Part shown: in pieces, positions 1-64,000 of the stretch
Position numbering within the stretch: the stretch's first letter is position 1
Layout of the letters: the number at the start of each line of letters is the position of its first letter
Source of the DNA: Candidatus Falkowbacteria bacterium
GTDB taxonomy: Bacteria; Patescibacteriota; Patescibacteriia; UBA11705
Length of the DNA: 64,000 nucleotides
Reading direction: 5' to 3'
NCBI GenBank assembly: GCA_003518055.1
Contig: DOZJ01000002.1
Coordinates: 235,097-299,096, forward strand
Notes under the pieces: model-generated
What the model was told of the DNA's origin: nothing
What the model saw: the letters and a program-made list of their open reading frames with translations, nothing else
The model's database searches: none
Program-made: the position numbers and the translations under genes

Positions 1-314
1 TTTGATATTTAAAATATTATACGGTTATGGTTTCGATCGCAGCGTCATTTACAGGAGGGCAAATATAATTACACAGATGTTGATGACAATAAAGGTTTTG
101 AAAAATAAAGGCTTGTATTTTTCTCGCAGGAAAAAACTGATAATGATTGACAGCGGGGGAACCAAACAAATCGCCGGTAGCCAAAAATTTGGTGTGAAAA
201 AAAGCCGGTATGTGTTGAATCCAGTAGTATAAAACAACAAGAGTAGAGGCACGCATCCGATAATTGATACAAGATAAAAAGCATTTTTCATAGGATTAAG
301 CAATATCGAAATTA

Positions 315-1664
315 TTAACTGATGAGTGGCAAATTCGCGATTGTCTCGATCGCCTGAACATCCAAACCCTCAACCTTGAGATTTTTCATTCTTGGAATTA
401 TCGCTTTGGTGAAACCCAGCTTTTGCGCTTCCTTTAATCGTTTTTCCAAATTAAACACCGGCCGGACTTCGCCGCCGAGGCCGACTTCGCCGAGAATAAT
501 CGTGTCTTTTGGCAAGGTCAAATTTCTATAGCTCGAAATGATCGCTGCGACCACGGCCAGATCCAAGGCCGGATCTTTGGTTTTGATGCCGCCGACAATG
601 TTCAAATGAATATCTTGGTTTGATAAATTTATTTTAGCGCGTTTGGTTATCACGGCCGCGAGCATTTGCAGCCGGTTGATGTCATAGCCGGCGGTTTTCC
701 GCTGCGGATAACCGAATGGCGTCATGGAAACCAACGCTTGAACCTCCAACAAAAAAGCTCGTGAACCTTCGATCAAACATGAAACCACCGAGCCGGATAA
801 ATTTTGCAGATTTTCACCCAAAAATATTTTGCTGGCATTGGCCACTTCTTGCAGGCCTTTGTCCGTCATGCTGAAAACGCCGACTTCATTGGTTGAGCCG
901 AAGCGGTTTTTTACCGCCCGCAGCATCCGATAGCCGTGATATTTGTCGCCTTCGAGATAGAGAACCACATCAACCAAATGTTCGAGCGTTTTGGGTCCGG
1001 CCACTACGCCGTCCTTGGTCACATGACCGGTCAAAATAATCGGAACGCCCAAAGTTTTAGCCGTTTCCAACAGTTTTACCGTTACCGCCCTGATTTGATT
1101 GATGTTACCGGCTTCTCCTTCAACTTCTGCTGAATGAATCGTTTGAATCGAATCAATAATGGCCAGGCTGGGGTTGAGCGCGGTAATAGCGGCTATAATT
1201 TTTTCACACTGCGTTTCGCCCAAAAATTTCATTTGCTTTGGCGTGAAGTTCAACCGGTCAGCCCTGAGTTTTACCTGTCCAGCGGATTCTTCGCCTGATA
1301 TATATAAGGTCGGCCGGTTGAAAGTTTCAAAGGCCCGGAAGATTTGGAGCGCCAAAGTTGATTTCCCGATACCCGGTTCGCCGCCGAGAAGAATTAAACT
1401 GCCCGGCACCACACCGCCGCCGAGGACTTGATCCAGTTCATTCAGGTTGGTGCGCTGGCGGCTGATTTTATCTTGCGTTACCGTCGAAAAATCTTGCAAT
1501 TGTCCCAGATCAAACTTGATCGCCGCGGCGCCCGGTTTTTTATTGTCCGCCATTTGCTCTTTTAGTGTACTCCAGGCGCCGCACGCCGAACAACGCCCAC
1601 TCCACTTGGAGAATTGGGCGTCGCATTTGGCGCAGGCAAAGATTGTTTTAGGTTGAGGTGTCAT
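315..1664 (-). CDS. radA: DNA repair protein RadA/Sms
   Basis: N-terminal C4 zinc finger (CAKCDAQFSKWSGRCSACGAW), Walker A GEPGIGKST, KNRFG motif and a C-terminal Lon-protease-like domain. The length (449 aa) is typical for RadA. Confidence 0.95.
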   Translation of the reverse strand: MTPQPKTIFACAKCDAQFSKWSGRCSACGAWSTLKEQMADNKKPGAAAIKFDLGQLQDFSTVTQDKISRQRTNLNELDQVLGGGVVPGSLILLGGEPGIGKSTLALQIFRAFETFNRPTLYISGEESAGQVKLRADRLNFTPKQMKFLGETQCEKIIAAITALNPSLAIIDSIQTIHSAEVEGEAGNINQIRAVTVKLLETAKTLGVPIILTGHVTKDGVVAGPKTLEHLVDVVLYLEGDKYHGYRMLRAVKNRFGSTNEVGVFSMTDKGLQEVANASKIFLGENLQNLSGSVVSCLIEGSRAFLLEVQALVSMTPFGYPQRKTAGYDINRLQMLAAVITKRAKINLSNQDIHLNIVGGIKTKDPALDLAVVAAIISSYRNLTLPKDTIILGEVGLGGEVRPVFNLEKRLKEAQKLGFTKAIIPRMKNLKVEGLDVQAIETIANLPLIS

Positions 1665-3241
1665 GATGTCCCGAAATATTTTTTAACATTTTCTTCAACC
1701 TTTTCTTCCCACTTATCGTTAAATTTGCATAAAGCATCCGCTTTACCTCCAGAGGTATAATGCGGGGCGTTTGATAACCCCAACTTTGACCAGTCGAAAT
1801 TTCTTGGATCAGTATGGCCGCTAGAACTTTCACAATGTGCCCTGATATGAGCGTTGTCAATGGTAACGTTTGTCCGTGTACTGATTTGTAATAATAAATT
1901 ATTCAAACTGATATACTGTGCCGGAGCCAAGGCTAGGTTACACTTGCGTCGGGCTGCCTCTGGACTGTCACAGCCTGGGAATTTGGCTTTTATTACTTCA
2001 CCGGTTTTTTTGTTTTTGAAATAATAAAATCCTTCCTTACAAGCTTTAACGCATTCATCGATTCTGCTATAAATCCATGATGTCGATAATGATCTTTGAA
2101 GATCAATTCCGATCGAGACTTTGTTCCATTTTGTATTTGCGTGGTGGGCTATTTTTGACTCATCAACAAGTTGATAAATCGCTCCTGATGTTTCGATCAC
2201 ATAATGCGAAGATATGCATGCCCCCGGTGTTACCCCACCCCGCAGACAATTTCCGTGCCAACCATTCGCCGTCGCAGCCGCCCCTCTGCCAGTATCGTGA
2301 AGGATAACATATGAAACTTCGGATCTGTCTCTTTCATAAAACGTATCACAGCCGAGAATATTAATTAGATTCTTATTCCCACTACCATCCCCAACTGGAG
2401 GGGATTTTTGGCAAGTCGTGTTGTGGGCGGTCAGTGAGGATTCGGGCACAGCATCGGATGGAATTGGGGCGCTGTTCTCTTCTGTATGAAATTCTTCTCC
2501 GGCTTGTAATTCCAGTTCAACAGCATCTATCAATTCAAGATTGATGGATTGAATGTTCACTAAATCCGGATTAATATTAACCAATATAATATATGAAGAA
2601 AGTAAAATAATTAATCCAAACAAAGACGAAAAAATAAACTTTTTTCCACTCGACACCAAGCCAGGGTTTGCCCCAGCCGAAAGGATCAGAATACCACCGA
2701 CGATTATCATCAAAATCGCGAACATGGCTCCGAGCATAAAGCCGTATTTATATAATCCAACCACGCATTGGCCGATCCAATTAAATGCCGCGGTGGCACC
2801 AAGGCTGCTCTCGACCGGCTGGAGATTGCAATACGAGCCTATGACTGGAAGGTTCGGAGGATTGAATATTACTTTTTCCCCTTCGTCAGTCTCGGCCGGC
2901 GTGTCAGTCGCAGCCGGTGTCTGACTGCTGTCCAAAGGGTAAAGATTTTTTGTTTCGGTCGTTTTGAAGCAGTAATTCAAACTATGAGATGACGTGTCGC
3001 CGGTTTTGCACTCCCAATCAGCCTCCGCGCCGCCATAATCGGTCGCGCAATTCGCAGCGGTCTGGCAGACGCAAAATTGGTTGTCTTTAGCTGTTAAATC
3101 GCTCAATTGGCACTTGTTTGATTCACACTCGGCACCGGTCAAATCCGCGCACGGCAAGCCGATTTTAGTGGCCCCGGCCTCAACCGCTTGGGGCAGGAGA
3201 AATATCACTGCGGTGAAAATAGCCAAAATAAAATTGCGCAT
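1661..3241 (-). CDS. Secreted fusion of a Cys-rich two-TM VirB2/TrbC-pilin-like N-terminal region to a C-terminal N-acetylmuramoyl-L-alanine amidase (Amidase_2/PGRP-like)
   Basis: Signal peptide MRNFILAIFTAVIFLLPQAVEA, a Cys-rich region, then two adjacent hydrophobic helices (CVVGLYKYGFMLGAMFAILMIIVGGILIL and FIFSSLFGLIILLSSYIIL). The C-terminal part carries Amidase_2-like motifs (ILHDTGRG, NGWHG, SSHYVIETSGAIYQLVDE, AHHAN, SIGIDLQ). Its stop overlaps the radA start by 4 nt (ATGA). Confidence 0.7.
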   Translation of the reverse strand: MRNFILAIFTAVIFLLPQAVEAGATKIGLPCADLTGAECESNKCQLSDLTAKDNQFCVCQTAANCATDYGGAEADWECKTGDTSSHSLNYCFKTTETKNLYPLDSSQTPAATDTPAETDEGEKVIFNPPNLPVIGSYCNLQPVESSLGATAAFNWIGQCVVGLYKYGFMLGAMFAILMIIVGGILILSAGANPGLVSSGKKFIFSSLFGLIILLSSYIILVNINPDLVNIQSINLELIDAVELELQAGEEFHTEENSAPIPSDAVPESSLTAHNTTCQKSPPVGDGSGNKNLINILGCDTFYERDRSEVSYVILHDTGRGAAATANGWHGNCLRGGVTPGACISSHYVIETSGAIYQLVDESKIAHHANTKWNKVSIGIDLQRSLSTSWIYSRIDECVKACKEGFYYFKNKKTGEVIKAKFPGCDSPEAARRKCNLALAPAQYISLNNLLLQISTRTNVTIDNAHIRAHCESSSGHTDPRNFDWSKLGLSNAPHYTSGGKADALCKFNDKWEEKVEENVKKYFGTS

Positions 3242-3242
3242 A

Positions 3243-4514
3243 TTATTTTAATTTGATTTTATGCACCGTATTTGTCTGCTTGTCAGTAAAAAACAAGCTG
3301 CTGCCGTCTTGGCTCACCTGCATCTGATTTATCGTATATTCGAATTCCGGTTCGGCAATAAAACTGGTGGCTCCGGTGTTGACATCGACTTTATAAATAT
3401 TATCAGGTTCATTGTCAGCCAGCTCCGGAAACCAACCGGCGCCTTCAGGCATTATTTTTGGCACGGCGCAGTACATGGTTGACGCGTTCGCAAAGGTGCA
3501 TTTATCAGCCCAAGTATTAAGGTTGATTTTTTTATGGTTATAACCGATCGCGTCAGGTGAAGCATCGGTCACATAGAGCTGCGGCTTGTTTTCAGACACA
3601 CTGTTGTGCGCGCTGTAAACCATTTTGTCGCCATCAGGATTGAATTGGAGCTGCACGCCAAATCCATTGACGTCAAGCGAGCGATAATTTTCATTGTTTG
3701 GCCCGATAAAATACAGAGTATTGAACTCGCCGCTGGTCGCTTTTTCGTAAGTTGCGATAATTTGATTATTCGGAGACCAGTTGACTTTGACTTTATTATC
3801 TTTGTTGCCGAGAAACTCGACATATTTTTGGCCGGAGCCGTCGGCGCTCGATGTCCCGATAAACCGTTTATCCACATTGGCGTCCATATCTTTGAACGCA
3901 ATTTGGCTTTCGGTTGATGAGAAATCAAAATCAGTCCAGTTGGCCGGCAGCGTAGTTTGAGTTTGAGTTTGAAAATTATAAAGCACATTGGTGCCGTCAG
4001 GAAATTCCATTATGGCTTTTTCAGAGTTTTCAGCCCAAGTAATATTTTTAACTTCGGGAAATCGTCGTTCACTCAATAAGGTCTTTTTCCCATTGCCGTC
4101 GATGCGGTAAAATTGGTCGGTGTCTGAATTGTAGCTCATCAGGTTGTTACCGCTGGCATCAAGACTCATGAACGGGGTAATGCTTAAATCCAAATCGGTG
4201 ATTGATGTTACTCCGCCCGCCGCTGTCTCGGTTGTTGTCTCGGTTGGGATATTCGCCGGTCGGCGCGTTATCAGGCTTTCGGTCACTCCGGGGACTTCCG
4301 GTCCTGTCGGTCCGGTTTCCTCGCCTTTTCTTTCTCCTGAGAGTGGGAGGTCAGACAATTCTTCGGGCGTTAATTCCTCCGGTCCGACCTCTATGACCGG
4401 CCCGCGAAAAAACAAATAATAAATCGCGAACGCGAGGGCTCCAGTGATCAGGATAAAACCAATAACCATGAGGATTTTTTTTAGAGTCAGGATCGGCAGG
4501 TTGAAATTGGGCAT
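3243..4514 (-). CDS. Membrane-anchored TolB-like/PD40 beta-propeller repeat protein
   Basis: N-terminal TM helix (ILMVIGFILITGALAFAIYYLFF), a Pro/Glu/Thr-rich linker, then repeated WSPNNQ/FNPDGDKMVYSA-type beta-propeller blades. It sits 1 nt upstream of the amidase gene, so the two are probably in one operon. Confidence 0.6.
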   Translation of the reverse strand: MPNFNLPILTLKKILMVIGFILITGALAFAIYYLFFRGPVIEVGPEELTPEELSDLPLSGERKGEETGPTGPEVPGVTESLITRRPANIPTETTTETAAGGVTSITDLDLSITPFMSLDASGNNLMSYNSDTDQFYRIDGNGKKTLLSERRFPEVKNITWAENSEKAIMEFPDGTNVLYNFQTQTQTTLPANWTDFDFSSTESQIAFKDMDANVDKRFIGTSSADGSGQKYVEFLGNKDNKVKVNWSPNNQIIATYEKATSGEFNTLYFIGPNNENYRSLDVNGFGVQLQFNPDGDKMVYSAHNSVSENKPQLYVTDASPDAIGYNHKKINLNTWADKCTFANASTMYCAVPKIMPEGAGWFPELADNEPDNIYKVDVNTGATSFIAEPEFEYTINQMQVSQDGSSLFFTDKQTNTVHKIKLK

Positions 4515-4570
4515 AATTTTATTTTAATTATATTTTTATTTTTTTCCGCCTCGGCGGATGGTGAATTTAT

Positions 4571-5275
4571 TTAGAGAAACCATGATTTCAAGAGATCAAA
4601 CAACGCTCCGGTTAAGGCGACCGCACCAATTGCTAGCGCTGCCCCCAAAATTATAATAAACCAAAGGGGAAAACTGCAGCCACAGCAAGTCCCACCCCCG
4701 CAGCCGAGTGAAAGAACCAACCTCAAAATCATTCTTTTTACAAATTGTTTTTTCTTTTTTTCCTCATTGGCCGCGGCCAATTGAAGGTCCGGTTCATCGT
4801 CCATCATTTCCGGCATTGATTCGGTTTCCTCATTCTCATCTTCAAAATCCGGTTCAGTCATTTCCTCTTCTTGTGGTTCTTCTTCGTTGTTTAATTCAGG
4901 ATTTGTTTGTTGTTGTTCCTCCCTTTTGTCCCTTCGCGCGCGGCGCAGGGTGCTTTCAATGCTTTGGGGGCCGGCCGCGTCAAAGGATGCTGGAGTCATA
5001 GGTGCAAAACCGGCTTCGTTTTGGTTTTTTATGCGGTTGATGGGTTGTTCTGAATTGATTTCAGGAACGCGGAACTGAGGTGCGGGGGTGGGCGCTTCAA
5101 GTCCGGTTTTTTGTCTCGCCAACTTGGATGTGCGATCTTGATTCAAAAGCGTGGCATACAGTTGTTCCGATGCGGTTGGTTTGGTCGGTCTTGAATTTTG
5201 ATTAACCGGCGGCGGTGTTTGATTTATTTGTGGGTTTGTTTGCGCCATGTTAAGTAAATTTGAGTGGCCACACAC
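4571..5275 (-). CDS. Hypothetical C-terminally membrane-anchored protein with an acidic low-complexity region and a CGGGTCCGC motif
   Basis: Long ORF with a Glu/Asp-rich segment (EPDFEDENEETESMPEMMDDEPD) and a C-terminal TM helix preceded by a Cys cluster. The true start is probably the internal MAQTNPQIN at about 5248. Confidence 0.45.
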   Translation of the reverse strand: MCGHSNLLNMAQTNPQINQTPPPVNQNSRPTKPTASEQLYATLLNQDRTSKLARQKTGLEAPTPAPQFRVPEINSEQPINRIKNQNEAGFAPMTPASFDAAGPQSIESTLRRARRDKREEQQQTNPELNNEEEPQEEEMTEPDFEDENEETESMPEMMDDEPDLQLAAANEEKKKKQFVKRMILRLVLSLGCGGGTCCGCSFPLWFIIILGAALAIGAVALTGALFDLLKSWFL

Positions 5276-5309
5276 GAAGAAGAATGAGGCCGCGCCTTAA
5301 AGCTAGTGG

Positions 5310-7694
5310 TTAGGTGATTTTTTGCAGTTCCTGATCAAGATGTTCGGTCAGAATTTTTTCGACCGAACGAGCTCCGATGTTCATCTCAAGACATTTGGCT
5401 GCCATGCTGTCGATTAGAGTTTGATCAAAATTAATAATTAGTCCTTGCTTTTCCAGTTTAAGGTTTTTGTTTTTCCATTTGTTTTTTAAGATTTTTTTCA
5501 GCGTTGTTTTATCCAGATGGTCAAAGAAGATTGTTTGATCAATCCGGTTGACGAATTCAGGCCGAAAAGATTTTTTCACTTCATCTAGCACGGATTCTCT
5601 GGCGTCACCGGCCCGGTCGCCGGAGCCAAAACCGAGAGACGTATTTTTTTCAAATCGTCGCATGCCGATGTTGCTGGTCATGACGATAATGGTGTTTTTA
5701 AAATTTATTTTTTTGCCGGTCGCGTCGGTCAAATGTCCATCTTCGAGAATTTGAAGCAGCAAATTCAAAACATCCGGGTGGGCTTTCTCGATTTCATCGA
5801 ACAAAACCAAAGAATACGGTCGTTTTTTGACTCCGTCGGTCAGTTTGTTGCCCTCTCGGTAACCTATATAGCCGGCCGGCGCGCCGATCAGTTTGGAGGC
5901 ATTGAATTTGTCGCTGAATTCAGACATGTCAATACGAATAAAGGCTTCAGCATCCTTGAAAACCCTTTCCGCCAGTTTTTTGGCTGTGTATGTTTTTCCC
6001 ACGCCGCTTGGACCGAGGAATAGAAATGAACCAAGCGGTCGATCCGTATCGGTTAAACCGGAGTAAGACCGTCGGAGGTGAGTGATGATTTTATCAATCG
6101 CCTGATCCTGTCCGATGACCTCTTTTTTGATTTCCTGTTGAATTTTTCGCAGGAGATTTAGCCGCGACAATTGCAAGTCGGCCAGCGGAATTTTGGTTTT
6201 CTGCGCCACGACTATGATTATATCTTCTTTGGCAATGATCGGCGGCTGGTCCGTTAGGTTTTGCAGCAAACATTTTTTGCGGTCGGTAAAAGCGAGCAGT
6301 AGATCTTTTTCCTGTTTTTTTATTGTAATGGCCAGATTAAAGTCCTCACTATCGATGGCCTGTTTTTTTTGCAATCGGAGTTCGGTCAGTTGGCTTTCCA
6401 TCAAGGTTAAATCATCAAAATCTTTATTTTTTTGCCGGTTGATTTTCTTGGCGGCCGCCGCTTCGTCCAATAGATCAATGGCTTTATCCGGCAGCAATTT
6501 GTCCTGAATATATTGAACGCTGAGATCGATTGCCGCCTCGATCGCCTCAGGTGAAAATTTTACATGATGGAAGCGCTCATAATTTTCAGCAATTCCGGTT
6601 AAAATTTCGTGGGCTTCTTCCACTGTCGGTTCATTGAGGTTAATCGCTTGGAACCGGCGTTCGAGCGCCGGATCTTTTTCAATAAACTTTTTATATTCTT
6701 CATGAGTAGTGGCTCCGATGCAATGGAGTTCTCCTCGAGCCAAGATTGGTTTCAGCAGATTTGCGGCGTCCATTGTCCCTTGGGATGAACCCGCTCCCAC
6801 GAGATTGTGAATTTCATCGATGAAAACAATGACGTTTGAGTCGTTTCTCACTTCATCAATCATGGCTTTGATTCGGCTTTCAAAATCTCCGCGATACATG
6901 GTTCCGGCAATCATGGAGCCGAGGTCGAGCGATAAAATCTTTTTATTTTTGAGACTGTGAGGCACTTCTCCGAGCAGGATTTTTTTGGCCAGACCCTCAA
7001 CCAGCGCAGTTTTACCAACACCGGCGTCTCCGAGAATTATAGGATTGTTTTTATCCTTTCGCGACAAAATATGGATCATCCGTTCCAATTCGGTTTCCCG
7101 ATTGATCACCGGATTCACGTTGACTTGGAAATTTTTATCAGTGAGATTGGTAGCAAAAAAATCAAGCACTCGGCGCGGCGCCGCGAGGTCATCCATGTCG
7201 TCGGTCTCGATTGAGTGATCATCTGTCCCATTGTTGAGGGCTTTGGTTAGATCAGGGAATTTGGAGTTGCCTTTGAGCATGGACTCAAGCTGGCCCTGCA
7301 TTTTTTTGAGCGGCAGCCGGTAAAGTTTAATCATGTAATCAAGCTCAGCCGGTGGATTTTTGAGCAACACAAACAAACAGTGCTCCGTGCCCAAATGCAA
7401 ATGCTTGTGCTGCCTCGCCAACTGCATGGCTTTTAACAGCAAATCTTTTGTGTCTTTTATTTCGCCCTGATCGTTTGGCTTTTGGTGAGATTTGTCCAGT
7501 AGCACCTTGCGCACATCATCAATCTGCAGTTTTTGCTGAGCCAAAAAATCATAAGCCAGACTTCCGCGGTGACTGAAAAGCGCCACCAAAAAAATATTGA
7601 GCGGAACCTCTTTGAGGTTTGACTTTTGGGCCAAATGCCCAGCCTCTCGGATGCAGGCGAGTAGATTGTCGGAAAATTTATCGGTTATGTTCAT
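5310..7694 (-). CDS. clpC: ClpC/ClpB-family AAA+ ATPase chaperone (two nucleotide-binding domains)
   Basis: Clp N-domain repeats at the N-terminus. NBD1 has Walker [19 protein letters not shown]2 has [15 protein letters not shown], and the sensor/arginine-finger regions are present. The length (794 aa) fits ClpC better than ClpB. Confidence 0.85.
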
Positions 7695-7712
7695 AGCTGT
7701 TTTATATAGAAA

Positions 7713-7994
7713 TCATTGAACTGTTCTTTTTCGTGTCCTGAAAGGATTGTCTGGGTCATTAACAAACAAATGTTGTTTTAATAATTCTACAACCTCTGGC
7801 AATCCTCGCAGCTTGTCAAGCTGGGTGTGGCATAGCAATTTTGTTTGGTCGACCATACCGAATTCGATACCTTGAATAATATCATTGATAATGCGGTAAT
7901 TTTTATCGTTGTTATATGCTTTCAAACCATCAACCAAAGATTGGTGATTAGCTGATAATTCAACTTTTTTCATCCCAAATAGTTCTAAGTCCAT
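7713..7994 (-). CDS. Hypothetical small protein
   Basis: 93-aa ORF packed between clpC and htpX on the same strand, with no recognisable motif. Confidence 0.4.
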   Translation of the reverse strand: MDLELFGMKKVELSANHQSLVDGLKAYNNDKNYRIINDIIQGIEFGMVDQTKLLCHTQLDKLRGLPEVVELLKQHLFVNDPDNPFRTRKRTVQ

Positions 7995-8058
7995 ATGATA
8001 TAGAAGTAATTTTAATCTTATTGCGTTTAACTAAGCGTTAAACTCTATCCGCTGCCCG

Positions 8059-8943
8059 CTATCTCCCCATTTCCCGCAGCTTTTTCACACGGTCAGTAAT
8101 CGGCGGGTGAGTGGAAAATAAATGGCGGATTTTTGAATCTTGGCCAAAAAACGGACTGGCGATATAGAGGTGGGCGGTGGCCGAGTTGGCTCGCCGCATC
8201 GGTTGATGATAGGTCGAAATTTTTTCCAAGGCGCTGGCCAAACCTTCGGGGTATCTGGTCAAAAGCGCGCCGCTGGCATCAGCCAAAAATTCTCGGCGGC
8301 GAGAGACGGCCAGTTGAATCATTTTCGCGATCAATGGTGACAAAACCATCAGAATCAATCCGGCAATCATGATGATCGCGCCGGCATTGCCTTTGTTGTC
8401 TCGGCTGCGTCCGCTGAGAAAATTCATTCTGAGGAATATGTCGCTGAGCAGCGCGATGAAACCGACGAGCACAATGACGATCATCATCAGGCGAATATCA
8501 TAATTTTTAATATGACCAAGTTCATGCGCTATAACTCCCTCGAGCTCTTCATTTTCCAACGTGTTAATAATGCCCGTGGTGACGGCGATTGAAGCGTGCT
8601 GTGGGTCTCGGCCGGTGGCAAAGGCGTTTGGCGCCGGGTCGTCGATAATATAAACTTTCGGCATGGGCATCCCGGCGGTGATCGTCAGATTTTCCACCAT
8701 GTTCCAAACATAAGTGTTATCATTTTTGGTTATTTGTTCGGCTCCGGCCGTCGTCAGCGTGATTTTATCTCCGCTGAAATAGCTCACCCCCGCCATGACC
8801 AAGGCGATAACCCCGGCGATTATCAGCGCGTCAATACCATAGCCCATTTGATAAAAAACAAAACCGATCGCCAAGACAAAGGCGACGAATAGTACCATGA
8901 GCAGGATGGTTTTTCGATTATTTGAATCTATCTCGTTATACAT
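8059..8943 (-). CDS. htpX: Zinc metalloprotease HtpX (peptidase M48)
   Basis: N-terminal TM helices, the HELGHIKNYD zinc-binding motif and the overall HtpX architecture (294 aa). Confidence 0.9.
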   Translation of the reverse strand: MYNEIDSNNRKTILLMVLFVAFVLAIGFVFYQMGYGIDALIIAGVIALVMAGVSYFSGDKITLTTAGAEQITKNDNTYVWNMVENLTITAGMPMPKVYIIDDPAPNAFATGRDPQHASIAVTTGIINTLENEELEGVIAHELGHIKNYDIRLMMIVIVLVGFIALLSDIFLRMNFLSGRSRDNKGNAGAIIMIAGLILMVLSPLIAKMIQLAVSRRREFLADASGALLTRYPEGLASALEKISTYHQPMRRANSATAHLYIASPFFGQDSKIRHLFSTHPPITDRVKKLREMGR

Positions 8944-8953
8944 ATATTATTTT

Positions 8954-9010
8954 GTCACCCTGAGGCTCTCGAAGGGTAACGACATGCTTCGAGTGCCTCA
9001 GCATGACAAG
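8954..9010. repeat. Dispersed palindromic intergenic element containing the shared 13-mer TTGTCATGCTGAG (copy 1, reverse orientation)
   Basis: GTCACCCTGAGGCTCTCGAAGG...CTTCGAGTGCCTCAGCATGACAAG forms a long imperfect hairpin. The same 13-mer core recurs at 9674-9707 and 48984-49035. Confidence 0.6.
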
Positions 9011-9098
9011 AAGCGTGTTTGTCACCATGCTTGCCCCGCTGGATTGTCCTGCGGGGAACTTGCCTGCCGTAACGATAGTGTAGGCGAGTTATTAGTAA

Positions 9099-9662
9099 TC
9101 ATTTAAACACTTTCGGCGGTAATTTTTTTGGCCACTGACCAGTTTCCCTTTGCATCGCGATTTTCCACAGCAGATCACCGACGCGACCGTTGCCGTCTTC
9201 AAATGGATGAATCTCTTCAAATTCCTTGAAATAATCAGTTGGAGTTAGTGGTGGCCGACCCCAGTCGTCAGGATCGGTTGAAAATCCGTCTCGCAGCTGC
9301 TCCGCCAGCGCCGTACAAAGAGTTTCCATGGCTTGGGAGATTTTCGCTGGCTCGAGAGCAAATTTTCCATTCGCGAATCCCGCGGGAACTCGACGGAAGC
9401 CTTTTTTATTTCTTGGGTCGGTCAATTCAGCCCAATGTAGTATCATAACTAATAAATCATCTGCTGTTATGGTCGCAAATTTTTCTCCTGAGGCGAACAT
9501 TCTCTTGGCTTGAGCATACGCGGCGGCAAAGCCCCGTACATCGTCATCTTCAATCGCGTTTTGCTGTATACATTGCTTGATTATCAATCTGATGTCCGTC
9601 ATGGTTAAATCATCAGGGAATTTTAGATGTGTATAGGTTTTTTCGGGTTTGGGTCGTTCCAT
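9099..9662 (-). CDS. Fic/DOC family protein (putative adenylyltransferase/toxin-like)
   Basis: Canonical Fic motif HPFEDGNGRVGDL in a 187-aa protein. Confidence 0.8.
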   Translation of the reverse strand: MERPKPEKTYTHLKFPDDLTMTDIRLIIKQCIQQNAIEDDDVRGFAAAYAQAKRMFASGEKFATITADDLLVMILHWAELTDPRNKKGFRRVPAGFANGKFALEPAKISQAMETLCTALAEQLRDGFSTDPDDWGRPPLTPTDYFKEFEEIHPFEDGNGRVGDLLWKIAMQRETGQWPKKLPPKVFK

Positions 9663-9673
9663 ATAATTTTTTT

Positions 9674-9707
9674 ACCCTGAGCCGGCCTGCCGGCTCAGCA
9701 TGACAAG
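9674..9707. repeat. Dispersed palindromic intergenic element (copy 2, reverse orientation)
   Basis: ACCCTGAGCCGGCCTGCCGGCTCAGCATGACAAG is a hairpin sharing the CTCAGCATGACAAG core with copy 1 and, in reverse complement, TTGTCATGCTGAG with copy 3. Confidence 0.6.
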
Positions 9708-9845
9708 AATAAATAGTATACAGTCATCAATGATGCGGACACGCAGCTGCTGCCTATCCGCACGCTTTATAACTATATCGGCTTGAAAGTCTTTAGCCTA
9801 TCAAGTTTTTGTAACGTTTCGTAATTTTTTGTAATTTCGTAACCC

Positions 9846-10400
9846 CTAAAACTCAACCTTAACATTTTCTTTTTCCGTCGCATCAGCCTCAAAGAATTCA
9901 TACTTCTTGAATCCGAGCAGTCCAGCTACCAAATTGTTCGGGAAAATCTGAACCTTGGTGTTGAAATCCCGGACGTTACCATTGTAGAATCGGCGTGCCG
10001 CTTGGATTTTATTCTCGGTATCGGAGAGTTCATCTTGCAGTTTCAAAAAGTTTTGATTGGCTTTTAGATCAGGGTAAGCTTCGGCCAAAGCAAAGATTGA
10101 TTTCAAGGTTTGTGACAGCATATTTTCAGCTTCACCCTTGTCATGAGCACCACTCGCGTTCATAGCGTTGGTGCGGGCTTCGGTCACTTTTTCAAAGGTC
10201 GCGCTTTCGTGGCTGGCATAGCCTTTGACCGTATTCACCAGATTTGGTATCAAATCATAGCGGCGTTTGAGCTGAACATCAATATCTGACCAAGCCTCAT
10301 CGGTCCGATTTTTGAGCTTGATCAGGCCATTGTAAATGCCAATGAGCCAGAGCGCCACCACGACCACTACGGCTAGAACAATATAACCTAATTTGTCCAT
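9846..10400 (-). CDS. lemA: LemA family protein
   Basis: N-terminal TM helix plus the LemA signature (NGLIKLKNRTDEAWSDIDVQLKRRYDLIPNLV ... RRFYNGNVRDFNTKVQIFP). Confidence 0.9.
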   Translation of the reverse strand: MDKLGYIVLAVVVVVALWLIGIYNGLIKLKNRTDEAWSDIDVQLKRRYDLIPNLVNTVKGYASHESATFEKVTEARTNAMNASGAHDKGEAENMLSQTLKSIFALAEAYPDLKANQNFLKLQDELSDTENKIQAARRFYNGNVRDFNTKVQIFPNNLVAGLLGFKKYEFFEADATEKENVKVEF

Positions 10401-10588
10401 ATTGGTTGGGTTATTGGAGCGTAGATTTTTTAATCAAATTTACGCTCGGATGTTAATTATTTATTGTTATGTTACTATCAATATTGTATACTGAAATTAC
10501 GAGCAAGTCAAAGGTCATGTTGATTGAATTTTGTCATAAATGTCAATGAATTTTTCTCTATTCAAATTTAATTAACTCATAATAATCT

Positions 10589-11722
10589 ATGGGTAAAAAA
10601 ATCGTGGTTTTTGCGCTTGGAGCTTTACTGGTCGGAGCGAGTTTACTGCCGATGGCGGTCAACGCCACCAGCTCGGCCGAAGAAAACTTCTTTGTGCAAA
10701 AGGACAAAGTGGTATCTGAAAATTATTTCAAAGCCGGCAACAATATTGATATCGCCGGCACGCTGGAAAAAGACGCTTATTTGGCCGGTCAAATTATTAA
10801 CATTGATGGTGTGGTCAAAGGAGATGTCTTCGCGGCCGGGAATATTTTGCGCATCAACGGTGTTGTCGAAGGCAGTGTTCGTTTTGTGGGCCAGTCGTTA
10901 ATTATCAACGGCGAGGTCAAGAAAAACGTCATGATGGTTGGCAGTTCTATGACTGTAGACTCCGCGGCCAAAATTGGCTGGGACGCCATGTTCGCTGGTA
11001 ATTTGGTTGAGCTGAACGGCTCGGTTGGCGGTGATGCTCGCTTGACTGGGGCTCTGGCACGGATTAACGGTTCGGTTGCCGGCAATGTTTGGGCCGAAGT
11101 TGAGTCTTTGGAGTTTTTGCCCGAATCAAAAGTTGATGGCCGGGTCGGCTACACCAGCGGCCGCGATGCCGTCGTGGAGCCGGGTGCGACGATTGTCGGT
11201 GGTTTGGAGCGAACTGATTTGACCGCCGGAAAAGACGTTAACACGCCAAGCAAATATGAGGCTTTACTCGGCTGGCTTTTATGGGGCTTTTTGAGCCAGT
11301 TGCTGATCGCAATTGTTTTGATCGCTCTCATGCCAAAACATATTGATCTCGTAGCTGAAGAAGTCAAAAATAATTTTTGGCGGAATTTCGGCTGGGGGTT
11401 GTTGTTTGTCATTGTGACTCCGATTGCCTGTATTTTGGCCATGATTACGGTTATTGGTTTACCTCTGGCGTTTGTTACACTGGTTATCTATTTTATTTTA
11501 TTGTATCTGGCCAAAATTTTCTTTGTCATCGGCTTCATGAAACTGGTGTTCAAGTGGTTCAAACAGAAAGAATGGCACCTCATGCTGCTAGCCGTGATCG
11601 GCCTTTTGGCGCTCGGTCTCGTCTGTGCCATTCCCAATGTCGGCTGGATCGCCGGACTGATTGCGACGGCTACCGGTTTTGGCGCTGTCCTTCAGGTCAA
11701 AAAAGCGGTTTTGATGAAGTGA
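10589..11722 (+). CDS. Secreted/membrane protein with bactofilin-like (polymer-forming beta-helix) repeats and a C-terminal multi-TM region
   Basis: Signal peptide ending in AVNA. Repeated G-x-h-x-h-x-G segments follow (VKGDVFAAGNILRINGVVEGSVRFVGQSLIINGEVKKNVMMVG ...), typical of bactofilin/DUF583 beta-helices. The last 150 aa contain four hydrophobic helices. Confidence 0.55.
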   Translation: MGKKIVVFALGALLVGASLLPMAVNATSSAEENFFVQKDKVVSENYFKAGNNIDIAGTLEKDAYLAGQIINIDGVVKGDVFAAGNILRINGVVEGSVRFVGQSLIINGEVKKNVMMVGSSMTVDSAAKIGWDAMFAGNLVELNGSVGGDARLTGALARINGSVAGNVWAEVESLEFLPESKVDGRVGYTSGRDAVVEPGATIVGGLERTDLTAGKDVNTPSKYEALLGWLLWGFLSQLLIAIVLIALMPKHIDLVAEEVKNNFWRNFGWGLLFVIVTPIACILAMITVIGLPLAFVTLVIYFILLYLAKIFFVIGFMKLVFKWFKQKEWHLMLLAVIGLLALGLVCAIPNVGWIAGLIATATGFGAVLQVKKAVLMK

Positions 11723-11736
11723 TTATTCTTATAAAT

Positions 11737-11768
11737 TATAAAAACGTGGACTTTTTAGTCCACGTTTT
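11737..11768. terminator. Bidirectional rho-independent terminator between convergent genes
   Basis: Perfect inverted repeat AAAACGTGGAC-TTTTTA-GTCCACGTTTT flanked by A/T runs on both sides, lying between a + strand gene end (11722) and a - strand gene end (11777). Confidence 0.75.
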
Positions 11769-11776
11769 ATTTTTTC

Positions 11777-12268
11777 TTATGGTTCAACTTCAAACCATTG
11801 CCAGGTTTTCACGCACCAAGCAGCTTCTTTCCCCAAGTCATCCAACTTGACCTTTCGGCTGAAGTCTTGATCGTTGAAATAATCATAAGCTTCGATGTGC
11901 TTCATGGCAAATGGTAATGGCTCTGCGTTTCCCACAAAAAGCACGACCGGCACCACCAGAATGTTGATTCGCGGTCGCACTTCCATCATTCTGGACTGAT
12001 AATCAGTTCTCGCCGCTTGAATAAAACATGCTTTTGATTGGCCGAGTTCAACCTGGAAAATTGTGCGTTGACCGACGCGCATTTGCAATTCACTGCGATT
12101 GAGAATGTTGGCCGCTGGAAATTCCACGAACCGCCAAAAGATCCGCGGCGGTCTATCATAGGCTTGATGAACATATTCCAGACAGATGGTCCCACTATCC
12201 ATCGGCCCTCCTGCGGTGGTGTGGTTGCCGGAACAATTTACTATAATACTAAATAGCCCGGATGTCAA
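11777..12268 (-). CDS. Hypothetical protein
   Basis: 163-aa ORF with no recognisable motif. It is convergent with the preceding gene across a clean terminator. Confidence 0.4.
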   Translation of the reverse strand: MTSGLFSIIVNCSGNHTTAGGPMDSGTICLEYVHQAYDRPPRIFWRFVEFPAANILNRSELQMRVGQRTIFQVELGQSKACFIQAARTDYQSRMMEVRPRINILVVPVVLFVGNAEPLPFAMKHIEAYDYFNDQDFSRKVKLDDLGKEAAWCVKTWQWFEVEP

Positions 12269-12348
12269 TATTGGGCAAATATTTGCAAATATGCTAAAAT
12301 TTTTATTGTTTAGAACTTAGTAGTTAGAATTTAAAATTTTGTATTATT

Positions 12349-13716
12349 ATGTTCAAATTCAATACCTCAATTTTCAAAGCCTATGACATTCGTGGTATTT
12401 ATCAGCAGGATATAGATGCTGATCTGGCATTCAAAATCGGTCAAGCATTCGCCGTCTTTATGAAGACGGATGCCGGCAAAGAAAATCTGAATCTGGCGGT
12501 CGCTCGGGACATGCGTCTGTCGTCGCCGATTTTATATGACAAGGTGATTGAGGGCATCACAGCCCAAGGGGTTGATGTCACTGAATTTGGTCTGGCGTCC
12601 ACGCCAACGTTTTATTTCGGCGTCGGCAAGTTGAATTTGGACGGCGGGATTCAAGTCTCGGCTTCACACAATCCATCAGAATACAATGGATTTAAACTGG
12701 TCCGGCGGCAAGCGATTCCGGTCAGCGGCGACACCGGCATTATGCAAATTCGGGATTTGGTTATCTCCGATCAGTTTACTCCGGCGGCGAATCACGGTTC
12801 GGTCGCCCAATACAAAAACCTACTTGACGATCACGTGGCGTATGATTTGGAGTCTGTCGATGTCAGCCGTATCAAACCGCTAAAAGTGGTGGTGGACGCG
12901 GCCAACGCCATGGGCGGCCCGATGTTTGAAAAGTTATTTGCCAAATTACCCTGCGAGTTATTGAAATTAAATTTTGATTTGGATGGAACGTTTCCGGCGC
13001 ACGAAGCCGACCCTCTGAAAGATGCCAACAATCGGCAGCTTCAGCAAAAAGTTTTGGCGATGGGTGCGGATCTTGGTATCGCTCTTGATGGGGACGCTGA
13101 CCGTATCTTCTTCGTCACCAATGAAGGTGTAACAGTTGAGCCGGCGATTGTCCGAGGCATTTTGTCCCAAATTTTTCTGCGGGACAACCCCGGCGCGAAG
13201 ATTTGCTATGACATTCGCCCGGGCAAAATCACTCCCGATATGATTGTTGAAGCCGGCGGAACCCCGATTGTCACGAAAGTCGGTCATTCTCTGATCAAAG
13301 AAAAAGCGCGTGAAGTCGGCGCCGTGTTCGCCGGGGAGTCTAGTGGCCACTTTTTCGTCAAAATGCCGTTTGGTTTTTTTGAGGCGCCGATGATTTGCGC
13401 TTTAAAATTTTTGCAGGAAATTTCTGAGTCAGGCCAAACATTTTCCGCCTATGTAAAACCGCTGTATCGATACAGCCATTCCGGCGAGATTAATTTTGAG
13501 GTTAATGACAAGGGCATGGTCTTCCAAAAACTTCGAGATCGATATGTTGGTAATTTAAAATATGATTTTGACGGATTGAGTTTTGAGTGGGACGACTGGT
13601 GGTTCAATGTCCGGCCATCAAATACGGAAAATAAAGTCCGATTAAATTTGGAAGCGGTTAGCAGCGAAATCATGAATGAAAAAGTTAAAGAGGTAAGCGA
13701 TTTGATTCAAGGCTAA
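12349..13716 (+). CDS. Phosphomannomutase/phosphoglucomutase (alpha-D-phosphohexomutase family)
   Basis: N-terminal FKAYDIRG motif, active-site Ser loop SASHNPSEYNGFKL, Mg-binding DGDADR and the sugar-binding GESSGH motif. A candidate promoter TTGGGC-18-TGCTAAAAT lies about 50 nt upstream. Confidence 0.9.
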   Translation: MFKFNTSIFKAYDIRGIYQQDIDADLAFKIGQAFAVFMKTDAGKENLNLAVARDMRLSSPILYDKVIEGITAQGVDVTEFGLASTPTFYFGVGKLNLDGGIQVSASHNPSEYNGFKLVRRQAIPVSGDTGIMQIRDLVISDQFTPAANHGSVAQYKNLLDDHVAYDLESVDVSRIKPLKVVVDAANAMGGPMFEKLFAKLPCELLKLNFDLDGTFPAHEADPLKDANNRQLQQKVLAMGADLGIALDGDADRIFFVTNEGVTVEPAIVRGILSQIFLRDNPGAKICYDIRPGKITPDMIVEAGGTPIVTKVGHSLIKEKAREVGAVFAGESSGHFFVKMPFGFFEAPMICALKFLQEISESGQTFSAYVKPLYRYSHSGEINFEVNDKGMVFQKLRDRYVGNLKYDFDGLSFEWDDWWFNVRPSNTENKVRLNLEAVSSEIMNEKVKEVSDLIQG

Positions 13717-13801
13717 AAATTAAAAACCCGTCCGCCTCAAAAATAATAAAAAAAGCAGCTGGGTTCAGCTGTTTTTTTGGTGTCATGTTCAGAGAATATC
13801 A

Positions 13802-14137
13802 TTACTTGATCTTATGCTGGGCTCGCAGCCAATCTGTGAATCTGACCATATTACGATCCCTGACTTCCCAGCGATATGAGGCAGGGAGGAACCTGGACAT
13901 ATCACGGTTAAAATCATCAACCGAGTAATCTTCCTCCAGAAAATACGTCATTACCAGTTCCGCGTTACCATCGTGAGAATGTCGACTGAGAATCAGTCTT
14001 ACACTATGAGCGGGCTCATTTACTTCAAGCGTAATGCTCTGGTAAACCGGCCAGAAAATCGCATTCCAGAGAGTCCTCAGCCAATCCATGTTGTCCCTCC
14101 TTTTAGGGGGTGTGGAGCAAACATTATATGTTAGCAA
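13802..14137 (-). CDS. Hypothetical protein
   Basis: 111-aa ORF. The true start is probably MDWLRTLW at about 14089. Confidence 0.35.
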   Translation of the reverse strand: MLTYNVCSTPPKRRDNMDWLRTLWNAIFWPVYQSITLEVNEPAHSVRLILSRHSHDGNAELVMTYFLEEDYSVDDFNRDMSRFLPASYRWEVRDRNMVRFTDWLRAQHKIK

Positions 14138-14149
14138 AATAAGTATTTT

Positions 14150-14467
14150 TTGTCAAGGGTGGTTTTGATCATGATTGACAAATTTGAACTGGATTGCTAT
14201 ATTGTTTTTTGCCACTACAATCCCCATATCGGGGCAGGAGGGACAGCGTTGAGTCCTGAGGAACGAAAGGGTATCCGAGAGGCGGCCGAGTCCATTCTTA
14301 GCTCTAGCGCGACCGAAACCGCGGCCAAGAAGAAGCTGGAAAAGGCCAAAAAGCGCGAGCCTTTCAGAGGCGTCCCCATCAATTCACACTCAGTTCAGTT
14401 TAGTGGCTCAACTCGTTACGCGAAGATTCATATCTCCGGTGAACTGCCGATCGAGGTTCAAGTTTAA
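14150..14467 (+). CDS. Doubtful hypothetical ORF; the region may instead be non-coding structured RNA
   Basis: 105-aa ORF with a Lys/Glu-rich tail, in a locally GC-rich and self-complementary segment (GGGGCAGGAGGGAC ... GGCGTCCCC). There is no SD and the composition is unlike its neighbours. Confidence 0.25.
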   Translation: MSRVVLIMIDKFELDCYIVFCHYNPHIGAGGTALSPEERKGIREAAESILSSSATETAAKKKLEKAKKREPFRGVPINSHSVQFSGSTRYAKIHISGELPIEVQV

Positions 14468-14519
14468 CTTTTGACAGATAATAATCTGTCTTTTTAATTT
14501 TTACAAACCCCGGCCATAC

Positions 14520-14790
14520 TTTTGTCCGCCATAAGACGCCTGCCTGCCGGTAGGCAGGGACTCGTCCTCTGGCGAGTCGTTATAGTTATACTTTTGTAAA
14601 AGCCACGTCTTCTATAAGTGTTACTTCCGCTGCGCCCCTGCCTACCGGCAGGCAGGCGCCGGAGCTCTACGCCCTGTCCACCGACCTGTATGCCATAGCT
14701 TTAGCGAAGGCATAAGCGTTATGCGTAGGTGGAAGTAAGAGCGTAGGTGGGTAGTTACGGTTAAAGGAAACAAAAAAGATCTGTTTTTAC
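14520..14790. ncRNA. Candidate structured non-coding RNA of unassigned type
   Basis: A 20-nt long-range inverted repeat (CCTGCCTGCCGGTAGGCAGG at about 14540 pairs with CCTGCCTACCGGCAGGCAGG at about 14639). Local hairpins include GACTCG-N8-CGAGTC and TATGCC-N14-GGCATA, plus a direct repeat CGTAGGTGG x2. GC content is well above the flanks. The segment lies between convergent genes and has no ORF. Confidence 0.35.
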
Positions 14791-14797
14791 AGACCTC

Positions 14798-15172
14798 CTA
14801 CTTGGGGGAATACATCGATACGTTGCCGTTGGTTTGATGATACAGCTCCCTGACGACTCTCCGCACATTTCGAGTTACGCCATCCCAGAATCGTGAGAAG
14901 TTTCCGACATGTCCATCTGGCAGAGGTAAACCATTCGGTGCAATTTTTCCCGCATATTCATTGACCGCGTCCCTAATCATCGTCTGCAGTTCGTCTCGGC
15001 TGTAATTGGTCAAAATCACCATGAACTCGCTAAAGATCGAACCGGTCCCGTCAAAAATTTTAATCTTGACTTTTTCCGAGTTGGGATTCCCATGGTAGTC
15101 TGATTCCAGCAAGTAAACCAGAACAGTATTGCGATATGGTTCGAGAGACAGGACTTGGATTTGGCCAGCCAT
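14798..15172 (-). CDS. Hypothetical protein
   Basis: 124-aa ORF with no motif. Confidence 0.4.
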   Translation of the reverse strand: MAGQIQVLSLEPYRNTVLVYLLESDYHGNPNSEKVKIKIFDGTGSIFSEFMVILTNYSRDELQTMIRDAVNEYAGKIAPNGLPLPDGHVGNFSRFWDGVTRNVRRVVRELYHQTNGNVSMYSPK

Positions 15173-15185
15173 TCTGCCTCCGAGG

Positions 15186-15503
15186 TTAGCTGCTCTTCAG
15201 TTGTTTATTTTTCATTTTTTCAGCAATAAATTCTCTTACCTTGTCATTGCTTACAGCCAAAGATGGAACGGTTTTCGGCATATGAGCCGCCAATTCACGT
15301 CTCAGTTGTTCACTCGTATAGGTTGGCACCGCCTTGACAAAGTATACTTTTGTAACCGGCGATCCGGGTCGATTAGCCGGTTTGTGCTGAACGGTGATTT
15401 TGTATTCATTTTTCTTGTAGTTGTCATCCAGTCGAGTGGTGACTGTATAAGTCTCAGTTGAACCTTTTTGACCTGAAAAAAGCCGTTTTAGCCAGTTGAA
15501 CAT
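15186..15503 (-). CDS. Hypothetical protein
   Basis: 105-aa ORF directly upstream of, and co-oriented with, the preceding hypothetical. Confidence 0.4.
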   Translation of the reverse strand: MFNWLKRLFSGQKGSTETYTVTTRLDDNYKKNEYKITVQHKPANRPGSPVTKVYFVKAVPTYTSEQLRRELAAHMPKTVPSLAVSNDKVREFIAEKMKNKQLKSS

Positions 15504-15684
15504 TTTTTGCCCCTTCCTTTTTATATGGGTATCGATCTATTCTAGCAATAAAGACCATTTTTGTCAATGTTGGGTATGGTTAACCGTAGGGAGTGACTGC
15601 GAGTCATTGACCCGTTTTTTTTATCCTTGAAAAATGATTGGTTTTCTGTTAAAATAAAGCTGATAAATCATAATTTATAAATTT

Positions 15685-16086
15685 ATGAAAAAAGGCTTTG
15701 TGGCCAACATTGAAACATTAACGCAGGAGAATAAAAATTTTCGTCAGGTTCTTTATACCGGCATGATGAGCCAGCTGGTTCTGATGTCTTTGAATCCCGG
15801 TGAAGAAATCGGGGCTGAGGTCCACGCCGACCATGATCAATTTTTTCGCTTTGAGGTTGGTTCGGGTCGGGTTCTAATTGACGGCAGCGAGTATGATGTC
15901 GCCGCGGATGATGCCGTGATCGTCCCGGCTGGCGCTGAACATAACATTATCAATACTTCGGAATCCGAATCATTGAAATTGTATACGATTTACAGCCCGG
16001 CCGAACATCGATTCGATGTCGTCCACGCGACCAAGGCCGAGGCGATGGCCGATGACGAACGTTTTGACGGTCAACTAAGTGAGTGA
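15685..16086 (+). CDS. Cupin domain protein
   Basis: Cupin_2-type motifs GEEIGAEVHADHDQFFRFEVGSGRV and VIVPAGAEHNIIN in a 133-aa protein. Confidence 0.75.
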   Translation: MKKGFVANIETLTQENKNFRQVLYTGMMSQLVLMSLNPGEEIGAEVHADHDQFFRFEVGSGRVLIDGSEYDVAADDAVIVPAGAEHNIINTSESESLKLYTIYSPAEHRFDVVHATKAEAMADDERFDGQLSE

Positions 16087-16125
16087 GATCAATCTGGTGC
16101 TGGGTGGAAATCCACGCCCGCGCCG

Positions 16126-17415
16126 GTGTGGATTTTCTCGATAATTTTTAATCTGAATTATATCACCTATCCAAAAGTAAAAATTGAAAAATTGGTTTTT
16201 GGCGGCCAAGGGCTTGGTCGTCTCGACAACAAAGTTTATTTCGTCTGGAACGCTTTGCCGGGCGAAACCGTGGCCGTTGAGGTCACGAAAAGCAAGAAAA
16301 ATTTCACCGAGGGGATTGCCCGTGAAATTATTACCTCCAGCCCCGACCGAATAGAACCGGCCGAGGCGCATTTCCTTTCATGCAGCCCATGGCAGATAAT
16401 GACACCGGAAGCGGAGAATCGATTCAAAATCGAGGTCGCGCGCGATGTTTTTATGAGAAACGGCCGGCTGGAGCTGCCGGCTGATTTGCGCTTGGTGTCT
16501 GATCTTGAAAATTTTGATCACTACCGGTCAAAAATGGAGTTTGGTTTTACTCAGGCTAATCATCAGTTGTCATTGGCTATGGTCAATCGCGATACTCATC
16601 AAAACATCTCGGTTGATGAGTGTTGTTTGGCGGCTGCTCCGATCACTCGGCGCGCGAGTGAACTGTTGACGTTGCTGCGTCAATCCAACGTTGAATTATC
16701 TTCTTTACGGCGTTTAGTTATTCGGGTGGATAGCTCCGACCGCTGTGTGGCGGACTTGTTTGTGAGTGCCCCGATCAAGTCTTTCCCTCTGGCACCGGCT
16801 GACCGGCCTGATTGGCTGCGTCTTATCTCCGATGACATGAATTCTCTGCCGATGACGACATCTGTTGAATTGACGGAAGAGATTATGGGCGTCAAAATGG
16901 CTTTTGACCCTGAAGTATTTTTTCAAATAAATCTGCCGCTGTTTCTTGAAGTGATTGACCGGATTGCTCAATTTATTCCTGACGGCAGTGAGGTAATAGA
17001 CTGTTTCGCCGGTGTTGGCGCCCTTTCTTTGCCCTTTGCCGGCCGGCTGAAAAAGTTAACCTTGATTGAAGGCGATGAACGCTCTTGTGTGTACGCGGTT
17101 AAAAATATTGAATCAAATAACATAATGAACGCGTCTGTCTTGAACGCGCCGGCGGAAAAACTGGCCGGCATAAAGCTGCGCGGCCGAGTGGTGCTGCTCG
17201 ACCCGCCCCGTACCGGTCTTAGCCCGGCCGCGGTGGACGCCATTCTGTCCGACGAACCGAAAACAATTATTTATCTCTCATGCGATCCGGCCACGCAGGC
17301 GCGGGATATCTTTTTACTTAGTGCCAAATATCATATGGAACATTGTGAGCTGTTCAACTTTTTTCCCCGCACGCCGCATATTGAATCGCTGGTCGTTTTG
17401 ACTTTGAATTCATGA
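16126..17415 (+). CDS. TRAM-domain class I SAM-dependent RNA (uracil-5) methyltransferase, RlmD/TrmA family
   Basis: N-terminal TRAM-like segment (KLVFGGQGLGRLDNKVYFVWNALPGETVAVEV). C-terminal methyltransferase motifs (IDCFAGVGALSLPFA; VLLDPPRTGL; YLSCDPAT). The exact start is uncertain. Confidence 0.8.
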   Translation: MWIFSIIFNLNYITYPKVKIEKLVFGGQGLGRLDNKVYFVWNALPGETVAVEVTKSKKNFTEGIAREIITSSPDRIEPAEAHFLSCSPWQIMTPEAENRFKIEVARDVFMRNGRLELPADLRLVSDLENFDHYRSKMEFGFTQANHQLSLAMVNRDTHQNISVDECCLAAAPITRRASELLTLLRQSNVELSSLRRLVIRVDSSDRCVADLFVSAPIKSFPLAPADRPDWLRLISDDMNSLPMTTSVELTEEIMGVKMAFDPEVFFQINLPLFLEVIDRIAQFIPDGSEVIDCFAGVGALSLPFAGRLKKLTLIEGDERSCVYAVKNIESNNIMNASVLNAPAEKLAGIKLRGRVVLLDPPRTGLSPAAVDAILSDEPKTIIYLSCDPATQARDIFLLSAKYHMEHCELFNFFPRTPHIESLVVLTLNS

Positions 17416-17419
17416 GATT

Positions 17420-18424
17420 ATGATGAACCTGGAACCATTATTTCAAGCATTGATATCTGAACCGGCTTTCAGATTGAAGCAGGCGCAGCATTTTATTTTC
17501 CATGAACTCGGCTCTGACTGGTCTCAGGCGACTACTCTACCTCCGGCTTTGCGCCAGCGGTTATCCATCGATTTTCCTCTGGATATAGACCACAAACTTT
17601 ATCGGTCAAAAGATGGCCGATCGATCAAAGCGTTGATCACCCTCTCAGACCACGCCCAAATTGAAACGGTTTTGATGAGTCACGGCGGACGTCAAAGTCT
17701 TTGCGTCTCCACGCAAGTCGGCTGCGCCCTTGGCTGTTTATTTTGCGCTACCGGCCGGCTTGGATTCAAGCGGCAGTTGACCCCATGGGAAATTGTGCAG
17801 CAGGTGTTGCTCTGGCAGCGTTATTTAAAAGATCAAGGGGAAAAAGTAACCAACGTGATTTTTATGGGAATGGGGGAGCCGCTACTCAATTATGACCACT
17901 TACTTGAGGCCATTAGATTTATGCGGTCGGACGATGGGTTCGGTTTAGGATCGCGCCGGTTCTCGATTTCCACGATTGGCATTATCGATAAAATTTTGAA
18001 ATTGGCCAATGATGAGCCGGAAATTAATTTGGCCGTGTCTCTACACGCGACGACTGATGCTGTCCGGGCTGAATTGATTCCTTTTCATGAAAATTACACG
18101 CTGGCAGAATTACGCCGCGCCTTGGTGGATTATTTGAAGCTCACTAAACGCAAAATTATGGTTGAATATATCATGATTGATGATGTGAATGATTCCCTTG
18201 ATGACGCCCGGCGTCTCGCCAAGTGGTTGAGAGGGATAATTTGTGTGGTTAATTTGATTTCCTACAATGACACCGGAGTTTATGCTCCGACCCCGCCGGC
18301 CCAGATCAAAGCGTTCAAAACCGAGCTCGAAACATTGGGCCTTGAAGTTACGCAGCGTTACAAGCTCGGCGATGACATTGCCGCCGCCTGCGGCCAATTG
18401 GCCGGGCATGACGCCAACAGCTAG
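17420..18424 (+). CDS. rlmN: Radical SAM 23S rRNA/tRNA adenine-C2 methyltransferase RlmN
   Basis: CxxxCxxC radical-SAM motif (CVSTQVGCALGCLFCATG), the RlmN-type N-terminal region and the catalytic Cys region near the C-terminus. 334 aa. Confidence 0.9.
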   Translation: MMNLEPLFQALISEPAFRLKQAQHFIFHELGSDWSQATTLPPALRQRLSIDFPLDIDHKLYRSKDGRSIKALITLSDHAQIETVLMSHGGRQSLCVSTQVGCALGCLFCATGRLGFKRQLTPWEIVQQVLLWQRYLKDQGEKVTNVIFMGMGEPLLNYDHLLEAIRFMRSDDGFGLGSRRFSISTIGIIDKILKLANDEPEINLAVSLHATTDAVRAELIPFHENYTLAELRRALVDYLKLTKRKIMVEYIMIDDVNDSLDDARRLAKWLRGIICVVNLISYNDTGVYAPTPPAQIKAFKTELETLGLEVTQRYKLGDDIAAACGQLAGHDANS

Positions 18425-18610
18425 CCAGTTCTCGCCATAGATTGCGCGGGATTCGATTGGGGCTTTTTGGGTCCATCTACCAAAAGAAGCGCAACTGGCT
18501 GAGAACCCATCTCATTAATTTGCGAGGCACTCAATAAAGTTTTTGGTATAAAATAAGTTCATGTAACGAAGCAATCTCGGTCAAACCGCTTCTTTGACTG
18601 ACTTGCGTGG

Positions 18611-18937
18611 TTGCACATCACACTACTTGTTGACCCGAATTGTCTTGGCTCGATTACAATAAATAATTATAAACATATGGACAAACCAAAACTTTCTTCC
18701 CGGCGCAAATGGGGAATCGGTTTCATGGTGGGGCCGCTCCTCGCTTTGCCAGTGATTCTTTCTCTCTATGCCATCACCACCTTTATTTTTCGAGTGGTTG
18801 ATGTTTCTTCGATTGTGGCCAGAAGCGTTAATGTGATTTATTCCTTGCTGGGTATTCTGGCGGTCATGGGGATTATTATCGGTGTCCCCATCGGTATTAT
18901 TCTGATCGTCATCGATTCGCGTCAAGAAAAAAAGTAA
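18611..18937 (+). CDS. Small membrane protein (hypothetical)
   Basis: Two hydrophobic helices. The start is probably MDKPKLSS at about 18677. Confidence 0.45.
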   Translation: MHITLLVDPNCLGSITINNYKHMDKPKLSSRRKWGIGFMVGPLLALPVILSLYAITTFIFRVVDVSSIVARSVNVIYSLLGILAVMGIIIGVPIGIILIVIDSRQEKK

Positions 18938-19017
18938 AAAAATACAAAAAGACATGATTGATATTTCAAGCATGTTTTTTTATAGAAAAATCACCGTATT
19001 ATAACGATGATATGGAT

Positions 19018-19680
19018 TCAAAGGCACATACCCAGAACCTCACCACAGTCGTCGCTCGCCGGGCAATACCACATCTCTTCGAGACTGATGATGCAGCGTT
19101 TCTGAGCGCGGTTGTCCGGAGGTGTCAATGATTCAGGCGTCGGCGGAGTATCACCGCCGGTTACGTCGCCATGGTTGAAGCAGGGTTTCTCAATCTTGGT
19201 CGTCCGCAATGCACCAGAATCGTCAAAATACATGATGTCGATCAAACCGCAAAATTTGCCGCTGGTGAGAACCTTCAAGTCAACTTGATTTTGATAGGCG
19301 CTTGGCAGCGGGAATGACCGAGTCGAAACAATTTCATTGGTTCCGGGCATGTATTCAATGATTCGATGGAGCGCGTTATTATTCGTCTGCCAAGTGAATA
19401 GCAGCTTTGACTTTTCTTCGCCCCCACCGGTGCATTTGACCATCAACGCCGTGTCATCCGTGCCGTAGGGGTCAGCCGTGGTTTCTTCTGATAGGTTTGT
19501 CGACTCGGGCGGACAGAGAAGCATCGTATCGCCGGCAATCGGGGTGCTTTTCTTGCAGCCCAGAGAAAAAGCCACGAGTAGCAATGACAGAAACATTGTC
19601 GCGCGAATAAAATTTACTCGTTGTCTCGTCGTCATGTGGCCCCTCCGTTTGATGGTGATATGAACTCGATAATATAACAC
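19018..19680 (-). CDS. Predicted lipoprotein with a C-terminal Cys motif (GC-rich islet family)
   Basis: Lipobox LVAFSLGC after an N-terminal helix. The C-terminus YCPASDDCGEVLGMCL resembles WQCASDQSCGEMRGYCL of the 20647-21498 product. Confidence 0.55.
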   Translation of the reverse strand: MLYYRVHITIKRRGHMTTRQRVNFIRATMFLSLLLVAFSLGCKKSTPIAGDTMLLCPPESTNLSEETTADPYGTDDTALMVKCTGGGEEKSKLLFTWQTNNNALHRIIEYMPGTNEIVSTRSFPLPSAYQNQVDLKVLTSGKFCGLIDIMYFDDSGALRTTKIEKPCFNHGDVTGGDTPPTPESLTPPDNRAQKRCIISLEEMWYCPASDDCGEVLGMCL

Positions 19681-19883
19681 GGGTGAATAATATTGTCAAA
19701 CCCTCCCACCAGCCGCAGCCAAGCTGCGGCCGGTGGAGCGGACTTTTCATAAATCCAGCCAAATTTATGACTGGTTGTCGCATCAGCGCATGGCCGATGA
19801 GGATCTGTGAATTTTATTGACAAAAAGTAATGATTATGATAACGTTATTCGTTTCACCAGCTTCTACCTGAGGAGGGGGTATT

Positions 19884-20207
19884 ATGGATGACAAGCAGCT
19901 CTTGGTTGATGGTTATGTTTTCATTTTTTCCGGTTTCCAGCTTGGCTCTGCTCGTGATTGGGTTTGTTTTAGTCTTGAATGCGAGGGCGTCGAAGTTAGA
20001 CTGCTCGATGATAATCTGAGTGGCGTGAGTGTCAATCGCGACCGAAAAAAACCAATGATCACGATGCGGGTTAATCACTCGCCGCTTCCGATTGTTGTCG
20101 CCGGCCGGACATTCAGACTCATGTTCTCTGATAACTACGCTGGTGCAGCGTTGAAGTGGTTGGATGATGAGGGGTTCTCAAACGTTTTAGTATCAATTCC
20201 ATTTTGA
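19884..20207 (+). CDS. Hypothetical protein with a strong SD
   Basis: GAGGAGGGGG lies 10 nt upstream of the ATG. 107-aa ORF. Confidence 0.5.
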   Translation: MDDKQLLVDGYVFIFSGFQLGSARDWVCFSLECEGVEVRLLDDNLSGVSVNRDRKKPMITMRVNHSPLPIVVAGRTFRLMFSDNYAGAALKWLDDEGFSNVLVSIPF

Positions 20208-20493
20208 TGGTCTTATAGTCGATTAACAATCGGCTTTTTTGATTAAAATAATTTCGTTAATGTAAATTTCAAGCAGTCCGTGTGTTAAATAATTTAAACA
20301 GCTACATCCAAGCCAATACTATTTTTGTAAAATTTGCAGCGTCCGGTACCGCATGTTGGGTGGGTATATTTGTAATGTTTGTATTGATATGTAAATTTGT
20401 ATCCCAAGATTTGTAAATTACAAAACCCGCCAAATCTTTGACGGGTTGTCGAAGCGGCGCGTGGCGCCGCGGAGTTGGGGATATCAGACAAGA

Positions 20494-20637
20494 AAGAGGA
20501 TGAGGATCATGAGGCCGATCAGCGTGCCGATTCCCGAAAGGTGGATCAACATCACTGTCGCGTTAGTTTCCATCCTCAACTCGGCGAATGCTTGTTCGTG
20601 TTTTGTCATGTTTATCTCCCAGATTGCACAGCGTTAG
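20494..20637 (-). CDS. Candidate 47-aa hydrophobic peptide, below the ORF-track length cutoff
   Basis: Read on the minus strand: GGAG-N6-ATG, then MTKHEQAFAELRMETNATVMLIHLSGIGTLIGLMILILFLV-stop, followed by GC hairpins and a T-run (terminator-like). It starts 10 nt downstream of the upstream lipoprotein stop. Confidence 0.35.
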
Positions 20638-20646
20638 TGAACTTGG

Positions 20647-21498
20647 TCACTTGGGTGGAGCGGTCTTTCCGTCCCACGCGAGTTGGTCGAACATCGACTG
20701 CCAGAAGTCGTCTTTGTTTTCCGACTCGTCGACGTTCGGCTGCTGGGCGTCTGTTACGATCTCGGTCTCCGGCGCCAGGCAGTAGCCGCGCATTTCGCCG
20801 CAGCTCTGATCACTGGCGCATTGCCAGGTGACCCGGACTCCAGCGTCTTCACGCTGGCACAGAACCGGACCGACCATCTTAACGAGTTCGGCGGGGAGGT
20901 CGTCGTATTGTTCGCAGTCAATGTTGACTTTGAGTACGGAGAACTGCGAGATCCTGCGCTGCACGATCATGTTTCCGTGGCCGCAGATCAAACTCCCCAT
21001 GCTATCCCCGAGAGAGTACGTTCTTTCGAGCACGGTCTCGTGCTTCTCGACATCGAAATTGAATTGGGGATAAAGCTCGATGGTTCGAGTGACCACGCCG
21101 TTGTAATTCACGGCGTACTTGGTCTCGTACACGCGCTTCTCGTCCTTGTCGAAGCAGACGACTCGGTAGATCTTCTCGTTGTACTCATCCGGCGCCGTCA
21201 GCGTCTGGGTGCTCGTGCCTTCCGGACACGGCGGATGGATCTTCTGGATCGCTTCGGGCATCTCGGTCTGCGAGGTGACGCACCCCGACCCGAAGGTCGT
21301 GAGCAGGACGATGAACCCGAAGACGACCGCGGCCACGAAACAGCTGTACCACTCGTTCTTGCGCGTCATGATTTCATGTCCCTTTCCAAGGGGTGAATGG
21401 ATGACTAGAGACTGATTTAAGGAACTTAATTCACTATTATACCATATATTAAAGGAAAAATCAATAGTAACAGCCATTTTATAGCTTAGATTAGGCAA
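20647..21498 (-). CDS. Predicted lipoprotein, Cys-containing, GC-rich
   Basis: TM/lipobox LLTTFGSGC (the likely start is MTRKNEW, internal to the ORF). C-terminal CASDQSCGEMRGYC motif. GC content far above the genome background. The antisense ORF 20683-21396 is a GC artefact. Confidence 0.55.
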   Translation of the reverse strand: MPNLSYKMAVTIDFSFNIWYNSELSSLNQSLVIHSPLGKGHEIMTRKNEWYSCFVAAVVFGFIVLLTTFGSGCVTSQTEMPEAIQKIHPPCPEGTSTQTLTAPDEYNEKIYRVVCFDKDEKRVYETKYAVNYNGVVTRTIELYPQFNFDVEKHETVLERTYSLGDSMGSLICGHGNMIVQRRISQFSVLKVNIDCEQYDDLPAELVKMVGPVLCQREDAGVRVTWQCASDQSCGEMRGYCLAPETEIVTDAQQPNVDESENKDDFWQSMFDQLAWDGKTAPPK

Positions 21499-21583
21499 AA
21501 TATCTATTGACTTATTGACAGAATAAGCCGAATCAGCTATAATTTACTGTTTGTAGTCCAAACCACCAAGAGGAGGCCATATC

Positions 21584-22264
21584 ATGAATATTATCTTTCG
21601 GTCAGCTCTAATTTTTGGGGTGATTCTCCTCAGTAATATGGATGCAAGAGCTGATCTCCCGGGATCCATGAAGCGAATCTGCGCTCGGCAATGTCATGAG
21701 CCGGTTTATACCATTGAAATTCCGGCCGGTGAAATTCTGCTCGATCCGAGTGTGGGCTGTGTGGCTGGTTTGTATCATCAATGCAGCGCCGTGCTTGCTG
21801 TGGTGCAAGGTGATGGTACAGCTTTGCAATTTGCATTGAGAATGAGGTCAGATATCTGTCTGCGCGAGGAGATCATTTCCGGTCAGATTCAGGTTGTCTC
21901 TTGCGATTCAATGGTGAAAGGGCGCACATTGAAGTTTCTGGCGCCATCAGTCGGCGGCCGAGAGATTCAATGGACGGATTTGCCGGAGTTGATTGATCAT
22001 GAATGGCTGACGGATCTGGATGCCGATGGTGATCATCGGATTCGATTGGAGTGGGTAAAGGTCAAATCGGTTTTCAAACCCAAGCCCCGGCCCGGAGCTG
22101 AGGATCGCGAGACAGATCAGCTTGATGGTTTCACGACGGTTGATATTGCCGGCGTCAGACCGGTTTCCACCACCCTGGAATGCGATTGTCAGGCGTATTG
22201 GCAGGAGGTCCCCAAACCGACTCGAATCAAGGTTCGGTTTGTTCGTGGCCAATTTAAGGATTAG
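21584..22264 (+). CDS. Secreted hypothetical protein
   Basis: Strong SD AGAGGAGG. Signal peptide MNIIFRSALIFGVILLSNMDARA. GC-rich. Confidence 0.5.
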   Translation: MNIIFRSALIFGVILLSNMDARADLPGSMKRICARQCHEPVYTIEIPAGEILLDPSVGCVAGLYHQCSAVLAVVQGDGTALQFALRMRSDICLREEIISGQIQVVSCDSMVKGRTLKFLAPSVGGREIQWTDLPELIDHEWLTDLDADGDHRIRLEWVKVKSVFKPKPRPGAEDRETDQLDGFTTVDIAGVRPVSTTLECDCQAYWQEVPKPTRIKVRFVRGQFKD

Positions 22265-22327
22265 GAGTTATGCTAAGAGTCTGAAATCAGACTCGTTTTT
22301 ATTCTAAAAGATGAAGATGCGCCATGA

Positions 22328-23074
22328 TTGACAAAACGAAGGATATCCACTATAATTATTTGTTTGCTGCACACCCCAACCAGGAGGAGACAAATCATGG
22401 AAAACGCAGTTGATCGTTGGCATCGTTTTGAAGGTGATTTTATGGGAGCTTACTGCCGCCTCATGGCGACATTGGCAGTCATTCTGCTGATCGTGGTCCT
22501 CTGTATTGTTAGTTTCACTCGTCCGGTTAGTGCAGACGAGTCTCCTTTCTCACGCTGGAATGGCATGCAGTTTCAGACCAACCTTGGCGGCCGGCTGGGG
22601 CTGGTGGATACTCTGACCGGAGTGACCACTCTCAATCATTTTCATCTGCCCGAAGCCGATGTCAGCCAGCTGTTCTGGTACACCGGAGTTGATTGGAAGC
22701 CGACTGATTGGCTGTCCGTCTCACCCCGAGTGGGCATGACCGCAAAATTCTCGGCTGACGGCCAAGATATGTTTCTGGCATCACTCTGGCTGACGCTGAC
22801 ACCGGTTGATTATTTTTCCGTTTTTGTCGAGGGGGATTTCTATCTCAATGATGATCAGTATGATTATTACGGTTATTACGCGCTGGATTTTCTGACCGGT
22901 TCGCTTTTCAACGTGGGCTTCCAGGCCGAGGAAGTGAACCGCCTTGTAATCTTTGGCGCTCATGTTGGGACGTCCGTCGGAGTTTGGCACATCGAAGTCC
23001 AGTACTACACCGGATTGCAAGCTGAAAATTACGGCCATTCGGTCCGTCTGCTCAATGTCATCACTTTCGAATAA
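22328..23074 (+). CDS. Secreted hypothetical protein, beta-rich, possibly a barrel-like fold
   Basis: The likely start is MENAVDRWH (22395), preceded by AGGAGGAG. Signal/TM MATLAVILLIVVLCIVSF. Alternating hydrophobic pattern with an aromatic C-terminus. Confidence 0.45.
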   Translation: MTKRRISTIIICLLHTPTRRRQIMENAVDRWHRFEGDFMGAYCRLMATLAVILLIVVLCIVSFTRPVSADESPFSRWNGMQFQTNLGGRLGLVDTLTGVTTLNHFHLPEADVSQLFWYTGVDWKPTDWLSVSPRVGMTAKFSADGQDMFLASLWLTLTPVDYFSVFVEGDFYLNDDQYDYYGYYALDFLTGSLFNVGFQAEEVNRLVIFGAHVGTSVGVWHIEVQYYTGLQAENYGHSVRLLNVITFE

Positions 23075-23109
23075 CCACGACGCAGCACCGCCATAAAAGG
23101 AGGCAGTCA

Positions 23110-23490
23110 ATGAACCAGTCGGCCGCTGATCTGCATTTTGATGTTATCTATCTTGTCGTGGCGGCCTGCGATCTGGAGCGGCTTCGAAATGGTGAGTTCC
23201 TCCTTCCCCCTGTGCCGGCTTCGAATCTGATTTCCGAGCATCTGCGCGGCATCAAGACTCGAGATTGTATCAGGTTGACCCTGGAAATTTCCAAAAATCA
23301 TCGCGTTTTTGGCGGCTCGTTGATCTCTCGACTGTCCCCTGATTATCGGTCAGCGCTTGGCGCCAAGTATATGTTGAAGAATTTCTCAGAAACCTCGCCG
23401 ATTACGCCAGCCTATCTCAGTAGATTCGAGCGGGAAGATCGTGAAAAGATCGAGGCGCTGATGGCCGAGCTTGATAGCGAATTGGAGTGA
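23110..23490 (+). CDS. Hypothetical protein
   Basis: SD AAAGGAGG upstream. 126 aa. Confidence 0.45.
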   Translation: MNQSAADLHFDVIYLVVAACDLERLRNGEFLLPPVPASNLISEHLRGIKTRDCIRLTLEISKNHRVFGGSLISRLSPDYRSALGAKYMLKNFSETSPITPAYLSRFEREDREKIEALMAELDSELE

Positions 23491-23515
23491 GTGTTGATTA
23501 AACATCCTAACAGGG

Positions 23516-24283
23516 GTGTTTTTTTGTTGTCAAAATCAGCTGATTGTTATATTCTGGTTAATGGATAAACCGAAATTTATTGAAATTAAGAAATTAGGAA
23601 ATTCGTCGGTAGCCAATGAATTTCAATCAATTTCTACTAATTTCTCGCCGAAGGACGAATTCGTCCTATGGCGAACAACTAATTTCATTTTTAATTGTTA
23701 TATCATGAATATCCGCTTAATATTTTTTCAGCTGTTGGCGCCGATTTATGATTGGCTGCACTTTGCCAGCGTCGGCCGCACCGTTGCTGCTTTGCGGGTG
23801 TTGAATTTTCTGGGCCACGACAAAAAAGTTTTGGATCTTGGCGGCGGCACCGGCCGGCTTGCGCTTCGAATTAAAAATATGGTTGGCTCCCTTACCGTTG
23901 TAGACGCTTCAACCTCAATGTTGAAAGTCTGCCGGCGGCGCGGCTTGGACTGTCATTTGGGTTTGGCCGAGCAGATTCCTTTTCAGAAAAATTATTTTGA
24001 TTCCGTTGTTATCGTTGACGCCTGGCATCATTTTCCCGAACCGGAATCAGCCCTGAGAGAAATCAGCCGCGTACTCAAACCGGGCGGCCGGATATTTATC
24101 GAAGAAGTTAATCCGAGCAGTATTTTTGGTTGGTTGTTAAAATCAGTGGAAAATATTTTGCTTATGCGCAGCCGCTTTTATCATCCGGCCGACCTGTCGG
24201 CGTTGATGACCCGTCATTTTTCAGCCGTCGAAATTGTAAAATCAAACCCAAGGTTTTATTATGTGATCGGAACGAAGCATTAG
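23516..24283 (+). CDS. Class I SAM-dependent methyltransferase (Methyltransf_11-like)
   Basis: Motif I VLDLGGGTGRLAL, motif post-II VIVDAWHHF and LKPGGRIFIEE. The true start is probably MNIRLIFF at 23705, downstream of the hairpin repeat element. Confidence 0.75.
   Translation: MFFCCQNQLIVIFWLMDKPKFIEIKKLGNSSVANEFQSISTNFSPKDEFVLWRTTNFIFNCYIMNIRLIFFQLLAPIYDWLHFASVGRTVAALRVLNFLGHDKKVLDLGGGTGRLALRIKNMVGSLTVVDASTSMLKVCRRRGLDCHLGLAEQIPFQKNYFDSVVIVDAWHHFPEPESALREISRVLKPGGRIFIEEVNPSSIFGWLLKSVENILLMRSRFYHPADLSALMTRHFSAVEIVKSNPRFYYVIGTKH
23591..23688. repeat. Hairpin repeat element (copy 1), with an inverted partial copy upstream
   Basis: TAATTTCTCGCCGAAGGACGA-att-CGTCCTATGGCG (12-bp stem with one mismatch), preceded by the reverse-complement fragment GAAATTAGGAAATTCGTCGG. 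A near-identical copy lies at 49446-49507. Confidence 0.6.
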
Positions 24284-24392
24284 GGCGGGAATGACACAGC
24301 ATATGCTTAGATCCTGAAATAAATTCAGGATGACACGCAGATAGGATCTCCCCGAATATAAAGAGTACGATTGCTGTTTTTCATTTTATCGT

Positions 24393-25265
24393 TTGCTGCT
24401 GTACTCGCTGTACTCGCTTTACTTGCTTTACTCGCTTTACTCGCTTTACTTGCTTTACTCGCTTTACTCGCTTATAACTTATCTCGCTTATTCTATGATT
24501 GGTGTTTTTGACTCCGGTCTCGGCGGTCTGACCGTGCTCAAAGAATTGATCGCCCAAAATCCGACCGAAGATTATCTGTATCTCGGTGACACAGCTCATC
24601 TGCCATACGGCAATCGTTCGGCTGAAAATATTTATGAATTAACGCGAACAGCGGTAGGTTTTTTATTTAATAATGGCGCTGGCAAAGTTATTATCGCCTG
24701 CAACACCGCCTCGGCCAAAGCCTTACCTAGATTAGAAAAAAAATATTCGGAAAAAGTGATCGGTGTGATTGATCCGGTGGTTGAATATTTCGCGTCTTTG
24801 CCGGTGACTCGAATCGGGGTAATCGGTACGCGGGCGACGATTGGCTCGGATATTTATCATCAAGAAATAAAAAAAATGGCGCCGGCAAAAGAGATTTTTT
24901 CCATTGCAGCGCCGCTTCTGGTTCCGTTGGTCGAGGAAGATTTCAGCCATCGGCCGGAAACGGAGAGCATTTTACGGGAATATCTAAATGTGTTAAAATT
25001 GAACAAAGTTGAAGCCCTGATTTTGGGCTGCACTCATTATCCTATGCTGCTTGAAGTGGTCAAAAAGATTATGGGTGCGGAATGCCTGGTACCGAATCCC
25101 GCTGCCATTGTGGCTGAGGCCACGGCCAAAAGGTGGAACCTTGACGGTTCTCTCGGGCGTGAAGGCCGCCGCCGGTATCTCGTGACTGACTTGACTGCCA
25201 ATTTTGAAATCGCGGCTGAGCGGTTTTTGGGGCATAAAATTCATTTGGAGAAGATAAATTTATAA
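24393..25265 (+). CDS. murI: Glutamate racemase MurI
   Basis: GVFDSGLGGLTVL N-terminal motif, the active-site Cys regions (IIACNTAS, ILGCTHYP) and a length of about 257 aa from the true start MIGVFDSG at about 24495. The ORF-track N-terminal extension is translated repeat DNA. Confidence 0.9.
   Translation: MLLYSLYSLYLLYSLYSLYLLYSLYSLITYLAYSMIGVFDSGLGGLTVLKELIAQNPTEDYLYLGDTAHLPYGNRSAENIYELTRTAVGFLFNNGAGKVIIACNTASAKALPRLEKKYSEKVIGVIDPVVEYFASLPVTRIGVIGTRATIGSDIYHQEIKKMAPAKEIFSIAAPLLVPLVEEDFSHRPETESILREYLNVLKLNKVEALILGCTHYPMLLEVVKKIMGAECLVPNPAAIVAEATAKRWNLDGSLGREGRRRYLVTDLTANFEIAAERFLGHKIHLEKINL
24399..24470. repeat. Tandem repeat, 8 units of the 9-bp CT[GT]TACT[CT]G
   Basis: ctgtactcg ctgtactcg ctttacttg ctttactcg ctttactcg ctttacttg ctttactcg ctttactcg, immediately upstream of the murI start. 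Confidence 0.85.
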
Positions 25266-25356
25266 GTTTGTTTTGTTATCGTAACTATATTTAAATAAAC
25301 GATTATTCCCCGCGGACCGACTTTGTCCGACTTCTTACTCTTAATAAAATTGGATT

Positions 25357-26490
25357 ATGTTATTAACTATTATCGTCTTTGTTTTGGTTCTGGGCCTGTT
25401 GGTTTTCGCTCATGAGCTGGGACATTATTGGACGGCAAAAAAACTCGGGGTCAAAGCCGAAGAATTTGGTTTTGGGCTTCCGCCTCGGGCTTTTGGCTGG
25501 AAAAAAGTTGGCGGCAAACGCCGGTTTTTCTGGGGCAATGGCGATGTCAACGAATTGAAATCCGAAGACACGGTTTGGTCTATTAATTGGCTGCCTCTTG
25601 GCGGCTTTGTCAAAATTAAAGGCGAAGACGGAGAGAATTCTGATGGCGATAGCTTTGCCGTTCAAAAAGCTTGGAAGCGAATCGTGATTTTGAGCGCCGG
25701 CGTCTTTATGAACTTTGTCCTAGCGATGATCCTGCTGTCAGCTGTCTTCATTATCGGGGCGCCGCAAATTGTGGATACTGATCGCGCCAAGGCTGAGGTG
25801 ACTGATTCCAAAATTCAAATTTTACAGGTTATGCCTGATACCCCGGCCGCGGCTGCCGGCCTGCAAATGGGTGATGTGATTCTCGATGTGAATGATCAAG
25901 TGTTTTATTCAACCGAAGAAGCGAGTTCATATATTTCCACCCATCGTCAAGACACCTTGGTTCTGACTGTGCTGCGTTTGGGCAGCGATGAAACAATGGA
26001 AGTTGAGATTCCCGCCATTTCCGCCGCTGAGGCTGATCTGAAAATCGGTGTCGCGTTGATAAAGTCGGGGATTGTTAAATATCCATGGTATGAAGCGATT
26101 TGGCTCGGTGTCAAATCCACGGTGCTGATGACTGGCGCGATTTTGGTGGCTTTTGGCACTATTATAAAAAATCTGTTTGTCGGTTTACCGGCCGGCTTGG
26201 AAATCTCCGGTCCGGTTGGAATTGCCGTGATGACCGGCCAAGCGGCGCGCATGGGCGTGGTTTACATCTTACAATTCACCGCTTTGTTATCTATCAACCT
26301 CGCGATCCTCAACTTCCTGCCTTTCCCGGCGCTGGATGGCGGCCGTGTCCTATTTGTCTTGATTGAAAAAATCCGCCGCAAACCAATGAATCAAAAAATT
26401 GAGAATATTATCCACGCGGTTGGTTTCATCCTGCTGATTCTTTTGCTGGTGGTTGTCACCGGTCGAGATATTTGGCGCGCGTGGTTTTGA
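25357..26490 (+). CDS. rseP: RIP metalloprotease RseP (site-2 protease, M50) with a PDZ domain
   Basis: HELGHYWTAKKLG zinc motif in TM1, a central PDZ domain (GLQMGDVILDVNDQ) and a C-terminal LDGG motif. Confidence 0.9.
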   Translation: MLLTIIVFVLVLGLLVFAHELGHYWTAKKLGVKAEEFGFGLPPRAFGWKKVGGKRRFFWGNGDVNELKSEDTVWSINWLPLGGFVKIKGEDGENSDGDSFAVQKAWKRIVILSAGVFMNFVLAMILLSAVFIIGAPQIVDTDRAKAEVTDSKIQILQVMPDTPAAAAGLQMGDVILDVNDQVFYSTEEASSYISTHRQDTLVLTVLRLGSDETMEVEIPAISAAEADLKIGVALIKSGIVKYPWYEAIWLGVKSTVLMTGAILVAFGTIIKNLFVGLPAGLEISGPVGIAVMTGQAARMGVVYILQFTALLSINLAILNFLPFPALDGGRVLFVLIEKIRRKPMNQKIENIIHAVGFILLILLLVVVTGRDIWRAWF

Positions 26491-26521
26491 TGAATGAAAA
26501 AAAAACTATAGTTGTCATTTT

Positions 26522-27244
26522 ATGCCTCAACCAAAGACAAAAAACAAACCGGCCATTGTGTCCGGCGGTCTAGCGATTTTCTTCGCCCTGCTTTTGGCGG
26601 CGGTGGGCTACCTTTTATATCTAGTTAATCAAAACTTACAGCAAGTGCGATCCGATGTGTTTAATGTCAAGGCTACCGTCGGCGAACAGCAAAAAAACGT
26701 TGACGAAATCGAGGCGTCAGCTTCGGTTCCGACTGAATCAGCGGTTATACCTGAGCCGTCATTATATATCAACCGCCGACTGGGGCTGCAATTTTTTATT
26801 CCCGCCTCGATCGATGTCAAGGGTGGAATAATCGAGGATAAAGATTTATTGCTCTTCGGGCCGGTTGAGGAAATAACCGGAGTATCTCTGCCCAAATATT
26901 CCCTGCGCTATTATCCGGCGCAAACATTTGATGATTATTTGAACCGGATTCGATTCGTCGGTGAAGACTGCGATCAGCCGGACGCGTGTTTGCTTTTTGA
27001 TTTTGAATATTCAAAAATCGATTCTGATCGGACCGCGGCCATTGCCAAAATTGTTGAGCCGGTTAATTTGCCCGGGTTAAAGGCTTGGCGCTTCGCGCTG
27101 AATGACACCTGTCTTATCCCGACCGTTATCGTCTTTGATGAAAAAAACAATCGGATGCTGGAATTCCAAGAACATTGCGCGTCGGATCAAAATGAAAAAT
27201 ACAAAGTTATTGATTCGATTGTCCGCACTTTGATTTTGTTGTAG
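26522..27244 (+). CDS. Hypothetical membrane-anchored protein
   Basis: N-terminal TM helix (GGLAIFFALLLAAVGYLLYLV). No other motifs. Confidence 0.45.
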   Translation: MPQPKTKNKPAIVSGGLAIFFALLLAAVGYLLYLVNQNLQQVRSDVFNVKATVGEQQKNVDEIEASASVPTESAVIPEPSLYINRRLGLQFFIPASIDVKGGIIEDKDLLLFGPVEEITGVSLPKYSLRYYPAQTFDDYLNRIRFVGEDCDQPDACLLFDFEYSKIDSDRTAAIAKIVEPVNLPGLKAWRFALNDTCLIPTVIVFDEKNNRMLEFQEHCASDQNEKYKVIDSIVRTLILL

Positions 27245-27388
27245 GAATAAATGTGTTATAATAAAAATGAAAATAAAAATACAAAAAAGAGATCGGCTGA
27301 TTTGAGAGAAATAAGCGTTTGAGAAAAGTTTTTTTGCGCGTATTTCTTCTTTCACCCGTGTTTCTTATTTCTGCTAACAAAAATAAAT

Positions 27389-28096
27389 ATGCCGCGAACC
27401 ACAATACGAGGGGCAGCTTCGCGCGCCAAACGTCTTTTATCAAAAGAAAAATTATTGAATGCCGAAGTCGGATTTTTCCGCGGGCTCAGTATTTTTCTGG
27501 TTGTGATGCTGGTTATCATTTTCCTCAGTTTCAGCGCCTTGTTTGGCTTCATGTACATGGAGACCAAGATGATCAGGTTGCAATTGGCCAGAGTGTACAC
27601 TGAAATTTCTCCCTATCGAACCGAGGTGATTGCCGCTGACAATGATACTTCAACCGCGCCGGAGACTGATCAAACAGAAATTAACATCGATGATTGGCAG
27701 AGCTTTTCCAAATATGGTTTTTCCGTCAAATTCCCGGCAGACTGGACATATCGTGACAACCCATACGGTCATCGTGTTGATTTCTTCACCGATGGAGTAG
27801 TCCGAGGTTTGGAAAGTTCAGCTGCAGGTAGTTTTAATATCAACCTGACGGAAAAAGATAATTTTATTGATCAAGGATATGATAGTGAATTGTTGTACGT
27901 GGCAGGACAGCCAGCCCGAAAATATGTTTCATCCATACATAGTTCCGCACCGGAGGGTTCTCAGTATATACGTGTTGTTGTTCCCGGAGGCACTGGATAT
28001 TATGAATTAAATTTCATGATATCAGGCGGCAATGATAATCTGATAGCACCCGAGATTGTAGAAAAAATTCTTGATAATTTTACTTTGGTACAATAA
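27389..28096 (+). CDS. Hypothetical membrane-anchored protein
   Basis: N-terminal TM helix (IFLVVMLVIIFLSFSALFGFMYM). Confidence 0.45.
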   Translation: MPRTTIRGAASRAKRLLSKEKLLNAEVGFFRGLSIFLVVMLVIIFLSFSALFGFMYMETKMIRLQLARVYTEISPYRTEVIAADNDTSTAPETDQTEINIDDWQSFSKYGFSVKFPADWTYRDNPYGHRVDFFTDGVVRGLESSAAGSFNINLTEKDNFIDQGYDSELLYVAGQPARKYVSSIHSSAPEGSQYIRVVVPGGTGYYELNFMISGGNDNLIAPEIVEKILDNFTLVQ

Positions 28097-28178
28097 AAAA
28101 CGCCATAAAAAGAGTTCTCATTCGGAGAGCTCTTTTGTTATCTTGACGGTTTGCGCCAATTGATTTAAAATAAGCTGT

Positions 28179-28484
28179 TTGAACCCAAGAGGGAGCGGGA
28201 GGTTAGCCATGACTTTGGGACAGCTGCGTCGATTCATTACTGGTATTTTGGAAAAAGAAAATCAATATCCGCCGGCCCAATTTCAGCAGTTTTTGTTGTT
28301 TAGGGATGAGTTGATGATGGCGCTGGAGAATGATTTGGGGATAGTTAAGCGCCCCGGCGAGTCTTTTGACTCCTATTATCACAAGCTGGATCGCTATTCT
28401 TCGAGCTGGTCTCTGGGTTACTCCACGTCGCAGGTGGTCCGCAAAATGTCGGTTTTGATGGATGTCCCCGGCCCGGCTGGTTAA
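28179..28484 (+). CDS. Hypothetical protein (GC-rich islet)
   Basis: Likely start ATG 28209, preceded by GGGAGCGGGAGG. Confidence 0.4.
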   Translation: MNPRGSGRLAMTLGQLRRFITGILEKENQYPPAQFQQFLLFRDELMMALENDLGIVKRPGESFDSYYHKLDRYSSSWSLGYSTSQVVRKMSVLMDVPGPAG

Positions 28485-28681
28485 AAATTTCTCAAAGACG
28501 AAACCTCGTCTTTTTTTGTATTTATAGCTAAATAAGTGTAATTATTTCATTGTGGAGCTGCCCGCTACAAGCTAACAGCTGAAAGCTAGGAGGTGTAACG
28601 ATTGACTTTTTACATAAATTATGATATAATACTAAGTTACCAAATTGACAACTACCCGGCTGATTCCAGCCAACACGCCAC

Positions 28682-29464
28682 ATGGAGGCAAACATGCGTG
28701 CGATCCTGATGTCCGTTCTCGTTTCGTTCGTCGTCCTGACCGCCTGCAACCAGTCCGGGCCAGTGGAGTCGAACCAGCCCGGCACCAACAGCGACCAGCC
28801 GGCAGTCGACGACTCCGTCGTCGAGCCGGCCGAGGCGGTCGAGCCGTACATCGTGAGCGTCTGCTACGACACCCTCGACGTCCGCGCGCACCTCATCAAG
28901 GCCGAGCTGCGGTACCGCTACGACGACATGACCTACGAGACGGTCGTGTCGAGCGAGACGTCCGGCAACTGCGTCATCTTCGACGTGGACATGGCCCGGG
29001 TCGCCGAGGGCTTCCAGTTCACGCCTCACCCCTTCGACCTCATGCCCGATGGCACGGTCTTCGATCACGACTGGTACGAGGAAAAGCCGACGGCTTTTCT
29101 CGGCCGACGTGAACTGACGGTCGACCCCGTCATCGGTCAGGATCTTGTCCCCGGCGACTCGTGGTTTTTCGGTCAGATGAGCTGCGACAAGGAGATGCTC
29201 TTCACTCATCGCGGCTCCTGCTGGCAGTTCGGCGGCCATGGCTATCTGGAACTCATCGACTGTGTGTGCGGCGAGATCAATGATGTGCCGGTGGTCAAGT
29301 GCCGATTCATCAGCCGAGAGCGCGACGACGAGACCATGGTCGAGGAGTACGACCTTGAATTCGCCTCACACGGATGCATGATCCACGAGTGCGATGGTGT
29401 CCAGTGCTCAAACCGCCAGTACACCTGCGTGCAGGGAGAGTGCGACTACTCTCAGCCCCTCTAA
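28682..29464 (+). CDS. Predicted lipoprotein, Cys-rich C-terminus, GC-rich
   Basis: SD GGAGG. Lipobox VVLTAC. The C-terminal half is Cys-rich (CDKEMLFTHRGSCWQ ... CVCGE ... HGCMIHECDGVQCSNRQYTCVQGEC). The local GC content makes the overlapping ORFs 28645-29112 and 28652-29239 artefacts. Confidence 0.55.
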   Translation: MEANMRAILMSVLVSFVVLTACNQSGPVESNQPGTNSDQPAVDDSVVEPAEAVEPYIVSVCYDTLDVRAHLIKAELRYRYDDMTYETVVSSETSGNCVIFDVDMARVAEGFQFTPHPFDLMPDGTVFDHDWYEEKPTAFLGRRELTVDPVIGQDLVPGDSWFFGQMSCDKEMLFTHRGSCWQFGGHGYLELIDCVCGEINDVPVVKCRFISRERDDETMVEEYDLEFASHGCMIHECDGVQCSNRQYTCVQGECDYSQPL

Positions 29465-29686
29465 CCCCCTGTTCATTCCTACCGACTTCGGATAAATTCC
29501 CAAATTTTCACATTGAGACGTGTAAATCGCGTCTCTTTATTTTTGATTTAAAAACATCACAATTCATGGTGTTGTTTTTTTTACCAAGATCAGACGCCGT
29601 ATATTATTAGTAATTGATCCGCCCGATTAAATATGATTTTGAAAAATAAATTCTCAAGTATGACTTGAGATTTAATATTATTATCC

Positions 29687-30034
29687 TTATTTTACCGCCA
29701 GAGCCGCAACCTTGGCCAGCATCTCACCGCAGTTAAATGGTTTAACCACCACCAGACTGGCCTTCGAGTGTTTGATATTATCATTCCCGGTTATCAGCAC
29801 CGCGATCAGGTCAGGAAAATGGTCTTCCACATAATCAAGCAGCTCCATTCCATCCATGCCCGGCATGGACAAGTCAGTAATGAGAATTGTAACTGGATTA
29901 TCTTTAGAATTATTAAGCAGTTTGATCGCTTCCTGACCGTCAGCCACGGCAGTAAAATCATAGCCGCCTCGCGCCGCGTACCGACACATTAACTCACGGA
30001 TCGGCTCTTCATCATCAACGAATAACATTCTCAT
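29687..30034 (-). CDS. Single-domain response regulator (CheY-like receiver)
   Basis: Receiver motifs: DD at positions 7-8, phospho-acceptor ILITDLSMPGMDG, and a conserved T/K region (LITGN ... KPF). Confidence 0.8.
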   Translation of the reverse strand: MRMLFVDDEEPIRELMCRYAARGGYDFTAVADGQEAIKLLNNSKDNPVTILITDLSMPGMDGMELLDYVEDHFPDLIAVLITGNDNIKHSKASLVVVKPFNCGEMLAKVAALAVK

Positions 30035-30093
30035 CGAAGTTCCCTCCTCTAGTTGTTCCGTAAAAATTAGTTATTTAAAAAGACTCCGATATT

Positions 30094-30477
30094 TCAGAGC
30101 CTTAGGCTGTTCAATTTCTGCCGTTTATTTTCATTGATGAACAACGCACAGGCTTCTCTCACCGCTCGATCATAGGCCTCGCGATCTTCGCCGAGGTGAA
30201 AGTGGCCGAAATGAATCAGATGATCCGCTGAAATTGTGGCGGGGAGAAATCCCTTTCTGCCTTGATAATCCATTCCATGACTAATCGTCGCTGTGACACT
30301 GCTGGTGACCAGAATTCTGTCTTCAGCATGCTGCTCAATGTCTTGGTCAGTCCTTGGTTCCGGGCAGGGTTCGAACTGCTGGTTGTTGTGGCGCCATGCC
30401 GTGCTCCCCATCATGACCCCTCCACGGTGGTGGTAAATGGAATTTATAATTATAGAGAAATAGTTATTTTTTGTCAA
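30094..30477 (-). CDS. Hypothetical protein, His-rich, upstream of the response regulator
   Basis: Likely start MMGSTAWRH at about 30430. Contains HLIHFGHFHLGED. No secure family assignment. Confidence 0.35.
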   Translation of the reverse strand: MTKNNYFSIIINSIYHHRGGVMMGSTAWRHNNQQFEPCPEPRTDQDIEQHAEDRILVTSSVTATISHGMDYQGRKGFLPATISADHLIHFGHFHLGEDREAYDRAVREACALFINENKRQKLNSLRL

Positions 30478-30675
30478 GTTTATTTGTGCGGGGAAGTGTT
30501 TTGCCAGATATCAACTGTGAGTGGTTTATTGGTGGCTAACGCTGGTTTTATGCTATAATTTAACCAGAAATAATGTAAATTATATTACTAATTTACTAAT
30601 ACTACAAAAATTACAGAAACTACACTTGATGTTTTTGTAACTATTTGTAATGTTTTGTAATTTTGTAACACCAAT

Positions 30676-31671
30676 ATGAAAAAAATCGCCATCAACGGCT
30701 TCGGCCGTATCGGCCGCGCCGCGCTCAAAGTCGCCCTTAGCCAGCCCAAAAAGTATCAAGTCGTGGCTGTGAACGACCTTGCGTCGCTCGAAAATTTAGC
30801 CTACCTTTTGCGCTATGATTCTGCCTATGGACCGTATGATAAAAAAGTGGAAGTGGACAAAGACAAATTGATTGTCGGCGGCCGCAAAATAAATTTTTAT
30901 TCCATCATGGAGCCGGAAAAACTGCCATGGAAAAAATTAAAAGTGGATGTGGTCCTTGAATGTACCGGAGTTTTTACTAAAAAAGAAGACGCTTCCAAGC
31001 ATTTAATTGCCGGCGCCAAACAAGTTATCATTTCCGCGCCGACCAAAAGCGAGGGCGTCATGACCGTGGTCAAAGGGGTAAATCATAATGAAGCCAAGGG
31101 CCAAAAGATTATTGCTAACGCGTCCTGTACCACCAACTGCACCGGCCCGGTGATTGCTGTTTTACATAGTGTTTTCGGTGTGGAAAAAGCATTGTTAACC
31201 ACGGTCCACGCCACCACGGCCACCGAGCATACCGTTGATTCTCCTGATCACAAAGATCTCCGCCGCGGCCGGTCAGCGCTGAATAACATTATCCCGACAA
31301 CAACCGGCGCCGCCATTGCCACCACCATTACGCTGCCCAGCTTGAAAGATAAATTTGACGGTGTTTCAGTCCGCGTGCCGATTATTACCGGCTCTTTGAT
31401 TGATGTGGTCGCGCTGCTGAAAAAAAATACCACCGCCGAGGAGATAAATCGCGCGTTCAGAAAATACAGCAAACTACCACGATTCAAAAACATTTTACAG
31501 GTGTCTGACGCGCCGCTCGTTTCTTCAGATATAATCGGCTCAACCGCGTCTGCCATTGTCGATTTGGAATTTACTCGCGTCGTTGACGGTAATCTCGTGA
31601 AAATTCTCGCCTGGTATGATAATGAATGGGGTTATGCTAATCGTTTGGTGGAAATGGTGTCGGAAATTTAA
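30676..31671 (+). CDS. gap: Glyceraldehyde-3-phosphate dehydrogenase
   Basis: NGFGRIGR NAD-binding motif, active site ASCTTNC and a WYDNEWGY C-terminal motif. Confidence 0.95.
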   Translation: MKKIAINGFGRIGRAALKVALSQPKKYQVVAVNDLASLENLAYLLRYDSAYGPYDKKVEVDKDKLIVGGRKINFYSIMEPEKLPWKKLKVDVVLECTGVFTKKEDASKHLIAGAKQVIISAPTKSEGVMTVVKGVNHNEAKGQKIIANASCTTNCTGPVIAVLHSVFGVEKALLTTVHATTATEHTVDSPDHKDLRRGRSALNNIIPTTTGAAIATTITLPSLKDKFDGVSVRVPIITGSLIDVVALLKKNTTAEEINRAFRKYSKLPRFKNILQVSDAPLVSSDIIGSTASAIVDLEFTRVVDGNLVKILAWYDNEWGYANRLVEMVSEI

Positions 31672-31674
31672 GCT

Positions 31675-34600
31675 TTGCTTATGGCCTATGAAGTCTCGGC
31701 TGTTTCAACGCTGGGAAATAATCACGAACACCGAGAAAATTCAACTGAAAAAATAACCAAGCCCGAGGCCGGTCTCGAGCGTGATATTTTGGCACTCAAC
31801 CAAAAAGTAGAAGCTGAGTTTCGTCGAGTCAAGCAAGCTTTGGATCGAGTTGTGGCCGGATCTTTGGTCGAGATAGCTCCCAGTCAGCCGCGAGCTGATG
31901 TTGTTTTTGATTCAATCAGGCAGGATCTGGAATCAATGAAACAATCAATGACCGATATCACCGCCATGAAATCACCGGATGTTTTGGCCGCTCAGTTGAC
32001 GGAGATCAATCAGAAGCTGGCGGAGTACAGTGGGTGGCAGGAACAGCAAGCTGAAGCTGCCGCAGCCTTGTCGTGGGAGTTGGAAAACCAACAAACAAAA
32101 ATTGCCGACCTTGAAGTAGCGTTGGAATCGGAGCGACAAAGAAATTTTTTTGTTAGACCGTTTAGAGAAAAAAACCGTCAGCGACTGGCTGCTGCTATCG
32201 ATGAGGCGAACAAAGTCAAAACCGCGTTATACGCCCGGCGTCAGGAAATCAAGCATCAAATTCATCAGCTGCAAGATTCATTGTATGAATTAGACAATCT
32301 TCGCCGTGATTTTGCGCCTCAGACATTAAAACTGAGTTTGGAGCAAGTAAAACAAAATTATTTGGAGCTGCAGTCCAAGCTGACGTCATCGGAAGCCAAA
32401 CAACAGATGAACCAATACTTAATTGAGAATGAAGTCCGGCCTGATCTCGATCGGGCTGTAGCTGATGGCGAAATTACCGAGGCCGCGGCATCAGAGTTTA
32501 TTCAACTTCTTTCCGCTGAGGTTGTTCAGGGGTTCACCAATTTGGTTTTTGGGATGTCACGTGAAGTCGGAGATGAAATTCAGCACCGTAATGAGCGGTT
32601 TCGCCGGCTGGAACAAAAAAAACCGACCTATATTTTTGAAACCTTACGGGCCAAAATCAGCGACCAATCAAGAGGGGTGGCTCCCGACGCTTATTTTAAT
32701 CCGATTATCGCTTATTTTTTGCGTAATTTATATCGCCGGCACACGTCGGAGCTCAGCTCCTCCGCCGCGGTTTTGAGCCAGACCGGTTGGATTACTTATG
32801 ATCATATTGTTGACGATGCAGACCGTGGTTTTGATTTTGAATTAGATAATCAGTCGGTTTTGCCGGCCGCGCGAAGTTTGGTCCAATCGGAGGGGCTTAT
32901 ACGGCTTAGATCGGTCGGACGCTTTTTGATCGATTCCGGTGTATTAACGCCGGCAGAATTCGAGGCGGAGCGCCAAAAAATGTATCGCGAGATTCTGGAT
33001 CACAATTTATCACCGGAGCCGAGCGATGATAAGTACGATGAAATTAATCGCGGAGCCAAAAAATTAGAAGAACTCAGTGATGTTCGACTGGTGCCCGAGC
33101 TGCTCACAAAAATTCAAGATCAAGCATATGATTCCAAAGACCCGATTCACGATCATTGCTTGGGCAAGTTGACTGATCTTTTTTCCTCCCTGCTTGGATC
33201 AGCCAAACCGGAAGAGGTATCAGCTGTTATGCAGAAATTGGAACCCCAGCAGAGAGAACTGATCTCGCTGATCATGGATAAAACGTCTTTTGCTCATACT
33301 TTTGGTAAAATCAGGAACGTTGTCAGGCATGGCGGCGAAGTTCTAGCCAAGGAAAAGCGTTTCCGGTCTTTGAAAGAACTTGGTTGGGAAACGCCGGATT
33401 TATTTGCTTTGTATGAAATGCGGTTGGCGCGTGGGCGCGATCTGAATTTACTGGTTAAAAGCGCGAATGATCTCGGTGAAAATCCCAAAGAAGTTATTAC
33501 TGCTCAGCTGGGAACAATCAAACGGAAATGGTTCAACCTGTCCGATGTTGATCGCCGCCAAGCAGTTGAGCTGCTGGCTCCGATCTTGGGGGAGAAACCA
33601 AAAGATTTATTTTTGACTTTTGTTCATGATCGGTTCAAACCGGCGGAGAGTCCGACCGACAAAGATCCTCTCGTCGCTTATTTGGCGACTATGCATGAGT
33701 ATGATGAATTGTTGGCGGTGATTGAGCTTTTTGATCAGGACAAAGAGAATTTTATTCTGCGGAATTTGTCCGTAATCGTTGAGCGAATGGTCTTGACCCA
33801 CGTGCGGCCGGAAACCCAAAAACGCGCCATTATCCGAATCGGGCAGGATCTCGGGTGGTCTGAAGCCCAAGCGATTGCCATCTGTTTGCCCCAGATTCTC
33901 CAATCTCAGTTGAAGTTTGAACGCAACACGGTCAAATCAAAGGGGGTTCAGGAATATCTGAAATTTTTTATCGCCGGTCAAGATTATGGCGAGCTGGTCG
34001 CCAAATTACTTGGCTTTCATCTGCAGGTTGAGGCGGAAAATTTAGATCGCGCCACTCGGATGGCCGCCGCTGTCGACACACCGGAGATGGTTGAGGCGAA
34101 AATAAAACAGGCCTCCGGTTTGGCCATGTTGGCTATCGACGGCGCTGAGCAATTTACCGGCCGGCTGGTGGCTGAGTATCGCGGCGGCCGTGAAGATGAT
34201 GAAGTTGTCTCGCGGTTAATGTCCCTCTATTCTTTTCTCCGTGATTTTGAAAGCCGGCAGAATCATCATGAATATACCACCAAACTGGAAGCTATCGTTG
34301 TCGGCGGCAAGATCAGCGGACTTCAATCAATGTATGAATCGGTCAGCGCGAATTTTCAACAGATGGTGAATGAAGCACCGCGGCTTTTCGCTGACGTGGC
34401 TGATCGGGAAATGTGGATTGAATTGGTTGGTCCCGACCGCATCAAGGAATTTCTTGATCGGCTGCCCAAGTCGTCGGATGAAAAACGCAACGCCCTTACT
34501 CACAATCAATATGATCGCACCTCAATTTTCCTGTCTTCCCTGATGAGCAATCTTAAATTTTCTCCTTTATTTGAAGGTGAAAGTGAAGTGGTTCTCGATC

Positions 34601-36150
34601 AGGACGATTTCTCCGTTATTTCCAGTTTTGTGGAAAAATTTGGGCTGTCCAATACCCCATTGTTATTTCGTTATTTTCGTAATTTGGTCCGACTAGAAAA
34701 ATCAGGCACGCCGCTGCCAGCGGAGCAGGTGGCCGAGGGCATAATTTCGCTGGAAGTCTTAGATCAGAAAATGAGAAAAATTAAATCGTCTTTGTTATCG
34801 TCCAAGCCGATTATGGACATTGATATAAATCAAATGACCGCAGTCGAATTGGAAATGTTCAGCTTCCTCACCGGCAAAAGCCGTCACCGCTTTGATAGTG
34901 GTCGGCCGAGCTTGGAGCAGATTATCCGTGATTGGCAGTCAAATCGTGAGGCCGGTTCGGTAGCTGAAAAGCCGGATGCTTACGGTGAATTTACGGAAAC
35001 CATTCCGCGAGTAAAAATTATATTTGATAAAGAAAAAGTGCGCTCCAGTTTTGAGATTATTCAACAAGATATTTTGGCAGCTATGAAAGATTCGGCTGAT
35101 ATATCATCGGTCACTCCGCGCGCTCAAGCGGTTCTCAATCAAAAAATCAGCGATCTGCGGGAGATTTTGGCGCGAAAACCGGATAACAAATTCATTGCCC
35201 AGCAGCTCAGCCACTATGAAATGATGGCCGGTCGAGTCAACTCGGCGGCGGATATTGATAGCTTAATCGAAGTTTTGGTTTTGGCTGAACGCGGCTTTGC
35301 TGCCAAAAGTGAACTCAGTTCGATTATCAGAGAACTTTTATTCCGAAAATTATTTACGGTTAATTTCTCCGGTGATGCCATCCGCCAGATGGCCGCGACT
35401 GTTGATGGCGATGTGACCGGAGTGGGTATTCTAAATGTAATTAATTTGGTTGACCGATTTGTCAAAGACCATGTATTGAATTTAGCTAAACATAACGAAG
35501 AAAATTATTGGAGTGCCGGTGCTTGGCGGGCAATCAATGACGCCAAAGACAATTCCAAACAGGTTGATGTTACAAAAATTTTCAAAACCGAACTGGACGT
35601 GCTCCGTGCCGAGGTCGGCAACTTTATTTTGGAGGATTCTGATAAGCCGGTTGAGGTCAAGATGATTCCGGATCGAGGTTTGGTGGGGGAGATGTCCGGT
35701 TATTTGGCTGATGTATGTTACACCAAGGAATACCCGCTGCTCACCGCCTATCCGAATATGGTGCCATATAAATTTGTGGCTGAAGACAAAGCATCAAAAG
35801 AGAGAAGTTTGGTTGGTTCAGTTTTGGTTTTTGAGTTGACGGCCAAGGATGGTGATAAGGTAATGCTGGTCCGCGGATTTGATGTTCCGAATGAAAGTGA
35901 TTTTGATATCGGAACGTTTATTGAAAAATTCTTAGATAATTTGGAACCGGTCGCCAGACAGCGCGGTATTAACAAAATTTTGGTTCCGGGCAGCAGCGGC
36001 GCCATCTCGAATTATGGGATGACCCTATCATACATTCAATCAAAATTTATCAATGACAAAAGTCCGGTTTCGCTCGATGGGTTTTTTAATTTTAATGGCT
36101 ATAACCTGACTGATAATTGCTATCTGGCGCGGACAATTGAGATTAAATAA
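31675..36150 (+). CDS. Giant protein A (1491 aa) of a three-member paralogous family, with a shared C-terminal domain
   Basis: No signal peptide. The N-terminal third is coiled-coil rich. The C-terminal about 230 aa align with giant B (IPDRGLVGEMSGYLADVCYT / GSVLVFE / ...RTIEIK versus IPDRGFAGELSGYYGEACYT / GSVLFIE / ...RTIK). The likely ATG is at 31681. Confidence 0.7.
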   Translation: MLMAYEVSAVSTLGNNHEHRENSTEKITKPEAGLERDILALNQKVEAEFRRVKQALDRVVAGSLVEIAPSQPRADVVFDSIRQDLESMKQSMTDITAMKSPDVLAAQLTEINQKLAEYSGWQEQQAEAAAALSWELENQQTKIADLEVALESERQRNFFVRPFREKNRQRLAAAIDEANKVKTALYARRQEIKHQIHQLQDSLYELDNLRRDFAPQTLKLSLEQVKQNYLELQSKLTSSEAKQQMNQYLIENEVRPDLDRAVADGEITEAAASEFIQLLSAEVVQGFTNLVFGMSREVGDEIQHRNERFRRLEQKKPTYIFETLRAKISDQSRGVAPDAYFNPIIAYFLRNLYRRHTSELSSSAAVLSQTGWITYDHIVDDADRGFDFELDNQSVLPAARSLVQSEGLIRLRSVGRFLIDSGVLTPAEFEAERQKMYREILDHNLSPEPSDDKYDEINRGAKKLEELSDVRLVPELLTKIQDQAYDSKDPIHDHCLGKLTDLFSSLLGSAKPEEVSAVMQKLEPQQRELISLIMDKTSFAHTFGKIRNVVRHGGEVLAKEKRFRSLKELGWETPDLFALYEMRLARGRDLNLLVKSANDLGENPKEVITAQLGTIKRKWFNLSDVDRRQAVELLAPILGEKPKDLFLTFVHDRFKPAESPTDKDPLVAYLATMHEYDELLAVIELFDQDKENFILRNLSVIVERMVLTHVRPETQKRAIIRIGQDLGWSEAQAIAICLPQILQSQLKFERNTVKSKGVQEYLKFFIAGQDYGELVAKLLGFHLQVEAENLDRATRMAAAVDTPEMVEAKIKQASGLAMLAIDGAEQFTGRLVAEYRGGREDDEVVSRLMSLYSFLRDFESRQNHHEYTTKLEAIVVGGKISGLQSMYESVSANFQQMVNEAPRLFADVADREMWIELVGPDRIKEFLDRLPKSSDEKRNALTHNQYDRTSIFLSSLMSNLKFSPLFEGESEVVLDQDDFSVISSFVEKFGLSNTPLLFRYFRNLVRLEKSGTPLPAEQVAEGIISLEVLDQKMRKIKSSLLSSKPIMDIDINQMTAVELEMFSFLTGKSRHRFDSGRPSLEQIIRDWQSNREAGSVAEKPDAYGEFTETIPRVKIIFDKEKVRSSFEIIQQDILAAMKDSADISSVTPRAQAVLNQKISDLREILARKPDNKFIAQQLSHYEMMAGRVNSAADIDSLIEVLVLAERGFAAKSELSSIIRELLFRKLFTVNFSGDAIRQMAATVDGDVTGVGILNVINLVDRFVKDHVLNLAKHNEENYWSAGAWRAINDAKDNSKQVDVTKIFKTELDVLRAEVGNFILEDSDKPVEVKMIPDRGLVGEMSGYLADVCYTKEYPLLTAYPNMVPYKFVAEDKASKERSLVGSVLVFELTAKDGDKVMLVRGFDVPNESDFDIGTFIEKFLDNLEPVARQRGINKILVPGSSGAISNYGMTLSYIQSKFINDKSPVSLDGFFNFNGYNLTDNCYLARTIEIK

Positions 36151-36153
36151 AAT

Positions 36154-36951
36154 ATGATTTTAATTTATTTGTTTATTATTTTATTCGGTTTGGCAATCGG
36201 GAGTTTTCTCAATGTGCTGATTTTCCGTTTGCCGGAGCCAGCGTCAAAGTGGATAAAATTTAAACGTTCAGTTTGTCGATTCTGCCGCAAGGTACTCACG
36301 CCACTGGAATTGATTCCGGTGTTTAGCTTCTTATCGCAGAAAGGCCGATGCCGGTCGTGCGATGAAAAGTTATCATGGCAATATCCGGCCGTGGAGCTGT
36401 CAACTGCGGTCATATTTTTGCTGCTGGCATTTATTCATCTCTCTTCTTTGTCCGATATTTCAGCCGAAAGCGTTGCCTTCCTAATCCGCGATATGTTCAT
36501 TGTATCGGTTCTGATTCTGGTTTTTGTTATCGATGTCAAGCATTTCTTGATCCTTAATAAAGTTATCTATCCGGCTTTGGTTGTGGTTGCTTTGTTCAAT
36601 ATTTATCTGTTGGATTTTAATCTAAAGAAAATACTGGGGATTGTAATCGGCGCCGTGATCGGCTTTTCCTTTTTTGCCTTCCAGTATTTTTTTTCCAAAG
36701 GCAAGTGGGTCGGCGGCGGCGATATGAAATTCGGCGCCTTGATCGGCTTGGCGCTCGGCTGGCAGGGGATGATCACCACCTTGGTTTTGGCTTACGTTGG
36801 CGGCGCCATATTCGCCGTGGCGTTGTTGATATCGGGCAAGGCCAAGTTCGGCGCCAAACTGCCAATGGCCGCGTTTCTGGCTCCGGCTGCTTTGGCGGTT
36901 TTGCTCTACGGCGAAAATATTTGGTCTTGGTACTTTAATTTATTTATTTGA
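36154..36951 (+). CDS. pilD: Prepilin peptidase (A24 family, type IV pilin leader peptidase/N-methyltransferase)
   Basis: N-terminal Cys-x-x-Cys ... Cys-x-x-Cys zinc motif (CRFCRKVL ... CRSCDEKL), multiple TM helices, and a catalytic Asp region GGGDMKFGALIG. Confidence 0.85.
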   Translation: MILIYLFIILFGLAIGSFLNVLIFRLPEPASKWIKFKRSVCRFCRKVLTPLELIPVFSFLSQKGRCRSCDEKLSWQYPAVELSTAVIFLLLAFIHLSSLSDISAESVAFLIRDMFIVSVLILVFVIDVKHFLILNKVIYPALVVVALFNIYLLDFNLKKILGIVIGAVIGFSFFAFQYFFSKGKWVGGGDMKFGALIGLALGWQGMITTLVLAYVGGAIFAVALLISGKAKFGAKLPMAAFLAPAALAVLLYGENIWSWYFNLFI

Positions 36952-36970
36952 GGCAAGCTGATATAAAGAA

Positions 36971-36998
36971 TACAGATATACGGATAATACAGATATAC
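36971..36998. repeat. Direct repeats (TACAGATATAC x2) forming the left arm of an inverted-repeat pair flanking the GxxExxY gene
   Basis: TACAGATATAC at 36971-36981 and 36988-36998. The reverse complement GTATATCTGTA lies at 37517-37527. Confidence 0.6.
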
Positions 36999-37054
36999 AG
37001 TTTAAAATGTTAATTCATCAGTAATATGTATAGTCTGGAACAGTAAATCATCAC

Positions 37055-37465
37055 ATGGATAACCAAACAATAATAAAAAAAGACAATGGGACGGCTTACA
37101 TCCAAGATCCATTATCTAAGATAGTTATTGGGATTTGTTACGAGATTTTCAATTCTATTGGTCCGGGGGTGCGCGAAAAATATTATGAAGACGCTGTAGA
37201 ACACAAATTCAAGAAACGGGGGGTGATTTATCAGAGGCAATTGAAAGTGGACATAAAACTTGACGGTGAAAAAATAGGTTTTCGTCGATTGGATTTTTTG
37301 GTGGAAAAACGTCTCGTTGTGGAATTGAAAATTGGTAATTATTTGTCTCAAGCTGAGTTCAATCAAGTAAAAGAGTATTTAAAAATAAATAATTTGAAAT
37401 TAGGTTTAATTATTCTATTTACCACTCATGGTGTTAGAGTCCGTCGGGTGGTGAATTTATCTTAG
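37055..37465 (+). CDS. GxxExxY protein (PD-(D/E)XK nuclease superfamily)
   Basis: Matches the GxxExxY family signature (GVREKYYEDAVEHKFKKRG) and the conserved later E-x-K-like region (RRLDFLVEKRLVVELK). 136 aa. Confidence 0.7.
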   Translation: MDNQTIIKKDNGTAYIQDPLSKIVIGICYEIFNSIGPGVREKYYEDAVEHKFKKRGVIYQRQLKVDIKLDGEKIGFRRLDFLVEKRLVVELKIGNYLSQAEFNQVKEYLKINNLKLGLIILFTTHGVRVRRVVNLS

Positions 37466-37516
37466 TACAGATGCAGGTAATATAGATATACCGTTTTGAA
37501 AATATTTATTTATCAG

Positions 37517-37527
37517 TATATCTGTAC
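37517..37527. repeat. Right inverted repeat (GTATATCTGTA) of the GxxExxY cassette
   Basis: Exact reverse complement of TACAGATATAC found twice on the left flank. A further direct AGATATAC lies at about 37484. Confidence 0.6.
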
Positions 37528-37548
37528 AATCTGTAACCGTAAAAGTTT

Positions 37549-38064
37549 ATGAAACTAAAATTTAAAAACAATCTGATCAATTACGGTTTTGTCACGCTAT
37601 TGATTCTAATTGTGGCGGCCATGGTGGTTGTCAATGTAAAAGATTATCAGTCGGTCCAACTGGTCAAGGCGGAAATGCAAAAGTATGGTGAGTCTCTGAC
37701 CGTAGCGCGGGTAAAAGCTTTGGCCGGAGAAAGATTCAAGGAGTTTGAGCAGATTCCATTCGCCTATGGCTTGTATTTCAACAACGATGAGCAATCTTTG
37801 GTTGTCTGCGCTGACATGAACGGCGATTTTGACTGTGTTTTGTCTGAATTCGTTCAAACTGAAAAGCTCTCAGATCAAATCAAAGTCAATGAGTTCCACA
37901 CCATCAATTTTTTGAAATACAAAACCGTTGACGGTGTGTGTCTGGACGACAACTGCGATCTTGGCGGTGAGTTATTGGTCGCCGAATTCGCGCGCAAGGA
38001 TAAACCCGAGATCATCAGCCAGATGTTTTACGACGCCGATAATAGTCGATTTGTGATCGAGTGA
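37549..38064 (+). CDS. Hypothetical membrane-anchored protein
   Basis: N-terminal TM helix (GFVTLLILIVAAMVVVNV). 171 aa. Confidence 0.45.
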   Translation: MKLKFKNNLINYGFVTLLILIVAAMVVVNVKDYQSVQLVKAEMQKYGESLTVARVKALAGERFKEFEQIPFAYGLYFNNDEQSLVVCADMNGDFDCVLSEFVQTEKLSDQIKVNEFHTINFLKYKTVDGVCLDDNCDLGGELLVAEFARKDKPEIISQMFYDADNSRFVIE

Positions 38065-38065
38065 T

Positions 38066-49549: not shown

Positions 49550-50974
49550 ATGGAGTTAAAGGATTTCACCATCAACCAAGTCCACGATGGCTTGAAAAAC
49601 AAAAAATTCACCTGTGTTGAATTAACTTCGGCCTATCTCAAACGAATCAACGAACGCAATGACGAGATCAACGCTTTTATTACGATTGATGAAACCGGCG
49701 CTTTGCACCAAGCCAAGGAGGTTGATGACAAAATCGCCTCGGGTCAAGCGTTAAATCCGCTCGAAGGCGTACCGTGCGCTATCAAAGACAACATTTTAGT
49801 TGAGGGTCTGCCCGCAACCGCCGGCTCAAAAATTCTTGAAGGTTATACCGCGATTTACAACGCCACCGTCGTGTCCCGTCTCAAAGACGCCGGCGCGGTC
49901 ATACTTGGTAAAACCAACATGGATGAATTTGCCATGGGCGGTTCAGGTGAGACCTCATATTTCGGCCCGACGAAAAATCCTCTTAACACTTCATTGGTGC
50001 CCGGTGGTTCGTCGTCGGGGTCAGCCGCAGCCGTGGCTGACGATCAGTGCGTTTTTGCTTTGGGCTCGGATACCGGTGGTTCGATCCGCCAGCCAGCCGC
50101 CTTCTGCGGCTTGGTCGGCTTGAAGCCGACCTATGGCCGCGTTTCGCGCTACGGCCTGATGGCCATGGCGTCGAGTTTTGATCAAATCGGCCCGCTGACC
50201 AAAACCGCCGAGGACGCGGCTTTGGTAATGAACGTTATCAGCGGTGAAGACAACCGCGACTCGACCTCAATCGATCGCGAGGATGATTTTACCGCGGATC
50301 TGAATCAGCCACTCAAAGGTTTGGTGTTCGGCTTGCCCAAAGAATTTTTTATCAAAGGCATGGATCAGAATGTGGAGCGGGTGGTACTCGAAGCCATCAA
50401 TCGCCTTCGTGATTTGGGCGCGTCAGTCAAGGAAATCAGTCTGCCTCACACCAAATACGCTTTGTCCACCTATTATATCTTGATGCCGGCCGAAGTTTCA
50501 TCAAATTTGGCGCGCTTTGACGGCGTTCGTTATGGCTCACGAGTCGAAGCCGGAAATTTGGAGGACATGTATCTCAAAAACCGCAGTCTTGGTTTTGGCG
50601 ACGAAGCCAAACGCCGTATCATGCTCGGGACTTACGTTTTATCATCCGGTTACGCCGATGAATATTACAACCGGGCGCAGAAATTACGAACCTTGATTAC
50701 CAATGATTTTCTTTCAGAGTTCAAGGACGTTGACGCGATTTTGACACCGACTACACCGCACTCGGCTTTTGCCATCGGAGAAAAATTCGATGATCCGTTG
50801 ACCATGTATTTGTCAGATATCTTTACCGTGTCGGCCAACGTGGCCGGTTTGCCGGCTCTGTCCTTTAATGCCGGCGAAGCCAACGGTTTACCGGTTGGTT
50901 TGCAGGTTATCGGCCGCCATTATGAAGAAAGTCTGCTTCTCCGCGTCGCCAGCCGATTTAAAGATCATTTATAA
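49550..50974 (+). CDS. gatA: Glu-tRNA(Gln) amidotransferase subunit A (amidase signature family)
   Basis: Amidase signature GGSSSGSAAAVA, catalytic Lys (AIKDN) and Ser-cisSer region GSDTGGSIRQPA. 474 aa. Confidence 0.95.
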   Translation: MELKDFTINQVHDGLKNKKFTCVELTSAYLKRINERNDEINAFITIDETGALHQAKEVDDKIASGQALNPLEGVPCAIKDNILVEGLPATAGSKILEGYTAIYNATVVSRLKDAGAVILGKTNMDEFAMGGSGETSYFGPTKNPLNTSLVPGGSSSGSAAAVADDQCVFALGSDTGGSIRQPAAFCGLVGLKPTYGRVSRYGLMAMASSFDQIGPLTKTAEDAALVMNVISGEDNRDSTSIDREDDFTADLNQPLKGLVFGLPKEFFIKGMDQNVERVVLEAINRLRDLGASVKEISLPHTKYALSTYYILMPAEVSSNLARFDGVRYGSRVEAGNLEDMYLKNRSLGFGDEAKRRIMLGTYVLSSGYADEYYNRAQKLRTLITNDFLSEFKDVDAILTPTTPHSAFAIGEKFDDPLTMYLSDIFTVSANVAGLPALSFNAGEANGLPVGLQVIGRHYEESLLLRVASRFKDHL

Positions 50975-51056
50975 AACCAAAATTGTTATTTTCCCCTCTA
51001 ACCCCTAACCCCTAATCGCTAAACCCTATTCGCTAACCCCTCTTATCCCCCTCAGT

Positions 51057-52211
51057 ATGTGTAAAAAACTTTTGTTTTTTGGCCTTCTAATCTTGCTTTT
51101 GCCGTTAAGTTGGGCTAGCTCTCAGACTTACAACTACGACGTCGGCCTAACCGGTCAGGATATTTTTTTCTCCCGGCCTCTCGATGAGATCGTCGAACTC
51201 CAGCCGATTAGAATTTACGCCCGCATTGTCAATTGGGGCAATGAAGATGTGTCCGCCAGCGTGGCTTTTTATACCGGAGGAGAATTGATTGGCACATCGC
51301 AAGAAATCTCTGTTCGGGCCGGCGGTTTGGCTGATGAGGTTTTTGTCGATTGGCGCGTGCCCACCAATGATTTTTATATTATCGCCAAGATTCAAAACGT
51401 TAATCCCGGCGATCAAAATTTATTGAATAATGAAGCTCAGTCCGTTTTAATTACCCCAAAGGGCGATATGGATCGCGACGGTATTGCCGATGAATATGAC
51501 ACTGATGATGACAACGACGGCCTGACGACCGACCAAGAAAATCAGGCCGGCACTGATCCCTTGAACGCTGACAGCGATGGCGATGGTGTCAACGACAAGG
51601 ATGATTTCTATCCGACCGACAAGAATCGCACCGTCGAGACGGTTGTCGCGCCAGAACCGGAGCCGGAAGTGACCCCTGAACCTGAGGTCACCCCTGAGGT
51701 CATCTCGCAGCCGGAGGCTGAAACCTCGGCCGTTTCGACCGAAACCGATCGTGAACCGATTGTTCCTGATCCTGACCGAGAAAATGTGGTTATAAATCCC
51801 GATGAGGTTGCTCATCCCGAGATTCCGGTCGAGCAGAAGTTGCAGGTTGCGAGCCGTGTCACCGCCGTTACGATTGAACCGAAATATATTGACTGGGGTG
51901 AATATCAATATACTTTTACGACGGACGACTCGGCGGCCGATGTGGAACGAATGAGTTTTGTGTGGGAATTTGATGATGGTTTTAGCATGAAACGCAATGG
52001 TGTCCATGCCTTCACCCGCCCCGGCACGCACTTCGTCAAACTGTCCGTTGACGGCCCGTACGGCAATACAATTTCCGATACAGCCGTCATTTCGGTTCCG
52101 TTTTGGTCACTGTCAAATCGGTACCTCTGGATTATCGGTGGCGCGATTATCGTCTTAATTATTATCTCGATTATATTTTTACGATCAAAAAAAGATGAGC
52201 ACGAGGGGTAA
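51057..52211 (+). CDS. Secreted protein with Ca-binding thrombospondin-type-3-like Asp repeats, a PKD-like domain and a C-terminal TM anchor
   Basis: Signal peptide. Repeats [40 protein letters not shown]-like segment [37 protein letters not shown]-terminal helix followed by a basic tail. Confidence 0.6.
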
Positions 52212-52725
52212 GATTATTATAATTTTAATGCTGATCTTGGTTTCTTGTCCGGCCACCGCCTTGGCCGCCGATATTTTTGATAACCATTCGCAGGTGGTGA
52301 TCCGTTATGACAAGATTGACTGGCAGACCTATCGTTTTTATCCGTTGATGAATGGCTCAGTCGTCCCGACGGCGTATGAGTGGGCTATTGACAACAGTCA
52401 GGTGTATTACAGTTCATCAGCTCAAATTTTTTTCCCATCCGGCGACCATACCGTTTCTCTCACCGCGATAGACTCTGAAGGCAATCGCAAGTATGACAGT
52501 GTAAAAATTAATGTTACTTTTTGGAGTCTACACAACAATTATCTGCTCTGGTTTTTGTATGCTGTGGTCGTGGTGATGATTATGTATTATTGGCTGGTTA
52601 AAATAATTTACGCGTTCAATCGCCGCCAAGTTTCGAAGGAAGTCCGGGTGTTTATGGATATTTTTGATGAGAATGGTCACGCCGCCGCTTTGGTCGATAA
52701 ACTCAAACGTCAGTTGGTCAAATAG
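52195..52725 (+). CDS. PKD-like domain membrane-anchored protein (paralogue of the previous gene)
   Basis: Signal peptide. A PKD-like [37 protein letters not shown]. The FWSLxNxYL plus TM tail is homologous to the end of the upstream gene. It overlaps that gene by 17 nt. Confidence 0.55.
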
Positions 52726-52784
52726 TATTTCTCAACAGCTGATTTAGGTATTTATCTTTATCTACTAACTCATAATTTTAAAAT

Positions 52785-53126
52785 ATGTTGTTAATCCTTC
52801 GCTGGGTGATCAATGCCGCGGTCCTGTATTTTATGGCCAGCTATTATTCCGGCCTATCCATCAAAAGTTTTTATACCGCGCTCCTTATTGTTGTGGTCTT
52901 TGGTCTGGTAAACGCGGTTATTGGTTCGATCTTAAAACTCCTAACTCTCCCAATCAACATTTTGACTCTGGGTATCGGAGTTCTTTTTATTAATGGATTG
53001 ATGTTCTGGCTGACCTCAACCATGGTCAAGGGGTTTGAAGTGGCCGGTTTTTGGCCGGCATTCTGGGTCGCTCTGGTTTATTCCGTCTGTTCTTTCTTTG
53101 TCAATTGGATCCTCAAAAAAAAGTGA
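52785..53126 (+). CDS. Phage-holin-family (YvlD/PF04020-like) 4-TM membrane protein
   Basis: 113 aa, four TM segments, with sequence resembling the mycobacterial 4-TM holin / YvlD family. Confidence 0.55.
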   Translation: MLLILRWVINAAVLYFMASYYSGLSIKSFYTALLIVVVFGLVNAVIGSILKLLTLPINILTLGIGVLFINGLMFWLTSTMVKGFEVAGFWPAFWVALVYSVCSFFVNWILKKK

Positions 53127-53156
53127 TTCACTAAACCCTTAACGCTAACTAAACCT

Positions 53157-53453
53157 ATGACCAAACAAGAATTTATTACCAAGGTCAAAGCTGACCTGGC
53201 CGTGTTCACCCCGACACTTGACTATGGCAATCAGATGTCCACTCGGGTAAAAGAAGACGCCAAGAGCCAATATCAAACCAAGTTGGCTGACTTGAAAACG
53301 CAAAAAGAAAAATTGGAGAGCTTTCTCCGCGAAGCCGAATCAACGGCAGATGACAAATGGGAAGGTGTCAGTAGCCGGCTGGAGTCCGGACTGTACGACT
53401 CGTCTAGGCGGGCGACCGAGGATGTTGAAGAGCTGAAAAAGGTTTACGTTTAA
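53157..53453 (+). CDS. Hypothetical coiled-coil protein
   Basis: 98 aa, charged and helical. Confidence 0.4.
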   Translation: MTKQEFITKVKADLAVFTPTLDYGNQMSTRVKEDAKSQYQTKLADLKTQKEKLESFLREAESTADDKWEGVSSRLESGLYDSSRRATEDVEELKKVYV

Positions 53454-53670
53454 TCCTCAAATTTTTATCCTCATTATTCATCCAAAAACCGTATGGCTTC
53501 ATCCGGTTTTTGGTTTGATAAATTTAACCCGATAATATATAGTATTATTACTCAAATGAAATTGTGAAGCTTACTTTTCTCAATTCCCTTAATTCTCTCA
53601 ATTCACTTGATTCTCTCAATCCCGCCTCTCGCGAGAAGCGGGATCAATTCTCTTAATCAACTATTTAAAT

Positions 53671-54231
53671 ATGCCCGCTGTCTTACTCCACACCTGCTGC
53701 GCTCCTTGCGGCGGTTTCGTCATCAAAGAATTGCAAACCATGGGTTATGCTGTTACTGTATTTTATTATAATCCGAATGTATTTCCCGAAGATGAATACA
53801 AACTGAGGCTGCGCGAGGCCGAGCGTTTTTGTCAAAAAGAAAATGTCGAGTTGATTGAAGGGGAATATGATTATGAATCGTGGAAAGAAAAAATAAGGGG
53901 GCATGAATCAGCCCCTGAGCGGGGGAGCCGCTGCGAGATTTGTATAACTTTACGCTTGCAGGAAACCGCTCAAGTCGCCTCGGAGCGAGGGTTTGACGCC
54001 ATCGCCTCGACGTTGACCATCAGCCCGCACAAGTCGGCAGAGATGGTTAATGCCATTGGTCACGAAATGGCGGATTTATACGGACTGCAATTTATCGATC
54101 GGATCTGGCGCAAAGCCAACGGGTTTAAAAAATCCTGTGATTTGGCTGAACAGGAACATTTTCATCGCCAAGACTACTGTGGCTGCGAGTTTTCAATTCG
54201 GTCAAAACCAACTATTGACAAGGTCGAATAA
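53671..54231 (+). CDS. queH: Epoxyqueuosine reductase QueH (DUF208)
   Basis: LLHTCCAPCGG N-terminal Cys motif, conserved RCEICITLR and the CGCEFS C-terminal Cys pair. About 186 aa. Confidence 0.8.
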   Translation: MPAVLLHTCCAPCGGFVIKELQTMGYAVTVFYYNPNVFPEDEYKLRLREAERFCQKENVELIEGEYDYESWKEKIRGHESAPERGSRCEICITLRLQETAQVASERGFDAIASTLTISPHKSAEMVNAIGHEMADLYGLQFIDRIWRKANGFKKSCDLAEQEHFHRQDYCGCEFSIRSKPTIDKVE

Positions 54232-54725
54232 TGGAGCTAAATTGGAACATTCCAATCCGATTCGCTATCCAGACCCAAGGAGGTGAGACGATGACACAGA
54301 AACGCTTCAAGATTCTGATTTTTGGCGCGAGAGGCAATGATTTCTCGATGATGGTCAAATCATTTCTGTCCGCTGTTATGGACCAAGATCCTGAAGACTT
54401 GTGTACCTTTGAATATGTCTTTCCGCTTGACTCGAAAAATCCGGAATTAAGCCTAAAGCGTTATGCTGGTCGTGAATTTGATCTGATTGTTGTAGATTTT
54501 TATCCGACACATACGGCTCAAAGTTGGATTGATATTTTTTACCATTCGCTGAGCTTGGATCAAAGACACCGTCTTGTTGTGCATTTTTCTGAGCTTCGAC
54601 TTGATCCCGCCGTTGAGTATCCTATCCCCATGAAGTATCATCATTATCCGAGAATTGCTGCCAATGCCGATTCTTATGATGATGAAAAAGCTATTTTTAG
54701 AAAACTGCTAAAACTAGACGCATAA
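54231..54725 (+). CDS. Small protein A1 of a duplicated cassette (hypothetical, Rossmann-like beginning)
   Basis: Likely start MTQKRFKILIFGARGND at 54291 after AAGGAGG. Paralogous to 55747-56163 (KRWKVLLFGAINGRHH). Confidence 0.5.
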   Translation: MELNWNIPIRFAIQTQGGETMTQKRFKILIFGARGNDFSMMVKSFLSAVMDQDPEDLCTFEYVFPLDSKNPELSLKRYAGREFDLIVVDFYPTHTAQSWIDIFYHSLSLDQRHRLVVHFSELRLDPAVEYPIPMKYHHYPRIAANADSYDDEKAIFRKLLKLDA

Positions 54726-54756
54726 TCTATTTTAAGTCAATTACAATTGACTTTTT

Positions 54757-55215
54757 TTGTTTTATATGATATACTTTAACATCCCGACCAGCCACCACTG
54801 CCGGCAATTATCATGGACCAATAGTGGTCCCATTTGCCAGTGGAGGTGCACTATGGGCTCAGCTTACACGTCGGCCCGGGTGGTTGGCAGCATCGATATT
54901 TCTAATCGTTGCCGTCGGGATTGGAGTGCTTTTGCTCTTTTTCTCGAGGAAATGGAAACCAACGTGCCGGATCTCGGCTATTTCTGGGTATTCGAAGGGA
55001 GGTATTACTCTCTGTCGTTGATGGCCAGGATTGTGTCTGACCTCCTGACCACAGCTGAGACTTTGGGTACTACCGTGTATGGTCTGTTTGAAGCAGAGGC
55101 GCTTAGCCTAGCGGAATTTTACTGTGTGGATCGATGGTTCGGCTGCTGGTGCTGCCTTCCGGGCGGACCAGGGCATATCTATCCGGCTGACCCGCCAATG
55201 GCCGAGCAGGACTAA
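54757..55215 (+). CDS. Small protein B1 of the duplicated cassette, with an FGCxC motif
   Basis: Likely start MGSAYTS at 54853 after GGAGGTG. The C-terminus AETLGTTVYGLFEAE ... VDRWFGCWCCLPGGPGHIYPADPP is paralogous to B2. Confidence 0.5.
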   Translation: MFYMIYFNIPTSHHCRQLSWTNSGPICQWRCTMGSAYTSARVVGSIDISNRCRRDWSAFALFLEEMETNVPDLGYFWVFEGRYYSLSLMARIVSDLLTTAETLGTTVYGLFEAEALSLAEFYCVDRWFGCWCCLPGGPGHIYPADPPMAEQD

Positions 55216-55585
55216 CCGATTGCACCCACCCCCAACCCCAGACCAAGGAGCTTTTGATGTCAGGCCATGTTGGCCTAATCATCAAGGGGGTGACGTGGTT
55301 AACAAAAACCACACCGGCGTCGACGAGTTGGCTGCCAGAGCCGAGTCTCTGGGGACCTCTCTGTACAACCTGTATGAGCTCGGTCAGCTGACGCCGTCCG
55401 AGCAGGATATGTTGGTCGATCACTTCGGGTGTGTCTGCTTGATTCCGGGCTCACCCGAGCATAGCTATGCCGATTCGCCGTGGTCCCGCTACGCCGGGAC
55501 AACTTCGCTTCGGGACTTCGATCCGGGCAAGTTGGGCCGGCTGTCAAAGGCGGCTCGGCGGGAACTCGCGCGTTGGCAGAAATAG
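55124..55585 (+). CDS. Small protein B2 of the duplicated cassette, with an FGCxC motif
   Basis: Likely GTG start at about 55295 after GGGGG. AESLGTSLYNLYELG ... VDHFGCVCLIPGSPEHSYADSPW. Followed by a hairpin plus T-run at about 55605-55640. Confidence 0.45.
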   Translation: MWIDGSAAGAAFRADQGISIRLTRQWPSRTNRLHPPPTPDQGAFDVRPCWPNHQGGDVVNKNHTGVDELAARAESLGTSLYNLYELGQLTPSEQDMLVDHFGCVCLIPGSPEHSYADSPWSRYAGTTSLRDFDPGKLGRLSKAARRELARWQK

Positions 55586-55746
55586 TAAAAACTTTTTCTT
55601 TGTGTGGTGGTCTCAAATTTAGGGGCCACTTTTTTGTTTTGTTAGTGACACCCAAAACATGCGTTACCTTTATAAGCAACGATTGACAGGTTGATTTATA
55701 AGTGTTACTCTTGTATTCAGTTCGTTCGCCACCAAAGGAGGTCTGA

Positions 55747-56163
55747 ATGGCGGTTCCGGTCAAGAAACGATGGAAAGTGTTGCTTTTTGGCGCGATTAAC
55801 GGTCGTCACCATCTGATTTTGAATGCCTTTCTCGGTCCTTTTACCGAGCATGGCTACAAGTTCAAAATCGAGGGTGCTTTCGGTCGTTTCGGCCATTATC
55901 AGCCGGAAATGGTTAGCCGCGATGACTATGATTTTGTCTTCGTCCCGGTTACGGACAAAGTTCTGGATTTCTGGTCAATGACCGAATCATCCCTGCGTCT
56001 GCAAACCAATTTCCCGGCAGTTGTTCTCTGCCGCAATGGTGTCAATATCAAGTTCCCGCTGCCGGCGTCACTCGTTGATCGGCCAATGGTCAATGAAGCG
56101 GTGACCGATGTGGAAATTCTGAAGTTCGCCATCTCGTTGGGCTTGCCCCGAGAGCTGGTTTGA
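55747..56163 (+). CDS. Small protein A2 of the duplicated cassette
   Basis: SD AAAGGAGG. N-terminus MAVPVKKRWKVLLFGAINGRHH is paralogous to A1. Confidence 0.5.
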   Translation: MAVPVKKRWKVLLFGAINGRHHLILNAFLGPFTEHGYKFKIEGAFGRFGHYQPEMVSRDDYDFVFVPVTDKVLDFWSMTESSLRLQTNFPAVVLCRNGVNIKFPLPASLVDRPMVNEAVTDVEILKFAISLGLPRELV

Positions 56164-56381
56164 TGCCCACAGCCAAACACGGAGGATGCATGGGGGAGCA
56201 CGATCGAGTTGAAATCAGAAACGCAGTGACGCCGACGCTTATTTCGCCCATGACAATCAGTCAAGAGCTAGGCGCGGACATTGTCGCCATCAGATGCCAT
56301 TGTGGTGATCATTTGAATGTCCGGACTCACCTAGTTGAATTGATCTGTCGGGGATGCGGCCTGATTCACCGCGTGCGGTAA
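56160..56381 (+). CDS. Small Cys-rich (zinc-ribbon-like) protein
   Basis: SD GGAGGATG. Contains CHCGDH ... CRGCG. Overlaps the A2 stop by 4 nt. Confidence 0.45.
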   Translation: MMPTAKHGGCMGEHDRVEIRNAVTPTLISPMTISQELGADIVAIRCHCGDHLNVRTHLVELICRGCGLIHRVR

Positions 56382-56566
56382 GTTTCATATTTGCCTGAAT
56401 AACAATTCAGGTTTTTTGTTTCAAAAAAACTATGTTAAAATACTTCCAGTCTAAATCCCAGATTTTTTACGAAGCGAAGCATAAATCACCAATCACGAAG
56501 CAGTTGTCCCTAGTTCCTTGTCTCTAGTTCCCAGTTCCCAGTCTCTATTCACTAATCGCTCCCCCC

Positions 56567-58549
56567 ATGCCCATCAACTACAAACAAGAACTCAACCCCG
56601 AGCAATACGCGGTCATAGCCTCAGGCGACGGCCCGTGTTTGGTTTTGGCTGGCGCCGGCAGCGGCAAGACTCGAACTTTGGTTTATCGGGTGGCTTTTTT
56701 ATTGGAGCGGGGAGTGTCGCCGGAGAATATTTTACTTGTAACCTTCACCAACAAGGCCGCGAATGAGATGAAGGAGCGGGTAAAACAATTATTGGGTTTC
56801 AAGCCGGATGGTTTGTATGCCGGAACATTCCATTCCGTCGCCAACCTTTTGCTCCGCCGCCATGCTGATCACCTCGGGTATCAAAAAAACTTCAATATTC
56901 TGGATCAGGAAGACAGTGTATCTTTGATTAAAGGTTGTATGGAGGATTTGAACTTGAATGTCAGAGGTCAAAATTTCCCCAAGGCCAACGTGGTCCAATC
57001 AATAATCTCTTATGCCCGCAACTGTCATCAGGATATAGCGGCGGTGGTGGCCGATCGTTATGGCTATCCGCAGGTTGTGTCTGAACAATTTGATCGGATC
57101 GCCCAAAATTATCACGCCAAGAAAAAGCAGGCCAATGTGATGGATTTTGACGATTTGCTTTTTAATTGGCTCAAACTGCTCGAAGATTTTCCGGCTGTCA
57201 AGGAGCAATTATCAAATCAGTTTAAATACATTTTGGTTGATGAATATCAGGACACCAATTATATCCAAGCCGCGATCATCAAACATTTGGCCGGCGCGGC
57301 CAAGAATGTTTTGGTGGTTGGTGACGATAGTCAGAGTATTTACAGCTTCCGGGCCGCCGATGTGGCCAACATTCTTGATTTCCCCAAGCAGTTTCCGGCG
57401 GCGCGCGTTTTCCGGATTGAAAAAAATTATCGCTCCACCCCGGAAATATTATCCTTGGCCAATGAAGTTATCAAGCACAACCGCGATAAATTTGAAAAAA
57501 ATCTTCAGCCGGTGCGCGTCAGCGGCCAGCTGCCGGTTTTGATTCCGGCGCGTGATGTCTATCAGCAGGCTCATTTGGTGTCCAATAAAATTATTGACCT
57601 TAGGGATCAGGGGGTGGACTATGTTAATATGGCCGTTTTATTCCGGTCAACCTTTCATTCGGCTGAATTGCAGCTTGAGCTCGCCAAACGAAATATTCCA
57701 TTTATTCTGCGCGGCGGCCAGCGGTATTTTGAGCAGGCGCACGTCAAAGACATGGTGTCGTATTTGAAAATTTTAGCGAACTTCAAAGATGAGTTGTCGT
57801 GGAAACGGGTGCTGCGTCTTTACGACGGCATCGGCGCCGCCGCCGCGGACAACATTTGGTCTTCGATTCAAAATTATTCTACGTTGGTTGAATTGATCAC
57901 CCAGAACTTCCCCATCAAAAACGCCCGCGCTCGATCCAGCTGGTCGCGGCTGGTTACCATGTTCCAATCTTTGACCTCAATTGATGTAACTCAAAGAGGC
58001 TCCTTGGCTGAAGTCGTGATTCATGTGATGGAAGCCGGTTACAAGGATTATCTCAAAAACACATTCGACAATTACAAAGATCGTTTGGATGACTTGCAGC
58101 AGTTCGTGGATTTTGTCATGACTTACGACAGCCTGGATACGTTGCTGGCTGATGTCATGTTGAGTGAAAATTTTGCTCATGATAATTCCAAGGACAAGGA
58201 CAATGCGGTTATCTTGACGACCATTCATCAGGCCAAGGGGCTGGAGTGGAAATATGTCATGATCATCGGCGCTCGCAACGGCGACTTTCCGCATTACAAA
58301 AGTTTGGACAACCTCAAAGAGCTCGAAGAAGAGCGACGGTTGTTTTACGTGGCGGTGACTCGGGCCAAGGACGAATTATATTTATTTTATCCGATTCGCA
58401 AAAACACGTTTCAATATGGTGAGATGACCGGCGGACCGTCGATGTTTATCTCCGAGGTTGACGATTCCAAATATCGAACGACCGGAGCCAATCGGTTTAT
58501 TTCTGAGGATGATCCGTGGGAGCGGGAGGAAACTGTATATTATGATTAG
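56567..58549 (+). CDS. uvrD: UvrD/PcrA/Rep-family ATP-dependent DNA helicase
   Basis: Walker A AGAGSGKTRTLVYR, motif II VDEYQDTN, motif III/IV and C-terminal helicase motifs (TIHQAKGLEW; FYVAVTRAK). Confidence 0.9.
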   Translation: MPINYKQELNPEQYAVIASGDGPCLVLAGAGSGKTRTLVYRVAFLLERGVSPENILLVTFTNKAANEMKERVKQLLGFKPDGLYAGTFHSVANLLLRRHADHLGYQKNFNILDQEDSVSLIKGCMEDLNLNVRGQNFPKANVVQSIISYARNCHQDIAAVVADRYGYPQVVSEQFDRIAQNYHAKKKQANVMDFDDLLFNWLKLLEDFPAVKEQLSNQFKYILVDEYQDTNYIQAAIIKHLAGAAKNVLVVGDDSQSIYSFRAADVANILDFPKQFPAARVFRIEKNYRSTPEILSLANEVIKHNRDKFEKNLQPVRVSGQLPVLIPARDVYQQAHLVSNKIIDLRDQGVDYVNMAVLFRSTFHSAELQLELAKRNIPFILRGGQRYFEQAHVKDMVSYLKILANFKDELSWKRVLRLYDGIGAAAADNIWSSIQNYSTLVELITQNFPIKNARARSSWSRLVTMFQSLTSIDVTQRGSLAEVVIHVMEAGYKDYLKNTFDNYKDRLDDLQQFVDFVMTYDSLDTLLADVMLSENFAHDNSKDKDNAVILTTIHQAKGLEWKYVMIIGARNGDFPHYKSLDNLKELEEERRLFYVAVTRAKDELYLFYPIRKNTFQYGEMTGGPSMFISEVDDSKYRTTGANRFISEDDPWEREETVYYD

Positions 58550-58706
58550 ATAGTGATATTTATTTTGGTGTTTATAATATTTCCAGCTGGAAACAGGGGA
58601 TCTTTTTATTATTTTAGCTAAATATTGACATAAGATGCTTGGTATGATATAATATAATATCCTTTGAAAATCTACTCCGAACGGCAACCGTCCCGACTCC
58701 CGAGCA

Positions 58707-64000: not shown

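Follow-up and report, generated by a model that had tools for sequence, protein, structure and literature searches.

A membrane-tethered wall hydrolase and β-propeller pair encoded with radA in Candidatus Falkowbacteria

In the 64 kb stretch of DNA examined here (the window), which is part of a MAG of Candidatus Falkowbacteria, described as an ultra-small groundwater bacterium, radA is packed together with two genes for envelope proteins. One encodes a 526 aa protein with a hairpin anchor and an amidase domain and the other, here called prop, a 423 aa β-propeller. The best reading of this trio, to which we give about an even chance, is that a membrane-tethered wall hydrolase and a propeller protein form a pair that is co-expressed with radA. 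It forms the core of a conserved operon that Falkowbacteria share with related Patescibacteria, namely Kuenenbacteria, Uhrbacteria and Buchananbacteria, which make up the GTDB class ABY1.

Arrangement of the gene cluster

The features of the region, all on the minus strand, are as follows.

315–1664, minus: radA/sms, 449 aa; C4 zinc ribbon, RecA-like ATPase with KNRFG motif, Lon-like C-terminal domain
1661–3241, minus: gene for the 526 aa hairpin-amidase protein; PF18895-type hairpin anchor and Amidase_2
3176–3241, minus: signal-peptide-like N-terminus, residues 1–22, ...LLPQAVEA↓G (hydropathy, sequence)
2969–3151, minus: Cys-rich ectodomain segment, residues 31–91, 8 Cys
2507–2869, minus: conserved hairpin core, residues 125–245 (phmmer, HMM, alignment, profile search)
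1802–2323, minus: Amidase_2 domain (PF01510), residues 307–480
3243–4514, minus: prop, 423 aa membrane-anchored 7-bladed β-propeller
4407–4484, minus: N-terminal TM helix of prop, residues 11–36
4571–5275, minus: acidic low-complexity protein gene, positionally conserved upstream of prop
5310–7694, minus: ClpC/ClpB-type double-AAA+ chaperone (Pfam AAA_2, AAA_lid_9, ClpB_D2-small; synteny)
8059–8943, minus: htpX (M48 peptidase), conserved upstream neighbour
9099–9662, minus: fic, conserved upstream neighbour
9846–10400, minus: lemA, conserved upstream neighbour

In the ORF list, the three genes of the trio are tightly packed on one strand and would be transcribed in the order prop, middle gene, radA. 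The spacings of 1 and 4 nt given in the first-pass annotation could be read from the sequence as a 1 nt gap between prop and the middle gene (AAA TAA T ATG CGC) and a 4 nt overlap, ATGA, of the middle gene with radA (...ACA TCA TGA / ATG ACA CCT). We infer from this spacing that the trio is co-transcribed, and the ATGA overlap suggests that radA is translationally coupled to, and co-expressed with, the hydrolase gene. In a promoter scan, sigma-70-like sites were rarer than in shuffled sequence, and one falls within the end of the upstream gene.

The middle protein has a pilin-like hairpin anchor

The middle protein (DF272_02130, 100% identity) includes all of the parts previously ascribed to it, namely a signal peptide, a Cys-rich segment, two TM helices and an Amidase_2 domain. 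Hydrophobic segments lie at residues 1–24 (signal-peptide-like, AVEA↓G), approximately 159–197 and approximately 201–228, with the cleavage site deduced from hydropathy and sequence rather than by a dedicated predictor. The Cys-rich segment, which in some relatives matches the Dickkopf_N Cys-rich model, was modelled with a pLDDT of just 55–84. In the AlphaFold model, two long helices (154–188 and 193–223) have a pLDDT of approximately 95. They fall within a core, residues 125–245, that consists of a pre-TM amphipathic segment, TM1, a short basic loop and TM2 ending in INPDL, and to which the phmmer and HMM matches are restricted.

When the middle protein alone was compared with PF18895 (T4SS_pilin), the match was weak (E = 0.002; 18.5 bits, below the cutoff of 26.6). 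However, PF18895 was matched by 35/44 positional homologues (best 1e-11) and by 80 of the 100 nearest library representatives. A core profile search returned 367 proteins, nearly all of them small PF18895 proteins. Hundreds of these small pilins were retrieved at E = 1e-9 to 1e-30, with TrbC (PF04956) matched by some of them as well, and an exhaustive search with the hairpin core gave 10 262 hits. Neither solved VirB2 or TraA pilins nor classical VirB2 showed a significant link to the hairpin. Judged from sequence, the assignment of the two-helix core to PF18895, the VirB2-like pilins of Patescibacteria, thus holds at the family level, and the pilin-like character proposed for the N-terminal region is borne out.

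The PF18895 pilins (Quinonero-Coronel et al. 2025, PMC12102498; Wang et al. 2023, PMC10633639) are likewise built from a signal peptide and then two hydrophobic helices, linked by a short basic loop. Those described are approximately 110–150 aa and are encoded in arrays, often beside virB4, whereas the hairpin here sits inside a 526 aa protein, between an N-terminal Cys-rich domain and a C-terminal enzyme. It has an additional, near-invariant INPxL motif and is encoded in a non-T4SS operon. Its HMM has a single match within the window and, in approximately 1.2 Mb of loci, finds only proteins of the prop-radA slot.

The sequence indicates that the middle protein is exported and that a hairpin homologous to these pilins anchors it in the membrane. 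In the predicted topology both termini are outside and the short basic loop is inside. The amidase domain is thereby placed at the outer face, where it is carried by a disordered tether of approximately 60 residues.

Exchangeable hydrolase domains

The match to Amidase_2 exceeds the gathering score (59.6 bits, E = 5e-16), and alignment with AmpDh2 identified the zinc ligands as H315, H469 and D478, a triad retained in seven homologues. Foldseek matched the domain to AmpD (2y28), endolysin amidases, T7 lysozyme and PGRPs. These features identify it as a putative zinc N-acetylmuramoyl-L-alanine amidase with an intact H-H-D triad. While fold and zinc ligands are identical to those of AmpD/AmpDh2, T7 lysozyme and PGRP-type amidases, it differs from them in a Cys-containing insertion of approximately 55 aa and in being tethered to the membrane through a pilin-like hairpin.

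The recognisable C-terminal domains of the hairpin proteins encoded between prop and radA are nearly all peptidoglycan hydrolases of varying type. Among 44 locus proteins they are Amidase_2 (7), C39_2 (4), VanY (4), SLT (3), M15_4 (3) and M15 (3), both overlapping VanY, Phage_lysozyme (2), M23 (2) and GDSL (1), with no recognised domain in the C-terminal region of approximately 20. The library-wide set has an equal spectrum plus NlpC/P60 and Glucosaminidase. As the same hairpin carries other hydrolases at the same locus in relatives, we conclude that this module is reusable and serves for anchoring or targeting. No paper describing the hairpin-hydrolase architecture was found.

The propeller protein

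The structure model of prop consists of the TM helix (11–36), a disordered linker and 28 strands that form seven blades (pLDDT >94). Like the amidase domain, the propeller lies outside, attached to the membrane through its single TM helix and the flexible linker. The consensus of the homologue alignment lacks the canonical prepilin motif G-F-T-L-x-E at the N-terminus. Prop, more conserved than any other member of the cluster, is similar to propellers of the PD40/tricorn and S9-peptidase kinds, and its homologues have faint PD40 matches. It shares with TolB of Tol-Pal an extracytoplasmic β-propeller, and one source labels some homologues 'Tol biopolymer transport system component'. The earlier description of this protein as TolB-like means only a generic propeller.

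Conservation of the locus

The gene order proves to be conserved, with radA downstream of prop in 40 of 62 informative related loci and one or two PF18895-hairpin proteins encoded between them in 29 of these 40. Intergenic gaps are mostly ≤25 nt, or the genes overlap. In 20 related loci a DsbA-like gene directly follows prop, and it precedes the hairpin gene where that is present. Upstream, the block lemA-(fic)-htpX-clpC is conserved. The product of the gene at 4571–5275 has a Cys cluster (CGGGTCCGC) just ahead of a C-terminal TM helix, and this acidic Cys-cluster/C-terminal TM design was found in the same position in approximately 10 of the related loci examined.

Possible roles of the trio

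In the preferred reading, the amidase would cleave stem peptides off the cell's own wall near the membrane. The propeller would be its partner, perhaps a scaffold, a regulator or a substrate-binding component, and the DsbA-like protein encoded between prop and the hairpin gene in many relatives could serve the disulfide-rich ectodomains. We rate such housekeeping wall remodelling slightly above service to type IV pili (T4P) or DNA uptake.

The latter role, which has perhaps one chance in a few, would make the propeller a pilus-associated envelope or tip factor similar to PilY1 or the Saccharibacteria PilX2. The pilus or incoming DNA would pass through an opening that the tethered hydrolase makes in the wall, and the single strand taken up would be processed by RadA or, in relatives, by ComFC. 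In approximately 37 of 81 loci, prop is divergent from and approximately 100 nt from pilM, which heads a cluster of pilM, PilN/O-like, one or two pilB, pilC and pilin genes (Pfam). A comFC-like gene (18 loci) or radA then follows prop within 0–145 nt, and in loci of the window type comFC is 4–7 kb from radA. Both T4P and com genes are conserved among CPR bacteria, in which competence has also been shown (PMC10633639). PilX2 of Nanosynbacter lyticus TM7x also combines an N-terminal hydrophobic helix lacking a canonical PilD site with a 7-bladed propeller; it is required for T4P-2 function, and recAX is in the same T4P locus (PMC12206443), much as recombination genes lie near the many prop copies that adjoin pilM-pilB-pilC. 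The recurrence of the T4P cluster, comFC, radA and recG as neighbours suggests a DNA-related role, narrower than housekeeping, and the relatives thus hint at DNA uptake through circumstantial guilt by association.

However, in an NJ tree that is rough and unsupported, pilM adjacency falls within a single nested clade and could reflect one rearrangement, and in locus L046 the T4P cluster is upstream of the entire lemA-htpX-clpC-prop block. PilX2 is reported to be of the RCC1 type while prop is PD40/tricorn-like, and RadA is a general recombination helicase. No comFC-type locus includes a hairpin-hydrolase gene, from which we conclude that prop and the hairpin-hydrolase are not obligate partners. 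The window copy of prop has no pilus genes nearby. T4SS, com and pilus-assembly genes neither adjoin the trio nor were found in the 10 kb beyond radA, homologues of pilM, pilB, pilC and comFC were absent from both the window and that 10 kb, and the only such gene among the scanned window ORFs, for the prepilin peptidase PilD, is 32 kb away. Thus, the DNA-uptake module originally proposed draws support from the neighbours of prop in relatives but not from those of the trio itself, near which the com or T4P genes sought did not appear.

A T4SS component encoded away from its system is unlikely. Here, through its hairpin, the hydrolase would join VirB2-like pilins at the secretion channel and provide the VirB1-type wall-lytic function missing from most Patescibacteria T4SS loci, or else the protein would itself form a pilus subunit with an enzyme head. 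The hairpin is homologous to small PF18895 pilins whose genes elsewhere adjoin those for VirB4, PrgI and TraC (our search and PMC12102498). Membrane-anchored, multi-domain hydrolases also occur in monoderm T4SSs, as cited in PMC12102498. Among them, PrgK of pCF10 and TraG of pIP501, the counterparts of VirB1 in diderms, probably make a local opening in the wall for a machine that spans the envelope, and SLT or M23 domains are shared by some of the locus relatives. However, PrgK and TraG are anchored by one N-terminal TM segment, bear SLT, CHAP or LytM domains and are encoded within T4SS clusters, while the protein here has a VirB2-like hairpin and Amidase_2 and no T4SS neighbours. VirB4, VirB6 and VirD4 families were absent from the scanned window ORFs and the conserved neighbour clusters, the fusion subfamily is confined to the prop-radA slot, solved and classical VirB2 gave no significant match, and extensions of 300–800 aa would be ill suited to VirB2-type filament packing. 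The conjugative pilin topology suggested at first therefore stands as family-level homology to PF18895, without T4SS genes around the trio. A conjugative-type pilus is also unlikely, as there are no T4SS genes among the families that could be named.

Least probable is an offensive or lytic enzyme, holin-endolysin-like or of the fratricide type and maybe phage-derived, that attacks a host or neighbour wall for nutrients and DNA. The swapped Amidase_2, phage lysozyme, M15, M23, SLT and NlpC/P60 domains mirror endolysin modularity, two TM helices plus a lysin recall holin or SAR designs, and pneumococcus, with its competence-induced murein hydrolases CbpD and LytA, offers a precedent for the co-regulation of lysins and transformation genes; but a linker of approximately 60 residues ties the enzyme to the membrane of the cell that makes it, its hairpin matches PF18895 with no holin families among its Pfam matches, a search of 50 697 phage records gave no match, and the chromosomal context is stable and housekeeping, free of phage genes, across dozens of genomes.

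Linkage of radA to clpC

The identity of radA is secure (539.5 bits against TIGR00416, cutoff 403; Pfam matches Zn_ribbon_LapB, AAA_25, ChlI and Lon_C). In B. subtilis, the operon order is ctsR-mcsA-mcsB-clpC-radA-disA. Both radA and disA are members of the CtsR regulon of this bacterium (PMC10633939). The locus here resembles that operon in having clpC and radA in one same-strand block, in which radA would be co-regulated with protein-quality-control genes. It differs in the three envelope genes between clpC and radA, and ctsR, mcsA/B and disA were not seen here. Because the clpC-radA linkage is old in Gram-positive bacteria, adjacency to radA is by itself weak evidence, and this old arrangement is probably part of the origin of the linkage between the trio and radA. 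However, prop-(hairpin)-radA remains joined where the upstream neighbour is pilM rather than clpC. As the linkage outlasts the loss of clpC-prop adjacency, we conclude that the propeller-hydrolase-radA unit is conserved in its own right.

Gene arrangement and the radA product

In the ORF list, radA forms a trio with two further minus-strand genes:

315-1664 (-), radA
1661-3241 (-), the middle gene, encoding a 526 aa protein that combines a two-helix hairpin with an Amidase_2 domain
3243-4514 (-), prop, encoding a 423 aa membrane-anchored beta-propeller protein

The first-pass annotation had described these genes as overlapping or abutting, and the ORF list and both junctions, read directly in the sequence, bear this out. 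The middle gene overlaps radA by 4 nt (ATGA), and a 1 nt spacer separates prop from the middle gene (TAA-T-ATG); the three would be co-transcribed. A promoter and terminator scan of the window was uninformative, returning fewer sites than were found in shuffled controls, and neither tRNA genes nor Rfam matches were found in the window. A hypothetical protein from a Candidatus Falkowbacteria MAG matches the middle protein at 100% identity, which assigns the window to a CPR/Patescibacteria genome.

To judge from its sequence, the radA product is a textbook RadA/Sms protein, with a C4 zinc ribbon, a RecA-like ATPase and a Lon-like C-terminal domain. Residues 6-442 match the full-length RadA/Sms model TIGR00416 with 539.5 bits, above the curated cutoff of 403.05, and the Pfam domains are Zn_ribbon_LapB (9-36), AAA_25 and ChlI/Lon_C (341-432). 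The zinc ribbon (CAKCDAQ...CSACGAW), GEPGIGKST and VKNRFGS (KNRFG) motifs are all present in the translation. An 84 aa, highly hydrophobic ORF with a TTG start (49-303, minus strand) lies 11 nt past the radA stop; it has no family match and is not among the genes called in this genome.

Conservation of the gene order

When 80 fetched loci were annotated with the window proteins and those of one relative, and L004 was added, 81 related loci carrying prop homologues (L numbers) were available for comparison. radA lies downstream of prop on the same strand in 40 of the 62 loci with enough downstream sequence, and one or two hairpin proteins are encoded between them in 29 of these 40. The order of the trio is thus conserved in related genomes, and the spacing there is mostly 25 nt or less, or the genes overlap. 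An HMM of the hairpin, run on ORFs of at least 50 aa, had one match in the window and none outside this slot in approximately 1.2 Mb of loci.

The trio is part of a longer conserved block. On the opposite strand upstream lies pgm, joined in some loci by a bactofilin-like gene. Then come genes that all run in one direction: lemA, htpX, clpC, a gene for a tail-anchored protein with a Cys cluster, prop, (dsbA), one or more hairpin-hydrolase genes, radA and (a DNA glycosylase gene). Downstream, the opposite strand carries recG and comFC with an unknown gene between them. A gene for a DsbA/thioredoxin-like protein directly follows prop in 20 related loci and precedes the hairpin gene where that is present, a position that suits Cys-rich ectodomains. 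The window has no such gene. Examples are:

L006:2317-2952, DsbA-like gene
L054:11321-12058, DsbA-like gene
L082:9548-10189, DsbA-like gene

In Bacillus, clpC and radA share an operon, in the order ctsR-mcsA-mcsB-clpC-radA-disA, and are regulated together; the radA adjacency is probably inherited in part from this older linkage. The prop-(hairpin)-radA unit is itself conserved, because it stays intact in loci with pilM instead of clpC upstream.

The gene between clpC and prop (4571-5275, minus strand, in the window) keeps its place across loci although its sequence varies widely, and its 234 aa product has no significant family match. In approximately 10 examined loci the product has a long acidic or low-complexity N-terminus, a Cys cluster and a single C-terminal TM helix, with the clusters CGGGTCCGC, CSSCSSCC, CCLCSSCCCAC and CCNPCC just before the helix. 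Counterparts include:

L007:8818-9885, gene between clpC and prop
L011:8243-9967, gene between clpC and prop
L018:8519-9955, gene between clpC and prop
L022:9228-9929, gene between clpC and prop

Family-level homology of the hairpin to pilins

The signal peptide, Cys-rich segment, two TM helices and C-terminal Amidase_2 domain attributed to the middle protein were all recovered by hydropathy, Pfam and the AlphaFold model. Behind a signal-peptide-like N-terminus, eight Cys fall within residues 31-91. The hydrophobic stretches (approximately 159-197 and 201-228) correspond to a confidently modelled hairpin with helices at 154-188 and 193-223 (pLDDT approximately 95). A signal peptide and two TM helices joined by a short cytoplasmic loop are traits of the T4SS pilin family PF18895; its members are otherwise small stand-alone pilins of approximately 110-150 aa whose genes form arrays and/or lie close to virB4, and the 526 aa protein does not resemble these.

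A full-length, word-indexed homologue search found only four relatives, and the family was revealed by synteny around prop and by an exhaustive search with the conserved stretch, residues ~125-245 (the core). Taken alone, the window protein scores below threshold against PF18895 (17.2-18.5 bits, E 0.002-0.006; cutoff 26.6). PF18895 matches 35 of 44 proteins in the same position in related genomes (best E 1e-11) and 80 of the 100 nearest library representatives. A core profile run against 5.8 billion proteins retrieved 367, nearly all of them PF18895 proteins of 110-230 aa at E 1e-9 to 1e-30, and some of these small pilins also carry TrbC/VirB2 PF04956. The exhaustive search returned 10,262 representatives at E<=1e-3, the top 150 being mostly 250-900 aa. 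Because of the 35/44 locus matches, the core-profile retrieval and the 10,262 representatives, we conclude that the profiles establish homology of the hairpin to this VirB2-like pilin family of Patescibacteria, at the family level.

The pilin-like N-terminus proposed earlier therefore stands for the family, but no direct relationship to VirB2 pilins, whether classical or solved, could be detected. PF04956 did not match the window protein even at E<=10, hhalign of the hairpin against Agrobacterium tumefaciens VirB2 gave a non-significant probability of 0.3, and the hairpin profile found only chance TM matches among all PDB sequences. Foldseek of the whole middle-protein model returned only amidase-domain matches, the hairpin being too simple to inform.

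Two further features concern the hairpin. An INPxL motif at the outer end of TM2 (residues 223-227; window 2561-2575, minus strand) is near-invariant in the hydrolase fusions (N224, P225, L227) and missing from the consensus of the small PF18895 pilins; it may cap the helix, mark a site of processing or mediate an interaction. Several long relatives from the exhaustive search, including P0245, P0246 and P0248, have three or four core matches in one protein, as tandem hairpin repeats, and P0245 also has an SLT domain.

An amidase among interchangeable wall hydrolases

Amidase_2 (PF01510) covers residues 307-480 with E 5e-16 and 59.6 bits, above the gathering threshold of 26. The predicted structure of this domain (pLDDT approximately 80, a moderate value) has the AmpD/T7-lysozyme/PGRP fold, with Foldseek matches to AmpD (2y28, 2e-4), endolysin amidases, T7 lysozyme and PGRPs, the matched entries including 6srt, 6ssc and 1lba. 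H315, H469 and D478 align with the zinc ligands of AmpDh2 and of T7 lysozyme. As all three are conserved in the seven amidase-type homologues, the domain is probably active as a zinc amidase. Relative to T7 lysozyme it contains a Cys-containing insertion of approximately 55 aa (residues ~385-440; window ~1922-2086, minus strand) that is common to the homologues in L007, L004 and L022.

Amidase_2 is only one of the C-terminal domains found among the 44 locus proteins. It occurs in seven, alongside Peptidase_C39_2 (four), SLT (three), phage lysozyme (two), VanY/M15 (four, with three and three for related models), M23 (two) and GDSL (one), and approximately 20 have a C-terminal region without a recognised domain. 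The domains recurring in the 100 nearest library representatives are nearly all of these kinds, with NlpC/P60, glucosaminidase, 3D and Amidase_5 in addition. On this domain content, the hairpin is a carrier of interchangeable predicted wall hydrolases. The parts are of known kinds. The relevant paper that mentions PF18895 treats it as a small T4SS pilin, and no description of the hairpin-hydrolase architecture was found in the searchable literature, by which measure a VirB2-like hairpin carrying swappable hydrolases is a new combination. A phage origin of the middle protein was rejected, as tblastn matched none of 50,697 phage records.

The propeller protein is not TolB

prop is the best-conserved member of the trio: its homologues number 322, and at least 582 species genomes carry a relative. 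In the predicted model a single TM helix (11-36) leads through a disordered linker to a seven-bladed propeller of very high confidence, with the tricorn, oligogalacturonate-lyase and S9-peptidase propellers and generic WD40 proteins as best structural matches. The label 'TolB-like' given earlier holds only in the loosest sense, because TolB is not among these matches and Pfam finds no TolB_N alpha/beta domain, residues 1-100 being the TM helix and linker. Nor does prop have the six-bladed PD40 propeller, structurally nearest TolB, that marks that protein; identity with TolB was rejected on domain content and fold ranking. TolB sits in the Tol-Pal gene context of diderms, whereas prop has clpC, htpX, lemA and radA as neighbours; Patescibacteria are monoderm (PMC12857230).

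In architecture, the level at which they were compared, prop matches PilY1/PilX2-type proteins. PilX2 of Saccharibacteria likewise joins an N-terminal hydrophobic helix to a seven-bladed propeller, and recAX is part of its associated pilus locus (PMC12206443). Adjacency to type IV pilus genes, another trait of this type, is found in approximately 37 of the prop-related loci and not in the window.

Pilus-associated loci and function

In these loci (~37/81), pilM lies approximately 100 nt upstream of prop on the opposite strand, in a cluster with PilN/O-like genes, one or two pilB (T2SSE), pilC (T2SSF) and pilins (for example L075:990-15687, a type IV pilus cluster head-to-head with prop). Downstream of prop, after 0-145 nt, comes a comFC-like gene (encoding a zinc ribbon and a phosphoribosyltransferase) in 18 of them, many with thrS next; in 11 it is radA, with the hairpin gene either present or absent. 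In a rough NJ tree, which is indicative only, all loci with adjacent pilM fall into a single nested clade, inside which radA and comFC alternate several times, and the window-type arrangement is basal. The pilM adjacency may stem from few events, because in L046 the pilus cluster lies upstream of the entire lemA-htpX-clpC-prop block. Of the competence and pilus genes sought, the window has only one for a PilD prepilin peptidase (36154-36951); phmmer found no pilM, pilB, pilC or comFC homologue there, and Pfam scans of its ORFs no VirB4, VirB6, VirD4, comEC or dprA family.

According to the predicted models, the middle protein combines an export signal and hairpin topology with an outward-facing zinc amidase, its triad intact, on a flexible tether, and prop is likewise outward-facing and membrane-anchored. 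The tight packing of their genes with radA is conserved. The amidase would trim the cell's own peptidoglycan near the membrane, with the propeller as its partner. We slightly prefer a role for this pair in general wall remodelling, and consider the case for it evenly balanced.

The proposal that the trio is a DNA-uptake module survives because a pilin-related fold and a conserved gene order were both found; its T4SS picture is unsupported. Service to a pilus or transformation apparatus is plausible and on balance rather unlikely. The type IV pilus cluster, comFC, radA and recG that recur as neighbours in relatives lend the connection circumstantial support, as, by analogy, does the PilX2/recAX precedent. 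It is chiefly the propeller protein that such support concerns, and the hairpin-hydrolase is missing from all comFC-type loci.

A broader suggestion, which we offer tentatively and regard as somewhat improbable, is that the VirB2-like hairpin was repurposed in Patescibacteria to bring interchangeable hydrolases to an envelope-spanning machine, making with the propeller a unit that breaches the wall and is regulated together with RadA or ComFC. Pilus-mediated DNA capture and recombination would in that case be tied mechanistically to the cutting of peptidoglycan, whether in the cell's own wall or in that of an attached host, in a CPR counterpart of competence-linked murein hydrolases, perhaps the 'missing VirB1'. 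Patescibacteria lack nucleotide synthesis and rely on type IV pili, Com proteins and an unusual pilin-bearing T4SS, envelope machines that are essential or important for epibiotic life. To our knowledge, recognised VirB1-type hydrolases are mostly missing from them. The hairpin-hydrolase family is widespread, and throughout a large CPR lineage its genes in the prop slot are fixed in a predicted operon with radA and the gene for the anchored propeller. The family bears directly on how these machines breach the wall and provides concrete candidates for the wall-crossing step.

That the pair serves a T4SS as a VirB1 surrogate is improbable. The VirB1-like hydrolases of PrgK/TraG-type monoderm T4SS are also membrane-anchored, but they lie inside the T4SS cluster and have SLT/CHAP domains, whereas the middle protein has Amidase_2, and neither the scans of the window, nor the 10 kb on the far side of radA, nor the set of conserved neighbours yielded a T4SS gene. 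For the small pilins that the core profile retrieved, L088 does provide a genuine T4SS context, where they adjoin VirB4-, PrgI- and TraC-like genes, and small PF18895 pilins have been reported beside VirB4-type T4SS genes (PMC12102498). The array in L088 (5305-18423) has five PF18895 genes, one of them encoding 760 aa. As the hairpin-hydrolase family shows, the 'T4SS pilin' fold has acquired a second use in membrane anchoring or targeting, and a PF18895 match alone does not imply a T4SS pilus. An attack on host or sibling walls is the least probable role for the pair, and we consider it very unlikely.

Other features of the window

Three large plus-strand ORFs around pilD, ligA and ddl have no Pfam match above cutoff and may encode CPR-specific surface proteins:

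31675-36150 (+), ORF of 1491 aa
40995-44642 (+), ORF of 1215 aa
45645-48581 (+), ORF of 978 aa

Between pilD and ligA, the segment 37055-38662 (plus strand) contains a PD-(D/E)XK nuclease-like gene, a 171 aa ORF and an IS200-like Y1 transposase gene, and may be a small mobile insertion.

Follow-up and report, generated by a model that had tools for sequence, protein, structure and literature searches.

A 32-nt hairpin core from groundwater bacteria, best read as a very small REP-like insertion element

Known hairpin elements and the 32-nt core

Among described systems, those closest to the sequence analysed here are the REP and REPIN repeats with their RAYT transposases, for which the E. coli REPs and the Pseudomonas REPINs serve as references (PMC3116915, PMC3337134, PMC3733652). 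REPs carry a tag, either an unpaired 5' GTAG, or a CGTC together with an AT-starting 8-9-bp stem and a CCA tail (PMC3733652). Hairpins also mark the ends of IS200/IS605 elements and PATEs, and foldable, non-autonomous intergenic repeats are familiar as bacterial MITEs (Correia, MITEAba12). CIRCE/HrcA provides a precedent for an inverted repeat that is conserved across phyla. The genomes of the candidate phyla radiation (CPR) are tiny and regarded as repeat-poor.

In a 64,000-nt stretch of a Candidatus Falkowbacteria genome (the whole stretch analysed, hereafter the window), a first-pass annotation had described the same hairpin at two unrelated loci, and the hairpin is indeed there: the 28-nt pattern CGCCGAAGGACG-N4-CGTCCTATGGCG occurs at 23646-23673 (site A) and 49466-49493 (site B), both on the + strand, against 0.00 matches expected from 100 dinucleotide-preserving shuffles of the window. 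The annotated repeat was real but placed 1-2 nt off, since TTTCTCGCCGAAGGACGA..CGTCCTATGGCG lies at 23641-23673 and 49461-49493. Around it, the two sites share a direct repeat of 51 nt with 84% identity (23637-23687 and 49457-49507).

Like REPs and REPINs, the core of this repeat is a short (20-40 nt), GC-rich, imperfect and non-coding palindrome, extragenic and placed between genes of operons; it is composed of two inverted sub-units that fold into a bigger hairpin, and a RAYT gene is present in the window. Unlike them, it has neither a GTAG nor a CGTC tag, and its stems and loops fall outside the described families, its sub-units being 4-bp/8-nt hairpins with complementary loops. The letters CGTC do occur in the core, and membership of the CGTC-tagged REP family was considered and rejected because the architecture does not match. 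REPs number tens to hundreds per genome; the core, counted as exact copies, has 2-3 per representative genome and thus looks low in copy number. RAYT genes are flanked by REPs (the REPtron), whereas no core flanks the window RAYT; and REPs are lineage-specific, whereas the 32-nt core is common to several phyla.

The likeness to IS200/IS605 ends and PATEs lies in small hairpins at both ends, on one strand, in insertion without target-site duplication, and in a left flank with some conservation (T at -2, mostly NTC^); excision would be seamless. The two hairpins of the core, however, abut with nothing between them, and their loops are complementary instead of alike; the core has no adjacent tnpA or tnpB, and no counterpart of the family's guide/cleavage-site pairing was identified in it. 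With MITEs, the core shares a non-autonomous, intergenic and foldable character as well as insertion polymorphism between relatives. MITEs conserve their terminal inverted repeats and make a target duplication, whereas here the ends differ from lineage to lineage, the interior 32-mer is conserved and duplication is at most 1 nt; inverted ends surround the core in some lineages only (e.g. L021). CIRCE, finally, resembles the core in being an inverted repeat of several phyla whose arms are invariant and whose spacer varies, but it sits at orthologous chaperone promoters and requires no covariation between flank and spacer, whereas the core sits at non-orthologous sites beside unrelated genes. 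The core behaves like REP/REPIN and IS200/IS605 ends, yet fails defining features of both.

Two abutting hairpins or one long hairpin

The hairpin had been described as an identical 12-bp stem with different loops, a description that missed two things. One stem position is a G.T pair and another an A.A mismatch, only the other 10 being Watson-Crick, and the four loop bases covary with the bases that flank the stem. In the aligned copies, the dinucleotide just 5' of the stem is always reverse-complementary to the first two 'loop' bases, and the dinucleotide just 3' of it to the last two. The 'loop' bases therefore pair with bases on either side of the stem, and the unit is 32 nt long: xyCG-CCGAAGGA-CGy'x' abutting uvCG-TCCTATGG-CGv'u', each half a 4-bp hairpin closed by an 8-nt loop. 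Over 15 distinct copies, 97.5% of the stem cells are paired, a value reached by 0 of 500 shuffles, and registers slid along the sequence give only 21-53% pairing; all four variable pairs covary, each with double changes. G.U intermediates are absent from the 120 stem cells, and a test for pairing between the outer flanks in the register of the long hairpin found none. The 20 searched core bases are invariant by construction of the search pattern, which imposed neither the flanking CG pairs nor the covariation.

The loops CCGAAGGA and TCCTATGG are themselves complementary at 7 of 8 positions, including one G.U, with an A.A mismatch at the remaining one. The same 32 nt can therefore refold as a single imperfect, GC-rich 12-bp hairpin with a 4-nt loop, at -18 to -21 kcal/mol. 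Folded as free RNA, the long hairpin reaches -18.4 kcal/mol and the twin hairpins -6 to -12.5 kcal/mol, so that the long fold is better by 6-12 kcal/mol and the twin-hairpin fold would need some stabilising factor. One copy (L021) has turned into a perfect palindrome. The earlier suspicion of selection on structure thus survives in altered form, because the structure does covary, but the covarying fold is a pair of 4-bp hairpins that use the 'loop' bases and not a conserved stem with a variable loop. More generally, covariation from loop to flank is a warning that a 'conserved stem, variable loop' reading can conceal an alternative fold.

A covariance model was built on the collected copies and run unfiltered on the window, where it returned the two exact copies and one degenerate copy. 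Copy A (23644..23675, + strand) reads CTCG-CCGAAGGA-CGAA / TTCG-TCCTATGG-CGAA and scores 61.4 bits (E 8e-18); copy B (49464..49495, + strand) reads CTCG-CCGAAGGA-CGAG / CCCG-TCCTATGG-CGGG and also scores 61.4 bits. Copy C is reversed (14525..14576, - strand) and lies between convergent genes. Read on the + strand, it is TCCG-CCATAAGA-CG[20-nt GC hairpin 14539-14558]GA / CTCG-TCCTCTGG-CGAG; one of its stems is split by the inserted 20-nt GC hairpin, and its loop-loop pairing is maintained through A-U and G.U changes. An origin or strand switch was considered as the cause of its reversal and set aside, the GC skew being uninformative. The inserted hairpin belongs to a second small family of GC palindromes, CCTGCCTnCCGGnAGGCAGG, found at 14539-14558 and again at 14637-14656, 100 nt apart; a similar palindrome, GCCTGCCTGCGCAGGCAGGC, lies 3' of a gene in L008 at about 1450-1470. 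A further 18 kb from this genome, past the two ends of the window, held no additional copy, which gives 3 copies, one of them degenerate, in ~84 kb of this genome. When ~470 kb were scanned by twin-hairpin geometry alone, no family other than this one was recovered.

Both exact copies are embedded in AT-rich repeats. The 5' flank of copy A (23572..23643, + strand) is lineage-specific and sets ~4 GAAATT units opposite 3 AATTTC units with a 10-nt period; it folds as a long AT-rich hairpin, and the core breaks its final AATTT^C unit. The 3' flank (23676..23687, +) reads C-AACT-AATTTCA. Copy B is preceded by the same kind of inverted AATTTC array (49406..49463, +; GAAATTAGTTGAAAT ... GAATTTCCTAATTT) and followed by CTATA-AATTTCA (49496..49507, +). 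The AATTTC-type sequence noted upstream of the hairpin is thus present, as is its inverted copy at site A (GAAATTAGGAAATTCGTCGG, 23591-23610), but this arrangement is not confined to site A: the GAAATT/AATTTC hairpin precedes the core at both sites, and the counterpart at site B (GAAATTAGTTGAAAT, 49409-49423) had been overlooked. The site A flank also shares the 11-mer CAATTTCTACT with the single orphan Cas12a repeat found in the genome (GTCTAATATCAATATTCAATTTCTACTTTCGTAGAT, L042 17297-17332, without an array). Kinship with this repeat was rejected: no GTAGA partner exists in the window, and we therefore take the shared 11-mer as a coincidence. The window itself ends in a cas12a gene (62670-64000), followed downstream by cas4, cas1 and cas2 (L042 11020-17332).

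At site A, the preceding gene ends in an intrinsic terminator (23500-23521) and a sigma-70-like promoter follows (23527-23555). Copy A lies downstream of this promoter, which is conserved in a relative, and ahead of a class I methyltransferase whose ATG is at 23705; its position relative to the transcription start is therefore within the methyltransferase 5' UTR, as the first reading of the locus had left to be checked. Public gene calls give the methyltransferase as a 240-aa protein (P0185, window 23561-24283) that reads through the element, and the homologue in the closest relative has 191 aa, consistent with a start at 23705. The automatic call was misled because the element was read through as coding. 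Site B is the 177-nt spacer between gatC and gatA, whose GatC and amidase products are assigned.

Empty sites, targets and spread

The closest relative that we found is syntenic at both loci (GatA 82% and methyltransferase 65% identity), and all three window sites are empty in it. The gatC-gatA spacer measures 177 nt in the window and 3 nt in the relative; the methyltransferase 5' UTR, behind the same promoter, ~150 nt and 29 nt; and the spacer of the convergent genes around copy C, 330 nt and 63 nt. In two other relatives, gatC and gatA are separated by 20 and 31 nt. In practice, the element splits operons and extends 5' UTRs.

The closest relative contains 96-127-nt segments that are 100% identical to L009 and L018, and L018 duplicates the L007 region. 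Judged from these shared sequences, it appears to be the same genome as the carrier of the cores L007 and L009 at other loci, or a near-identical one. A near-identical genome would thus carry cores elsewhere and yet be empty at the window sites, so that sister lineages would hold the family at non-orthologous positions. The identical segment (L031 15077-15203, L009 1-96, L018 1-127, in CG10 Falkowbacteria assemblies) starts an ORF (MAKTIKEERLRWVLPIVRKE...) and is probably an insertion sequence that breaks assembly.

Excision of exactly 32 nt brings the local repeat back into phase in five lineages. It restores the AATTTC+4 array with its 10-nt period at site A, a 7-nt GATTTnn array at L021, a 10-nt array at L015, and, at L002, a unit junction in a 48-nt tandem array whose adjacent junctions are empty. 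On Brocadiaceae contigs, it restores AATCTGTG^TAATCA, i.e. the 13-mer AATCTGTGTAATC, of which the contig has at least 8 further occurrences without a core. L024 has its core inside a tRNA-like T-loop, GGTTC^AAATCC. No target duplication longer than 1 nt was found at insertion sites; the base 3' of the core equals its first base in ~10 of 13 cases, and the left flank is mostly NTC^.

The window holds other short repeats as well. About 11 tandem copies of the 9-nt unit GCTTTACTC occupy window 24389-24487, between the methyltransferase and a racemase gene, in a spacer of 211 nt that measures 21 nt in the closest relative (L040 10577-10597). A 42-nt intergenic repeat of 86% identity, built of TTTGTAA/TTCGTAA units with a period of ~10 nt, occurs at 9805-9846 and 30631-30672; this short-period array has no core.

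An exact-pattern scan of one genome per species extended the family from the two annotated copies to several phyla. Its exact copies came from five sources (two Falkowbacteria genomes, another Patescibacteria MAG, an Omnitrophica MAG and a Brocadiaceae MAG), with 2-3 per representative genome, and a metagenome scan added copies from groundwater and sediment. Of the findings that were to count against the hairpin at its first description, a family of only two copies does not hold, as many more exist elsewhere, but a lack of conservation in relatives does, as none of these copies is at an orthologous position. Copies within one genome have common flanks over 30-145 nt; between lineages the flanks are unrelated, and only the T at position -2 is conserved. 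The 32-mer TCCGCCGAAGGACGGATTCGTCCTATGGCGAA (TCCG..CGAA) is identical in Omnitrophica, Brocadiaceae and one Falkowbacteria genome, and because this identity across three phyla includes the variable positions, it points to transfer of the core itself.

The exact pattern was not found in viral contigs, and blastn against plasmids and phages gave no match. Rfam, which had been named as a place to check, has no match at the core: there is no window hit at gathering score and no hit overlapping the core at E <= 10. A full-text literature search with core 10-mers returned unrelated primer matches only. Two carriers hold additional core-like sequences. In L009, a second, diverged core (4719-4757, loops CCGAATGA / TCCTCTGA) lies inverted 9 nt from the exact copy, as a head-to-head doublet. 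In the Omnitrophica contig L001 (about 1719-2020), the core has a 41-nt copy of the tRNA-Leu(CAA) 5' half on one side and the intact tRNA-Leu gene on the other; a gene for a serine recombinase is ~350 nt away, and the flanks hold more degenerate core-like hairpins.

A candidate enzyme and the competing readings

The core is a discrete 32-nt unit with covarying stems, polymorphic in its insertion, spread across phyla with unrelated flanks and present in both orientations. Our preferred reading is that of a new hairpin insertion element, very small and REP-like, whose core can take either the twin-hairpin or the long-hairpin fold and which is mobile within and between lineages of groundwater bacteria. 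The suggestion of a small mobile repeat, one of two made when the hairpin was first noticed, is strengthened by the three window copies missing at orthologous sites of the nearest relative, by the two orientations and by the unrelated neighbouring genes in several phyla. The other, a gene-specific regulatory hairpin, finds no support, given neighbours without a common function, the same mixture of orientations and the lack of conservation at orthologous positions. On balance, we lean towards a very small mobile DNA element that has the conserved hairpin as its core, is non-autonomous, resembles REPs and IS200 ends and is moved in trans. In such a scheme, the 32-nt block would enter intergenic DNA at short AT-rich repeats or at hairpin loops, with a target duplication of at most 1 nt, and the core with its local repeats would subsequently be copied as a composite within a genome. 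Movement could occur as folded single-stranded DNA, through a Y1/HUH transposase of the IS200/IS605 or RAYT type acting in trans, which would recognise one small hairpin as the left end and the other as the right end. Any effects on neighbouring genes, as 5' UTR or intercistronic hairpins, would be secondary.

The window encodes a candidate for the trans-acting enzyme, a REP-associated tyrosine (Y1/HUH) transposase (RAYT; 38066..38662, + strand), which scores 101 bits against NCBIfam NF047646 (cut-off 80), matches Pfam Y1_Tnp and has E. coli TnpA-REP (4ER8) as its best PDB match. Hairpin ends, absence of duplication and seamless empty sites would all fit a RAYT-type enzyme. Yet the RAYT gene, separated from its neighbours by gaps of 1 and 7 nt, has no core beside it; 55.7 kb around four RAYT homologues (48-55% identity) contain none; the RAYT subfamily has a different conserved hairpin of its own within the coding sequence; and a core-bearing relative retains only a RAYT remnant at the syntenic place. 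For these reasons we keep the window RAYT as a candidate enzyme only.

The RAYT gene has further features of its own. Inside it lies a perfect 44-nt palindrome (window 38358-38401), and in every homologue the corresponding codons preserve a hairpin, GAAGGCG-n-CGCCTTC, whose stems covary (L035 293-320; L037 10304-10331; L039 5377-5404 and 5754-5781); L039 has an extra copy directly behind the stop codon. In the protein, an EGxxRxxRL segment follows the palindrome and lies in an insertion relative to E. coli TnpA-REP. This internal hairpin may be the recognition hairpin of the transposase subfamily itself. The RAYT of the closest relative is a 3' half with an in-frame stop, upstream of ligA (L031 1336-1666).

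The mobile-element reading has to contend with an apparently low copy number (2-3 exact copies per genome and 3 in ~84 kb, against hundreds for classical REPs), with the missing core near the RAYT genes and their own hairpin, with the RAYT remnant of the core-carrying relative, with the lack of a viral, plasmid or phage carrier in the collections searched, and with a twin-hairpin fold that is less stable than the long hairpin. The placement of the copies would also fit an RNA function. All are intergenic, beside unrelated housekeeping genes (gatA, rpsF, ssb/rpsR, rplU, yebC, dus, a pseudouridine synthase, serS/lysS and a WecA-like transferase); where a neighbour can be defined, as it can for 15 copies, ~12 are in sense to the gene downstream and three in antisense, and five copies stop 25-29 nt short of a start codon. 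As the genomes are compact, this last spacing is in large part set by how long the element's own 3' tail is. A structured RNA module in the transcript, a 5'-UTR or intercistronic hairpin that spreads because it is useful, is an alternative that we rate as unlikely. It might serve mRNA stabilisation or processing, translation gating or the binding of a conserved RNA-binding factor; in the gating version, the long hairpin hides an SD-like GAAGGA against UCCU beside an AUG, and the twin-hairpin fold would expose them. The preservation of both small stems by covariation speaks for such a module, together with the mostly sense orientation, the copies that stop short of start codons, the position of site A in a 5' UTR, a strand with G.U instead of C.A that is usually the mRNA strand, and the good folding of complete elements as RNA (z = -5.6). 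It is countered by the antisense copies (L007, L004/L022 minus, L017), by one copy between convergent genes, one in the tRNA-like T-loop and one beside a tRNA, by the unrelated downstream genes and the empty orthologous sites of the nearest relative, by a mini-ORF behind the AUG that is not conserved, and by the lack of a U-tract and of G.U intermediates in the stems. A downstream gene lacking an SD is unremarkable here, as only ~13 of 56 genes have one. A leader peptide behind the SD/AUG was rejected as an explanation in itself (mini-ORFs of 4-20 codons, not conserved; ~23% of genes here with SD) and survives only inside the RNA reading; an intrinsic terminator was also rejected, because terminator scans call none at either core and no U-tract follows the hairpin. 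An RNA-level role for the sense copies may exist, perhaps alongside mobility.

Two further explanations bear on the shape of the element. Within-genome copies share 60-145 nt of flank and sometimes inverted ends (L021: TTAAATCATAAATC ... GATTTATGATTTAA), as would be expected if the copies were relics of an ordinary longer MITE or IS end of which the hairpin, itself inactive, is the sole surviving similar part. We consider this very improbable, given that an identical core within flanks unrelated between lineages is the reverse of the conserved ends of MITEs, that flanking repeats without the core occur beside filled ones, and that compensatory changes maintain the pairing of the stems. The same compensatory pattern weighs on a double-stranded DNA site for a dimeric protein, whether a CIRCE-like operator or a recombinase crossover site with 12-bp inverted arms and a 4-bp centre, because nothing in duplex binding would make the centre covary with the outer flanks. 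The 28-bp imperfect palindrome with its invariant arms and variable 4-bp centre would suit such a site, the CIRCE/HrcA precedent shows that an inverted repeat can cross phyla, and the L001 core has a serine recombinase gene and the duplicated 5' half of tRNA-Leu in its vicinity; other loci, however, have no conserved adjacent regulator or recombinase gene, promoter distances vary, and the orthologous promoters of the relative have no copy. A duplex site therefore seems to us very improbable.

Returning to the mobile-element reading, a bolder form of it may be offered tentatively: the 32-mer could by itself be a complete hairpin transposon with two alternative folds, and possibly the smallest unit of mobile DNA yet described. 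Alternatively, the twin hairpins could be a new conserved recognition module for RNA or protein. As a transposon, its two end-hairpins would collapse into a single REP-like hairpin; it would cross phyla among co-resident groundwater bacteria (CPR, Omnitrophota, Planctomycetota) and target short tandem arrays and hairpin loops, including the tRNA-like T-loop, with a putative single-strand DNA enzyme as its mover. An element of 32 nt would be a minimal substrate for studying how hairpin elements of the REP/IS200 type are recognised and moved. The shared 32-nt insertion, if it reflects real exchange, would also mark DNA traffic between Falkowbacteria, Omnitrophota and Brocadiaceae cells of the same aquifers.

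Follow-up and report, generated by a model that had tools for sequence, protein, structure and literature searches.

Which gene occupies the GC-rich islet that begins and ends with sharp GC steps at about positions 28650 and 29470 of the window, i.e. of the 64,000-nucleotide stretch of DNA analysed here, and how did this gene come by its composition? The organism is a groundwater Candidatus Falkowbacteria (CPR) bacterium. The plus-strand ORF at 28682-29464 is a real gene, which we name lipo3. In our judgement, the segment 28694-29464 (+ strand) is probably a genuine, monocistronic and clade-restricted lipoprotein gene with a maintained GC3 bias, which has neither kinship to the lipoproteins of a first GC-rich islet (islet 1) of the window nor a partner in the 91-aa ORF upstream of it.

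Transcription unit and coding strand

The initial annotation had proposed a lipoprotein ORF at 28682-29464. Its plus-strand frame was borne out, but the start is better placed at the ATG at 28694. The resulting CDS (28694..29464, + strand) encodes a prolipoprotein of 256 aa with a pI of 4.3 and 13 Cys; its GC content is 0.617 and its GC3 value 0.85. The strong Shine-Dalgarno sequence ascribed to the gene was found again as GGAGG (28684..28688, + strand; read from the sequence), 5 nt before ATG 28694. The same layout of TGGAGG, spacer and ATG is kept in L086, the orthologous locus of a related CPR genome. A sigma-70-type promoter (28602..28630, + strand), which consists of TTGACT, 17 nt and TATAAT with an extended -10 TG, matches the consensus at 11 of 12 positions and recurs almost base for base at positions 9919-9947 of L086. 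A conserved TTGACAAC box (28645-28652, + strand) lies upstream of a 5'UTR hairpin GGCUG-AUUC-CAGCC (28658..28671, + strand). This hairpin is contained in the MFE structures of both species (GGCUG/CAGCC in the window, GGCU-GAAA-AGCC in L086), its position is conserved in the alignment of both loci, and it may stabilise the mRNA. An intrinsic terminator (29515..29535, + strand) is formed by an 8-bp GC-rich stem and a subsequent T-run; its fold has a z-score of -3.5, and the stem GAGACG...CGTCTC is also present in L086 at 10903-10924. Folding of the whole mRNA gave z = -2.4 relative to shuffled sequences, of which only 20 were used. Expression would start at the near-consensus promoter, yield an mRNA with the short conserved 5' hairpin and the GGAGG site, and end at the intrinsic terminator.

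A partner of lipo3 had been seen in the upstream ORF 28179-28484, whose real start is probably 28209. This assignment has to be abandoned: the 91-aa ORF (28209..28484, + strand) is a separate unit of normal GC content (GC3 0.59) outside the GC islet, it possesses a promoter-like site (28143-28171) and a terminator (28494-28513) of its own, it matches no protein family in Pfam, NCBIfam or PHROGs, and it is absent from L086.

NCBI, JGI and ENA annotate, in place of lipo3, a minus-strand ORF of 195 aa (28652..29239; HCC22985.1, DF272_02290 at NCBI). If this ORF were the true gene, or if the locus were dual-coding, the public calls and the preference of most public gene callers for the other strand would be explained; moreover, a long antisense frame is open in either species, over 237 and 304 codons. 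However, this frame is codon-aligned with the sense frame. For this reason, a stop in the antisense frame arises only opposite TTA, CTA or TCA in the sense frame, and the antisense frame stays open whenever these codons are avoided (A3 = 5%). Minus-strand codon positions would have the atypical values GC1 0.85 and GC3 0.62, whereas the values for lipo3 (GC1/2/3 = 0.62/0.385/0.85) form a 3-periodic pattern GC3 > GC1 > GC2, which fits the plus frame. A tblastn comparison with the ortholog gave an E-value of 2e-44 for the sense and of 3e-9 for the antisense frame. The sense-synonymous sites, which are the first codon positions of the antisense frame, are not conserved beyond what composition predicts: at identical residues, the codon is shared with a frequency of 0.529, and 0.527 is expected by chance. 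It is the plus strand to which promoter, Shine-Dalgarno sequence, signal peptide and terminator belong. A minus-strand or dual-coding gene is hardly conceivable on this evidence; the stronger sense match and the unconstrained sense-synonymous sites agree with the earlier verdict that the antisense ORFs (28652-29239 and 28645-29112) are spurious.

The lipoprotein and its distance from the islet-1 lipoproteins

The lipobox of the initial annotation was recovered with PROSITE rule PS51257, which combines K/R in the first 7 residues, at least 6 subsequent uncharged residues, the pattern [LIVMFWSTAG]2-[LIVMFYSTAGCQ]-[AGS]-C, and a location of the Cys at 15-35. The rule identifies a lipobox in both orthologs, at Cys18 of lipo3 (VLVSFVVLTAC) and at Cys35 of the ortholog P0003 (IASTAMAMGGC). 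In lipo3, the signal peptide comprises residues 1-17 and is followed by the predicted lipidated Cys18 (28694..28747, + strand; lipobox L-T-A-C); residues 3-20 weakly match the entericidin B lipoprotein signal. Next comes an acidic tether rich in Pro, Asp, Gln and Ser (residues 19-50; 28748..28843, + strand), which is poorly conserved, has pLDDT values below 50 and differs by 25 residues in length between lipo3 and its ortholog in the alignment. The best-conserved part is a predicted beta-rich N-terminal globular domain (residues ~51-142; 28844..29119, + strand) with Cys57 and Cys93. The description of the C-terminal half as Cys-rich was accurate: 10 of the 13 Cys residues of lipo3 are located within residues 164-250. 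The corresponding region (residues 160-256; 29171..29461, + strand) retains 8 of these 10 in the ortholog, from which Cys233 and Cys238 are absent; besides Cys18, lipo3 has 12 Cys, and 10 of the 12 are kept.

AlphaFold2 reached a pLDDT of 41 for the single lipo3 sequence and of 50 for the two-sequence alignment, with low confidence in the C-terminal Cys-rich region, and fold searches gave no significant match. Because the models are poor and the fold searches non-significant, a beta-sandwich or adhesin-like fold is only weakly suggested. Sequence searches of Pfam, NCBIfam, PHROGs and the PDB with lipo3, the 91-aa ORF and the neighbours returned nothing meaningful. The scanned ORFs of the window include no Lgt, no LspA and no system for disulfide formation. 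Judging from its signal peptide and lipobox, lipo3 would be exported via Sec, Lgt would transfer a diacylglyceryl group to Cys18, and signal peptidase II would cleave the precursor. The processed product would be an acidic protein of ~239 aa anchored in the outer face of the cell membrane. Its acidic Pro/Asp/Gln tether of 30-50 residues would hold out the beta-rich domain together with a C-terminal region in which 5-6 disulfides would act as locks. Such a protein may act in adhesion or recognition, or it may be an abundant envelope component.

The first GC-rich islet encodes lipo1 (19018-19635) and its paralog lipo2 (20647..21369, - strand), a 240-aa lipoprotein with 8 Cys and a GC3 value of 0.80. 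That the ORFs 19018-19680 and 20647-21498 have a C-terminal motif in common, as stated previously, is correct; it reads W-x-C-x5-CG[EK]-x2-G-x-CL. The two proteins are paralogous along their full length, with 8 Cys in register (BLASTP E 1e-5, ~200 aa), and both the 8-Cys spacing and the terminal motif are common to lipo1, lipo2 and their homolog in L086. In contrast, the likeness of lipo3 to 20647-21498 in architecture and Cys spacing, which had been claimed as well, dissolved into the generic succession of a signal peptide, a tether and a Cys domain with different spacings. In the alignment check set beforehand, nothing was alignable beyond the lipobox, neither pairwise nor profile-profile: BLASTP of lipo3 against the islet-1 lipoproteins gave E-values of 0.44 and 2.4, and two rounds of hhalign gave probabilities of 0.4% and 1.2% with only a 13-column lipobox stretch aligned. 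One might still regard lipo3 as a very diverged paralog of lipo1 and lipo2, as all three consist of lipobox, tether and Cys-containing domain, are acidic, and contain a short CGE tripeptide following a Cys, and as lipo3 follows the codon regime of lipo2. Set against the missing similarity in BLASTP and profile-profile comparisons, the 12 Cys of lipo3 with their other spacing, the lack of the terminal motif in a protein that ends ...CVQGECDYSQPL, and the occurrence of a separate syntenic ortholog for each of the two families in L086, we deem this paralogy very improbable and treat lipo2 and lipo3 as unrelated.

Inheritance and GC3-rich codon usage

An exhaustive search of 1.84 billion representative proteins yielded one homolog of lipo3, namely P0003 (38% identity), and none from non-CPR organisms. 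The P0003 gene occupies the syntenic site of a related CPR genome with 41% GC. A word-indexed search of 5.8e9 proteins gave no further homolog, and viral contigs scanned with lipo3 gave no match. A scan of JGI metagenome DNA with lipo3 alone was empty, and further searching produced only the same relative. The sole protein record of lipo3 itself is Logan P0001. The family appears to be tiny and clade-restricted, with two known species; as it has two members, all conservation statistics stem from a single pairwise comparison. Both loci are preceded by genes for an M50 protease and for proteins of 230 and 231 aa and are followed by GAPDH, and promoter, 5'UTR hairpin, Shine-Dalgarno sequence and terminator are conserved with the ortholog. 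The gene itself is syntenic and of vertical descent. It diverges faster than its neighbours (36-38% versus 52-80% identity) and is among the fastest-evolving genes in the syntenic block, yet its cysteines are retained, a pattern that would be expected of an exposed envelope protein facing hosts, phages or surfaces. A genome-contig scan anchored on GAPDH, which looked for close relatives and synteny, found only distant genomes of at most 58% identity. Assemblies from five samples were 100% identical at the locus, and no population variation was seen.

The GC content near 60% that had been reported for lipo3 was reproduced (61.7%). With respect to the window mean of 0.51, its GC3 value corresponds to z = +5.5; for the P0003 gene, GC3 is 0.76 compared with a genomic value of 0.40 (z = +4.6). 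The excess ends at the CDS borders. At third positions, the order is C > G >> T > A (C 0.54, G 0.30, A 5%), and the GC skew is -0.05 to -0.07. The codons AAG, GAG, CAG, GTC and CTC are used, whereas the resident genome prefers AAA, GAA, CAA, GTT and TTG. RSCU values of lipo3 correlate with those of P0003 (r = 0.80) and of lipo2 (r = 0.86); in comparison, correlations with the genomic bulk were only 0.17 and -0.14, and lipo2 versus genome bulk gave r = 0.18. Between lipo3 and P0003, synonymous sites are saturated, as the codon identities given above indicate; GAPDH gave 0.42 versus 0.40 expected in the same test. GARP amino acids are not enriched in lipo3; therefore, the GC effect is mainly synonymous. 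Since both species hold this codon regime despite saturated synonymous sites, recent horizontal transfer does not explain the islet, and a gene-specific force must maintain GC3. A candidate for this force would be selection that acts on the mRNA of this strongly promoted, secreted protein or on its translation; alternatively, GC-biased gene conversion may operate at a recombination-prone surface-protein locus.

The initial annotation had implied a foreign origin, e.g. from an actinobacterial host. A recent acquisition from a high-GC donor of this kind, not yet ameliorated, would be in line with the codon usage of lipo3, which is that of a ~60-65% GC genome and opposite to resident preferences, with the sharp composition boundaries, and with the gene being an orphan. 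However, the sole homolog resides in a related CPR genome, at a syntenic position and with homologous promoter, UTR, Shine-Dalgarno sequence and terminator, although housekeeping proteins of the two genomes are only 52-80% identical. The high GC3 value of both species at saturated synonymous sites and the lack of homologs in non-CPR organisms among the 1.84e9 representatives likewise contradict an acquisition, as do borders free of tRNA genes, flanking repeats and mobility genes. No tRNA gene occurs in the window, no flanking repeat around lipo3 was significant, a search for Rfam elements gave nothing relevant, and 9 kb separate lipo3 from the closest transposase-like gene. Recent horizontal acquisition is largely refuted and, as an explanation of the islet, quite improbable. 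A different proposal is that lipo3 is a surface gene of the contingency or antigenic-variation type, whose GC content is raised by recombination or gene conversion. The precedent is Borrelia vls, where the GC excess of the cassettes has been attributed to a conversion mechanism (PMC11499132). Compatible with this proposal are the rank of this surface lipoprotein among the fastest evolvers of its block, a GC excess that both species retain without constraint on individual synonymous sites, and the same codon regime in lipo2, an unrelated fast-evolving lipoprotein. On the other hand, silent cassettes, paralogs or repeats of lipo3 were found neither in ~125 kb around the gene nor in protein databases; the window, L090 and L091 contain no second copy at the DNA or protein level. 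A search for a diversity-generating retroelement revealed no CDS repeat in ~125 kb and no reverse transcriptase among the genes scanned. The coding strand is enriched in C, not in G, and lacks a vls-like GC skew and G-runs, the excess does not spread into the flanks, the absence of GARP enrichment speaks against gene conversion, and the five assemblies do not vary. We rate this proposal as unlikely, though clearly above a recent acquisition.

We return to a gene-specific force acting on a vertically inherited gene. The lipo2 and lipo3 islets are linked by their anomalous codon regime and not by protein homology. Tentatively, one may go further and suppose that, within the Falkowbacteria lineage studied here, a small set of unrelated, fast-evolving genes of Cys-rich surface lipoproteins (lipo3 with its ortholog, and lipo2) is subject to a dedicated GC3-rich regime and, by extension, to an unrecognised gene-specific CPR mechanism. 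Such a regime could arise from GC-biased conversion targeted to the loci of envelope proteins, or from hyper-recombination there; alternatively, it could serve mRNA stability or a slow, secretion-coupled translation of multi-disulfide proteins. In ~70 other loci, a small sample ill-suited to this question, no pattern indicated that GC3-rich outliers are lipoproteins in general.

Implications and comparison with known systems

In NCBI, JGI and ENA, a meaningless antisense protein takes the place of a genuine surface lipoprotein. GC-rich genes in CPR genomes of medium or low GC content may be systematically mis-called like lipo3, and surveys at the protein level would then miss them. Moreover, lipo3 provides a clear-cut exception to the usual equation of atypical GC content with recent horizontal transfer, as its anomaly is inherited and maintained in two species; a described precedent from CPR was not found in the literature. 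CPR bacteria live attached to other cells and, to our knowledge, little has been learnt about the proteins of their envelopes. With its strong promoter, its restriction to one clade and its putative disulfide locks, lipo3 is a reasonable candidate for studies of host or phage interaction.

With bacterial membrane lipoproteins, lipo3 has in common a basic n-region, an uncharged h-region, the sequence L-T-A-C and a flexible tether after the predicted lipidated Cys. It differs from known lipoproteins in its mature domain, which is without match in Pfam, NCBIfam, PHROG and PDB, and its lipidation is predicted. The islet-1 lipoproteins resemble lipo3 in being acidic, Cys-containing, clade-restricted, fast-evolving and separately syntenic in the relative; in contrast to lipo3, they contain 8 Cys at fixed spacing and the C-terminal motif, and similarity ends at the lipobox. 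In Lyme Borrelia, the vls cassettes have a GC content of 49% in a genome of 28.6%, a difference that is conserved across species and attributed to conversion (PMC11499132). As in vlsE/vls, the gene of a surface lipoprotein exceeds its genome by far in GC content, and the excess is conserved between species in spite of diverged sequences (PMC11499132), which implies active maintenance. However, vls combines a pronounced positive GC skew and G-runs with silent cassettes that are arrayed next to it for gene conversion (PMC11499132), whereas the coding strand of lipo3 is rich in C, searches revealed neither cassettes nor paralogs of it, and its product is unrelated to the vls proteins. Classical islands of horizontal transfer share with lipo3 a sharp GC step and a codon usage foreign to the resident genome. 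Unlike them, lipo3 has no mobility features or donor homologs, it is syntenic and of vertical descent, and its bias has outlasted the saturation of synonymous sites.

The lipo3 gene and its coding strand

The window belongs to the genome of a groundwater Candidatus Falkowbacteria (CPR/Patescibacteria) and has a GC content of 45.8%. From ~28650 to ~29470 the GC content rises sharply to 55-72% (100-nt windows); this step coincides with the plus-strand ORF 28682-29464, which contains the gene of a Cys-rich lipoprotein, lipo3. Its start is more probably the ATG at 28694 than position 28682, because a GGAGG motif (28684-28688) lies 5 nt ahead of this ATG and because the order TGGAGG-spacer-ATG is also present in the ortholog P0003. 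The product then consists of 256 aa (N-terminus MRAILMSVLVSFVVLTAC; pI 4.3) and matches the PROSITE lipoprotein rule PS51257 at Cys 18. An acidic tether rich in Pro, Asp, and Gln (residues 19-50) precedes a globular part with 12 further cysteines, ten of them in residues 164-250. Upstream is a promoter (28602-28630, +; TTGACT, 17 nt, TATAAT; score 11/12; extended -10 TG), downstream an intrinsic terminator (29515-29535, +). The lipo3 gene is conserved and transcribed independently, and its lipoprotein signal is canonical; it further shows conserved cysteines, a variable acidic tether, and a high substitution rate. Its product would be exported, lipidated at Cys 18, and disulfide-bonded. Exposed on the cell surface, it could act where the cell meets hosts, phages, or substrates, or be an abundant envelope component, as the near-consensus promoter and the strong SD suggest. 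Contigs identical to the window occur in groundwater assemblies of PRJNA292723, in JGI 3300009031, and in Logan; as five independent assemblies are identical across the locus, an assembly chimera is ruled out.

The public annotations of this locus list the minus-strand ORF 28652-29239 (195 or 185 aa) as the protein (NCBI, HCC22985.1, DF272_02290; JGI; ENA). The plus-strand gene is missing from all three, and the 256-aa call is carried only by a Logan contig of 1.1 kb. For a neighbouring lipoprotein, the NCBI record reads 'TPA: hypothetical protein DF272_02240 [Candidatus Falkowbacteria bacterium]'. Codon periodicity, antisense geometry, sense similarity, and unconstrained sense-synonymous sites identify the plus strand as coding: The periodicity GC3 > GC1 > GC2 matches the plus frame, and the antisense ORF occupies the codon-aligned reverse frame, in which stop codons arise opposite the sense codons TTA, CTA, and TCA. 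As these are nearly absent from the sense frame (A3 = 5%), the antisense frame is open automatically; a long one, of 237 and 304 codons, exists in each of the two species. Comparing translations with the relative gave an E-value of 2e-44 in sense versus 3e-9 in antisense direction, and the sense-synonymous sites, equivalent to first codon positions of the antisense frame, are not conserved above composition. These findings bear out the initial annotation, which had regarded the antisense ORF as spurious. Unusually, each of the major public annotations picks the wrong strand.

Inheritance of lipo3 and its relation to the islet-1 lipoproteins

A word-indexed search of 5.8e9 proteins returned lipo3 itself only, and exhaustive HMMER searching of 1.84e9 representative proteins gave a single homolog, the 290-aa protein P0003 (38% identity, E 7e-39). 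Searching with a profile of both sequences extended the family neither in the protein database nor in JGI metagenome DNA or viral contigs. P0003 is encoded at a syntenic position on the JGI contig Ga0066639_10000430 (L086) of a related CPR genome. It is preceded by genes for a tRNA-U5 methyltransferase, a small TM protein, a homolog of the lipoprotein lipo1, a methyltransferase, glutamate racemase, an M50 protease, and two ~230-aa proteins, and followed by GAPDH. Neighbouring genes of the two genomes are 52-80% identical; the most diverged of the syntenic block are lipo3 (36%) and lipo1 (33% to its syntenic ortholog). At the DNA level, conservation extends to the promoter and the terminator stem as well as to a TTGACAAC box, the SD, and a small hairpin in the 5'UTR; of the cysteines, both proteins keep the one in the lipobox and 10 of the remaining 12. 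Synteny, regulatory DNA, and cysteines thus show that the whole unit is orthologous and was inherited vertically. Its protein family, though new, is minimal, comprising two species and lacking a known domain; by kind, lipo3 is an ordinary, lineage-specific lipoprotein.

The islet-1 lipoproteins lipo1 (19018-19635, -) and lipo2 (20647-21369, -) align over ~200 residues (BLASTP E 1e-5) including eight cysteines. Both end in the motif W-x-C-x5-CG[EK]-x2-G-x-CL, as does a third member (L086 4360-4980, -). Judged by this similarity they are true paralogs, in line with the shared C-terminal motif noted before, and constitute a separate, clade-restricted 8-Cys family. An ortholog of lipo2 (GC3 0.80) is absent from the related genome. 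The claim that lipo3 resembles these proteins did not hold: BLASTP E-values were 0.44 and 2.4, a lipo1 + lipo2 profile matched lipo3 with a probability of 0.4%, and the comparison of the 3-sequence islet-1 profile with the 2-sequence lipo3 profile gave 1.2%, the sole aligned stretch being 13 columns of signal peptide and lipobox. Cys numbers and spacings differ as well. Nothing can be aligned past the lipobox, an outcome named beforehand as refuting kinship, and by these comparisons lipo3 is unrelated to lipo1 and lipo2. Directly downstream of lipo2 lies a 41-aa ORF (20484-20609, -; MTKHEQAFAELRMETNATVMLIHLSGIGTLIGLMILILFLV), which has GGGAG as its SD and a hydrophobic helix at its C-terminus. 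A terminator (20447-20424) follows, and lipo2 and this ORF may share a transcript.

Neighbouring genes

A 91-aa ORF upstream of lipo3 (28209-28484, +), with 28209 probably the real start, had been proposed as its partner. Its GC3 of 0.59 is genome-typical, it possesses its own promoter-like site (28143-28171) and terminator (28494-28513), and the orthologous locus on L086 contains no counterpart; it is a mere neighbour. No family match was found in Pfam, NCBIfam, PHROGs, or PDB sequences. Downstream of GAPDH, both genomes encode a domain-less protein of ~1,500 aa, right after GAPDH in the window (31675-36150, +) and four genes later in L086 (15483-19997). The two lack BLASTP similarity (E 1.1), which means either extreme divergence or non-orthologous replacement. 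Genes for a PD-(D/E)XK nuclease-family protein (37055-37465, +) and an IS200-like Y1 transposase (38066-38662, +) are located between those of a prepilin peptidase (36154-36951) and an NAD-dependent DNA ligase (38975-40990). Another putative envelope gene pair, of normal GC3, consists of a gene for a secreted protein that combines bacterial TSP3 repeats with a PKD domain (51057-52211, +) and a following 176-aa ORF with a lipobox-like signal (52195-52725, +). The last 1.3 kb of the window are AT-rich (33-35% GC) and constitute the 5' part of a type V CRISPR-Cas module, which extends from ~62670 to 64000 and on (contig L090 of the same genome, 11020-17119). It encodes a Cas12a-like protein as two ORFs (REC1, 723 aa; Cpf1_PI-like + RuvC, 718 aa), then Cas4, Cas1, and Cas2.

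Codon usage and candidate causes of the GC bias

The lipo3 CDS has a GC content of 0.617 (GC1/GC2/GC3 0.62/0.385/0.85); its GC3 lies 5.5 SD above that of the other ~60 ORFs of the window (0.51 +/- 0.06). The P0003 gene (GC 0.58, GC3 0.76) deviates by +4.6 SD on a contig of 41% GC, where neighbours have GC3 values of 0.33-0.44. Third positions follow the order C > G >> T > A: GTC and CTC are preferred, the ratios in lipo3 and P0003 are 11:0 and 20:0 for CAG:CAA and 4:0 and 6:0 for AAG:AAA, TTA is absent from both, and TTG occurs twice in P0003 and never in lipo3. RSCU values of lipo3 correlate with those of P0003 (r = 0.80) and of the unrelated lipo2 (r = 0.86); correlations of this regime with the genomic bulk are 0.17 and -0.14. 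Such a strong codon-usage anomaly, demonstrably inherited and common to an unrelated lipoprotein, is unusual. A further GC3 outlier, the third in this genome, is a 135-aa ORF (L091 17448-17855, -; GC3 0.74) ~5.8 kb beyond the window start, which has neither a signal peptide nor a Pfam match and whose GC excess is limited to ~200 nt.

At identical degenerate residues, lipo3 and P0003 use the same codon in a fraction of 0.529, versus 0.527 expected for independent draws (GAPDH: 0.42 versus 0.40). Synonymous sites are therefore saturated, so that an ancestral foreign composition would have decayed; following standard amelioration reasoning, we infer that the bias is held in place separately in each lineage. 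Two candidate causes fit a constraint on composition without a constraint on sites. Slightly favoured, since the bias is synonymous and CDS-limited, is selection acting on some property of the mRNA or its translation in this class of genes: GARP amino acids are not enriched, which makes the effect chiefly synonymous, and the GC excess ends near the CDS borders. The other candidate is that GC-biased gene conversion acts on a surface-protein locus prone to recombination. A parallel is known from Lyme Borrelia, whose vls lipoprotein locus has an elevated GC content (49% versus 28.6% for the genome) that is conserved and ascribed to a conversion mechanism (PMC11499132). Neither tRNA genes in the window nor flanking repeats at the lipo3 borders were found, nor cassettes or template repeats of lipo3 in ~125 kb. 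Both hallmarks of vls, G-runs with a positive GC skew and an accompanying set of silent cassettes, are absent at lipo3; the two loci have in common that a lipoprotein locus stands above its genome in GC content and that this state is conserved.

What the first reader, a model, noticed from the sequence alone, without database searches (positions are those of the whole stretch)
36971..37527. GxxExxY (PD-(D/E)XK) gene bracketed by AGATATAC inverted and direct repeats: possible mobile cassette
TACAGATATAC occurs twice in tandem at 36971-36998, immediately upstream of the 136-aa GxxExxY gene. Its exact reverse complement GTATATCTGTA lies at 37517-37527, just downstream, with an extra direct AGATATAC at about 37484. 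An 11-bp inverted repeat flanking a single small nuclease-family gene of about 550 bp, located in a variable region between giant genes, looks like a minimal mobile or recombination cassette.
Basis: seen in the sequence. Interest (0 to 1): 0.5.

Follow-up and report, generated by a model that had tools for sequence, protein, structure and literature searches.

The report
Nuclease gene cassette with repeat-array arms
A roughly 595-base, low-GC insertion carries one small nuclease gene between arrays of 8-9-base repeats, and relatives of this gene in many bacterial phyla sit between the same kind of inverted repeat arrays, often inside operons, which points to a widespread small selfish cassette that I could not find described.

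Summary
TACAGATATAC and its reverse complement occur only around this gene in the 64 kb window. The true unit is an 8-9-nt TACNGAT(A) repeated four times upstream. A degenerate direct copy follows the stop codon, and an inverted array lies beyond it.

The gene is an intact GxxExxY / PF13366 PD-(D/E)XK nuclease with a Cas4-like core fold. Two related genomes have the flanking genes 0-4 nt apart, so window 36953-37547 (32% GC against 46%) is an insertion.

All 24 other independent GxxExxY loci I inspected lie in unrelated contexts, in CPR, Bacteroidota, Chloroflexota, Proteobacteria, Spirochaetota and Fusobacteriota. Nearly all are bracketed by arrays of 7-10-nt units, usually inverted, that share a degenerate core YRCRRAK. 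All are co-directional with their neighbours, and many split operons.

Four-helix-bundle (23S-rRNA-IVS protein) genes show the same architecture with different units, even in the same operon.

My best reading is a selfish cassette whose arms are cognate sites for its own protein. The mechanism is inferred, not shown. The closest analogue is the 23S rRNA intervening sequence. Gene-less arrays of the same type in the window suggest a link to the unexplained intergenic tandem heptamer repeats of bacteria.

The parts
36953..37547 (.). Inserted segment (the cassette with short linkers), lying between the A24 prepilin-peptidase stop codon (36949-36951) and the start of the 171-aa gene (37549).
   Evidence: The alignment with empty sites L022 and L024 shows this stretch is absent there. 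GC is 32.3% against 45.8% for the window, in the lowest 0.6% of 595-nt windows.
36960..37003 (+). Left arm: a tandem array of 8-9-nt units (TACAGATA, TACGGATAA, TACAGATA, TACAGTTT at 36971-37003; TRF array 36960-37000).
   Evidence: It matches the family-wide YRCRRAK core in the inward orientation.
37055..37465 (+). GxxExxY protein gene, 136 aa, a stand-alone PD-(D/E)XK nuclease.
37466..37497 (+). Right proximal arm: a degenerate direct copy of the left module (TACAGATGCAGGTAATATAGATATACCGTTTT), starting immediately after the stop codon.
   Evidence: family D1, 81%; local alignment score 35 against 36970-37008.
37512..37536 (-). Right distal arm: the inverted array (reverse complement TTACAGATTG, TACAGATA, TACTGAT).
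   Evidence: (I1, I4).
37466..37541 (+). Local foldback hairpin formed by the right proximal and right distal arms.
   Evidence: RNA fold of 37460-37545: -20.1 kcal/mol, z = -4.26, 0 of 200 shuffles as stable. The same pairing appears in the fold of the whole cassette.

Best explanation
Window 36953-37547 is a small selfish gene cassette that entered this Falkowbacteria lineage between two tightly coupled genes of an operon. It consists of one stand-alone PD-(D/E)XK nuclease gene (GxxExxY family) and flanking arms built from tandem 8-9-nt units. The arms belong to the element, not to the host. The same architecture, purine-rich units with core YRCRRAK upstream on the coding strand and their complement downstream, accompanies GxxExxY genes across bacterial phyla.

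Inferred mechanism. The arms are multi-site recognition arrays for the encoded nuclease, like the subterminal repeats of transposon ends. The nuclease makes breaks at such arrays. The unit is then copied or moved as a whole by host repair or recombination, with gene-less arrays or foldbacks serving as possible acceptor or relic sites. The cassette depends on read-through transcription from the host operon, which would explain its constant co-orientation.

Shown: the insertion, the low GC, co-travel of gene and arms, a unit core specific to the family, an intact catalytic site, and co-orientation.

Inferred: binding of the protein to the arms, cleavage, and the route of mobility.
For: Insertion: empty sites in L022 and L024, and GC of 32% against 46%.

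Co-travel of gene and arms: local alignment score of the upstream flank against the reverse complement of the downstream flank has median 33 in 17 GxxExxY loci, against median 14 and maximum 26 in 75 control genes, Mann-Whitney p = 3.8e-7. Arms are 16-42 nt long and about 70-100% identical, the shorter ones 93-100%.

Family-specific unit: YRCRRAK occurs 95 times inward against 16 outward in 21 loci, while control genes average 0.49. Four loci fetched after the motif was defined give 6, 5, 6 and 4.

Same-operon contrast: in L042 the GxxExxY cassette uses CACAAAG / CACGGAG units, while the four-helix-bundle cassette 2 kb away uses TTTTGAA / TTCAAAA and has no YRCRRAK at all. The unit therefore follows the encoded protein, not the host.

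Protein: catalytic residues are invariant and the model has a Cas4-like core. The family has about 36,000 clusters at 50% identity; the 150 best-scoring hits listed are small proteins matching with one or two copies of the domain.

Context: co-directional with neighbours at every locus and often splitting operons, for example fabD|fabG, hisD|hisC, purQ|purH. No sense promoter was predicted upstream in the window.

Gene-less arrays of the same unit type occur in the window, 3 strict clusters against 0.39 expected.
Against: A PD-(D/E)XK hydrolase cannot by itself carry out strand transfer.

No target-site duplication is visible, and the junction cannot be resolved to the base because the empty-site genomes are only about 65-72% identical in the downstream protein.

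There is only one copy in 64 kb. No two near-identical copies at different loci were found, so recent transposition is not demonstrated.

Four-helix-bundle cassettes share the architecture without encoding any enzyme.

The arrangement of the arms is not uniform. I found X-gene-rcX, X-gene-X'-rcX, X-rcX-gene-rcX and rcX-X-gene-rcX-X.

An 8-9-bp spacing is unusual for double-stranded-DNA binding sites.

The YRCRRAK regex was derived post hoc, apart from the four hold-out loci.
Confidence: 0.5

Rival explanations
1. IVS-like RNA element. The arms matter at the RNA level. The upstream and downstream arrays, or the local foldbacks, form double-stranded RNA stems that RNase III cuts. This would excise or insulate the cassette transcript from the operon mRNA, as with 23S rRNA intervening sequences. 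The encoded protein would not recognise the arms. This reading is compatible with mobility by an unknown route.
For: 23S rRNA IVS elements are about 430 nt and low in GC. They carry a small S23p / four-helix-bundle ORF and a 28-bp terminal inverted-repeat stem cut by RNase III (PMC4990558). PF05635 genes outside rRNA show the same array-flanked architecture. All cassettes are co-directional with their host operons. Among transition mismatches between arms, 23 are G.U-compatible on the sense strand against 9 on the antisense strand. The right-end foldback is significantly stable (z = -4.26).
Against: Plain pairing does not explain why the arms are tandem arrays, nor why a degenerate core (YRCRRAK) is kept across phyla for one protein family and differs for the other within the same operon. 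In the window the 3' inverted arm pairs locally, not with the 5' arm. The G.U bias could reflect C-to-T mutation bias on the non-template strand. There is no Rfam match.
Confidence: 0.25
2. The arms form a non-autonomous, REPIN/MITE-like foldback element mobilised in trans by a separate enzyme, for example the REP-associated tyrosine transposase encoded 600 bp downstream. GxxExxY and four-helix-bundle genes would be passenger cargo.
For: A RAYT gene (NF047646, 101 bits) lies at 38066-38662. A weak Y1_Tnp hit lies 2.7 kb from the L043 cassette. Gene-less foldbacks of the same unit type exist, at 30585-30669. Two unrelated protein families share the architecture.
Against: The RAYT is not flanked by the arrays and directly abuts its neighbours. 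No RAYT lies within about 3-10 kb of the other loci. The motif is not dispersed through the window. The unit type follows the cargo family within one genome, which is unexpected for a single trans-acting mobiliser.
Confidence: 0.1
3. The arrays are ordinary intergenic tandem-repeat regulatory elements of the STRR or TAACTGA type, acting on translation or transcription. The gene arrived by unspecific horizontal transfer, and the arms have nothing to do with mobility.
For: Tandem heptamers just upstream of start codons are widespread and unexplained (PMC4679880; PMC6344855). The window has several such arrays next to housekeeping genes. The foldback upstream of GAPDH keeps its position in a relative, downstream of a TATAAT box.
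Against: This does not explain near-perfect inverted symmetry around one specific gene family in 20+ unrelated contexts. It also does not explain why the arrays are absent from the empty sites.
Confidence: 0.1
4. A chance similarity in AT-rich intergenic DNA, or an assembly artefact.
For: The region is AT-rich.
Against: 0 of 100 shuffles reach the observed counts. Six independent assemblies give identical sequence. The pattern recurs across the family.
Confidence: 0.01

Closest known systems
23S rRNA intervening sequences (IVS) carrying an S23p / four-helix-bundle ORF (Leptospira, Coxiella)
   Same: A small element of about 0.4-0.6 kb with one small ORF of unknown role, terminal inverted repeats, GC below the host's, sporadic distribution that implies horizontal spread, and an unknown mobility mechanism (PMC4990558). 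PF05635 genes outside rRNA (L022, L031, L034, L042) have the same array-flanked layout as this cassette.
   Different: This one lies between protein-coding genes, not in a 23S rRNA helix. Its ORF is a PD-(D/E)XK nuclease, not a four-helix bundle. Its arms are tandem arrays of short units. RNase III processing is untested.
Intergenic tandem heptamer repeats (cyanobacterial STRR; TAACTGA repeats of Beggiatoaceae, Cyanobacteria and Bacteroidetes; TTTTGAA in Nostoc)
   Same: Short units in tandem, intergenic, ending a few bases before start codons, found in the same phyla, with unknown function (PMC4679880, PMC6344855, bioRxiv 10.1101/2022.06.06.494920). The four-helix-bundle cassette in L042 uses TTTTGAA.
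   Different: Those repeats were described as direct arrays upstream of assorted genes. None of the papers I could search links them to inverted pairs bracketing a specific small gene. The period in the window is 8-9 nt, not 7.
REP / REPIN elements and their RAYT transposases
   Same: Short intergenic repeats that form hairpins or foldbacks, and a RAYT gene nearby in the window.
   Different: The arms are not individual palindromes with a conserved 5' tetranucleotide. They do not flank the RAYT, they are not dispersed through the window, and RAYT is absent from the other loci.
Free-standing homing endonuclease genes, including PD-(D/E)XK types such as I-Ssp6803I and I-Bth0305I
   Different: Homing endonuclease genes have no inverted repeat arms and stay at one homologous site. 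Here the contexts are unrelated and the arms are constant.
Foldback-type and subterminal-repeat DNA transposons (Galileo / Foldback, Ac, CACTA) and bacterial MITEs
   Same: Inverted arms made of multiple short tandem motifs that serve as multi-site protein-binding ends. Gene-less foldback derivatives also occur.
   Different: No DDE, HUH, serine or tyrosine recombinase is encoded, no target-site duplication is seen, and the element is far smaller.

Membership tests
GxxExxY protein / PF13366 PDDEXK_3 (TIGR04256) | Profile score above the curated cut-offs | tested here: met
   PF13366 97.5 bits (cut-off 22); TIGR04256 95.2 bits (cut-off 35).
GxxExxY protein / PF13366 PDDEXK_3 (TIGR04256) | GxxExxY motif together with the PD-(D/E)XK catalytic residues | tested here: met
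   G38, E41, Y44, D80, E90 and K92 are invariant in 59 sequences.
GxxExxY protein / PF13366 PDDEXK_3 (TIGR04256) | Restriction-endonuclease-like alpha/beta core fold | tested here: met
GxxExxY protein / PF13366 PDDEXK_3 (TIGR04256) | Nuclease activity | not testable with these tools
   No solved structure or assay was found. Function is listed as 'Unknown' in PMC3424549.
23S rRNA intervening sequence element | Located in a 23S (or 16S) rRNA helix | tested here: not met
   It lies between the A24 peptidase gene and a 171-aa gene. No rRNA or Rfam hit.
23S rRNA intervening sequence element | ORF of the S23p / PF05635 family | tested here: not met
   The ORF is PF13366. PF05635 cassettes with the same layout exist elsewhere.
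23S rRNA intervening sequence element | Terminal inverted repeats able to form a stem | tested here: inconclusive
   A 17-nt, 94% inverted repeat is present. In the predicted fold, however, the 3' arm pairs with the local direct copy rather than with the 5' arm.
23S rRNA intervening sequence element | Excision by RNase III | not testable with these tools
   Needs RNA mapping.
REP / REPIN with RAYT | RAYT gene flanked by its REP sequences, with REPs dispersed in many copies | tested here: not met
   The RAYT at 38066-38662 abuts its neighbours and has no arrays. The motif is confined to the cassette. RAYT is absent near the other cassettes.
IS / MITE-type transposon | Terminal inverted repeats | tested here: met
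IS / MITE-type transposon | Target-site duplication | tested here: inconclusive
   None is evident at the junctions, but the empty-site genomes are too diverged to place the junction to the base.
IS / MITE-type transposon | Encoded DDE, HUH, serine or tyrosine transposase, or multiple copies mobilised in trans | tested here: not met
   The only ORF is a PD-(D/E)XK hydrolase. There is a single copy in 64 kb.
Free-standing homing endonuclease gene | Nuclease gene present or absent at a conserved site between homologous flanks | tested here: met
   Filled site compared with empty sites.
Free-standing homing endonuclease gene | Cleavage of the empty allele, and confinement to one homologous target site | tested here: not met
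   Homologues sit in unrelated contexts: gatC, Mur ligase, fab, his, pur and ars operons. Cleavage itself cannot be tested here.
Integron gene cassette | A single attC site at the 3' end, in an array next to intI | tested here: not met
   The arms are on both sides and there is no integrase nearby.
Intergenic tandem heptamer repeats (STRR / TAACTGA type) | Tandem copies of a short unit (7 nt), intergenic, close to start codons | tested here: inconclusive
   Tandem and intergenic, yes. The period is 8-9 nt here and 7-10 nt in other cassettes. The left arm ends 51 nt before the ATG.

The most novel reading that the evidence does not exclude
GxxExxY and four-helix-bundle ('23S rRNA IVS protein') genes are the protein-coding cores of a phylum-spanning class of minimal selfish cassettes that I could not find described. 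Their ends are inverted arrays of tandem 7-10-nt units, each cognate to its own protein. Their relics or non-autonomous derivatives, solo arrays and foldbacks, would be the origin of at least part of the enigmatic intergenic tandem heptamer repeats of bacteria (STRR, TAACTGA, TTTTGAA). 23S rRNA intervening sequences would then be the special case of such cassettes that landed in rRNA.
Probability: 0.3. Interest if true: 0.85.

Novelty: new variant of a known kind. Interest (0 to 1): 0.62.

Why it matters
PF13366 / TIGR04256 is a very large family with no assigned function, about 36,000 clusters at 50% identity. [quoted passage not shown]

If the nuclease gene and the arrays form one unit, as 25 loci here indicate, both problems become testable together. 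The protein becomes the obvious candidate reader of the arrays, and the arrays become the obvious candidate substrate of the protein.

The work also extends the 30-year-old puzzle of 23S rRNA intervening sequences beyond rRNA. It shows that small selfish cassettes sit neatly inside essential operons (fab, his, pur) in cultured, genetically tractable bacteria such as Bacteroides and Sphingomonas, where experiments are feasible.

Tried and rejected
- Rfam scan of 36500-38200 at E<=1: no match.
- PDB sequence search with the family profile: nothing meaningful.
- PADLOC: only weak Csn2 / Cas4b similarities, no defence system.
- Phage collection (tblastn) and two IMG/VR scans with GxxExxY and four-helix-bundle alignments: no hits, so there is no evidence of a viral carrier.
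- Alignment A1 was too diverse for locus finding. The genome and metagenome scans with A2 returned only 7 and 6 loci.
- No cyanobacterial GxxExxY was found on plasmids. The contrast between protein family and host therefore rests on L042 and on comparisons across phyla.
- RAYT linkage was considered and rejected as a general feature.
- Sigma-70 scan: no sense promoter upstream of the gene. Promoter-like hits are not above the shuffle expectation.
- A shared-6-mer statistic proved too insensitive in AT-rich flanks and was replaced by local alignment against control genes.
- Long-range 5'/3' pairing in the window's transcript was not recovered in the minimum-free-energy fold.
- Literature searches for GxxExxY, PF13366, TIGR04256 and heptamer repeats found no description of this architecture. 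Subscription-only literature was not searchable.

Full report
**1. The observation**

The sequence is as described, with small corrections. TACAGATATAC is exact at 36971-36981 and 36988-36998 on the + strand and at 37516-37526 on the - strand. TATAGATATAC lies at 37481-37491. All four AGATATAC copies in the 64 kb window are here, against 0.78 expected, and no shuffle reaches four.

The 11-mer is really two overlapping copies of an 8-9-nt unit. The upstream array reads TACAGATA-TACGGATAA-TACAGATA-TACAGTTT, and TRF reports period 8 and 5.1 copies over 36960-37000. The whole ~33-nt module recurs as a degenerate direct copy that begins immediately after the stop codon (37466-37497). An inverted array follows at 37512-37536. 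These two right-hand arms form a local hairpin (z = -4.26). Six assemblies from other samples are identical over 36900-37600.

**2. The gene**

ORF 37055-37465 (136 aa) is a clear member of PF13366 / TIGR04256, the 'GxxExxY protein' family. G38, E41, Y44, D80, E90, K92 and Q104 are invariant across 59 homologues.

The family is very large, about 36,000 clusters at 50% identity. The 150 best-scoring hits listed are small proteins matching with one or two copies of the domain. Its function is listed as unknown (PMC3424549).

The source organism is a Candidatus Falkowbacteria (CPR) bacterium from groundwater.

**3. It is an insertion**

I searched with the downstream 171-aa protein and found two relatives, at 64% and 72% identity. 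In their contigs (L022, L024) the A24 prepilin-peptidase gene and this downstream gene are 0-4 nt apart.

The alignment shows that window 36953-37547 has no counterpart between ...ATTTGAG and TATGAAA.... The inserted stretch has 32.3% GC against 45.8% for the window, which places it in the lowest 0.6% of windows of that size.

Deletion in the relatives is less parsimonious. It would have to be precise in both, restore a 2-4-nt spacer, and leave no arm behind.

No target-site duplication can be seen. At this divergence the junction cannot be placed to the base.

**4. The arms travel with the gene, in every phylum sampled**

The two closest homologues (56-58% identity) lie next to gatC and next to a Mur ligase. 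Both are flanked by inverted arrays of TACWGA-type units, and L008 has a perfect 16-nt inverted repeat.

More loci came from several sources:
- the species-representative genomes;
- metagenomes;
- annotated replicons of cultured bacteria, namely Bacteroides, Bernardetia, Sphingomonas, Treponema, Prevotella and a fusobacterium;
- long contigs.

All of them show repeat arms directly abutting the ORF. The unit differs from locus to locus:
- TACAAAT, TACGAAT, GTACGGAT and TACAAGAT in CPR;
- CACAGAGGA in Bacteroides;
- CACAGAGA in Bernardetia;
- CGCAAAG in an Anaerolineaceae his operon;
- CACGCGAAGG in the Sphingomonas fab operon.

A local alignment of the upstream flank against the reverse complement of the downstream flank scores a median of 33 for 17 GxxExxY genes. 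For 75 control genes from the same loci the median is 14 and the maximum 26 (p = 3.8e-7). Arms are 16-42 nt long and about 70-100% identical, the shorter ones 93-100%.

Despite the divergence the units share a core, Y-R-C-R-R-A-K. It occurs 95 times in the inward orientation and 16 times outward in 21 loci, against 0.49 per control gene. I defined that motif after seeing those loci. Four loci fetched afterwards gave 6, 5, 6 and 4.

**5. Context**

At every locus the cassette is co-directional with its upstream neighbour, and almost always with the downstream neighbour as well. The gaps are tiny, and it often sits inside an operon. Examples are fabD|fabG, hisD|hisC, purQ|purH, an ars operon and atuA|atuA-ferredoxin.

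In the non-CPR cassettes a Shine-Dalgarno-like sequence lies between the upstream arm and the ATG. No sense promoter is predicted upstream of the gene in the window. The cassettes therefore appear to rely on host read-through transcription.

**6. A second protein family has the same architecture**

In L022 a PF05635 ('23S rRNA IVS protein', four-helix bundle) gene sits between GAPDH and the same peptidase gene, and is flanked by inverted ~8-nt arrays.

Four-helix-bundle genes on cyanobacterial plasmids are flanked by inverted heptamer arrays:
- Nostoc: GCAGGGA upstream, CCCCTGC downstream;
- Leptolyngbya: GGAGA-type upstream, TCTCC-type downstream.

In L042 both families occur in one pur operon. 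The GxxExxY gene is flanked by CACAAAG / CACGGAG units. The four-helix-bundle gene lies between four TGTTGAA / TTTTGAA units and four TTCAAAA units, with no YRCRRAK match. The unit type therefore follows the encoded protein rather than the host. This is my main reason for inferring that each protein reads its own arrays.

**7. Variation and relics**

The arrangement of the arms is not fixed. Writing X for the arm and rcX for its reverse complement, I found:
- X-gene-rcX, the commonest;
- X-gene-X'-rcX (the window and L044);
- X-rcX-gene-rcX (L042);
- a 75-nt palindromic foldback on both sides (L041);
- a tandem-fusion gene (L039).

The window also contains gene-less arrays of the same unit type. 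One is a foldback of TTACAAAA units ending 8 nt before the GAPDH start (30585-30669). It is conserved in position in L022 and lies downstream of a TATAAT box. Other arrays lie at 9806-9842, about 20355-20420 and 49378-49400. Strict clusters number 3 against 0.39 expected.

Arrays with other units precede further genes.

**8. Mechanism**

The following are shown: the insertion, co-travel of gene and arms, a family-specific unit core, an intact active site, and co-orientation.

My preferred inference, at about 0.5, is that the arms are multi-site recognition arrays for the encoded nuclease, comparable to the subterminal repeats of foldback and Ac-type transposons. The unit would then spread through nuclease-induced breaks and host repair, with gene-less foldbacks as possible acceptors or relics.

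Several points weigh against this. A hydrolase cannot catalyse strand transfer. No duplication or recent second copy was found. The four-helix-bundle cassettes encode no enzyme.

The main rival, at about 0.25 and not exclusive of the first, is an IVS-like RNA role. In that model the arms form stems cut by RNase III, as in Coxiella (PMC4990558). Co-orientation supports it, as does a weak excess of sense-strand G.U-compatible mismatches, 23 against 9. It does not explain the tandem structure or the family-specific core.

Mobilisation in trans by the nearby RAYT (38066-38662) is unlikely as a general rule, because RAYT is absent from the other loci and is not flanked by arrays.

**9. Comparison with what is known**

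The closest known systems are:
- 23S rRNA intervening sequences;
- REPIN/RAYT elements;
- free-standing homing endonuclease genes;
- foldback transposons.

The cassette fails at least one defining feature of each (see the membership table). I found no paper linking GxxExxY genes to repeat arms, although subscription literature could not be searched.

I rate it a new variant of a known kind, an IVS-like selfish cassette. There is roughly a 0.3 chance that it represents a broader undescribed class, one that would also account for part of the bacterial heptamer-repeat phenomenon.

Noticed in passing
window 38066-38662 (+): A REP-associated tyrosine transposase (RAYT; NF047646 at 101 bits, PF01797) lies directly after the 171-aa gene with a 1-nt gap and has no flanking repeats. 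The relative L022 lacks it at this position but has a weak RAYT-like remnant just upstream of ligA (L022 12053-12238).
   Followed up: partly
window 30585-30669; L022 3560-3660: A gene-less foldback: TTACTAAT / CTACAAAA / TTACAGAA units, a 7-10-nt loop, then four TTTTGTAA-type units ending 8 nt before the GAPDH start codon. It lies downstream of a TATAAT box, so it is probably in the 5' UTR. RNA fold z = -3.5. A diverged version sits at the same place in the related genome.
   Followed up: partly
window 9806-9842, ~20355-20420, 49378-49400: More gene-less arrays of the same YRCRRA unit type (TTACGAAA / TTACAAAA, TACAAAT, TACAAAT / CACAAAT). They lie next to a LemA gene, upstream of ORF 20475, and after ORF 48956-49372. 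They may be relic or solo arms.
   Followed up: partly
window 24397-24473, 50998-51041, 53127-53150, 53570-53620, 56504-56554: Tandem arrays with other units: GCTTTACTC x8.4, CTAACCC x6, TCTCAATTC x4.8, and CCCAGTT / CTCTAGTT. Most end 10-50 nt before start codons of ordinary genes (a PKD-domain protein, QueH, a UvrD helicase). This resembles the heptamer-repeat phenomenon described in Beggiatoaceae and Cyanobacteria.
   Followed up: no
L022 4736-5176; L042 6095-6457; L031, L034: PF05635 '23S rRNA IVS protein' / four-helix-bundle genes outside rRNA are also bracketed by inverted tandem-unit arrays. In L042 one sits in the same pur operon as a GxxExxY cassette, with perfect TTTTGAA / TTCAAAA heptamer arms.
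   Followed up: partly
window 31675-36150 and 40995-44642 (+): Two giant ORFs (1491 and 1215 aa) have no Pfam domain but share a similar C-terminal region (...IPDRG(L/F).GE(M/L)SGY...CYT...). They look like paralogues of unknown function. Gene order around them differs from the relative L022.
   Followed up: no
P0011-P0019, P0126-P0139; L039 10001-10804: Many database proteins of 260-295 aa are two GxxExxY domains in tandem. They look like fusions of adjacent cassettes. In L039 the upstream region holds a complete foldback and the downstream region a direct copy of one arm.
   Followed up: partly
L009 2986-3162: A truncated GxxExxY pseudogene (in-frame stop, lost 5' part) that still has TACGGAT / TACAGAA units upstream, on a contig labelled Gammaproteobacteria. 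It is closely similar to the CPR-type copy in L007, which suggests either cassette decay or mis-binning.
   Followed up: no
L029 1203-1941: In a fusobacterial plasmid the GxxExxY gene is flanked by three direct copies of a ~55-nt element ending in ...TTAATCCGTGTACC, rather than by simple inverted arrays.
   Followed up: no
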